Shown here piece by piece: positions 1 through 61,721 of a stretch of 61,721 nt of DNA. The notes below the pieces were generated by a model. The model had not been told where the DNA came from. It saw only the letters and a list, made by a program, of their open reading frames with translations, and ran no database searches. How positions within the stretch are numbered: position 1 is the first letter of the stretch; the number at the start of each line of letters is the position of its first letter. Source of the DNA: Candidatus Omnitrophota bacterium (GTDB lineage: Bacteria; Omnitrophota; Gorgyraeia; Gygaellales; Profunditerraquicolaceae); the NCBI GenBank assembly GCA_043808425.1, contig JAZDEW010000072.1, positions 1 to 61,721 on the forward strand, written 5' to 3'. Position numbers and translations under genes: made by a program.

Positions 1-259
1 AGCTCTGTTGTTTTTTATCCAGCTGGATGAATTTTACACCTGTCCGACAGTTATAATTTTTCCTAGGCAACTTAGTGGTGTATATAATTTCAGCTTGTAG
101 CTTAGGTAAAAGTTTAATGTTAGGAGTAATAATTATATTTAAGCCCTTTTTTAGCTTGCGGGCCGCAGCGATGCCCATACCGCTGCGGCTTAGGTCTAAA
201 ATATAGCCTTTTAACTTTTTATTTTTTACATATTCTATTTGCAGATATATTTTTTTCAT
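1..259 (-). CDS. PilZ-domain protein, partial (start codon at 259, C-terminus runs off the window edge)
   Basis: My own reverse-complement translation from the ATG at 259-257 reads MKKIYLQIEYVKNKKLKGYILDLSRSGMGIAAARKLKKGLNIIITPNIKLLPKLQAEIIYTTKLPRKNYNCRTGVKFIQLDKKQQS. The DLSxxGxG core followed by a beta-rich stretch is typical of PilZ c-di-GMP receptors. It is absent from the ORF track because it is truncated. Confidence 0.5.
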   Translation of the reverse strand, partial: MKKIYLQIEYVKNKKLKGYILDLSRSGMGIAAARKLKKGLNIIITPNIKLLPKLQAEIIYTTKLPRKNYNCRTGVKFIQLDKKQQS

Positions 260-374
260 AATAGCTGAAGACACAAAGTGAACTTTTTAAACATACACTA
301 GCCTGCCGGAAACAGGTATTTAGCAAAATTTTGCACTATTTTAGCGGTTAAATCATTCAAGTTTAAAACTATAA

Positions 375-448
375 TGACGGCGAGTGGAGTTGGACCACTG
401 ACCGAGCGGGTATGAGCCGCTTGCTCTACCAGTCTGAGCTACGCCGTC
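375..448 (-). tRNA. tRNA-Met (anticodon CAT), elongator type, with a non-canonical T-loop
   Basis: The reverse complement GACGGCGTAGCTCAGACTGGTAGAGCAAGCGGCTCATACCCGCTCGGTCAGTGGTCCAACTCCACTCGCCGTCA folds as a 74-nt cloverleaf. It has a 7-bp acceptor stem, a GCTC/GAGC D stem, an AGCGG/CCGCT anticodon stem and the loop CTCATAC. The G1-C72 pair and the lack of a GGG/CCC anticodon stem argue against initiator identity. The T-loop reads TCCAACT instead of TTCRANT. Confidence 0.8.
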
Positions 449-472
449 ATAAACTAACTTCAAATTTATCAA

Positions 473-1261
473 TTACTTTTTCCGATAAGCGTCTAAATAC
501 GAATCACAATAAATATTTTTATTTAAAATAAGCTCAGCGGTAATCAATGTATCCATCAGCGCTTTATCATTAGGATCAAGTATAGCAGAATCTAAACCAG
601 ATGCAACTGCCAAAGTCAGAAATGTGCGATTAATCAGGCTCCGAGTTTTTACGCCTTGGGAAATATTGCTTAAGCCAATAATTGTTTTCGGGCCAGGTTC
701 AGAAATCAGCTTAAACTCAGCCATCGCCGCCAAAATACCGGGAATTTGGTTTTGCGCCACGTTAATGGGCATAACTATCGGATCAAGATACAAATCGGCA
801 ACAGGAAACCCCCCCTCAATAACATGCGTAAGAATCATCGCCGCTAACTCTACGCGCTGATCTTTATTCTGCGGAATACCTTTAGCGCTAATGGCTATTC
901 CAATGAGCTTAGATTTATATTTCATGGCCAGGGGAATAAGTATTTCCAGCTTTTCTGTATCTGCCGTCGTAGAATTTATTATAGTTTTATTTTTGGCAGC
1001 TTTTAGGCCCGCTTCAATAATTTTAGGCTTACTGGAATCAAGACAAAGCGGTTTATCGGTTATTTCCTGGATTACCTCCACTAACCAAGGCATATCAATT
1101 AAGGGATTTTTAGATGCTGGGCCACAACATACATCCAGAGCATCCGCGCCATGAGCAATTTGCTCCAACGCGCAGGATTGCACGATTTTTTTATCGTGAT
1201 CCTTAAGCGCCAAAGCGATATTGGCATACATCCCGTTAATTAACTCACCAATTATAAACAT
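473..1261 (-). CDS. acsE: methyltetrahydrofolate:corrinoid/iron-sulfur protein Co-methyltransferase (MeTr)
   Basis: Collinear similarity, from memory, to Moorella AcsE: MFIIGELINGM..., LDVCCGPA, CLDSS, INST, GLSNISQG, INRTFL, CDSY. I moved the start from 1285 to the ATG at 1261, which has a strong AAGGGGG Shine-Dalgarno 5 nt upstream and removes the overlap with acsD. Confidence 0.9.
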   Translation of the reverse strand: MFIIGELINGMYANIALALKDHDKKIVQSCALEQIAHGADALDVCCGPASKNPLIDMPWLVEVIQEITDKPLCLDSSKPKIIEAGLKAAKNKTIINSTTADTEKLEILIPLAMKYKSKLIGIAISAKGIPQNKDQRVELAAMILTHVIEGGFPVADLYLDPIVMPINVAQNQIPGILAAMAEFKLISEPGPKTIIGLSNISQGVKTRSLINRTFLTLAVASGLDSAILDPNDKALMDTLITAELILNKNIYCDSYLDAYRKK

Positions 1262-1277
1262 AATTCCCCCTTCTAAA

Positions 1278-2216
1278 TTAAACACTAAACTCTAAACTCT
1301 CTATATATCTATTAACTTTCTCTATTGCCTTAGGGTGGCGCATAACCAAAAGATCCGCTCCCGCTTGAATAAGGCTAGTGGCGGTGAGTGCCTCCCAAAT
1401 AATTCCCTGTTGAGGACTAATTTTTGCCTCTTTAGTCTTCCAGGCCTCCTGGCCGATGAAGCAAATAAATGGCGAAGCCAAAACTTTGTCCCCGGACAAA
1501 GCCGCCAGCCTGGAGCGTTCCATAATAGAATAAGCATATTCCAAACCATACCCTAACGCGCCGATAGTCGGATTAATTACTATGCGCTCCAGGCTTAAGC
1601 CCATATCAGAAATTAAAATATTTAACTGTTTGGCAATATTAATATCAATCGGGCTTTCGGCAATAATGCTATGGCCGTCAGCTAATACGCTAGCCACTAA
1701 GGTTTTATAATTATCTTGTACAGCGCAACCAATCAGGCAATGCTCTGAGCTGGCGGCCTCCGAACAAGCCGGCATAATCAGATTATCTTTAGCGTCATCC
1801 CCGCTTCCGGTAATGATTAAAGGAACATTAACTCTATTTAATAATGTAGCAATAAACTTTGAGGCCGCTTGTGGGCTTTTATCTCCAAAATCAGGATGCG
1901 TTCCCTGCATTTTCAAACAAAGCAACTCGGCCTTATATTCATGAACACAAATATCCGCCCAGGCCAAGGGATCATTTATGGCTTTCCCGTACGCGGCAAT
2001 TAACTCTTCATCGAAGTCCAAAGGGGGAATATCCCAAATCTCAAAGGCAATCTTGGGCTTATGAGGAATAACGCCTTCCCTAAACAATAAAGGTAAAGTG
2101 GTTTGCCCGCCGATTTTTATAACCTCGCTGCGAGAACCGCCTTCTGCTTTTTTAGCTCCGATCGTTACAGTGGAAATTATCCCCGGCCATTTTTCAAGCG
2201 CTAATGATGACTCCAT
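1278..2216 (-). CDS. acsD: corrinoid iron-sulfur protein small subunit (CFeSP delta, CdhD-like)
   Basis: The size (about 312 aa), TIM-barrel-like sequence and position between cooC and acsE match acsD. The start was set to the ATG at 2216 (MESSLALEKW), which is preceded by GGGAGG. The ORF-track start is 2231. Confidence 0.8.
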   Translation of the reverse strand: MESSLALEKWPGIISTVTIGAKKAEGGSRSEVIKIGGQTTLPLLFREGVIPHKPKIAFEIWDIPPLDFDEELIAAYGKAINDPLAWADICVHEYKAELLCLKMQGTHPDFGDKSPQAASKFIATLLNRVNVPLIITGSGDDAKDNLIMPACSEAASSEHCLIGCAVQDNYKTLVASVLADGHSIIAESPIDINIAKQLNILISDMGLSLERIVINPTIGALGYGLEYAYSIMERSRLAALSGDKVLASPFICFIGQEAWKTKEAKISPQQGIIWEALTATSLIQAGADLLVMRHPKAIEKVNRYIESLEFSV

Positions 2217-2953
2217 ATTTGGCCTCCCCATGAATTAAGCAGTGTTAAAATTCGCGCGTCTGATTTTAAATCAAAAACTGACCCGCCCCGTAAACTTAAG
2301 TCCTCAATTCGCGGATCCAGCGGCAAGTTTCCTAAATGCTCCAAACCGGTTTCTTTAATTTTATCTTTTTGAATATCTTTATTAAAACGGTTAATCAGAA
2401 GAAAGCTTTTTTTAACTTCAAATTTTAAAATATTGGCTAGCTCGATTATTCTTTTAGCTGATTTTAAACCCACGCCAGAGGCATCCGATACCACCAGCAA
2501 TAAATCCGCAAAACGGCAAGTACGTCGAGACAAGTGCTCTAATCCGGCCTCATTATCCACCACGATATAATCATAATCATTGATTAACCTGGCCATTAAG
2601 CCGCGTAAAACGTTATTTACGTAACAATAACATCCCGGCCCCTCAGGCTTGCCCATACTTAATAAATCAAAACCTTCCTCTTCCTGAATGGCTGCCTGAA
2701 CCTGATGTTGAATAAAACGCTCTTTGGTCATTCCCGCGGGAACTGGATGCAAAGCCGTGGACAGATTATCCAGAATTGTACCCACATTATTCCCTGCCAA
2801 CATACCCAAAACCTCACCTAAATTGCTATTGGGGTCCGCATCGATGGCTAAGATTGAACCCATTTTTTTCTCTTTAAGACAACGGACAATCAGGGCGGCA
2901 ATCGTAGTTTTTCCCGTACCACCTTTTCCGGCCAAGGCAATAACGTATCCCAT
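2201..2953 (-). CDS. cooC: CooC/AcsF-type nickel-insertion ATPase (CODH/ACS maturation factor)
   Basis: It has a deviant Walker A (ALAGKGGTGKTT), a CxC metal motif (GPGCYCYV) and a MinD/ParA-like fold signature. It is embedded in the acs cluster. Confidence 0.85.
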   Translation of the reverse strand: MGYVIALAGKGGTGKTTIAALIVRCLKEKKMGSILAIDADPNSNLGEVLGMLAGNNVGTILDNLSTALHPVPAGMTKERFIQHQVQAAIQEEEGFDLLSMGKPEGPGCYCYVNNVLRGLMARLINDYDYIVVDNEAGLEHLSRRTCRFADLLLVVSDASGVGLKSAKRIIELANILKFEVKKSFLLINRFNKDIQKDKIKETGLEHLGNLPLDPRIEDLSLRGGSVFDLKSDARILTLLNSWGGQIWSHH

Positions 2954-4878
2954 TAGAATTTTACCGTGGGAAACTTGGCCAAATCTGTATGCGGAAAAAA
3001 TAACGCCTGGCTGTATTCCTCCATGTATTTTGAATCCACGGATAATTCAAAATAAGTAATTTTAGAAACTAGCGTATCCGCCATAAACATCGCCTGGCTA
3101 GATAAAAGTATTTCTCGAGAACCAGCCAAAGAGCTATTCCCAATAAAGATAAATTTAGAACGCTCCAAATCCGGCAATAACCCAATACGGATGGCTTTCT
3201 CAATATCCAGGTACGTGCCAAATCCACCGGCGATAAATATCTTAGAAATCGCGGAAAATTCCAAAGCTAAATGTTTAACTAAAATAGCGCAGGCGGAATA
3301 TATTGCCCCCTTGGAACGCTTAAGATTTTCAATATCCGCTTCATTAATCACAATATCCGCTTGCGCCTGAATTTCTTCTTTGAAACAAACCACAAACTCT
3401 TTACCATTAACGCCTGAACGAATCCGCTGGCCGGTGACTTTAATCTTTCCACCCTTATCCATTATTCCGGAATCCAACATTTCGCTGAGCAAATCAATAT
3501 AGCCTGATCCGCAAATGCCCCGGGGTAATTTATCCTGAATCGTCGTATACTTAACGCTGAAATCACTTCTATTTATACTTACTTTTTGAATTGCCCCGCT
3601 ACTGGCGCGCATACCGCTAGTTACCCCGCTGCCTTCAAAGGCCGGGCCGGCCGATGCCGCGCAGGCGACTAAAAAATCACGATTACCTAAGACAATCTCT
3701 CCGTTTGTCCCGATATCAATTAAAATACAGGGCTCTTTTTTTTGATAGATGCCACTGGATAATATTCCCGCGGTGGTATCACCGCCCACATAGCTAGAAA
3801 CTCCGGGAACACAGCTTAATAATCCCCGCGGATTAATCTTGATCCCCGCTTCAGCGGCGCGCAAAACCGGTAAAAAATTTGCAGTAGGCACATACGGCTG
3901 ACGGCGGATATGTGCCGGATCCATGCTTAAAAGCAGATGAATCATCGTCGTGTTTCCCGAACAAACAATGCAATTAACATCATTAAGATCTACCTGGTGC
4001 TCGCTGACCAAATCATTAATGATTTGATTTATCGTATCCGAAACAGCATTATGTAATTTTTCTAAACCATCGGTATTTACCGCATAAACAATGCGGGTAA
4101 TTACATCACTACCAAAAACAGCCTGCTGGTTATAAGTTGCTTTAGTTGCCAAAATTTTCTTTGAATTTAAATTTACCAGCTGCCCGGAAATAGTCGTCGT
4201 TCCAATATCAAAACAAAGCCCAAAATTCCTGGCCGTTGTATCCCCGGGCTCAATCAGAACAATTTCAATCGTATCGTTGCGCCGGCCTAAAGTAACGGTA
4301 ATTTTCCAGGCATAGTCGCGTAATAATTCACCTAGTTGACGAATATTAAATAACCCGGTTGTCAGCCGAGGAAATTCCCCAAAACCGCGCAAGGCCCGAT
4401 ACAATCTTTCTAAATCACTGATACTGTCATTAAGCGTCGGCTCGGGAAGCTCTAAATATAATTTCGTGGCAAAGGGTGAATGGTTAAAGAGCCTATCCTC
4501 AAATTTTGCCTTCACGGATTGAATATCTTCCGCCTTAGAATATAGGCCGCTGAGCCGCTGGCCTAACTCTTCCGGTGTAAGCTGATCAAAATTAATCCGC
4601 GAACTATCCGGAATTAAGACCTCTAAATCACTGTGAATAGTTGTCAAGCAAGCCAAATACACATTATCTTTTTTCTCTTGCGCGGTGATTATTCCATTTG
4701 GCTGGCTATGGACTTGCCCACGGCTAACCGTCACCTTGCATCGCCCGCAAATTCCATCTCCGCCACAGTTAGAGTTAAGATAAACTCCCACAGAAATTGC
4801 TGCGGCAAGAATAGTCTTATCCTTTTCAACGGCAATAGATAAGTTGTCAGGAAGAAATGTAACTTTAAATTTTTGCAT
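2953..4878 (-). CDS. acsV: reductive activator of corrinoid iron-sulfur protein (RACo; 2Fe-2S ferredoxin domain plus ASKHA ATPase)
   Basis: An N-terminal plant-type ferredoxin motif (CGGDGICGRCKV ... C) is followed by a large ASKHA/acetate-kinase-like domain (DIGTTT, DIGTNGE). At 641 aa, the architecture and acs neighbourhood match RACo. Confidence 0.8.
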   Translation of the reverse strand: MQKFKVTFLPDNLSIAVEKDKTILAAAISVGVYLNSNCGGDGICGRCKVTVSRGQVHSQPNGIITAQEKKDNVYLACLTTIHSDLEVLIPDSSRINFDQLTPEELGQRLSGLYSKAEDIQSVKAKFEDRLFNHSPFATKLYLELPEPTLNDSISDLERLYRALRGFGEFPRLTTGLFNIRQLGELLRDYAWKITVTLGRRNDTIEIVLIEPGDTTARNFGLCFDIGTTTISGQLVNLNSKKILATKATYNQQAVFGSDVITRIVYAVNTDGLEKLHNAVSDTINQIINDLVSEHQVDLNDVNCIVCSGNTTMIHLLLSMDPAHIRRQPYVPTANFLPVLRAAEAGIKINPRGLLSCVPGVSSYVGGDTTAGILSSGIYQKKEPCILIDIGTNGEIVLGNRDFLVACAASAGPAFEGSGVTSGMRASSGAIQKVSINRSDFSVKYTTIQDKLPRGICGSGYIDLLSEMLDSGIMDKGGKIKVTGQRIRSGVNGKEFVVCFKEEIQAQADIVINEADIENLKRSKGAIYSACAILVKHLALEFSAISKIFIAGGFGTYLDIEKAIRIGLLPDLERSKFIFIGNSSLAGSREILLSSQAMFMADTLVSKITYFELSVDSKYMEEYSQALFFPHTDLAKFPTVKF

Positions 4879-4919
4879 AATTGACTTAAACCTTGAATCA
4901 ATTGTAAACTCTATAAGTT

Positions 4920-4940
4920 ATAGCTAATAGCTCATAGCTG
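4920..4940. repeat. heptamer tandem repeat ATAGCTN x3
   Basis: ATAGCTA ATAGCTC ATAGCTG was read directly. It lies in the 67-bp acsC/RACo intergenic spacer and shares the 11-mer ATCAGCTATGA (minus strand) with the array at 35112-35150. Confidence 0.8.
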
Positions 4941-4945
4941 ATCAC

Positions 4946-6283
4946 TTACAGCTTACCGCTATTCTTTAAAAATGCTGGTATTCCGGCTGCTTCTTTAGGG
5001 CCGACAATGATCCTAAATCCCGATTGATCCTGAAGATCGCCGCTAATCATGGCCACATAGCCGGGAATAATCAAATTCTTATGTCTAATTACCTTTGCTA
5101 CCCCAAAGCTCTCCAATGATTTTGTAATTGCTTGTGCGTTAAATTTTTCCGCCGCCCAGGCAGTAAGCACAGACATGCCCTGGGTATCGACGCTTAAAAT
5201 ATATGCCGGTATTTTACTAGCCTCCACCTCTGCCAAAACAGTATAATAACTTAAGGAAAAATTAGTGGTAACCAAAACCGGTGAATCCTGATTTGCTTGC
5301 CCGACGGAATAAAGCCGAGAATCAATCTGCAAGGGTTTTTGCGGATCAGTATAAATATTTTGCCGCAAAGTCAAAATTGAAAGAACTTCCCAGGCAGCCA
5401 GGCCTTTAATCAAAACAATCCCGGCATATTTAGCAATATAAGCGCCTGCCTCCATCGCCTCTTCATAAGGATCGGCGCTCTGAACAGTTGCCAAAGTCGG
5501 ATAGCCCAATGCGCGATTTGATTTCTTAAGTGCTTGCCGGCGAATTTGTGTTAAATCCCAGATTTTATCCGTCAGGGGTTTTATCCCGGTATCCAGGACC
5601 AGCTCTTTTACCCCTAAGCTATTGAGCTCCTTAGTCAGTTGACTTAGCTGGTCAATATCCTGCCCGGTTACAACTAAGGGCAACTGGAATTCTTTAGCGA
5701 TGGCAGCGATTTGCGTAAAATTATTCTGCACCGCGGAATAAAGCAGCGGTTTACGCTGGCAGCTGATCGCGGATGCCTGCCTTAAAGCAACCAGGTCGCT
5801 GCTCATCAACATAAGCGGTAAAGTAGTATACTCTAGAAGCAATTTAGTTGCCTCCAGGAATCTTGAGGCATCCGTATTTTGCTTTAGAGCAATCAAATTA
5901 ACTCTAAGCTCCTGGCCAATACGTTCAAATTTTAATTGGTTAATTTTATCTAACCGCTCTTTTATTTGGGTATCGCCCAGATTATCATCAATGATAAAAC
6001 CTACTGCCGGAGGATTACGAAATTTTTCTTCATGCCTAAACATTACTGTTTCATTACCAATATCAATCTTCGATTCAAGATTACCCAGGGTAATTAATTT
6101 AATCGGTGGCAAGGCCTGCGCTTCTAAAATACTCCTAGACTCAGGCGAAAGAAAAGGGCATTTTTCAATCGGCAATACTTTCTTAGCCAACTGCATAGCA
6201 AAAGCCAGGCAAGTAGCTAAACCGCACTGGCGACAATTTGTTTTGGGCAATAACTTATAAATATCTAAACCCGAAAGTGCCAT
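4946..6283 (-). CDS. acsC: corrinoid iron-sulfur protein large subunit (CFeSP gamma, CdhE-like)
   Basis: MALSGLDIYKLLPKTNCRQCGLATCLAFAMQLAKK is the canonical AcsC N-terminal 4Fe-4S motif (CxxCx4C...C). At 445 aa the length matches Moorella AcsC, from memory. The ORF-track start at 6469 adds 62 residues that are simply a translation of the 111-bp tandem repeat, so I reject that extension. Confidence 0.85.
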   Translation of the reverse strand: MALSGLDIYKLLPKTNCRQCGLATCLAFAMQLAKKVLPIEKCPFLSPESRSILEAQALPPIKLITLGNLESKIDIGNETVMFRHEEKFRNPPAVGFIIDDNLGDTQIKERLDKINQLKFERIGQELRVNLIALKQNTDASRFLEATKLLLEYTTLPLMLMSSDLVALRQASAISCQRKPLLYSAVQNNFTQIAAIAKEFQLPLVVTGQDIDQLSQLTKELNSLGVKELVLDTGIKPLTDKIWDLTQIRRQALKKSNRALGYPTLATVQSADPYEEAMEAGAYIAKYAGIVLIKGLAAWEVLSILTLRQNIYTDPQKPLQIDSRLYSVGQANQDSPVLVTTNFSLSYYTVLAEVEASKIPAYILSVDTQGMSVLTAWAAEKFNAQAITKSLESFGVAKVIRHKNLIIPGYVAMISGDLQDQSGFRIIVGPKEAAGIPAFLKNSGKL

Positions 6284-6291
6284 ATTTATCT

Positions 6292-6518
6292 TTGATACTT
6301 CGACGGTATTCAAACCGCGCCCTTCAATACGCGGTAAAGGCATACCGCTCAGTATCAATCCTGAGCAAACCCCAGGCTTTAGCCTGGGGTGCGTCGAACG
6401 GATTGATACTTCGACGGTATTCAAACCGCGCCCTTCAATACGCGGTAAAAGCATACCGCTCAGTATCAATCCTGAGCAAACCCCAGGCTTTAGCCTGGGG
6501 TGCGTCGAACGGATTGAT
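6292..6518. repeat. 111-bp tandem direct repeat, two copies plus a few nt of a third, each containing a 9-bp GC-rich hairpin
   Basis: The unit GATACTTCGACGGTATTCAAACCGCGCCCTTCAATACGCGGTAAAGGCATACCGCTCAGTATCAATCCTGAGCAAACCCCAGGCTTTAGCCTGGGGTGCGTCGAACGGATT starts at 6294 and again at 6405. I see one mismatch (AAAGG versus AAAAG). Each copy contains CCCCAGGCT-TT-AGCCTGGGG. Confidence 0.9.
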
Positions 6519-7179
6519 TAATCAAACTAGCAAAGTAGCCCGCCCCAAATCCATTATCAATATTAACCACACTTACTCCCGGAGAACAGCCATTTAGCAT
6601 CGTCAACAGCGCGGCTAGCCCGGAAAAACTAGATCCATATCCACAGCTGGTCGGTACCGCCACAATGGGCGCCTTGACCAGGCCGCTGACTAGGCTGGCT
6701 AAAGCCCCTTCCATGCCCGCGACCACCACAATTACTTGAGCTTTTTTTAATTTATCGATATTATTCATCAAGCGATGCACTCCGGCTACACCTACATCAT
6801 AAAGCTTTTCCACTCGATTACCCATAACCTCCAGGGTTTGCGCTGCTTCTTCCGCCACCGGAATATCCGCTGTTCCGGCAGAAACCACTAAAACTAAACC
6901 TTTGGATAAAGCTTTAGGCGCGCTTAAATAATATCCAATTTTTGCCAGCTCATTATATTTTAAAACAGGGATAGCTTTTTTTAAAAAAAAGAACGTAGCT
7001 TTGTCTAGCTTGGTTAAAAGCAGGTCTTCATGGGATTTGATTATTTTTTTGGCAATTACCCTTAAGTGCAAACGGTCTTTTCCCGGGCAATAGATAACTT
7101 CCGCGAATCCTTTTCTTTTCTTTCTATCCGTATCAATTTTAGCAAACCCTAAGTCACAAAACCCCTGATCTGCAGGCAT
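6490..7179 (-). CDS. larB: LarB-like (PurE-related, COG1691) nickel-pincer cofactor biosynthesis carboxylase/hydrolase
   Basis: The N-terminal DLGFAKIDTDRKKRKGFAEVIYCPGK and the C-terminal PurE-like fold (VVSAGTADIPVAEEA, VVVAGMEGALASLV) fit LarB. The last roughly 9 codons and the stop codon lie inside repeat copy 2. Confidence 0.7.
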   Translation of the reverse strand: MPADQGFCDLGFAKIDTDRKKRKGFAEVIYCPGKDRLHLRVIAKKIIKSHEDLLLTKLDKATFFFLKKAIPVLKYNELAKIGYYLSAPKALSKGLVLVVSAGTADIPVAEEAAQTLEVMGNRVEKLYDVGVAGVHRLMNNIDKLKKAQVIVVVAGMEGALASLVSGLVKAPIVAVPTSCGYGSSFSGLAALLTMLNGCSPGVSVVNIDNGFGAGYFASLINQSVRRTPG

Positions 7180-7183
7180 TACT

Positions 7184-7510
7184 CTATAAGCCCCGGTAAA
7201 CCAGATACCCCAACAGGAGGATAAAGATTAGGGCAAAAATATAAAAATCATTAAAATAAAAAAAATCATGAATCCTGCTGCCCAACCCTTCAGACTTTCC
7301 TTTGGCTTCCTGGGGCTTTAAAAGAACCTGATTCTTTTTGTATTGCTCAACCTGCTCGGCTTTAAATCTTAGGTATACGCCTCCTACCTTGTAACCCGGA
7401 ATCGTTCCGTTCTCGGTTAGATCCAAAACATCTTTTTCCGTGACTCCAAGTATAACTGATACATCTCTAACCGTAAGCATTTTTTCTTCAGTCATTAATT
7501 TATTTTCCAA
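7184..7510 (-). CDS. membrane-anchored excisionase/MerR-type HTH protein
   Basis: An HTH_17-like segment (LTVRDVSVILGVTEKDVLDLTENGTIPGYKVGGVYLRFKAEQVEQY) is followed by a linker and a single C-terminal TM helix (FYIFALIFILLLGYLVY). It overlaps the upstream gene by 11 nt. Confidence 0.6.
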   Translation of the reverse strand: MENKLMTEEKMLTVRDVSVILGVTEKDVLDLTENGTIPGYKVGGVYLRFKAEQVEQYKKNQVLLKPQEAKGKSEGLGSRIHDFFYFNDFYIFALIFILLLGYLVYRGL

Positions 7511-8003
7511 TTTTGCCCAAAGCCACCCAGGCGTCTATCGCTTTACGCTCAAATTTCCAATCATTATTTTCTTTACTCGCCGGGACTTTCCCCGAATTAG
7601 CCCATTCCACAATCGAGCTTAATTCTACTTCCAAATATTTGGCCAGCTGCTCAGAATTAAGAAAATCATGCAACATAGAGCATTGTCCCTGGAAAACCGC
7701 GCCTTCAGCAATATTAAGTTTTGCCGGATAGATATGGCCTTCAACTATCGCCTGCGGAAGAAGAGTAAGCGTTTCTTTGGCAATAATCTTGCCCTTGACC
7801 CGGCCGCCGATAATAATATTATCTCCGATAATATCCGCGTTAATTACGGCTGAGCTGCCAATAGTTAAATTCCCACGGGTATCCAAATTGCCTTCAAATT
7901 TCCCATTAATCCTCAAATTAACCGGATCTTTAAAACTTAAAGTTCCTTGCATTGCCGCGTCGACATCCAACGTTTTTTCTTCAATACGCTTTTTAAAGGC
8001 CAT
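7500..8003 (-). CDS. bactofilin (DUF583) fused to a C-terminal excisionase-type HTH domain
   Basis: Residues about 20-110 show the bactofilin beta-helix repeat pattern (GNLTIGSSAVINADIIGDNIIIGGRVKGKIIAKETLTLLPQAIVEGHIYPAKLNIAEGAVFQGQCSM). The last roughly 55 aa resemble HTH_17 (LNSEQLAKYLEVELSSIVEWANSGKVPASKENNDWKFERKAIDAWV). Confidence 0.7.
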   Translation of the reverse strand: MAFKKRIEEKTLDVDAAMQGTLSFKDPVNLRINGKFEGNLDTRGNLTIGSSAVINADIIGDNIIIGGRVKGKIIAKETLTLLPQAIVEGHIYPAKLNIAEGAVFQGQCSMLHDFLNSEQLAKYLEVELSSIVEWANSGKVPASKENNDWKFERKAIDAWVALGKIGK

Positions 8004-8439
8004 GCTTACCCCCCTTTGAAAACGGTACTTCTACATAACGTAAAAAATGCAAAACAATTAAAACCAAAGCGGTAGTATAAATGGCCACCCTATTAAAACC
8101 CACTCCCACCGCTAAACCAATCCCTGCCACCACCCAGAGGCTAGCCGCCGTAGTTAACCCCCTAACTCCATCCGATTCCCGGATTATCGTGCCTGCACCT
8201 AAAAAACCAATACCGGTGACTACTCCGGCAGCGATACGCACGGGATCTAAGGCTGTCTGCTCTTTATATATATCAAAAACATATAAAGATGTCAACATGA
8301 TAAGACAGCTACCCAAAGCAACTAATATGTGAGTGCGCAGGCCGGCATCCCTGCGATGCACCTGTCTTTCCAGGCCAATTAAACCGCTTAAAACCAAAGT
8401 TAATAATAAGCGTATAATCATTTCTAAATCCGTAGGCAT
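7993..8439 (-). CDS. mgtC: MgtC/SapB family membrane protein
   Basis: GLIGLERQVHRRDAGLRTHILVALGSCLIM and GIGFLGAGTI are signature MgtC motifs, with 4-5 TM helices. Confidence 0.8.
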   Translation of the reverse strand: MPTDLEMIIRLLLTLVLSGLIGLERQVHRRDAGLRTHILVALGSCLIMLTSLYVFDIYKEQTALDPVRIAAGVVTGIGFLGAGTIIRESDGVRGLTTAASLWVVAGIGLAVGVGFNRVAIYTTALVLIVLHFLRYVEVPFSKGGKHGL

Positions 8440-8460
8440 ATCCTCTCCTTTTTTGAATCA

Positions 8461-8504
8461 GGGACCGTTTCTATTTTTCTTTTTAGAAAAATAGAAACGG
8501 TTCC
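8461..8504. repeat. palindromic hairpin of the GGGACCGTTTCTATTTTT family
   Basis: GGGACCGTTTCTATTTTT-CTTTTTAG-AAAAATAGAAACGGTTCC abuts the tsaD stop codon. The same arm sequence recurs three times at 18194-18274. Confidence 0.85.
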
Positions 8505-9472
8505 TAGTTTTTAAAATCACTTCTTGCGCCGCGCTTATAAAGATAACCGCCCAAACCGGCAATCATCGCCGCGTTATCCATACAGAGATTTGCCTGAGGA
8601 AAAAAACAGTTAATTCCCGCAATTTTAGCGCTCGCCATGAATTTTTGACGCAAACAGCCGTTGACCGCCACCCCTCCGCCAATTAAAAGATTCGTAGTTT
8701 TTTTTTGCTTACAAGCCAGTAATGATTTTTTTACTAAAACATTGATAGCGCTCTCTTGAAAAGAAGCGGCTAGATCTTTACGCAACTTAAGGCTGGGTTT
8801 TCTATTTCTAAAATAATATAAAACTGCGGTTTTAATACCACTAAAACTAAAATCAAGATTAGTATTCATTCCCCAGCAAGCAAATTTAATTTTATGTTTA
8901 TTCGCGCCTTTGGCAATTTTTTCAATTAATGGCCCCCCAGGATAGCCCATCCCCATAATCTTAGCTACTTTATCAAAAGCCTCCCCGCAGGCGTCATCCC
9001 GGGTCTGCCCCAATATTTTAATTTTAGAAAAATCTTTTACATAAAATAAAGAGGTATGCCCTCCGGAAACAACTAAAGCTACCGCCGGCATTTTGATCTG
9101 AGCGTGGCTCAAGAAGTTGGCATAAACATGGCTGTAAATATGATTGACACCCAAAATCGGCTTACCTAAGCTAAGCCCCAGAGCTTTGGCAAATGCGGTA
9201 CCCACCATTAGAGACCCCGGTAAACCCGGATGAGTAGTAACCGCAACCAAATCGATCTGCTCTGGCCTGATCTTAGCGATTTTCAAGGCCTGAGTAAATA
9301 TCCTAGCGATACTCTCCAGCTGCATGCGTGAGGCAATCTCGGGAACCACCCCGCCATGGCGGCTATGAAATTTTAGGCTGGAGGCCACAACATTAGCTAA
9401 AATTTTTTTCTCATCCTTAATAATCGCCACGCCGGTTTCATCACATGAACTCTCAACCCCCAAAACAATCAT
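8504..9472 (-). CDS. tsaD: tRNA N6-adenosine threonylcarbamoyltransferase
   Basis: Kae1/Gcp motifs are present: LGVESSCDETGVAI, HSRHGGVVPE, SGGHT, DACGEAFDK. The start was set to the ATG at 9472 (MIVLGVE), which is preceded by AAGGGAG. The ORF track begins at a TTG at 9499. Confidence 0.9.
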   Translation of the reverse strand: MIVLGVESSCDETGVAIIKDEKKILANVVASSLKFHSRHGGVVPEIASRMQLESIARIFTQALKIAKIRPEQIDLVAVTTHPGLPGSLMVGTAFAKALGLSLGKPILGVNHIYSHVYANFLSHAQIKMPAVALVVSGGHTSLFYVKDFSKIKILGQTRDDACGEAFDKVAKIMGMGYPGGPLIEKIAKGANKHKIKFACWGMNTNLDFSFSGIKTAVLYYFRNRKPSLKLRKDLAASFQESAINVLVKKSLLACKQKKTTNLLIGGGVAVNGCLRQKFMASAKIAGINCFFPQANLCMDNAAMIAGLGGYLYKRGARSDFKN

Positions 9473-9558
9473 CGCTAAACTCCCTTGGATCGCTGACAAT
9501 GACCCTGAGCAAAACCTGAGGACTTAATTTTATAAAACAAGAAATTTACGTCGAAGAA

Positions 9559-10350
9559 TCATCGCGCCACCTGTGAAAGAAAAACAAATTCATAACCTTC
9601 TGCTTCCAGTGGCCCGAGCATTTCCTTTAAAACCAACAGGGTATTTTTTCGGTCATGGCCAATACCAATAGCCGTGCCTTGACTTCTGGCTAAATTTTTT
9701 AATTTAATCAACTGTGATTTAATATATCCGGGGTCATCCTGATTATCCAAAAACACATCCCTTTTAGCAAATCTAATTTTAATTTTCTCAGCCAGGGCAG
9801 GGCAAACGGATTGATTAGTAACAAAACTATCGAAAAAATATAAATTTCGCTTTTTTGCTTGAGCCATTACCAATGTGCTGGCTTTTATATTTTCAGTAAT
9901 ACGCGAACCCATGTGATTTGACACACCCTTAGCAAAAGTAACGCTCAATAAATCTTTCGTAAAAATTTTCTCGATTGTCTTAGCGTCCATCCCTAAGAGA
10001 ATCGTATTCTTTTCTAAATTATACTTTTCTTTTGGCTCCATCGGTAAATGTAAAATTATTTCAAAACCTAAATTATTTAATTTTTGCATCACTGGTTTTG
10101 AATTTCTTAATCCGGGTAAAATCGCGCAAGTTAATGGCTGTTTAATTTGCTCAACCAGCAAAAGATTATTTAAACTATACCCCCAATCGTCAATGACAAT
10201 AGCAATCCGTCCGGCCAGCAGAGGCGTTTTCCTAACCGGCCCTTTCCTCGGCATCACAGACACAATGAGCGCAATAAATACCAGCAAAAATAAAATAATC
10301 CCCAGAACCATAAAAATCTTGTTTTTCATTATTCCAGGATATTTACGCAT
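9559..10350 (-). CDS. divergent polysaccharide deacetylase family protein (YibQ-like)
   Basis: It has an N-terminal TM helix, then IAIVIDDWGY, LPMEP and NHMGS motifs typical of the YibQ/DUF610 family. Confidence 0.7.
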   Translation of the reverse strand: MRKYPGIMKNKIFMVLGIILFLLVFIALIVSVMPRKGPVRKTPLLAGRIAIVIDDWGYSLNNLLLVEQIKQPLTCAILPGLRNSKPVMQKLNNLGFEIILHLPMEPKEKYNLEKNTILLGMDAKTIEKIFTKDLLSVTFAKGVSNHMGSRITENIKASTLVMAQAKKRNLYFFDSFVTNQSVCPALAEKIKIRFAKRDVFLDNQDDPGYIKSQLIKLKNLARSQGTAIGIGHDRKNTLLVLKEMLGPLEAEGYEFVFLSQVAR

Positions 10351-10358
10351 AACTTAAA

Positions 10359-11666
10359 TTATTTAACTTGCTTAAAAATCTGAATGGCGATTAAAGTATC
10401 CACCGCGCGCATAATCTGCGTATCGGCTTTATAATCAAAAACTTCTTTAGCCGCTTTATCTGTCTTCTGGTTATCCTGAACCTGCTCAAAGATCTCATCT
10501 AACTTCTTAACCTGCGCTTCATCGGCTTTAACGTCTGGAGCCATTAACTCATCCACCAAAATATCCGGAGTGATTCCCTTGCCGTGAATTATTTTTCCGG
10601 AAGGAGTAAAATAATGGCTCGTAGTTAAACGTAAGGCTGATCCGTCTCTTAAAGGAACAACTGTTTGCACAGAACCTTTACCAAAAGACTTTTTCCCGAT
10701 AATTATGGCGCGCTTATGATCCTGCAAAGCTCCCGCCACAATTTCGCTTCCGGAAGCCGAACCTTCATTAATCAGAATCGCCAGCGGTAACTCTGAATCC
10801 GCATTTTTAGACTCAGAGAAAAATTCCAGATCCCGGTCCTCTTGCCCGCCCCGTGGATGCACAGAATCTTTACGGGGCCTGCCTTTAGTATAAGCAATCA
10901 ACTTATTTGAACCCAAAAATTTTCCGGTTACCTTAACCGCAACATCTAGAAGCCCGCCGGGATTATTACGCAAATCAATAATCAGCGCCTTCATTCTTTG
11001 TTTACTAAGGAGGCCTAGGGCGTTATTTAATTCCGAAAAGGTATTTTCTCGGAATTCACTAAGCCGGATATAGCCAATTTCCTTTTCCAGAATAAGCGCA
11101 TATTTTATATCCTTAATCTTAATTATACCTCTGGTAATTTTAAAATCTAAAAGTTTATTTTCCGACTCTCTTAAGATGGTAAGGTTAACTATCCCTCCGG
11201 GCTCTCCGCGCATTTTCTTAACCGCCTCGGTTAAGGTTATCTCGCGAGTAAGTGAGTCATTAATTTTTATAATACGGTCGTTAGCTTTTATCCCCGCTTT
11301 CCAGGCAGGAGTATCTTCAATGGGAGTGATCACGGTTAACAAACCATCTTTAATGGTGATCTCAATACCCAAACCTCCGAACTTACCTTGAGTATCTACT
11401 TTTAATTCCTCATAGGCTTGCGGATCCATGAATTGGCTATGCGCGTCCAGTGAAGCTAACATGCCTTTTAATGCCCCATAAATTAAATCCTTAGTCTTAG
11501 TCTGCTCCACATATTCTTTTTGAATAATGGCCAGGGTGTCAGAAAATACCTCAACCTGCTTATACAGCTCGTCTTGACTCCTCTTTTTATTTTCGGAAAA
11601 ACCTGACCGGATACCGATAAATATAAACACTACAAACAAAGAAACACACAATAGCTTTTTAAACAT
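10359..11666 (-). CDS. ctpA: carboxy-terminal processing protease (S41 family) with PDZ domain
   Basis: Contains FGGLGIEI, a PDZ segment (AGIKANDRIIKIND), DLRNNPGGLL, GSASGSEI and SFGKGSVQ. Confidence 0.9.
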   Translation of the reverse strand: MFKKLLCVSLFVVFIFIGIRSGFSENKKRSQDELYKQVEVFSDTLAIIQKEYVEQTKTKDLIYGALKGMLASLDAHSQFMDPQAYEELKVDTQGKFGGLGIEITIKDGLLTVITPIEDTPAWKAGIKANDRIIKINDSLTREITLTEAVKKMRGEPGGIVNLTILRESENKLLDFKITRGIIKIKDIKYALILEKEIGYIRLSEFRENTFSELNNALGLLSKQRMKALIIDLRNNPGGLLDVAVKVTGKFLGSNKLIAYTKGRPRKDSVHPRGGQEDRDLEFFSESKNADSELPLAILINEGSASGSEIVAGALQDHKRAIIIGKKSFGKGSVQTVVPLRDGSALRLTTSHYFTPSGKIIHGKGITPDILVDELMAPDVKADEAQVKKLDEIFEQVQDNQKTDKAAKEVFDYKADTQIMRAVDTLIAIQIFKQVK

Positions 11667-13092
11667 CCGCTAGCCTCCCTCTAATTAATTCTCCGACAAC
11701 CTTAGGATTAGCCTTGCCAGAGCTTTTCTTCATCACCTGGCCGACCAAATACATCAGCGCGTTAGACTTGCCCGCCTTAAAATCACTCACGGATTTTACA
11801 TTTTCCTGAATAACCGCTTCAATCACCTGCAAAAGCGCATCCGCATTAGATATCTGCCGCAAATTACCTTCCTTAATCAAATCTCGCGCAGATTTTCCGG
11901 TATCGATCAACTGGCCTAGCACGCTCTTGGCCGAAAGGTGAGAAATCTCCTGCCTTTGCACAAAGCCAATTAAACTAATCAGCTCATTTTTATCAAGCTT
12001 TAAGGCATGTAATTTTACCTTTCGTAGGTTAGCTTCGGACAACAACGGGCCGATTAACCAATTAACCATTTCCTTTTTATCGGTTCCCGGATAATTCTGA
12101 AGGCAGCTCTCAGCAAACTCCGCGTCTTTTTTAGAACTTACTAAAATTTTCGCATCATATTCAATTAACCCGTATTCTTTAATAAAACGGCGCATTTTTT
12201 CCTGGGGCAGTTCCGGTAATTGCGCCTTTACCTGAGCAATCATAGACCGATCAAGAACAAAAACGGTTAAATCCGGATCCGGAAAATATCGATAATCTTT
12301 GGCCCCCTCCTTAGTGCGCATAACTACCGTTACTCCCTTTTCCACATCCCAAAGCCGGGTTTCTTGAACCAATTCCTGGCTCGCCTCTAAGAGCCGGGTT
12401 TGCCGCTCTACCTCAAAAGTTAAAGCATCTTTTACCCCTTTAAATGAATTCATATTCTTTAGCTCAGCTTTAACACCCAGCTCTTTAGCCCCTTGAAGCC
12501 GCAAAGAAATATTAGCATCACAACGTAGCGAACCTTTTTCCATATCACAATCCGATACATCCAAATATTCAATAATGCACTTTAGGCTCGTTAAATAATC
12601 AAAGGCCTCTTGCGGACTGTTTAAATCCGGCTCACTGACAATTTCCAACAGAGGAATTCCGGTACGATTAAAATCCACTAGGCTCACAGCTGCTTCATGA
12701 ATAAGCTTACCGGCATCCTCCTCTAGATGCACACGAGTAATCCCGATGCGCTTAGGTTTATTTTGAATATAAATATCTAAATACCCGCTGCGCGATAATG
12801 GTAAATCAAATTGTGAAATCTGATAATTTTTTGGTAAATCCGGATAAAAATAATTTTTTCGATCAAACTTAGTATGCTCTTGTATTTGGCAGCCAAAAGC
12901 CAAGGCTAACTTAATTGCGGAATTCAACGCCTCTGCATTATAAACCGGAAGCGTTCCGGGAAACCCCAAACAGACCGGACAAACATTAGAATTAGGAACT
13001 TTCCCAAAATCCGTTGAGCAGCCGCAAAAAGCCTTAGTCTTGGTATTTAGCTGCAGGTGGACTTCCAGGCCAATAACGGTTTGATACTTCAT
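11659..13092 (-). CDS. gatB: Asp/Glu-tRNA amidotransferase subunit B
   Basis: [25 protein letters not shown]..., [15 protein letters not shown], the full-length 477 aa and gatCAB synteny support the call. Confidence 0.95.
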
Positions 13093-14522
13093 AGCTTAGG
13101 TTTCATTTTATGCCAATCCGTATTCTGTTCAAAGGCATGCGCTACTCTAAAAAGCATCTCTTCATTAAAGGGTTTAGCCATAATCTGCAGGCCAACCGGC
13201 AATCCTTTTTTGGTAAAACCACAGGGAATGGAAATCGCCGGAATTCCGGCTAAATTTACGGATATCGTATAAATATCGGAAAGATACATCTTCAAAGGGT
13301 CCTGGGCCCTCTCGCCAATTTTAAAAGCACTCGTGGGGGAGGTGGGAGCAACCATACAATCAAAATCACCAAAAACTTTATCAAAATCCTGCTTAATCAA
13401 CGTGCGCACCTTCAAGGCGCGTAAATAATACGCGTCATAATAACCATGCGACAAAACAAAAGTTCCTAAGATAATTCTACGCTTAGCCTCTGGGCCAAAT
13501 CCTTGCGCGCGAGTCAATTTATACATTTGCATTAAATCAATTGAATCTGCCCGATATCCATATTGCACCCCATCAAACCTAGCTAAATTTGAGCTAGCTT
13601 CGGCCGTAGCAATAATATAATAAACCGGCACAGCATACTCGGTATGAGGCAAGGATACCTGCTGAGTAACCGCGCCCAAATTCTTAAGCCTGTTTACCGC
13701 TTCTTCAATAATCGCTTTAACTTCCGTATCCATCCCGGCAATAAAATATTCTTTAGGTATACCGATTTTTAAACCTTTGATATCACCAGAAAGGCTTTTG
13801 GTATAATCCGGAACCTCCTGATTAACCGAAGTCGAATCACGCGGATCATACCCGCAGATAAGCCCAGCTAAAATTGCCGCGTCTTGAACATCTTTAGTAA
13901 TCGGTCCAATCTGATCTAAGCTCGAGGCAAAAGCAATTAACCCAAAGCGCGAAACACGCCCATAAGTTGGCTTTAACCCGACCACCCCGCAAAAAGATGC
14001 TGGCTGACGGATTGAACCGCCAGTATCGCTTCCTAAGGCCCAGATCGCTTCATCGCTAGCTACGGCCGCGGCTGATCCACCAGAAGAGCCTCCGGGAACA
14101 CAATCTAAATTCCAAGGGTTACGCGTTGGCCCAAAATAAGAATTTTCCGTAGATGAACCAAAAGCAAACTCGTCCATATTAGCTTTTAAAGGAAAAATTG
14201 TAGCGCCGTTTTCTTTTAATTTATTAATTACTGTGGCGTCGTACGGGGGAAGAAAACCCTGTAAAATTTTTGAGCAACATTCAGTAGGTAAACCTTCGGT
14301 ACAGATATTATCTTTGATCGTAACCGGTAATCCTTTGAGCAAACCTAAACAACCAAAATTCGGAGCAATGATTTCTGGCGGCTGATTTCGCGCATAAGCC
14401 TTAACCTTGGGCTCAACCTTTTGTATACGCGCGATAAGCGAATCCAAAATAGCCCTGGGCGTTGTCTGCTGAGCTTTAAGCTTCTCCAATAATTCGTGAG
14501 CGGTAAGTTGATTTAATTCCAT
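13089..14522 (-). CDS. gatA: Glu-tRNA(Gln) amidotransferase subunit A
   Basis: Carries the amidase signature [12 protein letters not shown] and [28 protein letters not shown]. Confidence 0.95.
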
Positions 14523-14524
14523 AA

Positions 14525-14812
14525 TTATTCTATTATTTTTGGGACACTGAAGAAATTTCCCTTTTTGCTCGGAGCATTTTCCAAAACCTTTTCCACTGGC
14601 AAAGAAACATGTAGCCGGTCCTCGCGCAACACATTACAAAGAGGCAAAATATGGCTAGCGGGCTTAACTTGCTCTACGTTTAAATACTTAAGCTGATCAA
14701 TAAAACCCAATATTTCATGCAGCTCTCCGGACAGCTTTTCTAACTCATTAGGCTGCAACTCGATACGCGCTAAATGCGCAACGTGCTTAATTGCTTCTTT
14801 ATCTATCGGCAT
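14525..14812 (-). CDS. gatC: Asp/Glu-tRNA amidotransferase subunit C
   Basis: It is 95 aa, with [10 protein letters not shown]...E and REDR motifs, and sits directly upstream of gatA. Confidence 0.9.
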
Positions 14813-14870
14813 CTGACCTCCATATTGCTTTATATTTTAACACCCTTTTATTAAAAGTCAACATCTGGAG

Positions 14871-14898
14871 TTGACAAATTCGTAAAAACGTGTAGAAT
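14871..14898 (+). promoter_or_regulatory. sigma-70-type promoter for the 1085-aa plus-strand gene
   Basis: TTGACA (14871-14876), a 16-nt spacer and TAGAAT (14893-14898) sit 22 nt upstream of the ATG at 14921. A 6-bp inverted repeat, GTCAAC-N7-GTTGAC (14857-14875), overlaps the -35 element and could be an operator. Confidence 0.5.
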
Positions 14899-14920
14899 AC
14901 TCATATCTATTTTAAATCAA

Positions 14921-17900
14921 ATGAAAATAAAATCTAGCCCATTAAAAACCAAATATTATTTAAATAAACAGGGCGAATTTGTAATTGAAAATTACAATTA
15001 CGCTAAGCCTTTTGCTAATTTCTTTCCCGGAATTGCTGGTAAATACGGAATCCCCATGTGGGTTTTCTATGTTAATCGCGGCCAATGCATTTGCAGTTTT
15101 GGCACTAAAGATAAAGACCATTCCATTTTAGAGTTTTTTCCGGCGAATAAAGCCTGGCAGTTTGTCAGCAATCATGGATTTCGTACTTTCATAAAAATAC
15201 AATCTAATAATGAACCCATTTATTACGAACCATTTCATGATGGTTACTCTAACCTAAAATACCACATTGTTAACTCTATGCGCATAAGCTCTAGCGCGCT
15301 CATTCTAGAAGAACAAAATCATACCTTAGGGCTCAAAACGAAAGTTGAATATTTTAATATCCCCAATGATACCTATGCCGGCCTGAGCCGTACGGTGAGC
15401 ATCGAAAACACCGGCAACAAACTTAAAACTTTACAAGTTATAGACGGGCTCCCGCAAATTGTCCCTTTTGGCACGCATAATTTTTTCCTAAAAAAACTCG
15501 GCCGCACTATTGAAGCCTGGATGTGCATTGATAACCTGAATAATAATATCCCCTTCTACAGGCTAAAAGTTGACCCAACCGACCGGCCGGAAGTTGTGCA
15601 CATTGATGCGGGTAATTTTTATTTAAGTTTTCATTTTAAGGATACAACCGCAAAGCTCATTCGTCCGATTGTAGATCCCCAGGTTATTTTTGGCGCGGTA
15701 ACGGATTTTTCTTATCCCGCTCTATTCCTGGCCAAGCGTAATTTTAATTATCCGGCAAAACAGATAACCAGGAGTAAAACCCCTAGCGCCTTATGGCTAT
15801 TGGATTTAAAATTAGCTGCGCGGACATGCCAAACTTTTTATTCAATAATCGGTCAAGCCCGAAATAGTCAAACCCTAAATCAATCGGTCAAAAAAATTAC
15901 CACGCTCGGATACATAGAAAAAAAATCTGCTGAAAACAACGCGCTTATCGCTAAACTTAAAAATGATATTACTACCATAAGCAGTTCCAAAGCATTAGAC
16001 CTCTATGCTGGCCAGACTTATTTAGATAATATTATGCGCGGCGGCTATCCGGAGATTTTTTCCCAGCCGGCTTCTAAACCTTCCGGCCAGATTTCGTCGG
16101 AGCCAGAAAATACCGAATCTAAGAAAACCATTTTCTACCTTTATTCGCGCAAGCACGGTGATCTAGAAAGAGATTATAATAAATTTACATTGCAACCGAC
16201 ATATTTCTCTCAAGGCAACGGCAACTACAGAGACATAAACCAAAATCGACGTAACGATGTTTGGTTCCATCCGGAAATCAAAGATGAGAATATAATTTTC
16301 TTTATGAACTTAATCCAGGCGGATGGTTTTAATCCTCTGGTGGTAAAACCGGAAAGCTTTCTGGCCAAAGATAACCTAGATTTACAAAAATTATTGGAAA
16401 CGGTAGTTAAAAAAGATGCCCTTGATAAGCTTGTGACTTTTCTAAAAAAACCCTTTAGCCCCGGAGAACTTATCTTTTTTATCGAAGAAAATAAAATTAC
16501 GATTACAGGCTCCTATGAGGAATTCTTAGGGCTAGTTCTTAACTACGCAGTAAAATCACAAGAGGCCGAACATGCCGAAGGATTCTGGACTGACCATTGG
16601 ACTTATAACCTGGATTTAATCGATAGTTATCTGGGCCTCTATCCGGAAAAAGCTAATGAGCTTTTTTTTGGCAAAAAGGTTTTTTCATTTTTTGACAACG
16701 CCGAAATAGTCAGGCCACGCAGTGAAAAATATATCTTATATAACGGCCAAGCGCGCCAACTGCATTCCCTTTCGCTAGATAGCCATAAAAAAGAAATGCT
16801 GCACAAGCGCCTGGCTGATGCGCATCTTTTAAGAACGCTCCACGGAGAAGGCCAAGTTTATTACACTACGCTAGCGGCTAAACTTTTATGTTTGGCAGCC
16901 AATAAGCTCGCCTCTCTGGATGCCGCCGGTACGGGTATTGAAATGGAAGCTAATAAACCTAACTGGTTTGATTCACTTAACGGCCTGCCTGCCCTTTTTG
17001 GCTCATCAACCTGTGAAACCTTTGAACTAAAACGCCTGCTTAAGAAGCTAAAACAAGCCTTAGCAGATTCTCCGGATAAAGAGATTGAACTTGCCGCAGA
17101 AATAGCGGAGTTTATCGAACAACTCTGCGCCATATTTGCCGAGGACGTATTTTCTTATTGGGACAAAAGCAATACCATAAAAGAAAATTACCGCCGCAAT
17201 ATTCGCCTGGGTTTTTCCGGTACTCTGATTAATTTTCCAGTTGACCGGCTGATGGGTTTTCTAGACGCCGCCTTGGAAAAAGTCAACTCCGGATTAAACC
17301 AAGCTTTTAACAAAGCTCAGGGTGTCTACAACTCATACTTTATTAATGAAGTTACAGAATATGACCTGATAAATGAACATTATATTAAACCAAAAAAATT
17401 CACCCAAAAACCTATTCCGCTATTTTTAGAAGGGCAGATGCATGGACTAAGGTTGTCCTCGGGATCAAAAGAAGCCAGGCAGCTTTACCGGGCTACCAGA
17501 AAAAGTGAGCTTTTTGACAAAAAACTAAAAATGTATAAAGTGACTGCTCCTCTTAACAACATGCCCGAAGAGATCGGCAGATGCCAGGTATTTACTCCCG
17601 GATGGCTAGAGAATGAATCTATTTGGCTACACATGGAATACAAGTATATTTTAGAATTATTAAAAAATGGTTTAATTGAAGAGTTTTATTCCGAATTTAA
17701 AAACGTACTTATTCCTTTTCAGAACCCCCAAAGATACGGACGCAGCATACTAGAAAATTCTTCATTTATAGCCAGCAGTGCTTTTACGGATAAAAATTTA
17801 CAGGGGAATGGTTTTGTCGCCAGGCTCTCTGGATCAACCGCAGAATTCTTACATATCTGGCTAGTAATGAACGTGGGCGTTGACCCGTTTACCTTAGACA

Positions 17901-18178
17901 GCGATAATGAGCTTAAATTGGAATTCAAACCGAATTTAGCAGGATGGCTATTTACTAAAAACAAAACCTATTCTTTTAATTTTTTAAGCCGTATCCCGGT
18001 AACCTATTATAATCCTCAGAAGAAAAATACCTTTGGTAAAAACGCGGCTAAAATTGCTAAAATTATTATTTTTGAAAACAACTATCCGACAGAAATTAAT
18101 TCTTCCGTAATCAGCGCTGCCTTAGCCAAAAAAGTAAGATCTCGCCAAGTCAATAAAATCGATATTTATCTTGAATAA
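14921..18178 (+). CDS. large conserved hypothetical protein, possibly an (alpha/alpha)6-barrel glycoside phosphorylase/hydrolase-like enzyme
   Basis: This is a clean 1085-aa ORF with no signal peptide or TM helix evident. GNGNYRDINQNRRND and NKPNWFDSLNG resemble, from memory, the RDxxQD and DWND-type motifs of GH94-like phosphorylases. The ORF itself is near certain; the function is low confidence. Confidence 0.45.
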   Translation: MKIKSSPLKTKYYLNKQGEFVIENYNYAKPFANFFPGIAGKYGIPMWVFYVNRGQCICSFGTKDKDHSILEFFPANKAWQFVSNHGFRTFIKIQSNNEPIYYEPFHDGYSNLKYHIVNSMRISSSALILEEQNHTLGLKTKVEYFNIPNDTYAGLSRTVSIENTGNKLKTLQVIDGLPQIVPFGTHNFFLKKLGRTIEAWMCIDNLNNNIPFYRLKVDPTDRPEVVHIDAGNFYLSFHFKDTTAKLIRPIVDPQVIFGAVTDFSYPALFLAKRNFNYPAKQITRSKTPSALWLLDLKLAARTCQTFYSIIGQARNSQTLNQSVKKITTLGYIEKKSAENNALIAKLKNDITTISSSKALDLYAGQTYLDNIMRGGYPEIFSQPASKPSGQISSEPENTESKKTIFYLYSRKHGDLERDYNKFTLQPTYFSQGNGNYRDINQNRRNDVWFHPEIKDENIIFFMNLIQADGFNPLVVKPESFLAKDNLDLQKLLETVVKKDALDKLVTFLKKPFSPGELIFFIEENKITITGSYEEFLGLVLNYAVKSQEAEHAEGFWTDHWTYNLDLIDSYLGLYPEKANELFFGKKVFSFFDNAEIVRPRSEKYILYNGQARQLHSLSLDSHKKEMLHKRLADAHLLRTLHGEGQVYYTTLAAKLLCLAANKLASLDAAGTGIEMEANKPNWFDSLNGLPALFGSSTCETFELKRLLKKLKQALADSPDKEIELAAEIAEFIEQLCAIFAEDVFSYWDKSNTIKENYRRNIRLGFSGTLINFPVDRLMGFLDAALEKVNSGLNQAFNKAQGVYNSYFINEVTEYDLINEHYIKPKKFTQKPIPLFLEGQMHGLRLSSGSKEARQLYRATRKSELFDKKLKMYKVTAPLNNMPEEIGRCQVFTPGWLENESIWLHMEYKYILELLKNGLIEEFYSEFKNVLIPFQNPQRYGRSILENSSFIASSAFTDKNLQGNGFVARLSGSTAEFLHIWLVMNVGVDPFTLDSDNELKLEFKPNLAGWLFTKNKTYSFNFLSRIPVTYYNPQKKNTFGKNAAKIAKIIIFENNYPTEINSSVISAALAKKVRSRQVNKIDIYLE

Positions 18179-18193
18179 AAAGCTAAAAATCAC

Positions 18194-18274
18194 GGGACCG
18201 TTTCTATTATTCAGTAAACATGGGACCGTTTCTATTTTTTCAAGCTTAAAAATAGAAACGGTCCCATGTTTACT
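18194..18274. repeat. three copies of the GGGACCGTTTCTATT motif, two of them forming a perfect 27-bp hairpin; candidate bidirectional terminator between convergent genes
   Basis: AGTAAACATGGGACCGTTTCTATTTTT (18213-18239), an 8-nt loop TCAAGCTT and AAAAATAGAAACGGTCCCATGTTTACT (18248-18274) form the hairpin. An extra direct half-copy, GGGACCGTTTCTATT, lies at 18194-18208. Confidence 0.85.
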
Positions 18275-18284
18275 GCTTTTCAAG

Positions 18285-18623
18285 CTATCCGATTTGCTCG
18301 CTTAATTTTATAGAAGCGGTCAACTCAATATTTAAGGTGTGCACAAAACTAATCAAAAACAACCTTCCTTTATTTATGGTTAGAACACTGCCCTTAAGCT
18401 TGCAGAAAAAATGCTCCCGTTTCTGCTGAGTATCTCTTACCTTAATTACATAAAGATAAGAACCATCGGGTATCACCTCTGGAGTAGCGATTTGCTTAAT
18501 TATATAGGTAAAATGCCGGCGCACCACGCTATGCACACCCTCTTTATCCATAATTTCAGAGCTAGTGATAACCTTGCGGGTCCTGTCAGTTGAAGTCAAA
18601 TTTTTAAATAGTAGATCGCGCAT
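18285..18623 (-). CDS. hypothetical protein (112 aa)
   Basis: A monocistronic ORF bracketed by hairpins on both sides. I recognise no motif. Coding status is supported only by ORF length and ordinary amino acid composition. Confidence 0.45.
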   Translation of the reverse strand: MRDLLFKNLTSTDRTRKVITSSEIMDKEGVHSVVRRHFTYIIKQIATPEVIPDGSYLYVIKVRDTQQKREHFFCKLKGSVLTINKGRLFLISFVHTLNIELTASIKLSEQIG

Positions 18624-18683
18624 TTTAATCCGTTTTCTCCAAAAACTATTGGGTTATTTTAACTTACAATAAAGTATGCCGCC

Positions 18684-18714
18684 AAATAAAAGCCATTTCA
18701 AGAGAAAATGGCCC
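18684..18714 (-). terminator. rho-independent terminator downstream of plsY
   Basis: The minus strand reads GGGGCCATTTTCTCTTGAAATGGC followed by TTTTATTT, giving a 7-bp stem (GCCATTT/AAATGGC) and then a T-tract. Confidence 0.6.
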
Positions 18715-18753
18715 CAAAAAGAAAGCGGTTTCTAATGTTTTCAGATAGCCATG

Positions 18754-19392
18754 TTACCGGGGTTGCTTAAAATATAAACGGGGTTCTTTACCTTGGAAGA
18801 GCCTAAGCAGATTAGCCTTGTGGCGGATAATAACAAGAACACAAAGTATTACGGATACCAAAAACATAAAATTTGACTGTTTAAAAAATATACATAACGC
18901 CGGTAGGCTTAGAGCAGCGATAATCGAAGCGAGCGAAACAATTCTAAAAAGAAAGAAAACAACAAACCAAAGTATAATGAGTATGCCGATTATAATGTTT
19001 AATCCATTTATTCTTAAAGCCAGGCCAAGCAATACCCCCAAGGTTGTAGCAATTCCCTTGCCGCCCTTAAACTGTAAGAATATTGTCCAGTTGTGGCCAC
19101 AGATACAACATAGCCCCATAATAATACGTAAATTTTGCAATTGCCATAAGACCTCCTTATCCCTAAAATAATCCCCAAAAAAAGAAACTACGATCAACCC
19201 CTTAAGTATATCTATAAACAATACTGTAATTCCCGGGCCTTTGCCTAAAACACGCAAGGCATTGGTGGCACCCACGTTACCTGAACCAACTTGGCGAATA
19301 TCAATTCCTTTTAATATCCGGCCAAAAAGGTAGGCTGTAGGCAATGAGCCAATAAGGTAGCTAGCTAGCAAGGCGACGACTGTCAGGGCCAT
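18754..19392 (-). CDS. plsY: glycerol-3-phosphate acyltransferase PlsY
   Basis: Contains GSGNVGATNALRVLG and the HNWTIFLQFKGGKGIAT motifs, on a polytopic membrane protein. Confidence 0.9.
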   Translation of the reverse strand: MALTVVALLASYLIGSLPTAYLFGRILKGIDIRQVGSGNVGATNALRVLGKGPGITVLFIDILKGLIVVSFFGDYFRDKEVLWQLQNLRIIMGLCCICGHNWTIFLQFKGGKGIATTLGVLLGLALRINGLNIIIGILIILWFVVFFLFRIVSLASIIAALSLPALCIFFKQSNFMFLVSVILCVLVIIRHKANLLRLFQGKEPRLYFKQPR

Positions 19393-19924
19393 ATAAAATT
19401 TTAAATCCTTTCTTTACATAATCAATTCCTGAAATAACCGTAAAAATTACCGCGGGCCACCAAATCAACATCGCCAACTTCCATTGTAATAAAACACCCA
19501 CCACCGAAAGCATCTGGAAAGTAGTGGTTAGCTTGCCCCATTTAGTAGGATAGACATCTAAATTCTGCTTAACCATATAGATAACCACTGCCCCTAAAAT
19601 AATAAGTAAATCCCGGGAGATCACAATAAAACTCACCCAAAGAGGAAATTTTAATTCTAACCGGCAGATCGGTGATAAAAATATAAAAGCGCTGATTAAT
19701 AATAGCTTATCTCCTAAAGGGTCTAAAATTAACCCTGCCTTTGATTGCATTTTAGCTTTCCTGGCAATATAACCATCTAGGCCATCAGAAATAACGCCCA
19801 ACACAAATATTACCAAAGCCAGATTTTTTAAATAAATTTTTTCGGGAGTATAATACAGCAAGCAGGCAATAAAAAAAGGAACGCTTAAAATACGAAAAGT
19901 AGAAATTTTATTGGCAATGTTCAC
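19361..19924 (-). CDS. pgsA: CDP-diacylglycerol--glycerol-3-phosphate 3-phosphatidyltransferase (CDP-alcohol phosphatidyltransferase family)
   Basis: Carries the DGx2ARx8Gx3Dx3D motif (DGLDGYIARKAKMQSKAGLILDPLGDK). The start is a GTG at 19924, preceded by GGAAGG. Confidence 0.8.
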   Translation of the reverse strand: MNIANKISTFRILSVPFFIACLLYYTPEKIYLKNLALVIFVLGVISDGLDGYIARKAKMQSKAGLILDPLGDKLLLISAFIFLSPICRLELKFPLWVSFIVISRDLLIILGAVVIYMVKQNLDVYPTKWGKLTTTFQMLSVVGVLLQWKLAMLIWWPAVIFTVISGIDYVKKGFKILYGPDSRRLAS

Positions 19925-19934
19925 GCAGCACCTT

Positions 19935-19954
19935 CCTGCCTGCCGGCAGGCAGG
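19935..19954. repeat. perfect 20-bp palindrome CCTGCCTGCCGGCAGGCAGG
   Basis: Read directly. It lies 10 nt upstream of the pgsA GTG, and its 3' arm on the minus strand runs into the GGAAGG ribosome-binding site. An identical 20-mer occurs at 31501-31520. Confidence 0.9.
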
Positions 19955-20038
19955 CTTTTATATTCAGTATACTGCTCATACTTCTCCCTTTAAACCTTAA
20001 TACTTTAAAAGATAATAAATAATTAGAAGGTGCGGGGT

Positions 20039-20614
20039 TCATTTAATTAATTTTATGCGTTGTGGCGGCCAATAGATGGTGATCGCCTTCCCCAATAAAT
20101 TATTTTTTGGCACAAATCCCCAATAACGGCTATCTTTAGAGGAAGCAGAATTATCCCCTAAAACAAAAAAACTGTCCGGGGGCACCACTATCTTTTGGCC
20201 TTGCGCACCCAATGAGCCACAATTGTAATAATAAATTTGATTAAAAATTGCTTCCGGAGCAGGCTTATCGTTAATATAAATTGAACCGCCTTTAATTTCC
20301 ACTAGATCCCCCGGGAGCCCTACTAACCTTTTTATAAAATCCTTCTTCTTATCTTCCGGATAAATAAAAACAATCACGTCCCCTCTTTTTGGCGGCTGCA
20401 CAGCCGGTAGACGTAAGTTGGTAAAAGGAATTTTCGCCCCGTAAATAAATTTATTCACTAAAATCAGATCCCCTTCAATTAAAGTCATGCGCATTGACCC
20501 GGTAGGAATTTTAAAGGCCTGAACGATGAAGGTACGGATAACTAGAGCCAGAAAAAAAGCAATGATAATCGATTCGACCCAATCACGGATTACGGATTTC
20601 TTTTTTAAACTCAT
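20039..20614 (-). CDS. lepB: signal peptidase I
   Basis: Contains the IPTGSM catalytic Ser box, RGDVIVF, and GDNSASSKDSRYWGFV. Confidence 0.9.
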   Translation of the reverse strand: MSLKKKSVIRDWVESIIIAFFLALVIRTFIVQAFKIPTGSMRMTLIEGDLILVNKFIYGAKIPFTNLRLPAVQPPKRGDVIVFIYPEDKKKDFIKRLVGLPGDLVEIKGGSIYINDKPAPEAIFNQIYYYNCGSLGAQGQKIVVPPDSFFVLGDNSASSKDSRYWGFVPKNNLLGKAITIYWPPQRIKLIK

Positions 20615-22410
20615 ATTTTTAACACCTCCAGAAAAGCCTCTTGTGGTATTTCAACCTTGCCAAATTGCTTTAATCTTTTCTTACCTTTTTTCTGAGTTTC
20701 CCAAAGCTTGCGCTTGCGAGTAATATCCCCTCCGGAACATTTGCTCGTGGCATTTTTACCAACGGACCGCACTTTTTCCGAAGCCAAAATCTGGCTGCCA
20801 ATGGCCGCCTGAATAGTTACCTCAAAAAGTTGCCGCGGAATCAGCTCCTTAAGCTTAGAAACTAAAAGGTGCGCCCGAGAAGTAGCCTTTTCTTTAAACA
20901 TCAATGAGGAGAAGGCGTCACAAATCTGGCTATTTAGCAATATATCAAGCTTAACTAATCTTGTCGGCAGATATTCTTTAACCTCATAATCCATAGAACC
21001 ATAACCTCGAGTGATCGATTTCATGCGGTCATAAAAATCCACAATAATTTCAGAAAGCGGTACCGAAAACACTACTTTTACGCGATCCTCGCCTAAATAT
21101 TCATTGGAAACAAATACCCCGCGCCGGGATTTAGTAAAATCGCAAACTGCCTCTATAGAATCAACCGGCACAATCATCAACAGGCTGGCAAATGGCTCTT
21201 GCGCCTCCTGGATATCGCTAGGCGCGCAAAGCTTCATGGGCGTATCTACTTCAATAAGCTCTCCGGACTTTGTTTTTATGCGATAAACTACATTGGGCAC
21301 GGTAAGAATAAGGTTTAAGTTATATTCACGCTCAAGCCTCTCTTGGACAATTTCCATGTGCAACAGGCCCAAAAAACCGCAACGAAAACCTGTTCCAAAG
21401 GATTGGGAATTTTCCGGCTCAAAGACAAAAGAAGCATCCGAAAGCTTTAGCTTGTCCATGGAATCGCGTAATTCCGGAAAATCCGCAGGATTAACCGGAT
21501 AAATACCGCAAAAAACCAGAGGTTTTACTTTGCGGTAACCTGGCAAGGCCTGAACACAAGGATTCTTCGGATCAGTAATCGTATCTCCGATAATTACCTC
21601 CCGCGGATCACGCATGTTCGCGGTAAAATACCCAACCTCGCCACAAATTAAGCTATCCACGGCAGAATATTTTAAATCCTTAAAAACACCTAACTCTTCA
21701 ATTTTATAAATCTTGCCGGCATGAAACATTTTCAATTGTGTTTTAGGGGTAATCTGCCCATCAATAATTTTTACAAAAACTACCACTCCTTTAAAAGCAT
21801 CAAAACGACAATCGAAAATTAAAGCTTTAAGCGGACTATTCATTTGGCCGCCAGGGCTGGGGATTGTTTCAATAATCCTGTCTAAAATTTCGATTACTCC
21901 CTGGCCTTCTTTGGCAGAAGCCAGCATAATTTCCTCTTCTTTAAAACCCAAAACCGTCTCTACCTGCATTTTAACCCGGCCCACATCGGCAGAAATTAAA
22001 TCCACCTTATTAATTACCGGGATAACATGCAGATTGTTTTCTAGGGCCAGGTAATAATTGGCCACAGTTTGCGCTTCAATCCCTTGGCCGGCATCTACTA
22101 CTAACACCGCGCCTTCACAAGCAGCTAAAGACTTAGATACTTCATAGGTAAAATCCACATGGCCGGGAGTATCAATCAGATTTAAAATATACTCTTGGTT
22201 AAATTTCTTAGAAAAATAATTCAACCTAACCATCGAGGCCTTAATCGTAATCCCCCGCTCCTTTTCCAACTCCATATCATCTAAAAGCTGATTACCTTTA
22301 TGCCGCTTATCAACCGCCCCGGTGATTTCTAAGATCCGATCAGCCAAAGTAGATTTACCATGGTCAATATGCGCAATTATCGAAAAATTTCTAAGCAGTG
22401 TCCTATCCAT
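20611..22410 (-). CDS. lepA: translation elongation factor 4
   Basis: Contains RNFSIIAHIDHGKSTLADR, DTPGHVDF and NKVD, and a LepA C-terminal domain. Length is 599 aa. Confidence 0.95.
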   Translation of the reverse strand: MDRTLLRNFSIIAHIDHGKSTLADRILEITGAVDKRHKGNQLLDDMELEKERGITIKASMVRLNYFSKKFNQEYILNLIDTPGHVDFTYEVSKSLAACEGAVLVVDAGQGIEAQTVANYYLALENNLHVIPVINKVDLISADVGRVKMQVETVLGFKEEEIMLASAKEGQGVIEILDRIIETIPSPGGQMNSPLKALIFDCRFDAFKGVVVFVKIIDGQITPKTQLKMFHAGKIYKIEELGVFKDLKYSAVDSLICGEVGYFTANMRDPREVIIGDTITDPKNPCVQALPGYRKVKPLVFCGIYPVNPADFPELRDSMDKLKLSDASFVFEPENSQSFGTGFRCGFLGLLHMEIVQERLEREYNLNLILTVPNVVYRIKTKSGELIEVDTPMKLCAPSDIQEAQEPFASLLMIVPVDSIEAVCDFTKSRRGVFVSNEYLGEDRVKVVFSVPLSEIIVDFYDRMKSITRGYGSMDYEVKEYLPTRLVKLDILLNSQICDAFSSLMFKEKATSRAHLLVSKLKELIPRQLFEVTIQAAIGSQILASEKVRSVGKNATSKCSGGDITRKRKLWETQKKGKKRLKQFGKVEIPQEAFLEVLKI

Positions 22411-23065
22411 CTATTTTACATAAATTGAATATTTTCTCGACTACCTCTTGAATGGAAAGATTAGTCGTATCGATATAAATTGCATCGGGCGCTTGACATA
22501 GAGGAGAAATTTGACGGGTAGAATCAATCTTATCCCGATTAGCTAAATCGCAAGCTACCTCATTTTCTGTAACCTCCTGGCCTAAACCTTTTAATTCCTC
22601 GAAACGCCTCCTGACCCGCACTCCGGCGGAAGCAACAATAAAAAACTTTTTCTGGGCACGCGGAAAAACAACGGTACCAATATCCCGGCCATCTAAAATA
22701 CAATCTTTTTGTTGGCCAAATTCTCTCTGCATCTTTACCAATACTTGACGCACCTGTCCAATCTTGGCCACATCCGAAACAAACTGGGTAATGCGCACCT
22801 GGCGAATAGCCAAAGAAACATCCACTCCGTCAAGCATAACCGTTAATGATCCATCTGGATTGTTGCGCAGGCCTATTTTAATGCCATTAGCCAGTTGAAT
22901 AATTCCCTGCTCATCATTAACGGACACATTATTCTCTAGAGCCTTCAAAGTTAAGGCTCGATACATGGCACCGGTATCAATATAAAGAAAACCTAACCTC
23001 TGAGCCAAAATTTTAGCCACAGTACTTTTTCCCGCACCGGATGGGCCATCAATAGCAATAATCAT
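22403..23065 (-). CDS. cmk: cytidylate kinase
   Basis: Contains IAIDGPSGAGKSTVAK and DTGAMYRA. Confidence 0.9.
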   Translation of the reverse strand: MIIAIDGPSGAGKSTVAKILAQRLGFLYIDTGAMYRALTLKALENNVSVNDEQGIIQLANGIKIGLRNNPDGSLTVMLDGVDVSLAIRQVRITQFVSDVAKIGQVRQVLVKMQREFGQQKDCILDGRDIGTVVFPRAQKKFFIVASAGVRVRRRFEELKGLGQEVTENEVACDLANRDKIDSTRQISPLCQAPDAIYIDTTNLSIQEVVEKIFNLCKIDG

Positions 23066-23892
23066 TTTAACTTTCCTCGTTTTTTATTGGCCAACGCTAA
23101 AATTTCTATCAGCCGGCTCTTATTCTTTCTTTCTAAGGAAAGTTTTAAAGCACTAAGTTTTTTCTGAAAAATCGATAGGTCAGCCAATAAATTAAGCCGA
23201 TTACTTAAAAATATCTCACTCCAAAGATGGGCATCGGAGTTAGAGATGCGCGTAGTATCTCTTAAGCCACTAGAACTCAAGCTTAAATATTGATCCGGGA
23301 TAGAATTAATCAATGAAAAAGCGACGGCATGCGGCAAGTGGCTGGTAAACGCCAAGATCTGATCGTGCTTTTTTGCGGAGAGAATAACTACACTCGCGCC
23401 CAATTTATTCCAAAGCCGCTTAATCTTATTTAAGGCGCGGTAATTAGTCTTAAACGTAGGAGTAATGATACAAATTGATCCTTTAAAAATACTAGCCTGT
23501 AAATTAACAATTCCTCTCTTTTCTGATCCGCCTAAAGGATGACAACCTAAAAAGTTAGGAAAAAGAGCGCTTAATTTAGAGACAATAAGCTCTTTGGTGC
23601 TACCGACATCAATAACAATACAGTCTTTTTTTATTTTTTTTTCAATTCTTAAAGCAAGATCGATGATAGTATTAACCGGTGTGGCTAAAATAACTAAATC
23701 CGCGTCCGAGACCACCTCTAACGATAAGCCAATGCGATCAATAGCCCCAACCTTTTTAGCTAAGCGGGCATTTTTCTGGTGGCGGCTTAAACCGATAACC
23801 TGGTCAGCCAAGCGCTGTTTCTTTAAAGCTAAGCCCAAAGATCCGCCGATCAAACCGGTGCCGATAATTACGACTTTATTAAACATTTTCAT
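23062..23892 (-). CDS. tyrA: prephenate (arogenate) dehydrogenase
   Basis: Has a Rossmann motif (IIGTGLIGGS), DVGSTK, HPLGG, and sits in the aromatic amino acid gene context. Confidence 0.85.
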   Translation of the reverse strand: MKMFNKVVIIGTGLIGGSLGLALKKQRLADQVIGLSRHQKNARLAKKVGAIDRIGLSLEVVSDADLVILATPVNTIIDLALRIEKKIKKDCIVIDVGSTKELIVSKLSALFPNFLGCHPLGGSEKRGIVNLQASIFKGSICIITPTFKTNYRALNKIKRLWNKLGASVVILSAKKHDQILAFTSHLPHAVAFSLINSIPDQYLSLSSSGLRDTTRISNSDAHLWSEIFLSNRLNLLADLSIFQKKLSALKLSLERKNKSRLIEILALANKKRGKLK

Positions 23893-24908
23893 GAAATTAT
23901 TCTCCCCACGGAATCCGCGATACCTCTTAGCTCATTCATCAAATTAAAAAATTTACCCGGAATAAGCGACTGCGCTCCATCAGAAACGGCTTCTTCAGGG
24001 TGATTATGCACTTCGATAATTAAACCATCGGCTCCGGCGGCAATTGCCGCCTTAGCTAAAGGCCCCACCAGGCTCCATTTTCCGGCAGCATGCGACGGAT
24101 CAACGATAATTGGTAAATGCGAAAGCTGTTTAGTTACCGGTATCGCGCTAATATCTAAAGTATTACGCGTAGAATCTTCAAAAGTACGAATACCCCTCTC
24201 GCAAAGAATTACCGAAAAATTCCCGCCACTTAATATATATTCCGCGGACATGAGCATATCCTTAACCGTAGAAGCCATTCCCCGTTTTAAAAGTACGGGC
24301 TTTTTAGCCGCACCCACCTCTTTTAAAAGATTAAAATTCTGCATATTACGGCAGCCAATTTGCAAAACATCCACATATTCCGCAACCAAACCCACATCCC
24401 GGCTATCCATAACTTCACTTACCGTAACCAAGCCTAACTCATTGCCTACCTTTCTGAGCATTTGCAAACCGTCCTTACCTAAACCTTGAAAACTATAAGG
24501 CGAGGTTCGAGGTTTAAAAGCACCTCCGCGCAATACGGTTGAGCCGGCTTTTTTAACCTCCCGGGCGATTTCGAATAAACTATCGATATTTTCAATAGTA
24601 CACGGCCCGCCCATAACCACCACTTCTTTGCCGCCAATTTTTACACCCTTACCCAGGTCAATTATAGAATCCTCTTTTTTAAACTCCCGGGAAACTAACC
24701 GAAAGGGCGAGAGCACCGGAATAACATTTTCTACTCCCGGAAAGGCCTCTAAAGGCGTAACGCGTAATACATCCTCCGGCCCGATAACGCCAATGATAGT
24801 TCTCTCTGACCCCTTAGAAACATGCGCAGTCAATCCGAGAGCTTTTACTTTTTCAATAATATGATTAACTTGATCCGAACTGGCATCGGGCCTTAAAACA
24901 ATAATCAT
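23889..24908 (-). CDS. aroF: 3-deoxy-7-phosphoheptulonate (DAHP) synthase, type I-beta with N-terminal regulatory domain
   Basis: A KDSA/DAHPS I-beta core (GPCTIEN, LRGGAFKPRTSPYSFQG, KRG, DPSHA) follows an N-terminal ferredoxin-like ACT-type domain of about 70 aa. Confidence 0.85.
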   Translation of the reverse strand: MIIVLRPDASSDQVNHIIEKVKALGLTAHVSKGSERTIIGVIGPEDVLRVTPLEAFPGVENVIPVLSPFRLVSREFKKEDSIIDLGKGVKIGGKEVVVMGGPCTIENIDSLFEIAREVKKAGSTVLRGGAFKPRTSPYSFQGLGKDGLQMLRKVGNELGLVTVSEVMDSRDVGLVAEYVDVLQIGCRNMQNFNLLKEVGAAKKPVLLKRGMASTVKDMLMSAEYILSGGNFSVILCERGIRTFEDSTRNTLDISAIPVTKQLSHLPIIVDPSHAAGKWSLVGPLAKAAIAAGADGLIIEVHNHPEEAVSDGAQSLIPGKFFNLMNELRGIADSVGRIIS

Positions 24909-24911
24909 TAT

Positions 24912-26024
24912 TTATCCCCCCCCTATAACTTTTCTTAAAACACGCGCAAACCTTTGATTTTCCTTTTGCGTGCCGATAGTTACGCGAATAAAATTCGCCA
25001 GTCCATACTGGCTCATTTCCCGGACAATCACCCCAAACTTGAGGCAAGACTTAAATACTTTTTGGCTATCTTTGCCTACATCAATAAGAATAAAATTCGC
25101 TACTGAAGGCACATAACCCAGGCCCATTTTCGCTAACTTTTGATAAATAAAATTTTTACCTTCTAAAGTTAGGCGGCGTGTTTTTTTTAAAAAATCCTTA
25201 TCCTCTAAAGCGGCCAACCCGGCAACCTGAGCAAGAAGATTAACATTAAACGGCTGCCGGATACGCTCCATATAAGTTACCAGCTCCGCTGCCGCCATCG
25301 CATAACCCAAACGCAGCCCAGCCAGGCCATAAGCCTTAGAGAATGTCTTGAGAATAATAATCTTCTTTTTATTTTTTAAATAACTTAAAGAATCAGGATA
25401 ATCATCCACATCGATAAACGCGTCATAGGCTTCATCAAAAACCACAACCACTGATTCCGGCAGCGCCTTTATAAATTCAGCAACTTCATATTTATTAACA
25501 TAAGTTCCGGTGGGATTATTAGGATTGGCAATAAAAACCAACTTAGTCTTTTTATCCACTAATTTTAACATGGCCCCTAAATCATATCTAAAATAGCGCA
25601 AAGGCGCCTTTTTAACTTTACGGCCATTAATCTGGGCAATAATCTCATATTCCAAAAAAGTACCCTCTGAAGTAACAATATTTTCATCCGCCTCCATAAA
25701 GGTCTTAATTACCACATCAATCAGCTCATCCGAACCATTACCTAAAACAAAATTTTCCGGGACCAAGCCAAAGAGCTTAGCCAAACTTTTCTTTAGATAA
25801 AATCCCCGCGCGTCCGGATAGCGGTTAATCCCGGATAAAAATCTTTTAATCGCGCTAACCGCTTTAGGTGACGGACCCCATGAATTTTCATTGGAGGCCA
25901 ACTTAATTACCTGCTTTAAACCCAGTTGCCTTTTAGTTTCCTCTATCGGCTTACCGGGAACATAAGGGCTGACTGCAAAAACACTTTTACGGACTAACGC
26001 TTTCACTTTAAGCCTACTCTCCAA
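24912..26024 (-). CDS. hisC: histidinol-phosphate/aromatic aminotransferase (class II PLP)
   Basis: Contains LASNEN, NPNNPTG and FSKAYGLAGLRLGY (PLP lysine). Its position inside an aromatic operon suggests a role in Phe/Tyr synthesis. The start is uncertain: TTG at 26024 or GTG at 26006. Confidence 0.8.
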   Translation of the reverse strand: MESRLKVKALVRKSVFAVSPYVPGKPIEETKRQLGLKQVIKLASNENSWGPSPKAVSAIKRFLSGINRYPDARGFYLKKSLAKLFGLVPENFVLGNGSDELIDVVIKTFMEADENIVTSEGTFLEYEIIAQINGRKVKKAPLRYFRYDLGAMLKLVDKKTKLVFIANPNNPTGTYVNKYEVAEFIKALPESVVVVFDEAYDAFIDVDDYPDSLSYLKNKKKIIILKTFSKAYGLAGLRLGYAMAAAELVTYMERIRQPFNVNLLAQVAGLAALEDKDFLKKTRRLTLEGKNFIYQKLAKMGLGYVPSVANFILIDVGKDSQKVFKSCLKFGVIVREMSQYGLANFIRVTIGTQKENQRFARVLRKVIGGG

Positions 26025-27075
26025 TCGGATATGAACCTAATATTTTTAAATAATTACATTTGCGCTCTAATTCATTCAGCGCCTTCTTTATTGAAGCATC
26101 CGCCTGATGCCCCAAAATATCCACAAAAAAATAATACTCCCAGGCCTTCTTTTTTGAAGGCCGGGATTCAATTTTTGTAAGATTAACCCCGTATTTACGA
26201 AAAGGCAAGAGCATCTCGTATAAAGCGCCCACCCGGTCTTTAATCGAAAAAAACAAGCTTGTTTTATCCCTCCCCGTGCGCGTGGCAACGTTTTTCCCCA
26301 CTACCAAAAAACGAGTAATATTATGCGCGGAGTCCTGAATCCCGCTAGCCAGCACCTTTAGCCCATAAACTTTAGAAGCCAAAAGCGAAGCAATCGCGGC
26401 GCTATTTTTCTCATTTTTAGCCATTTCTGCCGCACGCGTAGTACTTGAAACATCCACCAGCTGGGCATTGGGCAAATTCTTTTGCAACCAGATACGACAC
26501 TGCCCAAAAACTTGCGGATTTGAATAAACAATAGAAATCTTATCCCTGGCGCAGTTAGCGAGCAAATTATGCGTAACCTCTAAAATTATCTGCGCGCAGA
26601 TTTTTAAATCCGAATCTACAAAAACATCCAGAGTATGGCTCACCGCCCCCTCAATTGAATTTTCGATCGGCACCACCCCATAATCAGCGCTATCTTTTTC
26701 CACCTCTAAAAAAACATCGGCGATACTATTGCCGGCAAGATAACTAACCTGAGAACCGAATTTTTTCATCGCCGCCAGATTAGTAAAGCTTGCCCGCGGG
26801 CCAAGGTAAGCGATCTTCAGAGACTTTTCTAAAGCCAGGCTAGCGGACATTACCTCACGATAAATCGCTTCCAGCGCGCTCTTTTTTAAAGGCCCTTTAT
26901 TTAAACTGGAAATCCTGTCTAAAACCTGCATCTCTCTTTCCGGCACATAAATACTTTTACCGGTATTAATTTTGATTTTACCGATAGCTTTGGTTGTCTT
27001 AGCGCGTAAATTTAATAAATTAATTAATTTTCGATCAAGTTGATCAATTTTATTGCGCAATTTGTCCAGAGTCAT
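26014..27075 (-). CDS. pheA: bifunctional chorismate mutase / prephenate dehydratase (P-protein)
   Basis: An N-terminal CM_2 helix (LDKLRNKIDQLDRKLINLLNLRA) precedes a PDT domain and an ACT domain (TRF, ESRP). The start was set to the ATG at 27075, preceded by GGAGG. The ORF track starts at 27111. Confidence 0.9.
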   Translation of the reverse strand: MTLDKLRNKIDQLDRKLINLLNLRAKTTKAIGKIKINTGKSIYVPEREMQVLDRISSLNKGPLKKSALEAIYREVMSASLALEKSLKIAYLGPRASFTNLAAMKKFGSQVSYLAGNSIADVFLEVEKDSADYGVVPIENSIEGAVSHTLDVFVDSDLKICAQIILEVTHNLLANCARDKISIVYSNPQVFGQCRIWLQKNLPNAQLVDVSSTTRAAEMAKNEKNSAAIASLLASKVYGLKVLASGIQDSAHNITRFLVVGKNVATRTGRDKTSLFFSIKDRVGALYEMLLPFRKYGVNLTKIESRPSKKKAWEYYFFVDILGHQADASIKKALNELERKCNYLKILGSYPIGE

Positions 27076-27661
27076 TCTTGGCCTCCAAATCTGTTGGACT
27101 GACCGGTTCAATACTATCGCCAGTTTCCTGCTGTTGAGCTAAAACTGTAAAATCTTCCATCTTAGGAAGATCCTGAAGAGATTTTAAACCAAAATGCTCC
27201 AAAAATTCCCGCGTAGTTCCAAAAACAAAAGGCCGGCCAGGTATTTTCTTTCTGCCGCAAATACGAATTAAATTTTTATCCAACAAACTTTTCATTACCC
27301 CATCCACATTTACATTTCTCAAAGATTCAATCTGGGCCTTAGTCAATGGTTGTTTATAGGCAATAATCGCCAGAGATTCAAGCGCCGGCTTAGACAACTT
27401 TTCGCTATAACGATTTCTAAATAATTTCTTTAAAAAAGGAGCAAAATTACTATTGGTAATCATCTGAAACCCGCCGGCAATCTCAATAATCCGCATACCC
27501 CTATTCTGTGCTTCATATTCAATTTTTAATTCAGCAATAATTTTGTTGATACCAACGGTGTCTAGGTCACCTAAAACCTTTTTTATCTGCTCTATGGTAA
27601 TAGGTTTCTCAGAGGCAAAAATTAAAGCCTCTAGTGCTGATTTTAAATTATTCTCTTCCAT
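27050..27661 (-). CDS. scpB: segregation and condensation protein B
   Basis: ALEALIFASEKPITIEQI and the winged-helix repeats with GRKKIPGRPFVFGTT match ScpB. Confidence 0.9.
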   Translation of the reverse strand: MEENNLKSALEALIFASEKPITIEQIKKVLGDLDTVGINKIIAELKIEYEAQNRGMRIIEIAGGFQMITNSNFAPFLKKLFRNRYSEKLSKPALESLAIIAYKQPLTKAQIESLRNVNVDGVMKSLLDKNLIRICGRKKIPGRPFVFGTTREFLEHFGLKSLQDLPKMEDFTVLAQQQETGDSIEPVSPTDLEAKNDSGQIAQ

Positions 27662-27664
27662 ATT

Positions 27665-28291
27665 TTATTTAAGCGCCCTTTTTTGTTTATACACTAAATT
27701 TAATAATTCTTCTGTAGTGCTAACTCGTGAGTTTATTTCTAAAACTTTTTTAATCATCCCCAAGGCCTCGTTTCTTTTATATTCCAGTTGCAGCAAAACG
27801 TCTAAAGCTTCTTCAGTTATATTTTTGGCGGCGGTATTATTTTCTATTCCACGATCCTGCATCAAGCCGAATTTACCCACTTTATTTTGCAATTTGGCCA
27901 CGATTTCTTTTGCTCTTTGCTCACCTATACCTGGGAGCGATTTTAAGGAAGACAAATCTCCCTCATCAATAGCCCTGGCAATTAAAGAGATCGGCTTATT
28001 CAAAGCCTTCAGAGCCGCCCGTGGACCAATACCGGAAACCGTAATAAAAATCTCAAAAAAATCCTTTTCTACCTGGCTTAAAAATCCGATTAAAATAGGC
28101 ACGCTCTTGGCTTGCTCAACCTGATAATAATGGTAGGTTAACAAGGAAATCCTACCCTCCGGGCCCATCGCGCTATCTAGCCCCTGCATAACACAAGCCG
28201 GAATAAAAACCTCGTAGCTTAATCCCCCTAAATCCAAAACTAAAAAATTGGTTCCTTTTTCTACAACCAGCCCTGAAATTCGATGAATCAT
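27665..28291 (-). CDS. ruvA: Holliday junction DNA helicase RuvA
   Basis: Contains MIHRISGLVVEK, the HhH motifs LPGIGEQRAKEIV and VSGIGPRAALKAL, and a domain III tail. Confidence 0.9.
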   Translation of the reverse strand: MIHRISGLVVEKGTNFLVLDLGGLSYEVFIPACVMQGLDSAMGPEGRISLLTYHYYQVEQAKSVPILIGFLSQVEKDFFEIFITVSGIGPRAALKALNKPISLIARAIDEGDLSSLKSLPGIGEQRAKEIVAKLQNKVGKFGLMQDRGIENNTAAKNITEEALDVLLQLEYKRNEALGMIKKVLEINSRVSTTEELLNLVYKQKRALK

Positions 28292-28770
28292 AATTTTACT
28301 TTCATGATACAGCTATGCGCTATTGCCAGCGCTAACGCGTCAGTAACATCCATATAAGAAGTCAGAGTCTTTAATCCTAAACTATGCGTGACCATTCTTT
28401 GCACCTGGGCCTTAGAAGCTAGCCCTTTTCCAACTATGGCCTTTTTGATGCGCGTAGCCGAATATTCAAAAAAAGGCAAACCAGCCACAAAAGAAGCCAA
28501 ACAAATCACGCCTCTGGCTTGGCCTAAAATACAAGCAGTAGCCGGATGCTTGTAATGTGAATATATCTTTTCCAGCACCAAACAGTCTGCTTTTGTATCG
28601 CTAATCAATTTAAGTACCCCGCGATAAATTCGATTCAACCGACAGGGAAGAGCTTCTTGGGAGGTAGTTTTTATTATTCCCGCCTCAATTAAAGTTAAGG
28701 TTGTTTTATTAACTTGAATAACCCCATACCCGCTGGTAGCCAGGGCCGGATCAATCCCCACGATAATCAT
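28288..28770 (-). CDS. ruvC: crossover junction endodeoxyribonuclease RuvC
   Basis: Contains IVGIDPALATSGYGVI and DVTDALALAIAH. Confidence 0.9.
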   Translation of the reverse strand: MIIVGIDPALATSGYGVIQVNKTTLTLIEAGIIKTTSQEALPCRLNRIYRGVLKLISDTKADCLVLEKIYSHYKHPATACILGQARGVICLASFVAGLPFFEYSATRIKKAIVGKGLASKAQVQRMVTHSLGLKTLTSYMDVTDALALAIAHSCIMKVKL

Positions 28771-29522
28771 TCCCCGGAAGCAACCTCATCTAAAATCTCA
28801 TCCGGAATATCAAAATTGGCATAAACCTGCTGCACATCATCATGGTCTTCTAGCGTTTCAATTAGCGCTAAAACTTGCTTTGCTTCATGACCAGCAACTT
28901 TAATCGCTGAGGAAGGAATCATGGTTAATTCCGCATCTACCCACTTAATATCTTTATCACTAAGCGCCTGCTTTACCTTTTCTAAATCCGCAACCGCGGT
29001 AAAAATCTCATAAACATCAGTTTCATGTTTCATATCTTCGGCTCCGGCGTCTAAAACGATATTCATCAATTCATCTTCTTTAATCTTTTCTTTAGCCACC
29101 GAGATATAGCCTTTTTGCGTAAACATCCAGCTTACTGAACCGGCCCCCGCCATATTGCCGCCTTTTTTAGACATGATATTACGAATCTCAGCCGTAGTAC
29201 GATTTTTATTATCCGTAAGCGAATCAATTAAAATCGCCACCCCGCCCGGGCCATAAGCCTCATACATGACCGCCTCATAGACTATCCCGGGAAGCTCACC
29301 GGTTCCTCGCTTAATCGCCATCTTCACATTATCCGAAGGCATGTTGGCTTTTTTAGCCTTTTCCATAATCGCACGTAGCCGGGGGTTAGAATCAGGATTT
29401 CCTCCGCCATCTCTGGCAACTACCACCAGCTCTTTAATAATCTTAGTAAAAGTTGCTCCACGCTTAGCATCCGCAATACCTTTTTTACCCTTATTCGTCT
29501 TCCATTTTGAATGACCCGACAT
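28767..29522 (-). CDS. yebC: YebC/PmpR family DNA-binding transcriptional regulator
   Basis: MSGHSKWKTNKGKKGIADAKRGATFTKI is the canonical N-terminus. Confidence 0.9.
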   Translation of the reverse strand: MSGHSKWKTNKGKKGIADAKRGATFTKIIKELVVVARDGGGNPDSNPRLRAIMEKAKKANMPSDNVKMAIKRGTGELPGIVYEAVMYEAYGPGGVAILIDSLTDNKNRTTAEIRNIMSKKGGNMAGAGSVSWMFTQKGYISVAKEKIKEDELMNIVLDAGAEDMKHETDVYEIFTAVADLEKVKQALSDKDIKWVDAELTMIPSSAIKVAGHEAKQVLALIETLEDHDDVQQVYANFDIPDEILDEVASGE

Positions 29523-29545
29523 CGTTAACCTCCATTAGTATATTT

Positions 29546-29638
29546 GTGTAACGTTTAATGTGTAATGTGTAACGTGTAATTGTGTATTGCAAAAATCTTT
29601 GTTTTTTTTCATTACACATTACACTTCACACATTACAC
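29546..29638. repeat. inverted arrays of heptamer tandem repeats (GTGTAAY x about 6 facing ATTACAC x about 4)
   Basis: 29546-29588 reads GTGTAAC GTTTAAT GTGTAAT GTGTAAC GTGTAAT TGTGTAT. 29611-29638 reads ATTACAC ATTACAC TTCACAC ATTACAC. The arms are mutually complementary around an A/T-rich spacer of about 22 nt. The element sits between the rnpB 3' end and the yebC start. Confidence 0.85.
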
Positions 29639-29648
29639 AATTTTTAAA

Positions 29649-30156
29649 GGCAGGCAGAATAAGCCGGGTTCTGTCTTGAGGCGCAAACTTGCGCCTCAAC
29701 AGTGGCTATTCCTCTCAATTTCCGTGTTACCACGGTAACTTTAGCAGCTTTACCCCCACACCCAGCATAGCTGGGTGTGGGGGCTTACCCGAAATTGCTT
29801 CCCGTTGAAAACGGAAAACGCGCCGGATCAGCACGCGCCCCATGAGCCGCATTAAACGACTCCGGGAACTCATCTCCTATTCTACTTTGCTCCACGTAGA
29901 GATTGCCGCGTTTCACCCCCCAGACTCAGCATAGCTGGGTGTGGGGCTCGTCTCTGTGGCTCTCATTGCCCGCATTTTATATCTCTAGGCAATGATCCCG
30001 AGGCGCAGCTTTTTTAAGCCAACGCCAAGAGATAATCCTCCTCGGTTAATTATGCCGAGTGGTAGGCGTTACCTACTACGTTATCCTCTGGAGCCCGGAC
30101 TTTCCTCCCCCACACCCAGTTTGCTGGGTGTGGGGGCAACCACTTCCTGCCTGCCT
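29649..30156 (-). ncRNA. rnpB: RNase P RNA, bacterial type A, unusually long (about 508 nt)
   Basis: The minus strand carries the universally conserved P4 halves: GAGGAAAGTCCGGGCTCC (complement of 30086-30103) and ACAGAACCCGGCTTAT (complement of 29659-29674). P1 is GGCAGGCAG/CTGCCTGCC. There is a GGTAACGCC hairpin and an ACAGAGA J11/12-like element. A TATAAT box lies on the minus strand at 30172-30167. Confidence 0.9.
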
Positions 30157-30220
30157 CGTTAAAAATATTATATTAGAAATAAACAACAGCCCCATAATTA
30201 CTGTTTCTAAAAGGGCCTAT

Positions 30221-30637
30221 TTATGCCAAAGATTTCCCTAGGGCTAACTTAATCGCTTTCGTGGCCAGCTTATCCGCCAAGCTGTTTTCTTCCCGAGGAA
30301 TATGATTAATTGAAACTTTTTCAAAGCCCGACAAAAGACGCACTGCTTGATTATATAAATTTATTAAACCGGCATGCTTAACTTTATAAATTTTATTCAA
30401 TTGCCGGGCTAACAACTGACTATCAGTATTAATTTTTAAACTCTTAGCTTTTAATAACAGGGCTTCCTGCAACGCGTAAATAAGAGCGGTATATTCAGCG
30501 ACATTATTCGTCGCCTGGCCAATATAGTTTGAAATATTCTTAAATCGTAAACCATCGCGATAAATTACCACTCCCACTCCGCTATGTCCCGGATTGCCCT
30601 GAGATGCCCCATCAATGTAAATTTCTAAATGGCTCAT
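30221..30637 (-). CDS. rnhA: ribonuclease HI
   Basis: IYIDGASQGNPGHSGVGVVI, NNVAEYTALIYAL and REENSLADKLA supply the DEDD catalytic residues. The start was set to the ATG at 30637, which forms an ATGA overlap with the upstream stop codon. Confidence 0.85.
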   Translation of the reverse strand: MSHLEIYIDGASQGNPGHSGVGVVIYRDGLRFKNISNYIGQATNNVAEYTALIYALQEALLLKAKSLKINTDSQLLARQLNKIYKVKHAGLINLYNQAVRLLSGFEKVSINHIPREENSLADKLATKAIKLALGKSLA

Positions 30638-31353
30638 TCGTTGATATAAAGAATACGATTGCAAACTTCACAAGTAATAATCCGATCATACATCTTAATC
30701 AAATTAATTACCTGGGGCGGCACTAACATATGACATCCACCGCAAGAATTATTTTTAACCGTTACTATGGCTAAACCATCTTTGCTAAGTAAAATTTTTT
30801 CATACGCCTGCGCAATCGTAGGATCAACGCTAGGCATAATTTGTAATCTTTGAGCATCCAGTTGGCTTAAGCGGTCATTTATTTCTTTATTCCGTATTTC
30901 TACCGCATTTTTTTGCTGGCAAAAGATTTTTTCCTCATCCTTTAGCTTCAGGTTTTCAGAGTCAATCTGCGCTTTTATTTTATCCGACTCCTCAAAAAAG
31001 ATCAAAATCTTTTCTTCAATTACCGACCCATCAGCCTGAGCGTTTGCAATTTGCTGTTGCATAGTTTGAAATTCTTTATTGGTCTTTAAAGAAAAAAGTT
31101 GCGCGTTTAGTTTTTTAACTCCTTGGACATTAGTCGCCAATTCCAGCTCTTTCTCATTGCGTTGTTTTTGTAAATCTAAGGCCTTCTTCTCCAGCGCCAA
31201 CAAACCCTGTTTTTTAAGCTCAAAAGCCTCTTCCATAGCCTTAATTTCACCTGGCTTAGCTGCTCTTTCGACTCCTAAAGCGTAAATCTCACTATCTATC
31301 TCTTGCAATCCTACTAAACCGATAATCTGGGTTTTTAAATCTACGTTTGTCAA
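30634..31353 (-). CDS. COG1579/DUF164 coiled-coil protein with C-terminal C4 zinc ribbon
   Basis: A long coiled coil is followed by CGGCHMLVPPQ...ITCEVCNRILY. Confidence 0.75.
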   Translation of the reverse strand: MTNVDLKTQIIGLVGLQEIDSEIYALGVERAAKPGEIKAMEEAFELKKQGLLALEKKALDLQKQRNEKELELATNVQGVKKLNAQLFSLKTNKEFQTMQQQIANAQADGSVIEEKILIFFEESDKIKAQIDSENLKLKDEEKIFCQQKNAVEIRNKEINDRLSQLDAQRLQIMPSVDPTIAQAYEKILLSKDGLAIVTVKNNSCGGCHMLVPPQVINLIKMYDRIITCEVCNRILYINE

Positions 31354-31448
31354 TTTATCTCCTGGTATAATTTTTAGATATAATTATAGATTATATTTGT
31401 CCAAACATCCGTATCGTTTCCTATTTTAGGATATCCTTAATAATTAAT

Positions 31449-31585
31449 TGGGCGCAATAGGACTCGAACCTACGACTTCTACAATGTGAATGTAGCGCTC
31501 CCTGCCTGCCGGCAGGCAGGTAACCCCCGCCAAAAACATTGGCGGGTCCGCCACGATTTGTGGCGGAAACTGAGCCACCATTTAT
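31449..31585 (-). pseudogene. tRNA-Val(CAC)-like gene disrupted by a 67-nt triple-hairpin insertion in the D-loop and lacking a complementary 5' acceptor strand
   Basis: The 3' 52 nt (31449-31500) read GAGCGCTACATTCACATTGTAGAAGTCGTAGGTTCGAGTCCTATTGCGCCCA, with intact anticodon and T arms. The upstream remnant TGGCTCAGTT (31568-31577) matches the intact tRNA-Val. 31501-31567 is three abutting hairpins. The predicted 5' acceptor TAAATGG cannot pair with TGCGCCC. Confidence 0.6.
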
Positions 31586-31594
31586 TTTTAATAA

Positions 31595-31668
31595 TGGGCG
31601 ATAGAGGATTCGAACCTCTGATTTCCACAATGTGAATGTGGCGCTCTAACCAACTGAGCCAATCGCCC
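31595..31668 (-). tRNA. tRNA-Val (anticodon CAC)
   Basis: GGGCGATTGGCTCAGTTGGTTAGAGCGCCACATTCACATTGTGGAAATCAGAGGTTCGAATCCTCTATCGCCCA is a canonical 74-nt cloverleaf with no encoded CCA. Confidence 0.9.
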
Positions 31669-31679
31669 TCAAAGTATAC

Positions 31680-31753
31680 TGGGCCCACAGGGACTCGAAC
31701 CCCGGACCAATTGATTATGAGTCAACTGCTCTAACCGACTGAGCTATGGGCCC
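31680..31753 (-). tRNA. tRNA with anticodon CAT, probably tRNA-Ile2 (lysidine) rather than elongator Met
   Basis: GGGCCCATAGCTCAGTCGGTTAGAGCAGTTGACTCATAATCAATTGGTCCGGGGTTCGAGTCCCTGTGGGCCCA. The GACTCATAATC anticodon arm and TTGGTC variable loop resemble E. coli ileX, from memory. The G1-C72 pair excludes an initiator. Confidence 0.85.
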
Positions 31754-32039
31754 TAAAAAATTTACTTTACTCATCTACAAGGCTTACATCCCGTGGCCCG
31801 CCAAAGCCGGGCTTTACGAGATGGGCCCTCAAATTTTACGCAGTAAAATTTGACTCCGAGTCCTCAAAAATTTTCATATACAGACGAGAAGCAAATTCCT
31901 GAATAACTCTAAGCTATGCCAATACAAAACTTAAGTTGCAGCAAATTTACACAGATTAATCTCCTACAAAATATCATTATATATTACTATTTTTAAGGAT
32001 TTTTGGCAAGTTAAAACTTATTTAATTTAGACAAACAGA

Positions 32040-35000
32040 TTACTTTTCTTTACTCACTACCTTGAGAAAAGCACTGACAACACGGGGGTCAAACTGAGTT
32101 CCGGAAGATTTTTTGATTATCTCTATAGCCGCACTCTTAGTAAAAGCCTTATGATAAGGCCGGTCGCTAATCAAGGCTTGGTATACATCCGCGATCGCAA
32201 TAACCCTGGCACCCAGCGGAATATCCTCTCCCTTTATTCTGCTGGGATAGCCCTTGCCATCCCAACGCTCATGATGATAAAAAATAAACGGAATAAGGTC
32301 ACGCAGAAACTTAATCGGCCGAATAATATCCGCGCCAATTTGAGGATGTTTTTTAATCTCCTCAAACTCCTTTTTATTAAACTTACCTTTTTTAAGTAAA
32401 ATATTTTCGCTGATACCAATCTTACCTAAATCGTGCAGCATTGCCGCCTGCTTAATTAATTCCACGTCTTCTTTAGGTAAGTTTAATTCTTTAGCCACTC
32501 CGGTGGCAAAATGCACTGTATTTTCAACATGCTCACCGGTATAATGATCTTTTAACTCCAGTGTTTTAGCAAAAGCAAAGATTGATTCACTTAAGCCCTG
32601 TTTTGACTGCTTATTTAATTTACTAATCTTATTCTTTAAAGTTTTAATCCCCGCTGTTTTAGAAATTTTCCCCGTTCCTTTACTAACATTATTTTTAGCA
32701 TCCAGAGAAGAATAGGCGCGATTACCTCCGCTTTCCTTGGCTTTATTCAGCAGCAGGTCAGCCAGATTAACTAAATCCATGCCATTTTTGGCCCGGTCCT
32801 CGGGAAAAGAAACCACCGAAAGGCTTATTTTTAATTTAACGCTATGATTTTTATTTCCAAAGTTTATAAAATTCAAAGAATCTAACAACCTTTGTGCCAT
32901 ATTAAAAGCGAAATCACGATTTAGCCGGGGAGAAACAATGATAAACTCTTCCCCGCTATAGCGGATAAGAACATCATATCGCCTTACCATGCGCTTAAGC
33001 TGCTTGGCTAATTGTTTTAAAACTAAATCTCCAAAAGCAATTCCATAAACATCGTTAATCGATCTAAAATAATCGATATCCAACATAATTATAGCTAAAT
33101 TTTGAGCATATCGCCTGGCTTGATGGAATTCCACCTCAACGGCATCTTGCAGATAACGATAGTTATATAATCCGGTATGCGCGTCAATAAGTGAAATACT
33201 TTTTAATTTATCATTAATCTTAATCAATTCACGATTTAACTTGCTTTTCTCTAATTCTGAAACTTTATAGCGGTTAGTCTGACACAAGAGATCCTGCGTG
33301 CGCTCTTCTACCAACGCTTCTAAATCATTACGATAGCGCTTGAGCTCTTCATCAACTTTCTTTTTTTGGGTAATATCCACATTTAGCTCCGCCACCAACC
33401 ACTCGCCATTTTTATCCTGATAAGGTATAGTAGTAACCTGAATTGGCCGGTTGCCCTCTTTTTCTAAAACTTCTTCGCTAACTACGATTTTATTAGTCTT
33501 AAACGCTTCCACAATCGCGCAATTCGGACATACGCTCTTTCGCTCTCTAAAATATTCATAACATTTTTTCCCCTTCCAATCCCCATAATTATGCGCCCAC
33601 TCCGGATCTACATAATGCATATTAAAATCTTTATCAATAATATCCAACCCGGTTTTCGTTACCCCTAAAGTGAACTCTAGCTGTTGATATAAAATACTTG
33701 CCTGCTCTTGCACATCTTTTCTAGCGGCGATTTCTAACTCTAGTGCCTTTGTGCGTTGCTTGACTAATTCCTCCAGATTTTCATGATAAACTTTTATCTC
33801 TTGTTCATATTCTTTATTTTTACTGATATCACGATTGCTGGCCCGCCGGCCAAGCAACTTACCATCATTACTATAAACAGGAACGCAGATATGACTAATC
33901 CAGTGCACCTGCCCGTTTCGATTAATTATGCGGAAATCCGCCTCTAACTTAGTAGAATTTTTTACTGCTTCATCTCTTTTCTTACGCAAAATTACCAAAT
34001 CAAGCGGGTGCACGATATTTTCAATCAAATCAGGGTCATTCAAAAAATCAACGTTTGTGTATCCTGTAACGCGCTCGCACGACAGAGAAACATAAATCAT
34101 CTGCTTATCCGGGCCTTGCCAATATTCCCAGTCATAGGTAAAATCAGCGATAGTGCGAAATTTTTCTTCACTAATCCTTAAGGCTTCCTGAGCATTTTTT
34201 TGCTCAGTAATATTACGCACATATTCAATCACGCCAATTAACTCTTTGGTATTTTCCTCAAACATAGGAAAACTGTAGAGATCAAAATAACCTGCCAGTT
34301 TTCCGTCCTTATCTTCCATGGGGCTAACAACGTGCGCTACTTCATGAGTTTTTAAAGTTTCATTCACCGGACAAACATCACAGGGCTTATCTCTATGGTG
34401 ATAAGCCTGGTAACATTTTTTTCCAACAATAGGCATATTATACGCATACCATTTTTCCATTGCAGGATTTACGCGTAAAATATTCATTTTTGTATCTAAA
34501 ACGCACAACCCATCCTGAATACCATTAAACACGCCGGTCAAGAAACCCCCTAAGTTCGCCAATTCTTTATGCGCCTTCTGAGCAATACGCGCCTCTTTGC
34601 GCAATGCTTCATTAGCACTGGCCAACTCCGTAGTCCTAACCTTGACCCTAAGCTCAAGCTCCGCGCGTATTTCCTTCAGGCTTTCGGCCTCATGTTTATG
34701 TAAGGTAATATTTCTGGCGATTCCAATTGTGCCGATCACCTTATCGTGATCATCAAAAACCGGAGTCTTAATTGTCTCAATCCACTGCTCTCCGCCCTCC
34801 TGATGCATTAATCTCTCTTGGACACATTTACGTTTTTTACTCTCCATTACTTCTTGATCATCAGCCCGATAGCCAAGCGCCAACTCTTTTGGCCAAATAT
34901 CTAGATCAGTTTTACCGATAATTTCCTTAACCTTAAAACCACAAGCCTTGGCAAAAGGTTCATTAACCGCGATAAATCTACTTTGAGCGTCTTTAAGCCA

Positions 35001-35102
35001 AACAATATCCGGAATATTATCCAAGATGGCCTTCTGCTGAAACTCTATTTTACGCAGCTGGGCAAGTGTAATTTCGAAATTATTTTGCCGAGAATCTTCC
35101 AT
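32040..35102 (-). CDS. multi-PAS sensor protein with degenerate GGDEF domain and HD-GYP c-di-GMP phosphodiesterase domain
   Basis: About four PAS/PAC modules separated by coiled coils are followed by a GGDEF domain whose active site reads SGEEF (RYSGEEFIIV). The C-terminal HD-GYP domain is intact (HDLGK, HHERWDGKGYP). Two modules carry a C-x10-C-x2-C motif. Confidence 0.85.
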   Translation of the reverse strand: MEDSRQNNFEITLAQLRKIEFQQKAILDNIPDIVWLKDAQSRFIAVNEPFAKACGFKVKEIIGKTDLDIWPKELALGYRADDQEVMESKKRKCVQERLMHQEGGEQWIETIKTPVFDDHDKVIGTIGIARNITLHKHEAESLKEIRAELELRVKVRTTELASANEALRKEARIAQKAHKELANLGGFLTGVFNGIQDGLCVLDTKMNILRVNPAMEKWYAYNMPIVGKKCYQAYHHRDKPCDVCPVNETLKTHEVAHVVSPMEDKDGKLAGYFDLYSFPMFEENTKELIGVIEYVRNITEQKNAQEALRISEEKFRTIADFTYDWEYWQGPDKQMIYVSLSCERVTGYTNVDFLNDPDLIENIVHPLDLVILRKKRDEAVKNSTKLEADFRIINRNGQVHWISHICVPVYSNDGKLLGRRASNRDISKNKEYEQEIKVYHENLEELVKQRTKALELEIAARKDVQEQASILYQQLEFTLGVTKTGLDIIDKDFNMHYVDPEWAHNYGDWKGKKCYEYFRERKSVCPNCAIVEAFKTNKIVVSEEVLEKEGNRPIQVTTIPYQDKNGEWLVAELNVDITQKKKVDEELKRYRNDLEALVEERTQDLLCQTNRYKVSELEKSKLNRELIKINDKLKSISLIDAHTGLYNYRYLQDAVEVEFHQARRYAQNLAIIMLDIDYFRSINDVYGIAFGDLVLKQLAKQLKRMVRRYDVLIRYSGEEFIIVSPRLNRDFAFNMAQRLLDSLNFINFGNKNHSVKLKISLSVVSFPEDRAKNGMDLVNLADLLLNKAKESGGNRAYSSLDAKNNVSKGTGKISKTAGIKTLKNKISKLNKQSKQGLSESIFAFAKTLELKDHYTGEHVENTVHFATGVAKELNLPKEDVELIKQAAMLHDLGKIGISENILLKKGKFNKKEFEEIKKHPQIGADIIRPIKFLRDLIPFIFYHHERWDGKGYPSRIKGEDIPLGARVIAIADVYQALISDRPYHKAFTKSAAIEIIKKSSGTQFDPRVVSAFLKVVSKEK

Positions 35103-35111
35103 ATTTAGGTC

Positions 35112-35150
35112 ATAGCTGATAGCTGATAGCTGACAGGTGATAGGTGATAG
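35112..35150. repeat. heptamer tandem array: ATAGCTG x3, ACAGGTG, ATAGGTG, ATAG
   Basis: Read directly. It begins 10 nt upstream of the sensor gene start codon (35102) and ends next to the rpoD terminator. Confidence 0.85.
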
Positions 35151-35184
35151 ACAAAAGGCAGCTCCTCAATTAAGGAAGCTGCCC
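35150..35184 (-). terminator. rho-independent terminator downstream of rpoD
   Basis: The minus strand reads GGCAGCTTCC-TTAATTGA-GGAGCTGCC followed by TTTTGT, giving a 9-bp stem with one bulged T. Confidence 0.6.
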
Positions 35185-35229
35185 AGAATTATTCTTGACT
35201 AAATCATCTAAAATTCCTTCGGTTACATT

Positions 35230-36792
35230 CTAATACTCTCTCTGATGCGCTAAAGTCATATCCATAAAAGTGCGCAAGCGCCGCGAACGGGACGGATGCC
35301 TGAGTTTTTTTAAAGCCTTGGCTTCAATTTGCCTGACTCTTTCACGGGTGACCTTAAAGACATTGCCCACCTCTTCTAGTGTACGCGCAGAACCATCATG
35401 AATACCAAAACGTAAGACTAAAATCTTTTTCTCTCTTTCCGTCAAGGTGCCTAAAGCCGAATTCATTTCGTCTTTTAACATTGAACGCACAGTTTCATTA
35501 GCCGGAGAGACCGCTTTTTTATCTTGGATAAAATCCCCAAAATGCGTATCCCCTTCATCACCGATAGGCATCTGTAAAGAAATAGGTTCTTGCGCAATCT
35601 TTAAAATAGACTTTATCTTACCCTGCGGAAAACGCATTTTATGCGCAATCTCTTCAGGAGTAGGCTCACGGCCATTTTTCTGTACAAAAACCCTGGAAAA
35701 TCGAATAATCTTATTAATCGTTTCCGTCATATGCACAGGTATTCTAATTGTACGGGCCTGATCCGCAATCGAGCGGGTGATCGCCTGGCGAATCCACCAG
35801 GTGGCATAAGTAGAAAATTTATAGCCGCGTTTATATTCAAATTTCTCTACCGCGCGCATCAGGCCAATATTACCCTCCTGAATTAAGTCCAGAAAAGAAA
35901 GCCCACGGTTAGTATATTTTTTAGCGATACTCACCACGAGGCGTAAATTTGCTTCAACTAATTTCTTTTTCGTGCGGCTAAACTTAAGATGGGCGGACTT
36001 AATCAGCTTCATCTGCTCTTTAATTTTGCTATACGATGGCTGTGCCAATTCTTTAAGTATCTGATGACTGCGGGCATCATTACTTTTATTCAAACGCCGG
36101 ACATGCTCCAGCTCTCGCAATAAATGAGTTAGCTTGCGCACCGCCGCTTCAATTACCGAAGTGGTAAAATTTAGTTGTAAAATTAAATTTATCGCATTGC
36201 TGTCGCTGCGCGTCTGTTTAATTTTACCTAATATACGTTTAAATCTACCGATAACACTACTTTTCTTTATGCGAATATCTTCTTTAACTACCTCCTCCAT
36301 ATTAATTTTGTCATCTAAGATGTTCGCCGCCACCGCCAAAACTTCATTCCGAGCGAATTTAGTTACCAAAACCGCGCGCTTAAACTTATCTTCGGCATCC
36401 TCAATCTTTTTAGCCAGCTCAATCTCGTTTTCACGGCTTAAAAGTGAAATTGACCCCATCTGCTTCAAATACATCTTTACCGGATCATCTAAGGGCATAA
36501 AACGTTCTTCGCTTTTGAGCTGCTCCGTGAGTAACTCCTCCCGCTGTTGCACTAAATTCTGCTTATCCTGCTGGGTCGCCCTATTCGCCGATAAACCCGC
36601 ATCCGCTTCACCCTCAACCACCTGAATATCTTCGTTGCCCAGCAATTCAAAAAGATGATCAATCGCTACGGTACTAGAAAGATCCTCTGGCAATAAATCA
36701 TTGACTTCATCATAAGTAAGGAAACCTTTTTGTTTGCCCAAGGCAATCAACTTTTCCATATCTTTAGTGGGCTGCGGTTGAATCTTCTTCAT
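35230..36792 (-). CDS. rpoD: RNA polymerase primary sigma factor (sigma-70)
   Basis: Regions 1.1-4.2 are present: [44 protein letters not shown], and [29 protein letters not shown]. Confidence 0.95.
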
Positions 36793-38561
36793 GCGTGATC
36801 GCCTTTCTTTATAAGATTATGAAATTCTTGAATAAGACTGTTTAATTTTCCCTCATCACCCAGAGATTGGGCGCTTTTTATCTGTATGTGCAAATGTTCA
36901 CGCTGAGATTTTAACCTTTGGACCTTGATACGCGCGATACAATCATTAACCGCCTTTTCTCTGCCCTCCTGTGTAAGAGCCGGCATAAACATGGTTTCAC
37001 AAACCAACTGGCTGGCATCATCTTCATTAAAATAATTCATCAGCACGCTCGGCTCGATATTTTTACCCTGCTGAACTAACTCCTGCATGAGAGAAATAAT
37101 TTTAGCCGTGCGCGCATCCGCAAAATCAGCAGGTGATAACTGTTGCATAATTTTTTCAATCAGCTCTTTTTCCTCGAGCATGAATTTAATCAAAAGCTTT
37201 TCCGCCGGATTAATCTGAGACTGGCCTCTGCCAGAAATAACCGGCAGCTTAGGGGGCACAGAGACAGCAGGTTTTAATTTACGCAGTTCCTCAAGAATAT
37301 CTTGCTCCGGTATATGCATCTGTTCGGACAACCTTTTAGTATACTCCCCCCTGAGAATAGCATTATCAAACTTATTAATCGTCAGAAGCATCTCAGAGGC
37401 AATTTTAGCTAAACCAGGCGCTTCTTTTATATTATAACGGGTCTTTAAGACATCCAGCTTATAATCAAAAAAACTTACCGCTTCTTCCACCTTGGCTTTT
37501 AACGTGTTGATTCCTTCATTGCGCACCAAGACATCCGGATCCATCCCTTGAGGCAAGGGAACAACTTTTACGTTTATGCCCTCATCAATAAGTAAATCCA
37601 GGCTCCTTAACGTAGCTATTTCTCCGGCGGTATCACCGTCATAAACCATCACTACATTACGCGTATAACGCTTGAGCAGCTTGATCTGCTCAAGCGTTAA
37701 CGCAGTCCCCTGGGAAGCAACAATATTCTTTAACCCCTCTTGATAAGGAATCATAAAGTCCAGATAACCTTCTACAATCACCACGCTATCCGCATCGCGT
37801 ATAAAATCCTTGGATAAATTAAATCCGAAAAGATTTTTGCCTTTACTATAAACCGGCGTCTCAGGAGAATTTATATATTTAGGTAAGCTGCTATCCATTA
37901 CCCTGGCGCCAAAACCAATCATGCGGCCGCGCGTATCAAGAACAGGAAAAATAATACGATTACGAAAACGATCATAATAACCGCCTGAATCCTTGGGTAA
38001 AACTAAACCTGCCTGCTCCATAAGCGCCAAAGCAACATTCTTGTTCCTTAAAAAATTAATCAGGTTATCCCAGCCGGAAGCAGCCAGCCCTAAACGAAAT
38101 TCTTTTATCGTCGCAAGGCTAATCCCCCTGCCGGAAAGGTAATTTATCGCCTGTCCAGCGCTGCCGGAATGCAAATTGCCTTCATAAAAACTTACAGCCA
38201 GCTCATTAATTTTATACAATTGGTTGTTTAAGCTCGCGGCCCGGGCTAACTCAGGCTTATCCTGCTCGGGCAAGATAACCCCGCACTTTTTAGCCAGCAT
38301 CTCAACCGCCTCGGGAAATTCCATCCGCTCATGGCGCATAAGAAACTTAAAAGCATTGCCCGACTCACCACAGCCGAAACAATGGTAAATCTGACGCTCC
38401 GGGGAAACCATAAAAGAAGCGGTCTTTTCATGATGAAAAGGACAATTGGTTTTAAAGTTCGCCCCCGCTTTTTTAAGCGGAACATAGCCAGAGATAATCT
38501 CCACTAAATCTACCCGCCCAAGAATATCTTCTAACAGGTTTTCCGGAATCCGACTAGCCAT
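36789..38561 (-). CDS. dnaG: DNA primase
   Basis: It has a zinc-binding domain ([30 protein letters not shown]), a TOPRIM domain ([14 protein letters not shown]) and a C-terminal DnaB-interaction region. Confidence 0.95.
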
Positions 38562-38568
38562 TACTGAT

Positions 38569-39453
38569 TTACTTTCTCTTTATTCTCGTAAAACCGGAGC
38601 AGGCAACAACCGCAAAATCCTGCTTGGCGAATTTCTCAATGTTGTCCAGAAGTAAATTCAACCCCAGGGTATCCGATGAAATATGTCCGGCGATAACCAC
38701 ATTTAAATTAGCGTCTTTAACCTTTTTAAAATGCTCTTCACTTAAATGCATAGAAACTAAAGTTCTTACCCCGGCCTTATATAATTTTTCAAAAACATCT
38801 TTGGACCCTTCGGTGCCTCCGGTCATCTCAAACAAAATCTTGCCAACCGGACGTTTTGGGTTACCCAAAATTATACGCGGGCCAGTATTAAATTTCCGGG
38901 CAATTTGATACTCCGGTATAGTGTTTAATATCTTTACCACATCTTCAACTAAAAACGCCTGCTTAGATTTTTGTTTAAAAATCGCCTCTAAATATCTATA
39001 CACATGATTATCTGCCGGCGTATGCATATTCATAAAAGGCATGTTCAATAATCTAGCCGCGTCCACCGGACGGGTGTGATTCTGCGGCAATACCCGGCGC
39101 TCTACTTCCGCCATTCTCTCTTCCAGCAGCCGGGTAGCAGTCTTTCGCGCCACCCCAGCTTGAGTTAAAAGATCAATCTGCAGCCGCATCACCTCATGTA
39201 AGCCGGCGTAAGCTTTTCCTTCAGGATGATGAGCAATTACTAAATCCAGCCCTTCTTTCTGGCGAATACGGTCGGCAAGCAAAAGATCCGCCACCTCAAT
39301 ATCAATACCCACCATAATCTTCTTTATTTCTAAATTAGGCTTACCGAAGAGAATTGCCGAATCTGGAAATGATTTTATCCCGTGCTTGGCCTTACGCGGA
39401 TCAGCCAGACGGCCAAAGCGTACTACCGAATTATAAAAATTAATTAACTTCAT
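38569..39453 (-). CDS. NIF3/DUF34-like dinuclear metal centre family protein (tentative)
   Basis: It has a VIAHHPE motif and a C-terminal GHISSD-type motif. Linkage to dnaG-rpoD resembles the yqfO linkage in Bacillus. The assignment comes from motif resemblance only. Confidence 0.45.
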   Translation of the reverse strand: MKLINFYNSVVRFGRLADPRKAKHGIKSFPDSAILFGKPNLEIKKIMVGIDIEVADLLLADRIRQKEGLDLVIAHHPEGKAYAGLHEVMRLQIDLLTQAGVARKTATRLLEERMAEVERRVLPQNHTRPVDAARLLNMPFMNMHTPADNHVYRYLEAIFKQKSKQAFLVEDVVKILNTIPEYQIARKFNTGPRIILGNPKRPVGKILFEMTGGTEGSKDVFEKLYKAGVRTLVSMHLSEEHFKKVKDANLNVVIAGHISSDTLGLNLLLDNIEKFAKQDFAVVACSGFTRIKRK

Positions 39454-40031
39454 TTACGATTGAATTTAGAGATAACTTCATTAACCTGGGGATTAAATTT
39501 TTCTTCCGGGAAAAACTTAGAAAAAACACTCATCCAGAGCCAATCATACACCCGGGGCGAAATAGCCAAAGCCCGCTGGCCTAAATAAGCATATTTTACC
39601 GAATTACTAAAATAAGCAACATTAGAAATAACCAGAGTAAAAGATAGCAGGCCTACAACCAGAAAACCCCGGCCAATACCTAAAACTAATCCGAAAAATT
39701 GATTAATTTTAGGTATAGCATTAAATTGCATAAAACGAAAAAGTATATTACGCAAAACTACAAAACACAAATACCCGATAACGACTAATAAAAGAAAAAT
39801 TATAAAATCTATAACCTCTAGAGGAACGCCTTTGGGCAAAAATTGACTCTGAATCAGAGCGGAAATAACAGCATAATAATGCAACCCGATATAGGTAGAG
39901 AAGGTAACGCCAAGGAGCTTAAAAATCTCAATGGAAAACCCCATTTTTGCGCCAATGCTGCATATTCTAATCAAAATAATTAGAATAATAAAATCAAAAA
40001 AGTTGAGCTTTGATAATAACTCAAGGAACAT
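39450..40031 (-). CDS. cvpA: CvpA family membrane protein
   Basis: N-terminal NFFDFIILIILIRICSIGAKMGFSIEIFKLLG and four TM helices are typical of CvpA. Confidence 0.75.
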   Translation of the reverse strand: MFLELLSKLNFFDFIILIILIRICSIGAKMGFSIEIFKLLGVTFSTYIGLHYYAVISALIQSQFLPKGVPLEVIDFIIFLLLVVIGYLCFVVLRNILFRFMQFNAIPKINQFFGLVLGIGRGFLVVGLLSFTLVISNVAYFSNSVKYAYLGQRALAISPRVYDWLWMSVFSKFFPEEKFNPQVNEVISKFNRK

Positions 40032-40099
40032 GGCATTCTCCCGGCTTAGCTATTAAAACTTGCGATTATTTTAAAGCGTCAAAATTTAATTTATCAAAA

Positions 40100-40129
40100 A
40101 GTATAACATATATTCGATAGAATTGTCAA
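40100..40129 (-). promoter_or_regulatory. strong sigma-70 promoter for the cvpA-nif3-dnaG-rpoD operon
   Basis: On the minus strand: TTGACA (40129-40124), an 18-nt spacer ending in TGT (extended -10), and TATACT (40105-40100). It lies about 70 nt upstream of the cvpA ATG. Confidence 0.55.
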
Positions 40130-40143
40130 GGAAAGGACAGGAT

Positions 40144-41076
40144 TTATCCTCTAAACCAAGCGATAGTACGCTCTAGGCCCTCCTCTAGAGACACTCTCGG
40201 CTGCCAGGCAAGAAGTTTCTTGGCTTTAGTGATATCCGGCTGCCGCTGCCGGGGGTCATCTTGAGGCAGTTGCCTAAAAACAACCTTACTTTTAGAGCCG
40301 GTTAATTTTAAAACCAGTTTTACCAATTGCATGATCGTAAATTCATGCGGATTGCCCAAGTTAATTGGCGCGTTTTCCTCAGAAAGCATCAAACGAAATA
40401 CACCTTCAGCCAGATCATCAATATAACAGAAACTTCTAGACTGCCGGCCATTTCCATAAACCGTAAGTGGCTTTCCTTTTAAAGCTTGATCAATAAAATT
40501 AGGCACTACCCGTCCATCATGATGGCGCATTTTTGGCCCATAGGTATTAAAAATACGCACAATCTTGGTATCCACTTTATGCGCACGGTGGTAGGCCATG
40601 GTAATCGCCTCAGCAAACCGCTTAGATTCATCATAACAACCACGCACACCGACAGAATTAACATGCCCCCAATAGCTTTCTTTTTGCGGATGCTCCAGAG
40701 GGTCACCATATACTTCCGATGTAGAAAAAAGCATAAAAATAGCTTTTTTCTTTTTAGCCAGGCCCAAAGCATTATGCGTGCCTAAAGACCCCACCTTTAA
40801 TGTCTGAATGGGAAAATCCAAATAATCCTTCGGAGAAGCCAATGAAGCGCAGTGTAGGACATAATCTAATTTACCGGGGACATTAATATAATTTGAAACA
40901 TTGCAGACCTCTAAACGAAAATTCTTATTTCGTAAAAACGGCTTCAAATTATCCCGGCTGCCCGTAATAAAGCTATCCAGACAAATTACCCGGTAATTGT
41001 TTGCCAGCAGCTTAAAGCATAAATGCGAACCGATAAAGCCCGCGCCTCCGGTAATCAAAACAGTTTGTTTAGACAT
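40144..41076 (-). CDS. uxs: UDP-glucuronate decarboxylase (UDP-xylose synthase), SDR family
   Basis: Contains GGAGFIGSH, the YDESKR catalytic motif and the RQPDITKAK tail. It overlaps ugd. Confidence 0.85.
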
Positions 41077-42367
41077 TTGGCCGGCCTACTCCGATGTAAG
41101 TAAATCCCAAACCCCTAAGCAGCCCCGGATCATAAATATTCCGGCCATCAACAATCAGCGCGCGTTTTAGCTTTTTTTTCAATTTTAAAAAATCCAGCTC
41201 CTTAAATTCATTCCATTCCGTGGCAATAACCAGGCAGTCCGCGTCCAGGGCCGCCTGATAAGCATCTTTACAAAAGGTAACATTTTTCAGGATTTTAGCG
41301 GCCTTCTCCATGGCGAAAGGATCATAAGCCTTGATTTTTGCGCCCTCTTGAATTAGCGCGTTAATCAAATCAATACTCGGAGCATTTCTTAAATCATCGG
41401 TATTCGGCTTAAAAGCCAGGCCCAAAACAGCAATCGTTTTATCTTTAATAATCCACAGAGCATCTTTAATCTTTTGTAAAACAAAAGCCTTTTGCTCCTG
41501 GTTGGTATTTCTTACTGCTTTAAGAATAGCAAAATCATAGCCTAATTTTTCGGCAATCGTGATAAAAGCCTCCAGATCTTTAGGAAAACAAGAACCGCCA
41601 TAACCCAACCCGGCATGTAAAAAATATCGGCCGATACGATTATCCAGGCCCATACCCTTGGCCACTTCCTGCACATCCGCGCCTACCCGTTCACAGATGC
41701 GGGCCAAGGCATTAATAAAAGAAATTTTGGTGGCCAAAAAAGCATTGGAAGCGTGTTTAATCAGCTCGGCGGACTTTATATTGGTAATTAGGATCGGCCG
41801 GTTCAACGGCTGGTACAAATTAGTCATTATCTGCTTGGCCTTAAGCGTCTCTAAGCCCAGGACAATCCGGTCAGGATGATTAAAATCATTAATCGCTGAA
41901 CCCTCCCGTAAAAACTCCGGATTAGACACGACATCAAATTTATGCTTCTTTTTAATATAGGTCGCAATCGTTTTCTTAATCCAGGCACAGGTTTCTACCG
42001 GCACCGTGGATTTTTCCACAATCAGCCGGTATCCATCCATATTCTGAGCAATGCCGCGGGCAACATTTTCTACCCCCGTCAAATCCGCTTCGCCATTTTC
42101 CAATGCCGGAGTGCCCACAGCAATAAAAATTATTTCACTAAACCTTACCGCATCCTTAATGCTGGAAGTAAATTTGAGCCGTTTATTTTTAAGATTATTA
42201 ACAATCAGCTCCTGTAAACCAGGTTCATAAATAGGAACAATCCCCTTCTTAAGGCTACGAATTTTTTTTATATCATTATCGGCGCAAATAACATGGTTGC
42301 CTAGCTCAGCAAAACAAGCCCCGGAAACTAACCCCACATAACCTGAACCAATAATTGAAATATTCAT
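41069..42367 (-). CDS. ugd: UDP-glucose 6-dehydrogenase
   Basis: Contains [24 protein letters not shown] and [10 protein letters not shown] (catalytic Cys). Confidence 0.9.
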
Positions 42368-42379
42368 TTATCCCTCTCT

Positions 42380-42440
42380 GTCATCTCCGCGCAAGCGGGG
42401 ATCTGTTTTTAAGATTCCCACTTTCGTGGGAACGACGTTA
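42380..42440. repeat. two-hairpin REP-like element (GTCATC-CGCG..GCGGGGAT family)
   Basis: GTCATCTCCGCGCAAGCGGGGATCTGTTTTTAAGATTCCCACTTTCGTGGGAACGACGTTA lies 13 nt upstream of the ugd start codon. A homologous element lies at 52376-52433. Confidence 0.8.
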
Positions 42441-42470
42441 AAAGTCAGCCAAATTATTATAACGTCGATT

Positions 42471-44720
42471 CTACTGAGTTCCTGATTTCTTTTCCGTTAC
42501 AGACTGATCAAATCCAAATTCGTTTTCCGGGAAGGCTTTAAGCCTAAAGATAAAAAATATAGTCGTGCCGCTAATTTCCTTCTTATTTAAAGTAATATCC
42601 AGATCCCAACAGTGCAAATCACGCGTTAAGGTGTATTCTTGCTCCTGGAAACCCCAATCAAGAGAACTAGACTTTTTAAAATTAAACCGTTCATAAATAC
42701 CAAATTTCCACTTAGGGCTCAGGCGCCATTTAAAACCAAGAGTAGCTTCATTCTTGCCTTTTCTTTCATAGCGCTGGCCAAGAGTAAATGAACCTTTTTC
42801 CCCCAAATCAAAGCCTAAGCTATAATTAGCTACGGAAAACTTATTAAAATTCACATTCCCAATTCTGTGATCCGCGTGCGCAAAAGTAGCATCGGATTCA
42901 AATCTCATCCAGGAAAATGGCAATACTTTCAACGTAAAAAGAATATCCGAAAAATTATCTTTCAAGCTCTCTCCCGCGCGAGGGTAAAGAAAGGCGTTAT
43001 CTCCCGTTTTAGGATCCAGCGCCACATTAGTCGTAATCAAAAAATCCACAAAATCCACGCTTTGCCCATTGCGTTTAGTCTGCAACTTATTTGATAAACT
43101 CAAAGTAGCGGTATTTCCGCGATAAATCGCATCCACGGCGTCAATCTGTTTTATATTGCTGATCGGAATGGTCGGAGGATGCGTATACAAATACCCTATG
43201 CTAGGAGTAATAATATGGCGCAACCCATTAATATCTAAACCCAAGGCATTCGTTTTAACGTTAAAAACACGGAAAAACTTGGTACTCATATCCGCGCCGC
43301 TATAAAAAATGGTACGCATAATTCCACTTTGACCGTTTGCTCCCCGATCATAATAAGTTTGTCGGGAGGAAACAAAGGGCCTAAATTGTATAAAACTAAT
43401 CTTAGTCGGAAAAGAAAGCGTGTTCTTCGTATCTAACCGGGTAACCGTAACATTATCCCTATCCTGACTATAAGTTGATGTTAATGGATCTGAAGTAACA
43501 ACCTTCTTTTTGTTATAATTACCAAATTGACTTATATTTTCAAAATAAAACGGACTTTCTCCTAACTGCAAACTTGGCAGATTATAGTTTATTTCCGGTT
43601 TTCTCTCTATCTGGTCAAACCAGTGGTTAATGCGCATCTGTAAAAGAATATCCAAGCTCGAATAATTAAAAGCATGGTGCAACAACGCGTAGCTTAAAGG
43701 CTGGGGGTCTTTTTCATATTCGCGGAAAAAATATTTTTGTAGAAAACCATCTTCGGCATTATTATAAGCTGGATCCTGTTTTCTTCTTTGATCGGTAATT
43801 TTAAAAAACTCCGTCGTAACGTTAGTGCGCTCATCAATATCCCATTTATGGCGCCAACGCGTAAAATAACGGTAGTAATCCGATACGGGCGCCTGGACAG
43901 GTTGATCCGGAGGCGTTTCCAGCGTAAAATAAAATTTAAAATCGCCTTTTCCCACCGCCGGTGTGCGATAATTTAGATTAAAGCCTTCGGCCCATCCTAA
44001 TTTATTACGGTAATCCAGAAAAACCCGCCCATTCACATTTTCCGTAATATTATAGCGCCAGGCGCTCAATACATAGGGGCCCCAATCCTTGCGTGTGCCC
44101 GGCTCAACCTGCACATGCATAATCGGCTCTTTCATCGAATAGTTAAACCGCGGAAGATAAATAACCGGAACCGCGCCCAAATAAAGCATGGCCTGCTTGG
44201 CCTGCATCTTATCTTGAGGAAACATATTTAATTTCTTGACCGCGAAACGATAATGCGGTTGATCTAAGCTGCAAGTAGTAAAATAGCCGCCCTTAGCCAC
44301 AAATTCGCTATCGCTTACCTTTTCAACTTTTTTGGCTTTTCCAAAATAAGGATTAGCGCGAAAATCAGCATCATAAATAATCCCGGTTTTATTCGCGAAA
44401 TTATAAACAATCTTTTCTCCGGTAACCACCCCTTTGGCGTCCTCGATTCTGGCATGCCCCTCAGCCAGGCCTTCCTTAGTCTGCATATTAACTTTTAATC
44501 TGTTGCAGGTTAATGTCGTGCCCCGATAAATAACCTCAATATTACCGGTTGCCACCACCTCTTTGCTGTCCGCGGAATACTCCACATTATCACCATTAAT
44601 AATCATCGGCGACTCTTTACTGGCCTGCGCATAAACTAAGCTTGCCCAAAAAACAAAACCCGGTATTATACCAAAAATTACCAAATTAAACGGACGGAAA
44701 TTTTTTAATTTATTCAACAT
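42471..44720 (-). CDS. lptD: LPS-assembly outer membrane protein LptD (OstA family)
   Basis: An N-terminal signal/TM segment is followed by an OstA_N beta-jellyroll (INGDNVEY...GNIEV) and a large beta-barrel ending in an aromatic-rich C-terminus. Length is 749 aa. Confidence 0.8.
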   Translation of the reverse strand: MLNKLKNFRPFNLVIFGIIPGFVFWASLVYAQASKESPMIINGDNVEYSADSKEVVATGNIEVIYRGTTLTCNRLKVNMQTKEGLAEGHARIEDAKGVVTGEKIVYNFANKTGIIYDADFRANPYFGKAKKVEKVSDSEFVAKGGYFTTCSLDQPHYRFAVKKLNMFPQDKMQAKQAMLYLGAVPVIYLPRFNYSMKEPIMHVQVEPGTRKDWGPYVLSAWRYNITENVNGRVFLDYRNKLGWAEGFNLNYRTPAVGKGDFKFYFTLETPPDQPVQAPVSDYYRYFTRWRHKWDIDERTNVTTEFFKITDQRRKQDPAYNNAEDGFLQKYFFREYEKDPQPLSYALLHHAFNYSSLDILLQMRINHWFDQIERKPEINYNLPSLQLGESPFYFENISQFGNYNKKKVVTSDPLTSTYSQDRDNVTVTRLDTKNTLSFPTKISFIQFRPFVSSRQTYYDRGANGQSGIMRTIFYSGADMSTKFFRVFNVKTNALGLDINGLRHIITPSIGYLYTHPPTIPISNIKQIDAVDAIYRGNTATLSLSNKLQTKRNGQSVDFVDFLITTNVALDPKTGDNAFLYPRAGESLKDNFSDILFTLKVLPFSWMRFESDATFAHADHRIGNVNFNKFSVANYSLGFDLGEKGSFTLGQRYERKGKNEATLGFKWRLSPKWKFGIYERFNFKKSSSLDWGFQEQEYTLTRDLHCWDLDITLNKKEISGTTIFFIFRLKAFPENEFGFDQSVTEKKSGTQ

Positions 44721-45645
44721 TACTTCTTAACCTTTCCCTGACCAGATATCCTGCCCCAATAATTCCGGCATTAATTCCCAGCTTAGCTTGAACTATCTTT
44801 ACTCTGCTTGCCTGCACCCGCATGGCGCGGAGTAAAATTGTATCTTGAATACTCGTAAACAACACCTTACCAACACAAGAAACCCCTCCGCCAATGACAA
44901 TCAGATCAAGGTTAAGCAAATTTACCACCCCGCTCAAAGCCAGGCCCAGTTTTTTACCCATTTGGCTCCAAAAATTTATTGCCCGGAGATTATTCTGACC
45001 GGCTAAAACACTTACTCTTTCCAGAGTAATCAGAGGCCCAAATAATTTACGCGCCTCTTTAATAATTTTATTATTACCCACGTAGGCCTCCAGGCACCCC
45101 CGAGCGCCACAGCCACACAAAGGGCCTTTTTCATTAAGCAAAAGGTGCCCGGCTTCACCAGCGGCATTATCCGCCCCCCGGTAGAGTAGATCATTAATAA
45201 TTAAGCCTCCGCCCACACCCGTGCCCAAGGTCAGGCATAACACATTTTTATATTTTCTTGCCGCGCCAGCCTTATGCTCTGCCAGAGTCATTAGCTTAGC
45301 ATCATTATCCAGAAAAACTGACAGCTTAATTTTCTCTTCCAAAATTTTTTTAAGCTTTACCTCTTTCCATCCTGGAATATTCGGCAAAAAATGCACAATT
45401 CCTTTCAAGGTATCCACCGGCCCAGGCACCCCTATACCCACCCCTAAAATCGCCGAACGCTTCAACTTTTGGTTTATAATAAAACTTTCTACCGAATCAA
45501 TAATACACTGAATAAGCTTAAGCTGATTATCAAAACTCTTTGTGCTAAAAGAGCTTTTGGCCTTAATCTTTAAGCTACTATCCAGCAAAGCGCATTTTAA
45601 ATTGGTTCCACCCAAGTCTATCCCAATAATAAATTTTTTAACCAT
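44710..45645 (-). CDS. ROK family sugar kinase (glucokinase-like)
   Basis: Contains IGIDLGGTNLK, GAGVGGG-type motifs and the ROK zinc motif GHLLLNEKGPLCGCGARGCLE. Confidence 0.85.
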   Translation of the reverse strand: MVKKFIIGIDLGGTNLKCALLDSSLKIKAKSSFSTKSFDNQLKLIQCIIDSVESFIINQKLKRSAILGVGIGVPGPVDTLKGIVHFLPNIPGWKEVKLKKILEEKIKLSVFLDNDAKLMTLAEHKAGAARKYKNVLCLTLGTGVGGGLIINDLLYRGADNAAGEAGHLLLNEKGPLCGCGARGCLEAYVGNNKIIKEARKLFGPLITLERVSVLAGQNNLRAINFWSQMGKKLGLALSGVVNLLNLDLIVIGGGVSCVGKVLFTSIQDTILLRAMRVQASRVKIVQAKLGINAGIIGAGYLVRERLRSNVE

Positions 45646-45729
45646 TGTGGTATTTTATATTAAAATAGTTAGATTTTCAAGGGATAAATAATTATTCTAT
45701 TCTACCAAGGCCAGCCGCCATATAGCTGC

Positions 45730-46186
45730 CGTGGGCCCCCACTGCAATAATTGGCGATCAGGCTGTCGAGCCTTGCCTTTCGCCGCACCGCTAGATTTTC
45801 CCCTGCGAGGAAAATCTACGCTTCAGCAAAAATTCTCGCTCTGCCTAGACATATATTGGGGGCAACCGTGCCCGCTCGAATTTTTGAGATGCTGCTCAAG
45901 CCAAGGCTCGCCAGCCACTCATAACATTACCAGTTGGTAAGCTTTCCGGCTTTTGCTGGAGGCACAATTAGAAGATTTTCGGCAGTTGTGTGCAAGGAAT
46001 TACGTCGAGCGTAGGCGGTGTCTTTTTAGCGTAAGGAATACGCCGGAGCGAGACGTAAACCGCAGCACACGGCGAAAATCTTCGTGCCAGAAGCAAGAGC
46101 CGGAAAGCTTATGTGTTGGCATATTATCAGTGAAAGACCAAATACGCGATAGCCTGCCCGCCAATTATTGTGGCGGGGACCCGTTA
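45730..46186. ncRNA. candidate large structured non-coding RNA of unknown class (strand undetermined, plus weakly favoured)
   Basis: The 611-bp gap has no credible ORF; the three track ORFs are Cys/Arg/Trp-rich. G+C is about 52% by hand count against roughly 35-43% in flanking lines. Long-range complementary segments form an outer helix plus two independently closed branches; coordinates are given in the finding. Confidence 0.5.
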
Positions 46187-46256
46187 TCCTGCGAACAGAC
46201 ATAATCAGCAGAACTCGCATAATCACGGTTAAAATAAAACAACGAAAATCTAGTTA

Positions 46257-47252
46257 TTAGGCCGGGGGAAAACAAACTTTATTTTTTCCGGATTCCTTGG
46301 CTAAGTATAAAGCCTGATCTGCCAAATCAACTAAATTTTGCGTATTCAGGGCATTGTCCGGAAAAATAGAAACACCGATACTTACCGTCACCTTCAGCTC
46401 TTCATCGTAGGCCTTAACTATCTGCGCGGCAATAGACTGACGAATACGTTCCGCGGCAAAACTAGCCTGCTGTTTATTCGTTTCTGCCAAAACAACAGAA
46501 ATCTCCTCTCCTCCATAACGGCCAGCAAAATCAATTTGCCTAACCGCCAGCAAAATAGTTTTAGCTACCCGGCGCAAAATAGCATCTCCGACCAAGTGCC
46601 CATAATGATCATTAAACTGTTTAAAATTATCTATATCAATCATTAAAAAAGATAAGCGTAATTTATTTTTCCTGGAACGTTTAAGCTCTTCGCTAAAACG
46701 CTCTAAAAAATATTTCCGGCAATAAATATTGGTAAGCGTATCGGTAATCGTTAAGCTCTGAACCTTTTGATAGAATAGGGCTCTTCTTAGCCCGATTAAA
46801 AATTGTTGCGCAAGAATCCCAAATTTCTCTTTATCGGCTTCTAAGATCCTTTCCACTGCCAGGTAACCCGCAACTTTATCGTCTTCCAGGCTTAAAGGTT
46901 GAATCAAATAATTTTTATATTTAATTAAATCCGCGCTATCCTTAATATATCGACAATCGCCGATATCAATATGTTTAATTAGATTCTTTTTAAAAATTAA
47001 AAAAATCTTCTCTTCATCGAGGCTCTGAGAGATATCTTTAGTTAGTTCATAAAGCGCCAGCGTATCATCAAATCTATTGCTCAACAGATTGTTTTTTAAA
47101 CTTAAACTCTTTTTTGAATCATTTAAACGATTAAGCTCATCTCGCAAACCGTTATAATCCGCGACTTTGCGCTCAAGGCGGCCGGAAAAAACCTCTCTGC
47201 AAATTAAACCCAAAAGAATAGTAATAATTAAAAGTAAAATTAGGTTAAACAT
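46257..47252 (-). CDS. diguanylate cyclase (TM helix, sensor region, GGDEF domain)
   Basis: It has an N-terminal TM helix. The GGDEF domain has RYGGEEISVV (GGEEI variant) and FKQFNDHYGH. Confidence 0.8.
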   Translation of the reverse strand: MFNLILLLIITILLGLICREVFSGRLERKVADYNGLRDELNRLNDSKKSLSLKNNLLSNRFDDTLALYELTKDISQSLDEEKIFLIFKKNLIKHIDIGDCRYIKDSADLIKYKNYLIQPLSLEDDKVAGYLAVERILEADKEKFGILAQQFLIGLRRALFYQKVQSLTITDTLTNIYCRKYFLERFSEELKRSRKNKLRLSFLMIDIDNFKQFNDHYGHLVGDAILRRVAKTILLAVRQIDFAGRYGGEEISVVLAETNKQQASFAAERIRQSIAAQIVKAYDEELKVTVSIGVSIFPDNALNTQNLVDLADQALYLAKESGKNKVCFPPA

Positions 47253-48523
47253 ACCTGATTTCTGCCTTTTTCTTTGGCCGCATACATCGCCCGATCCGCC
47301 CTCTGAACCAATTCATCCTCATCTTTTGTATCCATCGGTAAGCTAGCCACCCCGATAGAAACAGTAACATGCGTGTCCTGACGTCGCAGCATTATCTTTT
47401 CGCTTTGAATTCTCTGGCGTAATTTTTCGGCGATAATTAATGACTTTTTCTTATCGATCCCTGAAAGCATAACTAAAAACTCTTCTCCTCCAAAACGGCA
47501 AATCAAAGCATTAAATTCGCTTAGCGCGTCTTTCAATAGTCTCCCCATCTTTTTTAAAACCAGATCCCCCATAATATGTCCAAATTTATCATTATATTGC
47601 TTAAAAAAATCGATATCAATCATCATAAGCGATAAATGCTGATCCAAGCGTTGAGCGCGCCTAACCTCATCCCTTAGCCTATCGATAAAATAGCTATGGG
47701 TATACAAAGCCGTCAGGTTGTCGTGAATCGCTAAATCCTGTGTCTTCTGAAAAAGTAAGCTATTTTCCAAAGCCACTGCCCCCAAATCAGCCACTAGAGC
47801 AAGGAAACGTAGATCATCCTGATTGAAAAACCCGCCTTTTATGCTTTCTAACCTCAGCAATCCCAGTAAAGAATTATTGCTAATCAAGGGAGAACTAATC
47901 AAAGATAAGACCGTACGCTTGTCTTGGCAGCTAAAGCGATCAAAATCAAAACGAAAATCATTTTTTAGATTCTCAATAACCAGCTGGCTGGAATGCCTTA
48001 AAACCCACTGATCAAAAATATCGCCTTCTTTAGACAGGATGGCTGAATCAGGATTCTCTTTTATGGAAAAAGCCAGATTAAGCTTTTGAGACTGATTATC
48101 CAGCAGATAAAAAAGAACCACCCCGGTACGATTTGAGATTAACGTATAAACAGTCGAACTTAATTCCCGGATCACAATCTCTAATTTCAAACTAAGATTA
48201 AGATTTTCAATCAGTTTTTCTAAATTATCATAACGTTTAATTTTTAATTTAAGCGCTAAATTATACTCTTGATTTTTTTTATTTTCAACTTCAGTAATAT
48301 TTATCGCTTCTTGATGATGTTCAATACCGGATTGAATAAGCAGGATTTTACCGGAGTAATACTTTAAAAGAAAGGCAAAAATGAAAATATTACTTAAGCT
48401 AAAGATAGAAAAAACAATCAAATTAATTTTTTGGCCAAAAATTACAGAATTTATTATTAGCAGGATAACCGCCAGGGACAATAGACACAACCAAATCTTT
48501 TTGCGGATAGCATTTTGTTGCAT
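47240..48523 (-). CDS. diguanylate cyclase (2 TM helices, GAF-like domain, GGDEF domain)
   Basis: Two N-terminal TM helices are followed by a GAF-like region and RFGGEEFLVML with DIDFFKQYNDKFGH. It overlaps the downstream GGDEF gene by 13 nt. Confidence 0.85.
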   Translation of the reverse strand: MQQNAIRKKIWLCLLSLAVILLIINSVIFGQKINLIVFSIFSLSNIFIFAFLLKYYSGKILLIQSGIEHHQEAINITEVENKKNQEYNLALKLKIKRYDNLEKLIENLNLSLKLEIVIRELSSTVYTLISNRTGVVLFYLLDNQSQKLNLAFSIKENPDSAILSKEGDIFDQWVLRHSSQLVIENLKNDFRFDFDRFSCQDKRTVLSLISSPLISNNSLLGLLRLESIKGGFFNQDDLRFLALVADLGAVALENSLLFQKTQDLAIHDNLTALYTHSYFIDRLRDEVRRAQRLDQHLSLMMIDIDFFKQYNDKFGHIMGDLVLKKMGRLLKDALSEFNALICRFGGEEFLVMLSGIDKKKSLIIAEKLRQRIQSEKIMLRRQDTHVTVSIGVASLPMDTKDEDELVQRADRAMYAAKEKGRNQVCLT

Positions 48524-48553
48524 AGAACTATTTAACTAAAGATATTTGAAAAT

Positions 48554-49657
48554 CTAACAAATAGTTTCTTCGGTAGCTTTATTAAAGAAATGTGCTTTGC
48601 TCATATCAAAAACTACATCCATCTCCTGATTAACCTTAGGACGGTCATGAGCACTAACCCGGGCAATAAAGGTATGTTTGCCCGTGTTCAGATAAAGATA
48701 AACCTCTGAGCCCATCGGTTCAAATACCTCGCAGTTTACCCGAACAATATTTTCCGGCGGGACATGTGAAACAAATAATTTATCGTAAATATTTTCAGAA
48801 CGGATACCAAAAATTATCTCTTGGTCAATATAGTTAGACATCCTCCTGTGCATATCCTCAACCAGCTTTACCCGAATCCTGCCTTCATCAAAATAAAGCT
48901 TACCCTCTTTTTTAATAATCTTACCCAGCATAAAATTCATTGGCGGAGAACCGATAAGGCTGGCGACAAACTTATTTTCCGGATGGTCATAAACATCAAT
49001 CGGATCCCCCAGCTGGGCAATCAGCCCATCTTTCATCACGGCGATGCGATCCCCCATAGTCATCGCTTCCACTTGATCATGAGTCACATAAATGATCGTG
49101 GTCTGTAGCCGAATATGCAGCTTGTGAATCTCCGTGCGCATTTGTACGCGCATCTTAGCGTCAAGATTGCTTAAGGGCTCATCAAATAAAAAAACCAGCG
49201 GTTTTCTTACAATGGCCCTTCCCACGGCCACCCGCTGGCGCTCTCCCCCGGAAAGTTCACGGGGCTTACGGTTCAATAATCTTTTAATCCCCAGAATCTC
49301 AGCCGCCTCGTTAACCCGCTGGCCGATTTCCTGCTTAGGGATATGCCTAAGCCGCAAACCAAATGACATATTTCCTTCAACCGTCATATGCGGATACAAA
49401 GCATAATTCTGAAAAACCATGGCGATATCCCGGTCTTTGGCCGGAACATCATTAACCCGCTTACCTGCGATATAAACATCGCCGGAGCTGATCTCCTCTA
49501 AACCCGCGATCATTCTTAAGGTCGTGGATTTTCCACAACCCGAAGGCCCAACAAAAACCATAAACTCTTTATTTTCAATATCTAAATTTATCTTATTTAC
49601 CGCGGTGACATTGCCCGGGAAAACCTTACATACATCCCTCAAGCTTACTTGAGCCAT
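48554..49657 (-). CDS. sugar-type ABC transporter ATP-binding protein (MalK/UgpC/MsmX family)
   Basis: Carries Walker A (GPSGCGKST), the signature [10 protein letters not shown], Walker B (FLFDEPLS) and a C-terminal TOBE/MalK regulatory domain. No permease or binding protein is adjacent. Confidence 0.85.
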
Positions 49658-49756
49658 TTATTTATTCCTCGAGCACTTTGATTCTTTATTTTAACCAGGC
49701 TTCGATAATATCTCTAAAAAAACATTATTTAAAATGTACCTTTTCATTAAACAAAA

Positions 49757-50596
49757 TTAAGCAAAATAGTCAAGCAACTGGCTTAAGGTTTGCTTCATAT
49801 TTTTACGGTGCACAATCATGTCAATCAGGCCATGGTCTAACAAAAATTCTGAGCGCTGAAAACCTATAGGTAATTTTTGCCTAATTGTCTGCTCAATAAC
49901 CCTGGGGCCGGTAAAACCAATAAGAGCATTAGGTTCAGCCATAATTATATCTCCCACTCCGGCAAAAGAAGCCATGATTCCGGCCATAGTGGGATTGGTC
50001 AACACAGAAATATAAGGTAGATTTGCTTTATGGTGATAGAATAGAGCGGCGCAGGTTTTGGCCATTTGCATCAAGCTATACAAGCCCTCATACATTCGCG
50101 CCCCTCCGCCTGAACCAGAGACAATAATCATGGGAAGGTTATTATTTGTGGCATATTCAATTGCCCGGGTAATTTTTTCCCCAACCACCGACCCCATCGA
50201 CCCCATAATAAAACGCGAATCCGTAACCGCCACCACTGCCTTGCGGGAATTAATTATACCTTCACCGGATATCACGGCATCTTTTAATCCGGTGGCCTCC
50301 TGATCCTGCTTTAATTTGTCTTTATAGGTCTTGGGCCCCTTAAAATCAAGCGGATCAGCTGAAACCATATCCTTATCGAATTCCTTAAAGGTATCCTTCT
50401 GGAATAATAAATTTATTCTTTCGTACGCGGTTAAACCAAAATGATAGTTACATTTAGGACAAACCCTAAAATTTTCTTCCAGCGTTTTATTATAAAGAGT
50501 TTCAGAGCACTCTTCGCATTTTGTCCATAAACCATCAGGAATTTCTTTTTTTTTCAAACGAACAATCGTATATTTCGGCTTACCAAACAATGCCAT
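49757..50596 (-). CDS. accD: acetyl-CoA carboxylase carboxyltransferase beta subunit
   Basis: It has an N-terminal zinc ribbon (CEECSETLY...CPKCNYH) and a carboxyltransferase domain (GGARMYEG). Confidence 0.9.
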   Translation of the reverse strand: MALFGKPKYTIVRLKKKEIPDGLWTKCEECSETLYNKTLEENFRVCPKCNYHFGLTAYERINLLFQKDTFKEFDKDMVSADPLDFKGPKTYKDKLKQDQEATGLKDAVISGEGIINSRKAVVAVTDSRFIMGSMGSVVGEKITRAIEYATNNNLPMIIVSGSGGGARMYEGLYSLMQMAKTCAALFYHHKANLPYISVLTNPTMAGIMASFAGVGDIIMAEPNALIGFTGPRVIEQTIRQKLPIGFQRSEFLLDHGLIDMIVHRKNMKQTLSQLLDYFA

Positions 50597-50598
50597 GC

Positions 50599-51906
50599 TT
50601 ATTCCTTTTCAAATTTATTCACTACCAAACCCGAAAGCACTTTAGGATAAAAATAGGTAGACTTAGGAGGCATCTTATTGCCACTGGTAGCAATATTGAT
50701 CACCTGTTGAATCTTAACTGGATTTAAGAAAAAGGCGACAGTTAAAGGATCACTATCAGCTTGATCCATTAACGCGTAAGGATCCGGACTATATTTTATA
50801 TCCGGCAAATTGTTTAAATCAAGTTTGAGAATATATTTCAATACCAGATGATTAAAGATCGCCACGTCAAGCACCCGGTACTCCTTGGGCTTATCCGCGA
50901 TTAACTTATCCAGCGTCTTGACATTCTTCAGCCGTAGAAAAAAATATTTTTTATCTTTATACAGCCCTAACAAATGTTCCGTGCAACCGGCTTTTTCCAA
51001 TAAAAAGAAAAAACGCGTCCGATCTTTTATCTGATCAATATCAAAATACTCTTTAGCCCTGATCATAAAATCATCTAAATCCAACCGCGCATCTAATTTA
51101 AGTAACCGGTGAATAGGCAAAATAGATAGCCCCCGATAATCTGTATTAGTAAAATATGCCAGGCAAAAATTAAAATCTTCTTCGCCGGTGAATTGCGCGC
51201 CCATTTTTTCGCGCATCAGATCCCGGTATGCGCAAGAAACCTCATAACGATGATGGCCATCGGCAATAAACATGCTTTCGTCATTCATACTCGACTCAAT
51301 TAGCTTAAGCACATCCGGATCATTCAGGCGCCATAATTTATGCACAGTTTTTTCATCATCCATAACTTCAATAAAAGACTTCTGGTGGGGAAGCTGTCCT
51401 TGAAAGATACGTTGAATTATGCGATTTTTATCCAGAAAAATTATAAAGATCGGACTAAGGTTGGCTTTTACCTGCTTAATCAGTTTAAACCTGTCCAGCT
51501 TTGCGGCATTATGCGTGTTTTCATGCCCAAAAACAGCGGAACTTTTTTCATCACCCAGCCTAAGCAAAGATATAAAACCTAAACGCGTTTTCTTTTCACC
51601 CCGAATGACATATTGCTGGCTATAAAAATATACGGCTGGCCGCTCATCTTGAATAAACACTTTATCCTTAAGCCAGCCGCGGAATGTTTCTCCTGCCTTG
51701 TGATATTTATCATCCCCAGAAGAATCTTTAGCCAAAAGTATATGAACAAAATTATACATTGAACGCTCATAAAGCGCATCTTGTTCCAGGGAGGAAATCA
51801 CATCATACGGCGGACAAACCACATCCTTAAATTCACTAATAGCCCCTGGATTATAAACCACAGCCTTAAAAGCTCTTGTTTGACTCATAAAATTTACTCC
51901 TCGCAA
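50599..51906 (-). CDS. DUF1015 family protein
   Basis: The length and motifs (FIADGHHRYE, HRLL) are typical of DUF1015. The true start may be the M at 51888. Confidence 0.65.
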   Translation of the reverse strand: MRGVNFMSQTRAFKAVVYNPGAISEFKDVVCPPYDVISSLEQDALYERSMYNFVHILLAKDSSGDDKYHKAGETFRGWLKDKVFIQDERPAVYFYSQQYVIRGEKKTRLGFISLLRLGDEKSSAVFGHENTHNAAKLDRFKLIKQVKANLSPIFIIFLDKNRIIQRIFQGQLPHQKSFIEVMDDEKTVHKLWRLNDPDVLKLIESSMNDESMFIADGHHRYEVSCAYRDLMREKMGAQFTGEEDFNFCLAYFTNTDYRGLSILPIHRLLKLDARLDLDDFMIRAKEYFDIDQIKDRTRFFFLLEKAGCTEHLLGLYKDKKYFFLRLKNVKTLDKLIADKPKEYRVLDVAIFNHLVLKYILKLDLNNLPDIKYSPDPYALMDQADSDPLTVAFFLNPVKIQQVINIATSGNKMPPKSTYFYPKVLSGLVVNKFEKE

Positions 51907-52080
51907 AAAAAATTAAGTTTATACTTAAAAAAATATTTTATCATAAAATATATCAAAAACAATAACTTAAAACTAACTTTCAAGCCATCCCGCTTACGAT
52001 TACATACCGCGTAACTTTCAGCAGCAGGAACACGAGCTGCCGTACTTAACAGCCTTGCTAAAATTCACTTTTAACGGAAT

Positions 52081-52344
52081 TTATTTATGGCCTGGGCAAC
52101 CCGCGCATCCCTCATTGGCCTTAGGACATGAACCAGCTTCCGGAGCATTTTTTGCTTTACTGGTTTTCTTGTAATCTGTAGCGTAAAACCCCGCGCCTTT
52201 AAAAATAAACCCTGCCGTACTACTAATTAATTTTTTTAGCTTTTTTCCGCATTGCGGACACTTGGTTTCAGGCTTAGCAGTTATACTCTGTAAAATTTCA
52301 AATTTATGTTCGCAAGATAAACATTCATATTCATAAGTAGGCAT
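52081..52344 (-). CDS. FmdB family zinc-ribbon protein
   Basis: [33 protein letters not shown] is the family-defining N-terminus. Confidence 0.8.
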
Positions 52345-52375
52345 ATTTTCCTTCTTACCCTCCCCGCCTTATTAT

Positions 52376-52433
52376 GTCATCCCACGCAGGCGGGAATATC
52401 TTTTTAGATCCCCGCTTTCGCGGGATGACGTTA
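52376..52433. repeat. two-hairpin REP-like element (GTCATCCCRCG..GCGGGRAT family), second copy
   Basis: GTCATCCCACGCAGGCGGGAATATCTTTTTAGATCCCCGCTTTCGCGGGATGACGTTA. Its two halves are imperfect inverted copies of each other. The last 3 nt are the dnaJ stop codon. Confidence 0.8.
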
Positions 52434-53594
52434 ACGAAAAGATTTCTTGAACTTATCCGTAAAACTTTCCTTAGATCCCAAATCTTCTCCACCCAAACGG
52501 GCAAACTCCTCGATTAGTTGCCTCTGTTGCGCGGTTAATTTGACAGGAATTTCAACATCAACTTTAATTAGCTCATCGCCCATATCCCGGGAATGCAGGT
52601 CTGTTATGCCTTTACCTTTAAGACGAAAAGTTTTCCCGCATTGCGTACCCGCGGGTATCTTCATCATTAATTTCCCATCTAAGGCCGGAACCTCCACCTC
52701 GCCGCCTAAAACAGCTTTAGCCAAACTTATTTTCACCGATGTAGCAATATCATTATGGTGGCGCTGAAAAATCTCATGCTCTCTAACCTCGATAACTACA
52801 TATAGATCCCCCCGGCTATTAACACCAGCCTCCCCTTCTGCGCGGACACGGAGCTGAGAACCATTGTCAACTCCGGCAGGTATTTTAACTTTTATCTTTT
52901 TAGTAATTTTAACCCTGCCTTCTCCTTTGCAATCCGAACAGGCGTTTGCGATAATTGAACCCTCACCACCGCAACGTGAACAAGTTTGCGCTAATTGAAA
53001 AAAACCATTGGAAACTACCGTTTTACCCGCTCCTTTACATTGAGAGCAAACCGTCCTTTTGGTGCCAGGCTTAGCGCCGCTGCCGGAACAAACTGCACAG
53101 GTTTCATAACGTGGCACGGAAATAATTTTTTCTACGCCCTCAGAAACTTCCTCCAGCGAGATTTCAATGGCAATCTGTAAATCCCGGCCACGCCGCCGAG
53201 CAGTTTGAGATCGGGTTTGCCTGGAACCGGAGATATCAAATCCCAAATCCCCAAATAACTCCTCAAAAATACTCCCTGTGCCCCCGCCTCCACCACCCAT
53301 TTCCCTAAAAATACTACTAAAATCCGCCCCCCTAAAAATATCTTCTTGAGCGTATTTCTGATCTATACCCGAATGCCCATATTGATTATAAAGATCGCGC
53401 TTAGAAGAATCTGAAAGCACCGCGTACGCCTCAGAAATCCCCTTGAATCTCTCCTCCGCGGCTTTCTTCTCTTCCGCGGGTACGCGGTCAGGGTGATATT
53501 TAAGCGCCATCTCACGATAGGCTTTTTTTATTTCATCCAGACCGGCGGATTTAGGAACCCCCAGTATTTCGTAATAATCACCTTTAACGGACAT
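52431..53594 (-). CDS. dnaJ: molecular chaperone DnaJ
   Basis: It has a J domain with HPD (YHPDR), a G-rich linker, four CxxCxGxG zinc-finger repeats and a C-terminal substrate-binding domain. Confidence 0.95.
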   Translation of the reverse strand: MSVKGDYYEILGVPKSAGLDEIKKAYREMALKYHPDRVPAEEKKAAEERFKGISEAYAVLSDSSKRDLYNQYGHSGIDQKYAQEDIFRGADFSSIFREMGGGGGGTGSIFEELFGDLGFDISGSRQTRSQTARRRGRDLQIAIEISLEEVSEGVEKIISVPRYETCAVCSGSGAKPGTKRTVCSQCKGAGKTVVSNGFFQLAQTCSRCGGEGSIIANACSDCKGEGRVKITKKIKVKIPAGVDNGSQLRVRAEGEAGVNSRGDLYVVIEVREHEIFQRHHNDIATSVKISLAKAVLGGEVEVPALDGKLMMKIPAGTQCGKTFRLKGKGITDLHSRDMGDELIKVDVEIPVKLTAQQRQLIEEFARLGGEDLGSKESFTDKFKKSFR

Positions 53595-53596
53595 TT

Positions 53597-55519
53597 TTAT
53601 TTCTTACCGTCAGGATTCTCTTCTTTATACTCAGCATCAATAATATCCTCATCTTTCCCGCCGGAAGCAGTTCCGCCCGCGGCGGATTTATTTTCCGGCT
53701 CTTTAGCCTCATCCTGCTGGTTACCGGAAGCGGCTTGACTATCTTGCGACTCCTTCTGTTTAGCGCTGGCTGCCTGCTTATAAATCTCTTCCGCAAGCTT
53801 ATGCGAAACCTTGGTCAGCTCTTCCATACCTTTTTTTATCCTGTCAATATTCTTATCTTTAACCGCGCTCTTTAAATCATTGGATTTTGCCTCGATATCA
53901 GCACGTTCAGTCTGGCTAACCTTATCTCCATAATCCTTCATTGATTTTTCAGTAGAATAGATCAAATTATCCGCTTGATTGACAATTTCGATTTCTTCTC
54001 TTTTTTTAGCATCATCGGCCGCGAATTTTTCCGCATCCTTGACCATCTTATCAATCTCTTCCTTGGATAATTTCTTAGGAGCACTAATGCGAATAGACTG
54101 CTCTTTGCCAGTACCCAAATCCTTAGCGGAAACATGCACAATCCCATCACGGTCAATATCAAATTTTACTTCAATCTGCGGCACTCCGCGAGTAGCCGCG
54201 GGAATCCCGACTAAATCAAACTTTCCTAATTCCACATTATCATCAGCTAACGGCCGCTCACCTTGCAAAACCCGGATAGTAACCGCAGTCTGATTATCGG
54301 CAGCGGTGGAAAATATCTGGCTTTTTTGAGTAGGAATAGAAGCATTCCTTTCGATTAACTTCGTATTCACTCCGCCTAAAGTTTCAATACCCAAAGAAAG
54401 CGGAGTAACATCCAAAAGCAGCACATCCTTAACATCTCCGGTAATAATCGCCGCCTGAACTGCCGCCCCTAAAGCCACGCACTCCATCGGATCAACTCCG
54501 CGTTCAATTTTCTTTCCCACATAATCTTCGACAAATTTTTGCACAATCGGCATACGCGTAGGCCCGCCGACCATAATAATCCGATCAACCTCTTTGCTGG
54601 TTAGCTTAGCATCATTTAACGCCTGCTCCATAGGATGACGGCAACGATCAATAATCGGGCCGACTAAATCTTCTAATTTAGCCCGAGTAATCGTCATGGC
54701 TAAATGCTTAGGGCCAGTGGCATCAGCAGTAATAAAAGGTAAGTTGATATCCGTACTCACGGTAGAAGATAGCTCAATCTTTGCCTTTTCCGCCCCTTCG
54801 CGCACCCTCTGCACGGCCATCTTGTCAGCCATTAAGTCAATACCAGTTTCACGCTTAAATTGCCCGACAATATATTCTAACATGACCCGGTCCATGTCGG
54901 TTCCACCTAACTGTGTATCGCCGCTAGTTGCCTGCACATGGAATACCCCCTGGGCCATCTCCATAATCGTAACATCTAAAGTGCCCCCGCCTAAATCAAA
55001 AACCATAATTCTTTGCTCTTTATCCGCCTTCTCCAAACCGTAAGCAAGACAAGCAGCCGTAGGCTCATTGATAATACGTAAAACTTTTAAACCCGCGATT
55101 TCACCCGCGTCTTTGGTCGCCTGGCGTTGATTATCATTAAAATACGCCGGACAGGTAATTACCACATCCTCCACTTTATCTCCTAAATAAGCCTCCGCAT
55201 CCTGTTTTATTTTCTGCAAAATAAACGCGGAAATCTGCTGTGGAGTATATTCTTTGCCGTGAGCCTTAAATTTAAAATCCGTACCCATCTTGCGCTTAGC
55301 GGCTTGAATCGTGCCTTCGGCATTAATCGCTGCCTGACGCCTGGCCGGTTCACCCACCAAACGCTGGCCATCTTTAGTAAAAGCAACATACGAGGGAAAA
55401 GCTTTTCCCGAAGCAACCCCCGCCCCTTCGGCTGAAGGAATAATCACCGGCCTGCCGCCCTCCATAACCGCCGCCGCGGAGTTAGATGTACCTAAATCAA
55501 TACCAATTACTTTTGCCAT
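53597..55519 (-). CDS. dnaK: molecular chaperone DnaK (Hsp70)
   Basis: Contains [23 protein letters not shown] and VGGPTRMP. Full length is 640 aa. Confidence 0.97.
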
Positions 55520-55531
55520 TTTAATACCTCC

Positions 55532-55558
55532 GTTTTTCAGTTTTTCAGTTTTTCAGTT
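55532..55558. repeat. octamer tandem repeat GTTTTTCA x3.4 spanning the grpE stop codon
   Basis: Read directly. On the minus strand it is CTGAAAAA x3, sitting between the grpE C-terminus and the GGAGG ribosome-binding site of dnaK. Confidence 0.8.
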
Positions 55559-56117
55559 CGCTTTTCTTCGATACTTTTACCTTGGCGGTCCTAAGTACCC
55601 GCCCATGAATTAAATATCCTTTTTGCAATACCTCAATAATCGAATGCTCCGGCAACTCTTTGTTTTCCACTTGCATCAGGGCTTCATGAAAATTTGGGTC
55701 AAATATTTTTCCTTCCGCCTCAATAGGCTTGACGCCATGATCCTTAAGCATTTCGTATAAATGCGCCAAAATCATCTCTACCCCTTTTACAAAAGCAGAT
55801 AAATCTTCCTTGCCTGCTTGCGCCAAATCCACCGTACGCTCCAAATCATCCAGCACGTTAAGCAGGTCCAGAATAATGCCCTCATTGGCAAATTTTACAA
55901 AATCCTGCCTTTCCCGCTCCAGGCGCTTACGGGTATTTTCCAAGTCAGCCTGGTTCCGCAGCATCTTATCCCAGCCATCCTTACCCTTTTTAGCCTCTTC
56001 CAAAAGCCCCAAATATTCTGCTTCCTTTAAAGTAACCACCTTTTCTGCTTCCTTTTGGTTACCCTCATCTTCGGGTATATTTTTTTGATTGTTCTTATGC
56101 TCTTCCATATTCGCCAT
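55545..56117 (-). CDS. grpE: nucleotide exchange factor GrpE
   Basis: It has a coiled-coil N-terminus, [21 protein letters not shown] and [11 protein letters not shown]. Confidence 0.9.
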
Positions 56118-56120
56118 TAT

Positions 56121-56855
56121 CTAAAAATCCTCCAAAACTTGATTCAAAACTTCAGAGATATACTCCATAGTCGGAATAATATGATCATATTCCATGCGCA
56201 TAGGCCCTAATACCGCCAGCCTGCCTGAGGGTTGATTTTTTAATTTAAATCCGGAAACAATTAAAGAACAGTTTTCCATTTCCGGAAAACCCAGCTCGCT
56301 TCCGATATAAACCTTTACCGTACCGGAAAAATCCCGGTTAATAATATCTAAAAGCTTACCTTTATCCTCCATCAACCTAACCAACAGGCGTATTTTATCC
56401 GCATCCTTAAACTCCGGCTGATCCAGTATACGGCTAATACCTTTATAGAATATTTTGTCCTGCCACTGTAAAAATGAAACAATACCCGCGTACTGAGTAA
56501 TTTCAGAGATAACCTCAGAAGTATTCTCCAAAGCATCATCAAGCCGGCGCATTTTTCTTTTGCAGTCATTAAGAATACGCTGCTTCTCTTCATCTAAGAG
56601 CTCCAACTGCTGAATAAGGAAATCTACATAATAGCGGTATCCCTTATCCGTAGGAATTCTTCCACCGGAGGTATACGGATGTTTTAAGTATCCGAACTCA
56701 TCAAGCTCAGTAAATATATTCCTGATCGTGGCCGAGCTTAAATCAAACTCCTGCGCGATATCATCTGAAGCCACCGGAAGCGCGTTCTTAATATAACGGT
56801 TGATCGCCGCATTCAAAACCAGATTTCTACGTGAAGGATAATCTACGGTACGCAC
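56121..56855 (-). CDS. hrcA: heat-inducible transcription repressor HrcA (short form, 244 aa, GTG start)
   Basis: It has a winged-helix N-terminus (SSATIRNIFTELDEFGYLKHPYTSGGRIPTDKGYRYYVD), sits first in hrcA-grpE-dnaK-dnaJ, and has a CIRCE element upstream. Confidence 0.8.
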   Translation of the reverse strand: MRTVDYPSRRNLVLNAAINRYIKNALPVASDDIAQEFDLSSATIRNIFTELDEFGYLKHPYTSGGRIPTDKGYRYYVDFLIQQLELLDEEKQRILNDCKRKMRRLDDALENTSEVISEITQYAGIVSFLQWQDKIFYKGISRILDQPEFKDADKIRLLVRLMEDKGKLLDIINRDFSGTVKVYIGSELGFPEMENCSLIVSGFKLKNQPSGRLAVLGPMRMEYDHIIPTMEYISEVLNQVLEDF

Positions 56856-56905
56856 TCTTTTATCTTTCGATTTAGGCTTCTGCCCGCATAAATGCCAAGG
56901 CGTAA

Positions 56906-56933
56906 TTTTAACACAATCTACTATTTTGTCAAC
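56906..56933 (-). promoter_or_regulatory. sigma-70-type promoter upstream of hrcA
   Basis: On the minus strand: TTGACA (56933-56928), a 16-nt spacer and TAAAAT (56911-56906). It lies about 50 nt upstream of the GTG at 56855. Confidence 0.45.
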
Positions 56934-56995
56934 CAGTTAGAAGCGCCACTAAAGCAATAGAGAGTATAGCACAGTTTCTAACGCGGTCAATAAAA

Positions 56996-57022
56996 TTAGC
57001 ACTTAAATCACCAGAGTGCTAA
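56996..57022. promoter_or_regulatory. CIRCE operator (HrcA binding site)
   Basis: TTAGCACTT-AAATCACCA-GAGTGCTAA compares with the consensus TTAGCACTC-N9-GAGTGCTAA. Confidence 0.9.
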
Positions 57023-57040
57023 TTTAACCTCAAAAAAATT

Positions 57041-58312
57041 TTATTCCCCCTTTCCTAAAATAATTTTTATATCCTTATCTTTCTGAATTTTGGCAAAAAG
57101 CTCCCGGGAAATATCTAAGCTAATATTTATGCCTTTCTGTAAATAATCAATTTTCTTTACCTTGGCTTGCCGATAGAAAAAATCAACCAGCTCCATACGG
57201 CTATGCGGAATTATAATTTCTAAGCTTAACATGAGATCAGAAAAATATTCAGTTATTTTGGCAATTAAAACATTAAGGTTCTCCCCGGTTTTAGCGGATA
57301 TAAAAATGGAATTAGGAAATTCTTTCCGGGAAATTTCCAGCCAGCTGCGATCGCTAACCAAATCAATTTTATTTAAGGCCACCAGAATAGGCTTATCCTG
57401 TGCACCTAGCTCCCCCAAAACGCTAAGCACAGCTTGATTGTGCCCTATTAAACGCTGGTCAGCAACATCCAAAACATGAATTAATAAATCCGCATCGACA
57501 ACCTCTTCCAGTGTCGCCTTAAAAGCTTTAATAAGATGATGCGGAAGCTCATGCAAAAATCCCACGGTATCTGAAATAATGATACTCTGTCCGTTAGGAA
57601 GCTGGAGCCCCTTAGCCAAAGGGTCTAAAGTAGTAAACAACTTTTCTGAAGTGATCTGGGTAGACGCGGTTAAAAGATTCAACAGCGTGGATTTTCCAGC
57701 GCTAGTATAACCGACCAAAGCCACCACTGGTAAATTATTGCCCTTTCTTTTTTTGCTCAAGGTTAAACGATGCCGGCGAAACATCTTTAAATCTTCTTGT
57801 AACTTATCGATTTTTTTCCTAATCTGGCGCCGATCCATCTCCAGCTTAGTTTCGCCTGGGCCACGGGTCCCGATACCACCTCCTAAACCTGAAAGCATTA
57901 TTCCTTTACCGGTCAGGCGCGGAAGCAAATACTGCAGCAAAGCTAACTCCACCTGCATCTTGCCTTCAGGGCTCCTCGCGCGCCGGGAAAATATATCCAA
58001 AATTAACTGTGTTCGATCAATTGTTTTTTTACCTAAAGCCCCTTCCAAATTGCGTTGCTGTGTGCCGCTTAAATCATGACTAAAAATTATGGTATCTACA
58101 CCCTCCTGATTAGCGATAAAACCGAGCTCTTCCACCTTACCTTTTCCAATAAGATAATTAGGAGTAGCCCGGTCACAAATACAAACTACATTTTCCACCA
58201 CCTCCACGCAAGCCGATACCGCCAACTCTTCTAATTCCGAAGAGATATCTTCAATGCGCCAGTGATGCTTATCTGTCTTTAATTGGATGCTTACTAATAA
58301 GGCTTTTTCCAT
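57041..58312 (-). CDS. hflX: GTPase HflX
   Basis: An HflX N-terminal domain precedes G-motifs: GYTSAGKSTLLN, DTVGF and NKID. Confidence 0.9.
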   Translation of the reverse strand: MEKALLVSIQLKTDKHHWRIEDISSELEELAVSACVEVVENVVCICDRATPNYLIGKGKVEELGFIANQEGVDTIIFSHDLSGTQQRNLEGALGKKTIDRTQLILDIFSRRARSPEGKMQVELALLQYLLPRLTGKGIMLSGLGGGIGTRGPGETKLEMDRRQIRKKIDKLQEDLKMFRRHRLTLSKKRKGNNLPVVALVGYTSAGKSTLLNLLTASTQITSEKLFTTLDPLAKGLQLPNGQSIIISDTVGFLHELPHHLIKAFKATLEEVVDADLLIHVLDVADQRLIGHNQAVLSVLGELGAQDKPILVALNKIDLVSDRSWLEISRKEFPNSIFISAKTGENLNVLIAKITEYFSDLMLSLEIIIPHSRMELVDFFYRQAKVKKIDYLQKGINISLDISRELFAKIQKDKDIKIILGKGE

Positions 58313-58336
58313 TGAATGAGACTGCTGTTAATTATT

Positions 58337-58366
58337 TTGTAGAGACGCAAAATTTTGCGTCTCTAC
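58337..58366. repeat. perfect 28-30 bp palindrome TGTAGAGACGCAAAATTTTGCGTCTCTACA
   Basis: Read directly. It lies in the 71-bp spacer between the miaA stop (58384) and the hflX start (58312). Confidence 0.85.
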
Positions 58367-58383
58367 AGTATGCTTAATTTTCT

Positions 58384-59337
58384 TTATGCAATAAATGACG
58401 CGGTTTTATCTCCGCGGATGTATAAAAATTTATAAATGCGTTTTGCAATTTCTCCCGGCGTTTCTTTCTCCTTAATATTAATCCATTTAATACGCTTATC
58501 TCTTCTAAACCAAGTCAGCTGCCGTTTAGCATAATGCCGGCTATTGCGCTGCATAAGGCGTTTAGCCTCAGCTAAGGAACACTGTCCGGCAAGATAGCTC
58601 TCTAACTCATTAAGGCCTATAGCACATTTAGCCGTCCGGCTTAATTTATGTTTAAGTAAACGTTTTACCTCACTAATTAAGCCCAGGCCAAGCATTTTAT
58701 CAACTCTTTGATCAATTGTATCATAAAGGGATTGTCTTTTTAAATTTAATCCAAAAATCTTTATCTCATATTCCTCCCCCAAACCAACCCTGTTTTTCTG
58801 TAACTGGGAAATAGGCAGACCTGTTTTTAAATACACCTCCAGGGCACGAATAATCCTTCTGGTATCATTAGGATGGATTTTTCCAGCCGCGGCGCTATCC
58901 ACCTTAACCAACCGGCGATGGAGGTATTTGCTCCCCCTGGATAAAAGCAGTTTTTCTAATTTAGCGCGAATTAATTTATTTCGCGGAACGGCCGGAAATA
59001 ATCCGTCAACAATAATAGAGTAATAAAGCCCAGTCCCTCCGACAAACAAGGGTATTTTATTTTTCCGGTATAGTTTATCACAAATCGATAAAGCCTCAAG
59101 GCGATATTTTGCCACATTATATTCTTGCTCCGGATCAATTATACTCAACAAATGATGCTTAACTTTTTTTCTCTCTGCTAAGGGTACCTTAGAAGTAAGA
59201 ATGTCCATCTTACGATATACTTGCATGGAATCACAGGAAATAATCTGAGCATCAATCTTCTTAGCTAAACTGATGGCTGCGGCGGATTTACCTATACCGG
59301 TAGGCCCCAAGAGAAAAACTATTTTTTTCTTTAGCAT
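58384..59337 (-). CDS. miaA: tRNA dimethylallyltransferase
   Basis: Contains a P-loop (GPTGIGKS), DSMQVYR and GGTGLY motifs. Confidence 0.9.
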   Translation of the reverse strand: MLKKKIVFLLGPTGIGKSAAAISLAKKIDAQIISCDSMQVYRKMDILTSKVPLAERKKVKHHLLSIIDPEQEYNVAKYRLEALSICDKLYRKNKIPLFVGGTGLYYSIIVDGLFPAVPRNKLIRAKLEKLLLSRGSKYLHRRLVKVDSAAAGKIHPNDTRRIIRALEVYLKTGLPISQLQKNRVGLGEEYEIKIFGLNLKRQSLYDTIDQRVDKMLGLGLISEVKRLLKHKLSRTAKCAIGLNELESYLAGQCSLAEAKRLMQRNSRHYAKRQLTWFRRDKRIKWINIKEKETPGEIAKRIYKFLYIRGDKTASFIA

Positions 59338-59343
59338 AAAATA

Positions 59344-60102
59344 CTACGGACAGATTTTGGTTTGAAAACCATCCTGGGAAAGCTTGCGCTCTAGATCCAG
59401 CGCTTCTTGTTGCACCTTAAATCTCCCTACTTTAACCCGATAACCCGAGCCAAAACTTTCTACGTAGGCAGGATAGTTTTTACTTAATAATATGTCTTTA
59501 AGTTTATCCGCGTTAGCGCTATTGGTAAAAAATCCTAGCTGCATGGAATATCCATCCGCGTCATTTGCGGGGATATTTATTGAAGCAATACCCTTAGTTG
59601 ACCTTAGCTCCGGACTCAAAGGAAAATCTTTCTTTAATTTAGACCAATACTCATTACCTTTCTGATGAAACCCCTTTTTAAACTCCAACTGACTTAAACG
59701 ATATAATACCGCCGATTTTTGGCGACTATTAGGATCCTCTGCCATTAACCGATCATAGATATCTTGTGCCTGTTGAAACTGGCCGGTAACTAAATAAGTA
59801 TCACCCAGCCCTAAGCGCGCCTCTTCTTTAAATTTACTACCCGGGTTATTCAGAATGCGCTGAAAACAACCCTGAGCCAAGCCTATTTTAGACTCTTTAA
59901 GATAGCTTAAACCTAAAATATAATTCAATTCATCCGCATTACGTAAATGCACCCGGTCAATCTGAGCCTGGCCTTCAAAAATAACACGCCGGTAGTTGCC
60001 TTCTAAAAAATCCGCCTTTAAAGAATCCATGTCTAACGCCCAACAAAAATTTGGTAAAATTAAAAAAAACCAGAATACCAAAATAAACTTAATTTTTTGC
60101 AT
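59344..60102 (-). CDS. secreted TPR-repeat protein with C-terminal SPOR (peptidoglycan-binding) domain
   Basis: A signal peptide (ILVFWFFLILPNFCWA) is followed by TPR-like helices and a C-terminal SPOR-like segment (YSMQLGFFTNSANADKLKDILLSKNYPAYVESFGSGYRVKVGRF). Confidence 0.65.
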   Translation of the reverse strand: MQKIKFILVFWFFLILPNFCWALDMDSLKADFLEGNYRRVIFEGQAQIDRVHLRNADELNYILGLSYLKESKIGLAQGCFQRILNNPGSKFKEEARLGLGDTYLVTGQFQQAQDIYDRLMAEDPNSRQKSAVLYRLSQLEFKKGFHQKGNEYWSKLKKDFPLSPELRSTKGIASINIPANDADGYSMQLGFFTNSANADKLKDILLSKNYPAYVESFGSGYRVKVGRFKVQQEALDLERKLSQDGFQTKICP

Positions 60103-61315
60103 CTGCTTGACTGCTCCTTAGCTCTTTAGAAATGCCTCTTTGCAAATCCAGAATCTTTTTATGCCGCTCTTCTATCTTTTTGAGCTTAAGCTGATCCATA
60201 ATTTTAGCCGCCTCGGTGCCTGGCCGGGATGAATATTTAAAGATATAAGCGGCATTAAACTTAATCTTTTTCACCAAAGCGCAGGTTTCCTCAAACTCTT
60301 CATCTGTCTCCGTAGGAAACCCCGCGATAATATCCGTAGTTAACAATCCTCCCTTAACAATTTTACGATAAGAATCAATTAAAGCCAAGTAATCTTTTAC
60401 TCCATAGCCACGATTCATTAACTTTAAAATCCTGTCTGAGCCTGACTGTAAAGGCAAATGCAGGCGCTTGACTAATTTATCCAAATCCCAAATTGCCCTG
60501 AAAGAATCTATGGTAACATCCTTGGGATGAGAAGTAAAAAAATCAAACTCCTTTAGCTCTTCCAGCGCGTTAACCTGTTCCAATAGTTTAGCGAAATCAA
60601 CCTGTTTATCCTGATAGGCATTAACATTCTGACCCAACAAAGTTACCTTGGTTATCCCCTGGGCCGTCGCTTCCCGAATTTCGGTTAATATATCTTTATG
60701 CTTACGGTGGCGTAAAGGGCCGCGCACATAAGGCACAACACAATAGGAACAAAAATTAGAACAACCTTCAGAGATCACGACATAAGCATGGTTTTTATCC
60801 TGATGGAAATTAGTATGATAAATTTCCTCGAAACGTAAATTTCCCTCTGTTTCCCAAATCTTACGTAAAAATAGAGACTGACTCCGGTTTCTAATAACTT
60901 TGCCCGAATAGGAACTGTCCGAATGAGGGCTGTCCACGTTTTTCGGGGACTGTCTCTCTATTTCCAATATCTTCCCTAGCACTTCCGGAATCTTCTCAAT
61001 ATCCTGCGGCCCCACCACAAAGCTAATATGGGAATCACGCTGAAATGCCTTTTCTTTATAATTCTGTGCCATACACCCTACCAGCCCAATAATCTTAGAA
61101 CCTTTATAGCTGCCAATCAAACTCCAGACCCTATCTTCAGCATGCTTACGCACTGAACAGGTATTAAAAATAATTACATCCGCATCCTGATCAGTAGCGC
61201 TAATCCTATAACCAGCCATCTGCAGCAACCCGCAAATCACCTCCGAATCCCTAACGTTCATTTGACACCCAAACGTCCGGAGGTATACTTTTTTTGTCAT
61301 AACTTCTTCTTTCAC
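60089..61315 (-). CDS. miaB: MiaB-like radical SAM methylthiotransferase lacking the C-terminal TRAM domain
   Basis: It has an MTTase N-domain (YLRTFGCQMN ... NTCSVR ... GCMAQ) and a radical SAM CxxxCxxC motif (GCSNFCSYCVVPYVRG). The protein ends about 25 aa after the YSSRPGT motif, so no TRAM domain is present. Confidence 0.8.
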   Translation of the reverse strand: MKEEVMTKKVYLRTFGCQMNVRDSEVICGLLQMAGYRISATDQDADVIIFNTCSVRKHAEDRVWSLIGSYKGSKIIGLVGCMAQNYKEKAFQRDSHISFVVGPQDIEKIPEVLGKILEIERQSPKNVDSPHSDSSYSGKVIRNRSQSLFLRKIWETEGNLRFEEIYHTNFHQDKNHAYVVISEGCSNFCSYCVVPYVRGPLRHRKHKDILTEIREATAQGITKVTLLGQNVNAYQDKQVDFAKLLEQVNALEELKEFDFFTSHPKDVTIDSFRAIWDLDKLVKRLHLPLQSGSDRILKLMNRGYGVKDYLALIDSYRKIVKGGLLTTDIIAGFPTETDEEFEETCALVKKIKFNAAYIFKYSSRPGTEAAKIMDQLKLKKIEERHKKILDLQRGISKELRSSQADAKN

Positions 61316-61465
61316 AAAATGTTATGTCGGTTTCTATACACTATCAAGGTGGTGTCAAAAACTGTAAAATCGAAAAATATTTTTAGCATAAAAAGAACCT
61401 ATCCCGTTGGAAATTAAAGTGTTGTAAATATTTATGCGCGTCTATCATAACATTCGGTTCTTTGC

Positions 61466-61721
61466 TTATTTTATAGAATTGCGCCATCTAATTATTTCTT
61501 CAATGTCAAAAACTGTAAAAACCGGATAGTACCTGTAATCACGCTTTGGTTTTATCCAACTTTTCTTTATCCAATAATATAAACTTTGTCTTGGTATATT
61601 AAGAATCTTTGCTGTTTGCGAGAGATTGTATATTTCTGATTTTCTTCTCTCGGCTCTTCGTATAATTTTCTTATCAGGTTCAGCTAATATTTTATTTACT
61701 TGCTCTTCTCGTTCCTTCTTT
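61466..61721 (-). CDS. MerR/excisionase-type HTH protein, partial (N-terminus outside the window)
   Basis: My own translation of the minus strand from 61720 reads KKEREEQVNKILAEPDKKIIRRAERRKSEIYNLSQTAKILNIPRQSLYYWIKKSWIKPKRDYRYYPVFTVFDIEEIIRWRNSIK, with a stop at 61468-61466. The pattern is HTH_17-like. Confidence 0.5.
   Translation of the reverse strand, partial: KKEREEQVNKILAEPDKKIIRRAERRKSEIYNLSQTAKILNIPRQSLYYWIKKSWIKPKRDYRYYPVFTVFDIEEIIRWRNSIK

Follow-up and report, generated by a model that had tools for sequence, protein, structure and literature searches.

Two covarying structured modules, possibly dispersed mobile repeats, form a GC-rich intergenic block in Candidatus Omnitrophota

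The intergenic block at positions 45730-46186 of the window (the whole stretch of 61,721 nucleotides from Candidatus Omnitrophota that was analysed) contains two structured modules, A and B, each of which belongs to a family found elsewhere. The block is interpreted here, at roughly even confidence, as a nested composite of two dispersed structured repeats that are REPIN/ERIC/MITE-like and non-autonomous, with a fold recognised in trans. A and B would be mobile or recombining elements of this style, forming a polar A-then-B unit that recurs in Omnitrophota and is at this site enclosed by a locus-specific 36-nt inverted repeat. The block had been put forward in a first-pass annotation as one large structured RNA of multi-branch architecture. 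The conserved structured fold stands, while the single conserved 460-nt RNA resolves into a composite.

The block occupies most of a 611-bp spacer between the start of a ROK kinase gene (45645) and the stop of a GGDEF gene (46257), the same gap that had been described before. Both genes are on the minus strand and were identified by Pfam. The G+C content of the block is 51.9% versus 41.0% across the whole window, which bears out the contrast originally counted by hand. The block is non-coding and structured far beyond chance, as had been proposed. Its plus strand has a minimum free energy (MFE) of -209 kcal/mol, compared with -149 +/- 6 kcal/mol for shuffled sequences (z -9.5; 0/100 shuffles as good), and its minus strand reaches -215 kcal/mol (z -10.7). 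Because both strands fold equally well, the fold alone points neither to RNA nor to a strand. The MFE fold of the block yields the three-branch layout, and all of the helices paired by eye read back at their coordinates and were also recovered by a repeat finder. Self-BLAST, nhmmer, and covariance model (CM) searches detect a single copy of the element in the 61.7-kb window. The features that lie outside the two modules are as follows:

45733-45768 / 46147-46182, no strand assigned: arms of the outer inverted repeat, 36 nt, 81% (29/36) complementary, located by the repeat finder
45733..45768, no strand assigned: 5′ outer arm, GGGCCCCCACTGCAATAATTGGCGATCAGGCTGTCG, locus-specific
46147..46182, no strand assigned: 3′ outer arm, CGATAGCCTGCCCGCCAATTATTGTGGCGGGGACCC, locus-specific
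46113..46135, no strand assigned: spacer 3′ of module B, which pairs with the A-B linker (45914-45937) in the MFE fold and lengthens the B stem
45652..45680, minus strand: sigma-70-like promoter of the ROK kinase gene, TTGAAA-17-TAAAAT, with 10/12 matches in a promoter scan

The outer arms include a 12/12 core (CAATAATTGGCG/CGCCAATTATTG), and no similar sequence occurs among ~200 related loci. The spacer at 46113..46135 is specific to the window and is not conserved in L050 or in other A-B units. The ROK promoter is located outside the block, downstream of it, and is kept in all relatives, including those without the element. At the block ends themselves, the promoter scan detects no sigma-70-like site, and neither end carries an intrinsic terminator; only an internal 6-bp stem scored.

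The block is a member of no Rfam 15 family and does not reach a gathering-threshold score, and it had earlier shown no likeness to tmRNA, SRP, 6S, cobalamin or c-di-GMP riboswitch signatures. At gathering threshold, the whole window matches only RNase P and three tRNAs. At permissive thresholds (E up to 10), region 45600-46300 gives chance-level matches only, and 20 related loci together with L085 give nothing at the elements.

Homologues of the ROK kinase assign the window to Candidatus Omnitrophota, and an exact-protein look-up of the kinase finds no record. Relatives whose ROK kinase is 82-87% identical keep the gene order ACC, ABC, GAF-GGDEF, GGDEF, ROK, LptD, Ugd. The GGDEF-ROK spacer is empty in L001 and L079 (50-52 bp), while the same spacer in L006, L080, and L081 carries an unrelated hairpin (GGGGACGGTTCTATTTTT...). 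In L002 it measures 349 bp and holds a B copy that is 94.7% identical to that of the window together with a shortened A, with no outer helix. The L002 and window copies of B differ at two compensated pairs, C-G to A-T and G-C to T-A. The MAG C20_metabat.bin.26 carries B at three other loci and lacks it in the GGDEF-ROK spacer. Since spacer content differs in this way among relatives, the block is an insertion-like, variable feature of the GGDEF-ROK spacer. Its placement beside diguanylate cyclase genes and the glk-lptD operon, which had been pointed out, is incidental, and other copies lie between unrelated housekeeping genes.

Module A is a three-way junction of ~160 nt with ~30 invariant loop and junction nucleotides. 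Its parts in the window are the following:

~45761-45917, plus strand: module A, a three-way junction and member of a widespread family
45761-45765 / 45913-45917, plus strand: closing helix of A, GGCTG/CAGCC, plus CGAGCCTTG/CAAGGCTCG
45792..45818, plus strand: P2 hairpin with a 10-bp stem (45792-45801 / 45809-45818), from the repeat finder
45801-45809, plus strand: P2 loop, CCCTGCGAG, which corresponds to the family motif CCCWGCGWG
45827-45835 / 45878-45886, plus strand: P3 helix, CAAAAATTC/GAATTTTTG, which flanks the core
45836..45877, plus strand: conserved core, consisting of TCGCTCT (45836-45842), a short P4 hairpin, and AACCGTGCCCGCTC (45864-45877)

The A of the window belongs to the A-core family, which is characterised by the P2 loop CCCWGCGWG, the motif TCGCTCT, and AACCnTGCCCGCTC. 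These three motifs are invariant in 13 copies. The P2 stem varies across the family through all four Watson-Crick pair types around invariant loop columns, and the core columns are invariant in alignments A2, A3, and A4; the P2 loop and core motifs were in the search pattern, which accounts in part for this invariance. Subfamilies differ in the outer stem of A, whose flanks extend the palindrome, and non-orthologous copies abruptly cease to resemble each other ~50 nt either side of the core.

Scanning metagenomes for the A motifs gave at least 120 matches. Among the scan matches listed, nhmmer finds A in 105 places and B in only 7, so that ~98/105 of these metagenome copies have an A core without B. 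The A core thus forms a family of its own, with a much wider spread. The contig that carries one subtype (AAAACACG...ACGGTTTT) also encodes a PurC ~81% identical to Candidatus Aminicenantes proteins, which places A in a likely Aminicenantes contig as well.

The covariance model R1 was built from 33 sequences of the Aminicenantes-type subtype only, with no Omnitrophota among them, and comprises 119 positions and 39 pairs. It describes a three-way junction and matches the window at 45777-45898, on the plus strand only, with 61.1 bits (E=1.3e-13). It also matches A copies beside B in Omnitrophota loci. Across 105 distinct A matches, in a CM alignment that is itself fitted to the model, 88.9% of cells are paired and 36/39 pairs have compensatory changes. 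The covariation score is 0.563 versus 0.159 for shuffles and 0.07-0.11 for slid controls. An independent, gap-free count based on anchors gives the same picture for the P2, P3, and P4 helices. RNAalifold on a MAFFT alignment of 116 A cores returns a poor structure, with the variable stems misaligned. A pseudoknot between the P2 loop and TCGCTCT was also considered, and the W positions show no covariation. Module A contains CCCAGC, CUCGCU, and GGGCAAC in the same order as the HDV ribozyme; this likeness is judged coincidental because the helices do not correspond.

Module B is a rod-like hairpin that maps to the window as follows:

45938-46111, plus strand: module B, a rod-like hairpin of 175 nt, supported by nhmmer homologues and covariation
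45938-45965 / 46084-46111, plus strand: outer arms of B, 28 nt, 86% complementary, with a 14/14 core
45971..46083, plus strand: inner part of B, bounded by the family-wide helix GAAGATTTTCG/CGAAAATCTTC
45971-45981 / 46073-46083, plus strand: inner helix of B, 11/11 paired, used as the scan pattern

The internal loops of B are asymmetric and conserved (AATTA; AAGGAA opposite ACCGCA). Between GGCA and GTGTGC lies a hypervariable insert of 4-20 nt, which sometimes forms a mini-hairpin. The pattern GAAGATTTTCG-N76-106-CGAAAATCTTC, scanned against one genome per GTDB species, occurs at 70 loci versus about one expected by chance. Around half of the 70 are chance matches or copies of an unrelated repeat, which is found in one Blastocatellia and one Actinomycetota MAG. 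By nhmmer, there are 43 B copies in Omnitrophota-type loci. Their hosts are Omnitrophota MAGs and a few labelled Planctomycetales or Gammaproteobacteria; at least two of the latter (L042 and L044) have neighbour genes 81-89% identical to Omnitrophota ones. The Omnitrophota MAG nzgw297 contains at least 10 B copies.

In 39 distinct B copies, 94.6% of cells are paired and 19/52 pairs are compensatory, values that 0/500 shuffles and no slid control reach. B paralogues carry a compensated variant of the inner helix, GAAATTTTTCG/CGAAAAATTTC. The helices of the block are conserved with compensatory changes in relatives, which supports the first-pass annotation on this point. At shared positions, B is more conserved than its mostly coding flanks (94 vs 80%, 91 vs 77.5%, 94 vs 82%). 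Conservation in situ that exceeds that of coding flanks suggests that the host benefits from the element or that its copies undergo gene conversion. The ends of B read (TA)AAGCTTTCCGG...CCGGAAAGCTT(TA) in many copies, and because TA is self-complementary, a duplication is indistinguishable from an extension of the stem. Inspection by eye revealed no clear target-site duplication, and the flanks tend to extend the palindrome.

In 22/22 loci with both modules, A lies ahead of B on the same strand. They are usually separated by <40 nt, and two loci have a small ORF between them. B occurs without a detectable A in ~27/43 copies. The two branches had been described as one unit, whereas A and B are independent modules, each of which is found without the other. 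At L050, an unrelated locus, A+B is 93% identical to the window over 352 nt with no outer helix, and other A-B units likewise fold as two adjacent domains without an enclosing helix. Given that the outer arms are unique and the A-B unit recurs, the three-way junction that had been drawn for the block reflects locus-specific nesting of A-B in an extra inverted repeat.

These observations bear directly on whether the block is one 460-nt RNA with a functional three-way junction, possibly tied to the c-di-GMP and envelope genes beside it. Such an RNA has in its favour a highly stable overall fold and an outer helix in which 29/36 positions are complementary. This is nevertheless by far the least probable of the readings considered, and it is very improbable in itself. 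The helix that makes the junction is in no other locus, other A-B units lack an enclosing helix, and the modules are found separately. In addition, the spacer is empty in close relatives, and copies elsewhere adjoin unrelated genes.

Both modules lie in intergenic spacers, usually a few to tens of bases past a stop codon; B copies are all intergenic, typically at a distance of 5-60 nt. Relative to neighbouring genes, orientation is mixed for B (~9 sense, 15 antisense) as well as for A (34 sense, 24 antisense). In L018 and L048, one orthologous spacer with the same genes on both sides carries the unit in opposite orientations. Two related loci have only the DHS-like flank in common; of these, L023 agrees in orientation with L018 and L046 with L048. 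Several contigs begin or end inside the element (e.g., L004, L057, L071, L077). Many copies elsewhere in the genome, of MITE or foldback kind, had been named in advance as an argument against an RNA gene. Related genomes largely present this picture, with at least 10 B copies in nzgw297, contigs that end inside the element, and syntenic spacers without it.

The elements are thus multi-copy and insertion-polymorphic in the manner of MITEs, and ~1.3 Mb of loci contain neither an autonomous IS nor an autonomous parent element with the same ends. Over the same ~1.3 Mb, none of the copies has a transposase, recombinase, reverse transcriptase, or HUH gene as a neighbour. Clustering of neighbouring ORFs detects no recurrent neighbour gene family, only orthologous housekeeping genes. 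BLASTN of the block against plasmid and phage collections gives no match, and pattern scans of viral contigs for both modules give none. A riboswitch or other cis-regulatory leader was considered for the modules and rejected on their unrelated housekeeping neighbours and mixed orientation.

The modules end sharply, occur in many copies, come and go between relatives, flip in orientation, can be nested, and lack a promoter. Together these properties argue for dispersed, non-autonomous, and probably mobile or recombining elements. The invariant asymmetric loops, the compensated paralogues and positional orthologues, the conservation above coding flanks, and the fixed A-then-B polarity argue that a folded single strand is selected in each copy. 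In the preferred interpretation as structured repeats, the fold of one single strand, either DNA or RNA, would be under selection. The fold would be recognised in trans, for instance by a nuclease, a recombinase, or an RNA-binding protein whose gene lies elsewhere, and this would account for covarying stems with invariant loops. Inserted hairpins would be co-transcribed with whichever neighbour reads into them. The distribution of conservation within the elements runs against this interpretation, in that the outer stems vary and the interior is conserved, which is the reverse of classical MITEs. Furthermore, to have ~30 invariant nucleotides in both Omnitrophota and an Aminicenantes-type contig is less typical of a selfish repeat than of a functional RNA. 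The lack of a mobility gene or parent element in the ~1.3 Mb of loci, the lack of a clear target-site duplication, the single copy in the 61.7-kb window, and the conservation in situ above that of coding flanks weigh on the same side.

Alternatively, A and A-B may encode trans-acting structured RNAs of a new class, read from the window plus strand and antisense to the flanking operons, an explanation that is possible and clearly less probable than structured repeats. Such an RNA could be a ribozyme, could serve as the scaffold of an RNP, or could resemble a guide, as HEARO/omega RNAs do. Its copies could represent a gene family or could ride on mobile DNA, with B as a 3′ domain or terminator. 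A related and similarly tentative proposal makes A an undescribed, widespread class of structured RNA of ~120-170 nt with an activity of its own, present in at least Omnitrophota, Aminicenantes, and hundreds of metagenome contigs, and B an Omnitrophota-specific 3′ domain. A self-cleaving ribozyme and the RNA partner of an unrecognised mobile-element enzyme are examples of what A might then be, and the variable internal loop of B could be a carrier of specificity.

An RNA of this kind would be in keeping with very strong covariation and invariant loops and junctions in at least two phyla. The constant A-then-B polarity (22/22), the compensated changes between paralogues within one MAG, the sequence conservation above coding flanks, and the variability of one internal loop of B, with its hypervariable insert and a hairpin in some copies, all fit as well. 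Strand asymmetry also argues for it, as CM and nhmmer searches match one strand only or match it far better; for B, nhmmer scores are far higher on the forward strand than on the reverse. The plus strand has a modest excess of G-U pairs. A stems contain 92 G-U versus 64 A-C among 3305 Watson-Crick cells in the CM alignment (~1.4 times), or ~87 versus 47 in anchor-based counts, and B stems contain 39 versus 29. This excess is weak evidence for the plus strand and is unlike that of a typical single-strand RNA, since G-U makes up only ~2.7% of paired cells and A-C is almost as common. The block ends also lack a sigma-70-like promoter and an intrinsic terminator, and the upstream flanks of 26 copies, compared by eye, have nothing in common beyond the first stem. 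Presence or absence and orientation flips at syntenic sites are further points against a family of RNA genes.

Watson-Crick pairing is constrained almost symmetrically, G-U being about as frequent as A-C, which would fit folds that acted as single-stranded DNA. Under this alternative, A and B would be recombination or nicking sites comparable to integron attC, rolling-circle origins, or the ends of IS200/IS605 or IS91, with recognition or nicking at the P2 hairpin and with B copies as cassette boundaries. An invariant loop of 7-9 nt on a freely covarying stem is the architecture of a HUH-nuclease site, and orientation is independent of neighbouring genes. Inverted B pairs also flank a small ORF in L012, L032, and L045, which as one side observation favours a role in recombination. 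This alternative is nonetheless unlikely. No integrase, HUH, or Y1 transposase gene is seen near any copy, cassettes do not occur in arrays, inspection by eye shows no attC core sites (GTTRRRY), and viral contigs, phage records, and plasmid records give no match. The elements are also much larger and more branched than known single-stranded DNA sites. The readings therefore rank with structured repeats first at an even chance, a trans-acting RNA class second as a weaker possibility, single-stranded DNA sites third as improbable, and the single RNA last as very doubtful.

Among the known systems closest to A and B are REP/REPIN elements and BIMEs, which likewise form hairpins, are scattered between genes in many copies and in both orientations, and often follow a stop codon. 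They similarly persist at orthologous sites and have no internal gene, so that a mobilising enzyme would act in trans. For REP/REPIN elements this enzyme is a RAYT transposase. A REP unit has 20-40 nt, a conserved GTAG-type tetranucleotide, and a lineage-specific distribution, whereas the elements described here are 160-175 nt long and A is branched. Unlike REP, A maintains ~30 invariant loop and junction nucleotides across phyla.

ERIC/IRU, Correia/NEMIS, RUP, BOX, and Rickettsia RPE elements are imperfect palindromes of ~100-200 nt in transcribed intergenic regions. ERIC-type repeats are present or absent at orthologous sites, have size variants that arise through internal insertions, and are thought to act as RNA hairpins in neighbouring mRNAs. 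Their likeness to A and B is one of description, and no relationship in sequence is expected. ERIC-type repeats are simple foldbacks, whereas A is a multi-branch structure with invariant loops, and the hosts of A and B, unlike those of ERIC-type repeats, are uncultivated phyla.

HEARO and the IscB-TnpB omega-RNAs, together with the IS110 bridge RNAs, are large, ornate, multi-copy RNAs that combine a conserved scaffold with variable segments, and orphan copies without a protein gene are known. A and B differ from them in that no IscB, TnpB, or IS110 gene lies beside any copy examined, there is no match to Rfam HEARO, and no terminal guide-like segment was identified. The msr-msd region of retrons resembles the element in the window only, where an a1/a2-like pairing of the ends encloses short 5′ hairpins and a long 3′ hairpin. 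No other copy has the enclosing helix, and, unlike msr-msd, the elements occur in many copies per genome. A retron was rejected because the flanking genes are GGDEF and ROK, with no downstream reverse transcriptase, and because the outer pairing exists only at the window locus. Integron attC sites were rejected because element ends lack a GTTRRRY core by eye and copies are scattered among housekeeping genes.

No description of A or B was found in Rfam 15 or in the searchable literature, which also returned nothing relevant on RNA motifs and repeats of Omnitrophota or Aminicenantes. Dispersed hairpin repeats are already known, and a branched, sequence-invariant, cross-phylum core such as that of A is unusual among them. 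Omnitrophota and Aminicenantes are abundant and uncultivated, with almost no characterised non-coding elements. To these phyla the present analysis adds two covariance-supported structured families absent from Rfam 15, one of which is cross-phylum with sequence-invariant loops. If the elements are mobile, they would represent a new hairpin-based mobilisation system whose enzyme is open to search by phylogenetic profiling. If they are RNAs, A would be a candidate new ribozyme or RNP class. In either case the elements break assemblies and can pass for genes or single large RNAs, and this risk of breakage and misannotation makes a model for masking and annotation useful.

The three inverted B pairs that flank small ORFs are the only cassette-like feature of the elements. 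Between L012 and L032, the DNA enclosed by the inverted B copies is non-homologous, and the flanks align at 85%. ORFs located between A and B or between B copies give no Pfam match, including one of ~150 aa that was suspected to be a Y1 transposase. These ORFs resemble small membrane or secreted proteins.

Module B, a dispersed 175-nt rod-like hairpin, occurs in inverted pairs around a small ORF at three fetched loci:

L012, 1059-2140: inverted B pair with enclosed small ORF
L032, 1954-2819: inverted B pair with enclosed small ORF
L045, 4637-6034: inverted B pair with enclosed small ORF

The small ORFs between the inverted copies at these loci have no Pfam match. L012 and L032 show ~85% alignment at either flank, B copies included, while the 430-670 nt of DNA between the B copies is non-homologous; because of this, the sequence comparison indicates that B pairs bound a variable cassette. 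The B-helix pattern used for the genome scan also retrieved an unrelated multi-copy element (L010, L013, L014, L019, L021, and ~25 other loci) in the MAGs Blastocatellia NZW_1522 and Actinomycetota EBPR_ori4bin.3, with 12 to ~20 loci per MAG. This element consists of ~80 nt of unique sequence between GATTGAAGATT(TTCG) heptamer-like repeat arrays and their reverse complement.

The core of module A, a three-way-junction element, is likewise found in inverted pairs, each on one contig and with a spacing of 80 nt to 2 kb:

L116, 10358-10474 (+) and 10694-10806 (-): A-core inverted pair
L095, 1920-2037 (+) and 2118-2236 (-): A-core inverted pair
L145, 3152-3268 (-) and 5351-5467 (+): A-core inverted pair

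Inversion of the DNA between the paired cores could result from this arrangement. At L139 and L171, A copies begin immediately after terminator-like hairpins, and at L176 (~3150-3225) a copy begins ~30 nt past the 3' end of an apparent tRNA or tmRNA-like gene (GGTTCGACTCCTGTCAGGCGCAC). At L090, an A-core copy lies ~1.1 kb from a group II intron match, which is probably a coincidence:

L090, 39-111: group II intron domain V/VI (Rfam RF00029, 41 bits)

In the window, the whole GGDEF-ROK spacer is enclosed by an inverted repeat, one arm of which overlaps the -35 region of the ROK promoter:

45664-45678 and 46244-46258: 15-nt inverted repeat AATAGTTAGATTTTC / GAAAATCTAGTTATT (13/15)

Besides this repeat, the octamer AGATTTTC/GAAAATCT is contained in the invariant helix of module B and makes up the P2 stem of module A, and therefore occurs six times in ~600 nt. 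The full 9-mer TAGATTTTC occurs 5 times in the whole window vs 1.25 expected. The GGDEF-ROK spacer of other relatives carries a different hairpin repeat, GGGGACGGTTCTATTTTT...AAAAATAGAACCGTCCCC, which was not found in the window with up to 2 mismatches allowed:

L006, 3893-3965: GGGGACGGTTCTATTTTT...AAAAATAGAACCGTCCCC hairpin repeat
L080, 2855-2945: same repeat
L081, 25-115: same repeat, its loop housing a second, nested hairpin

Hairpin elements apparently have a hot spot in this spacer.

Another observation concerns the RNase P RNA elsewhere in the window:

29644-30156 (-): match to the class A bacterial RNase P RNA model

It spans 513 nt vs 367 model positions, which implies that the RNase P RNA of this lineage carries large insertions.
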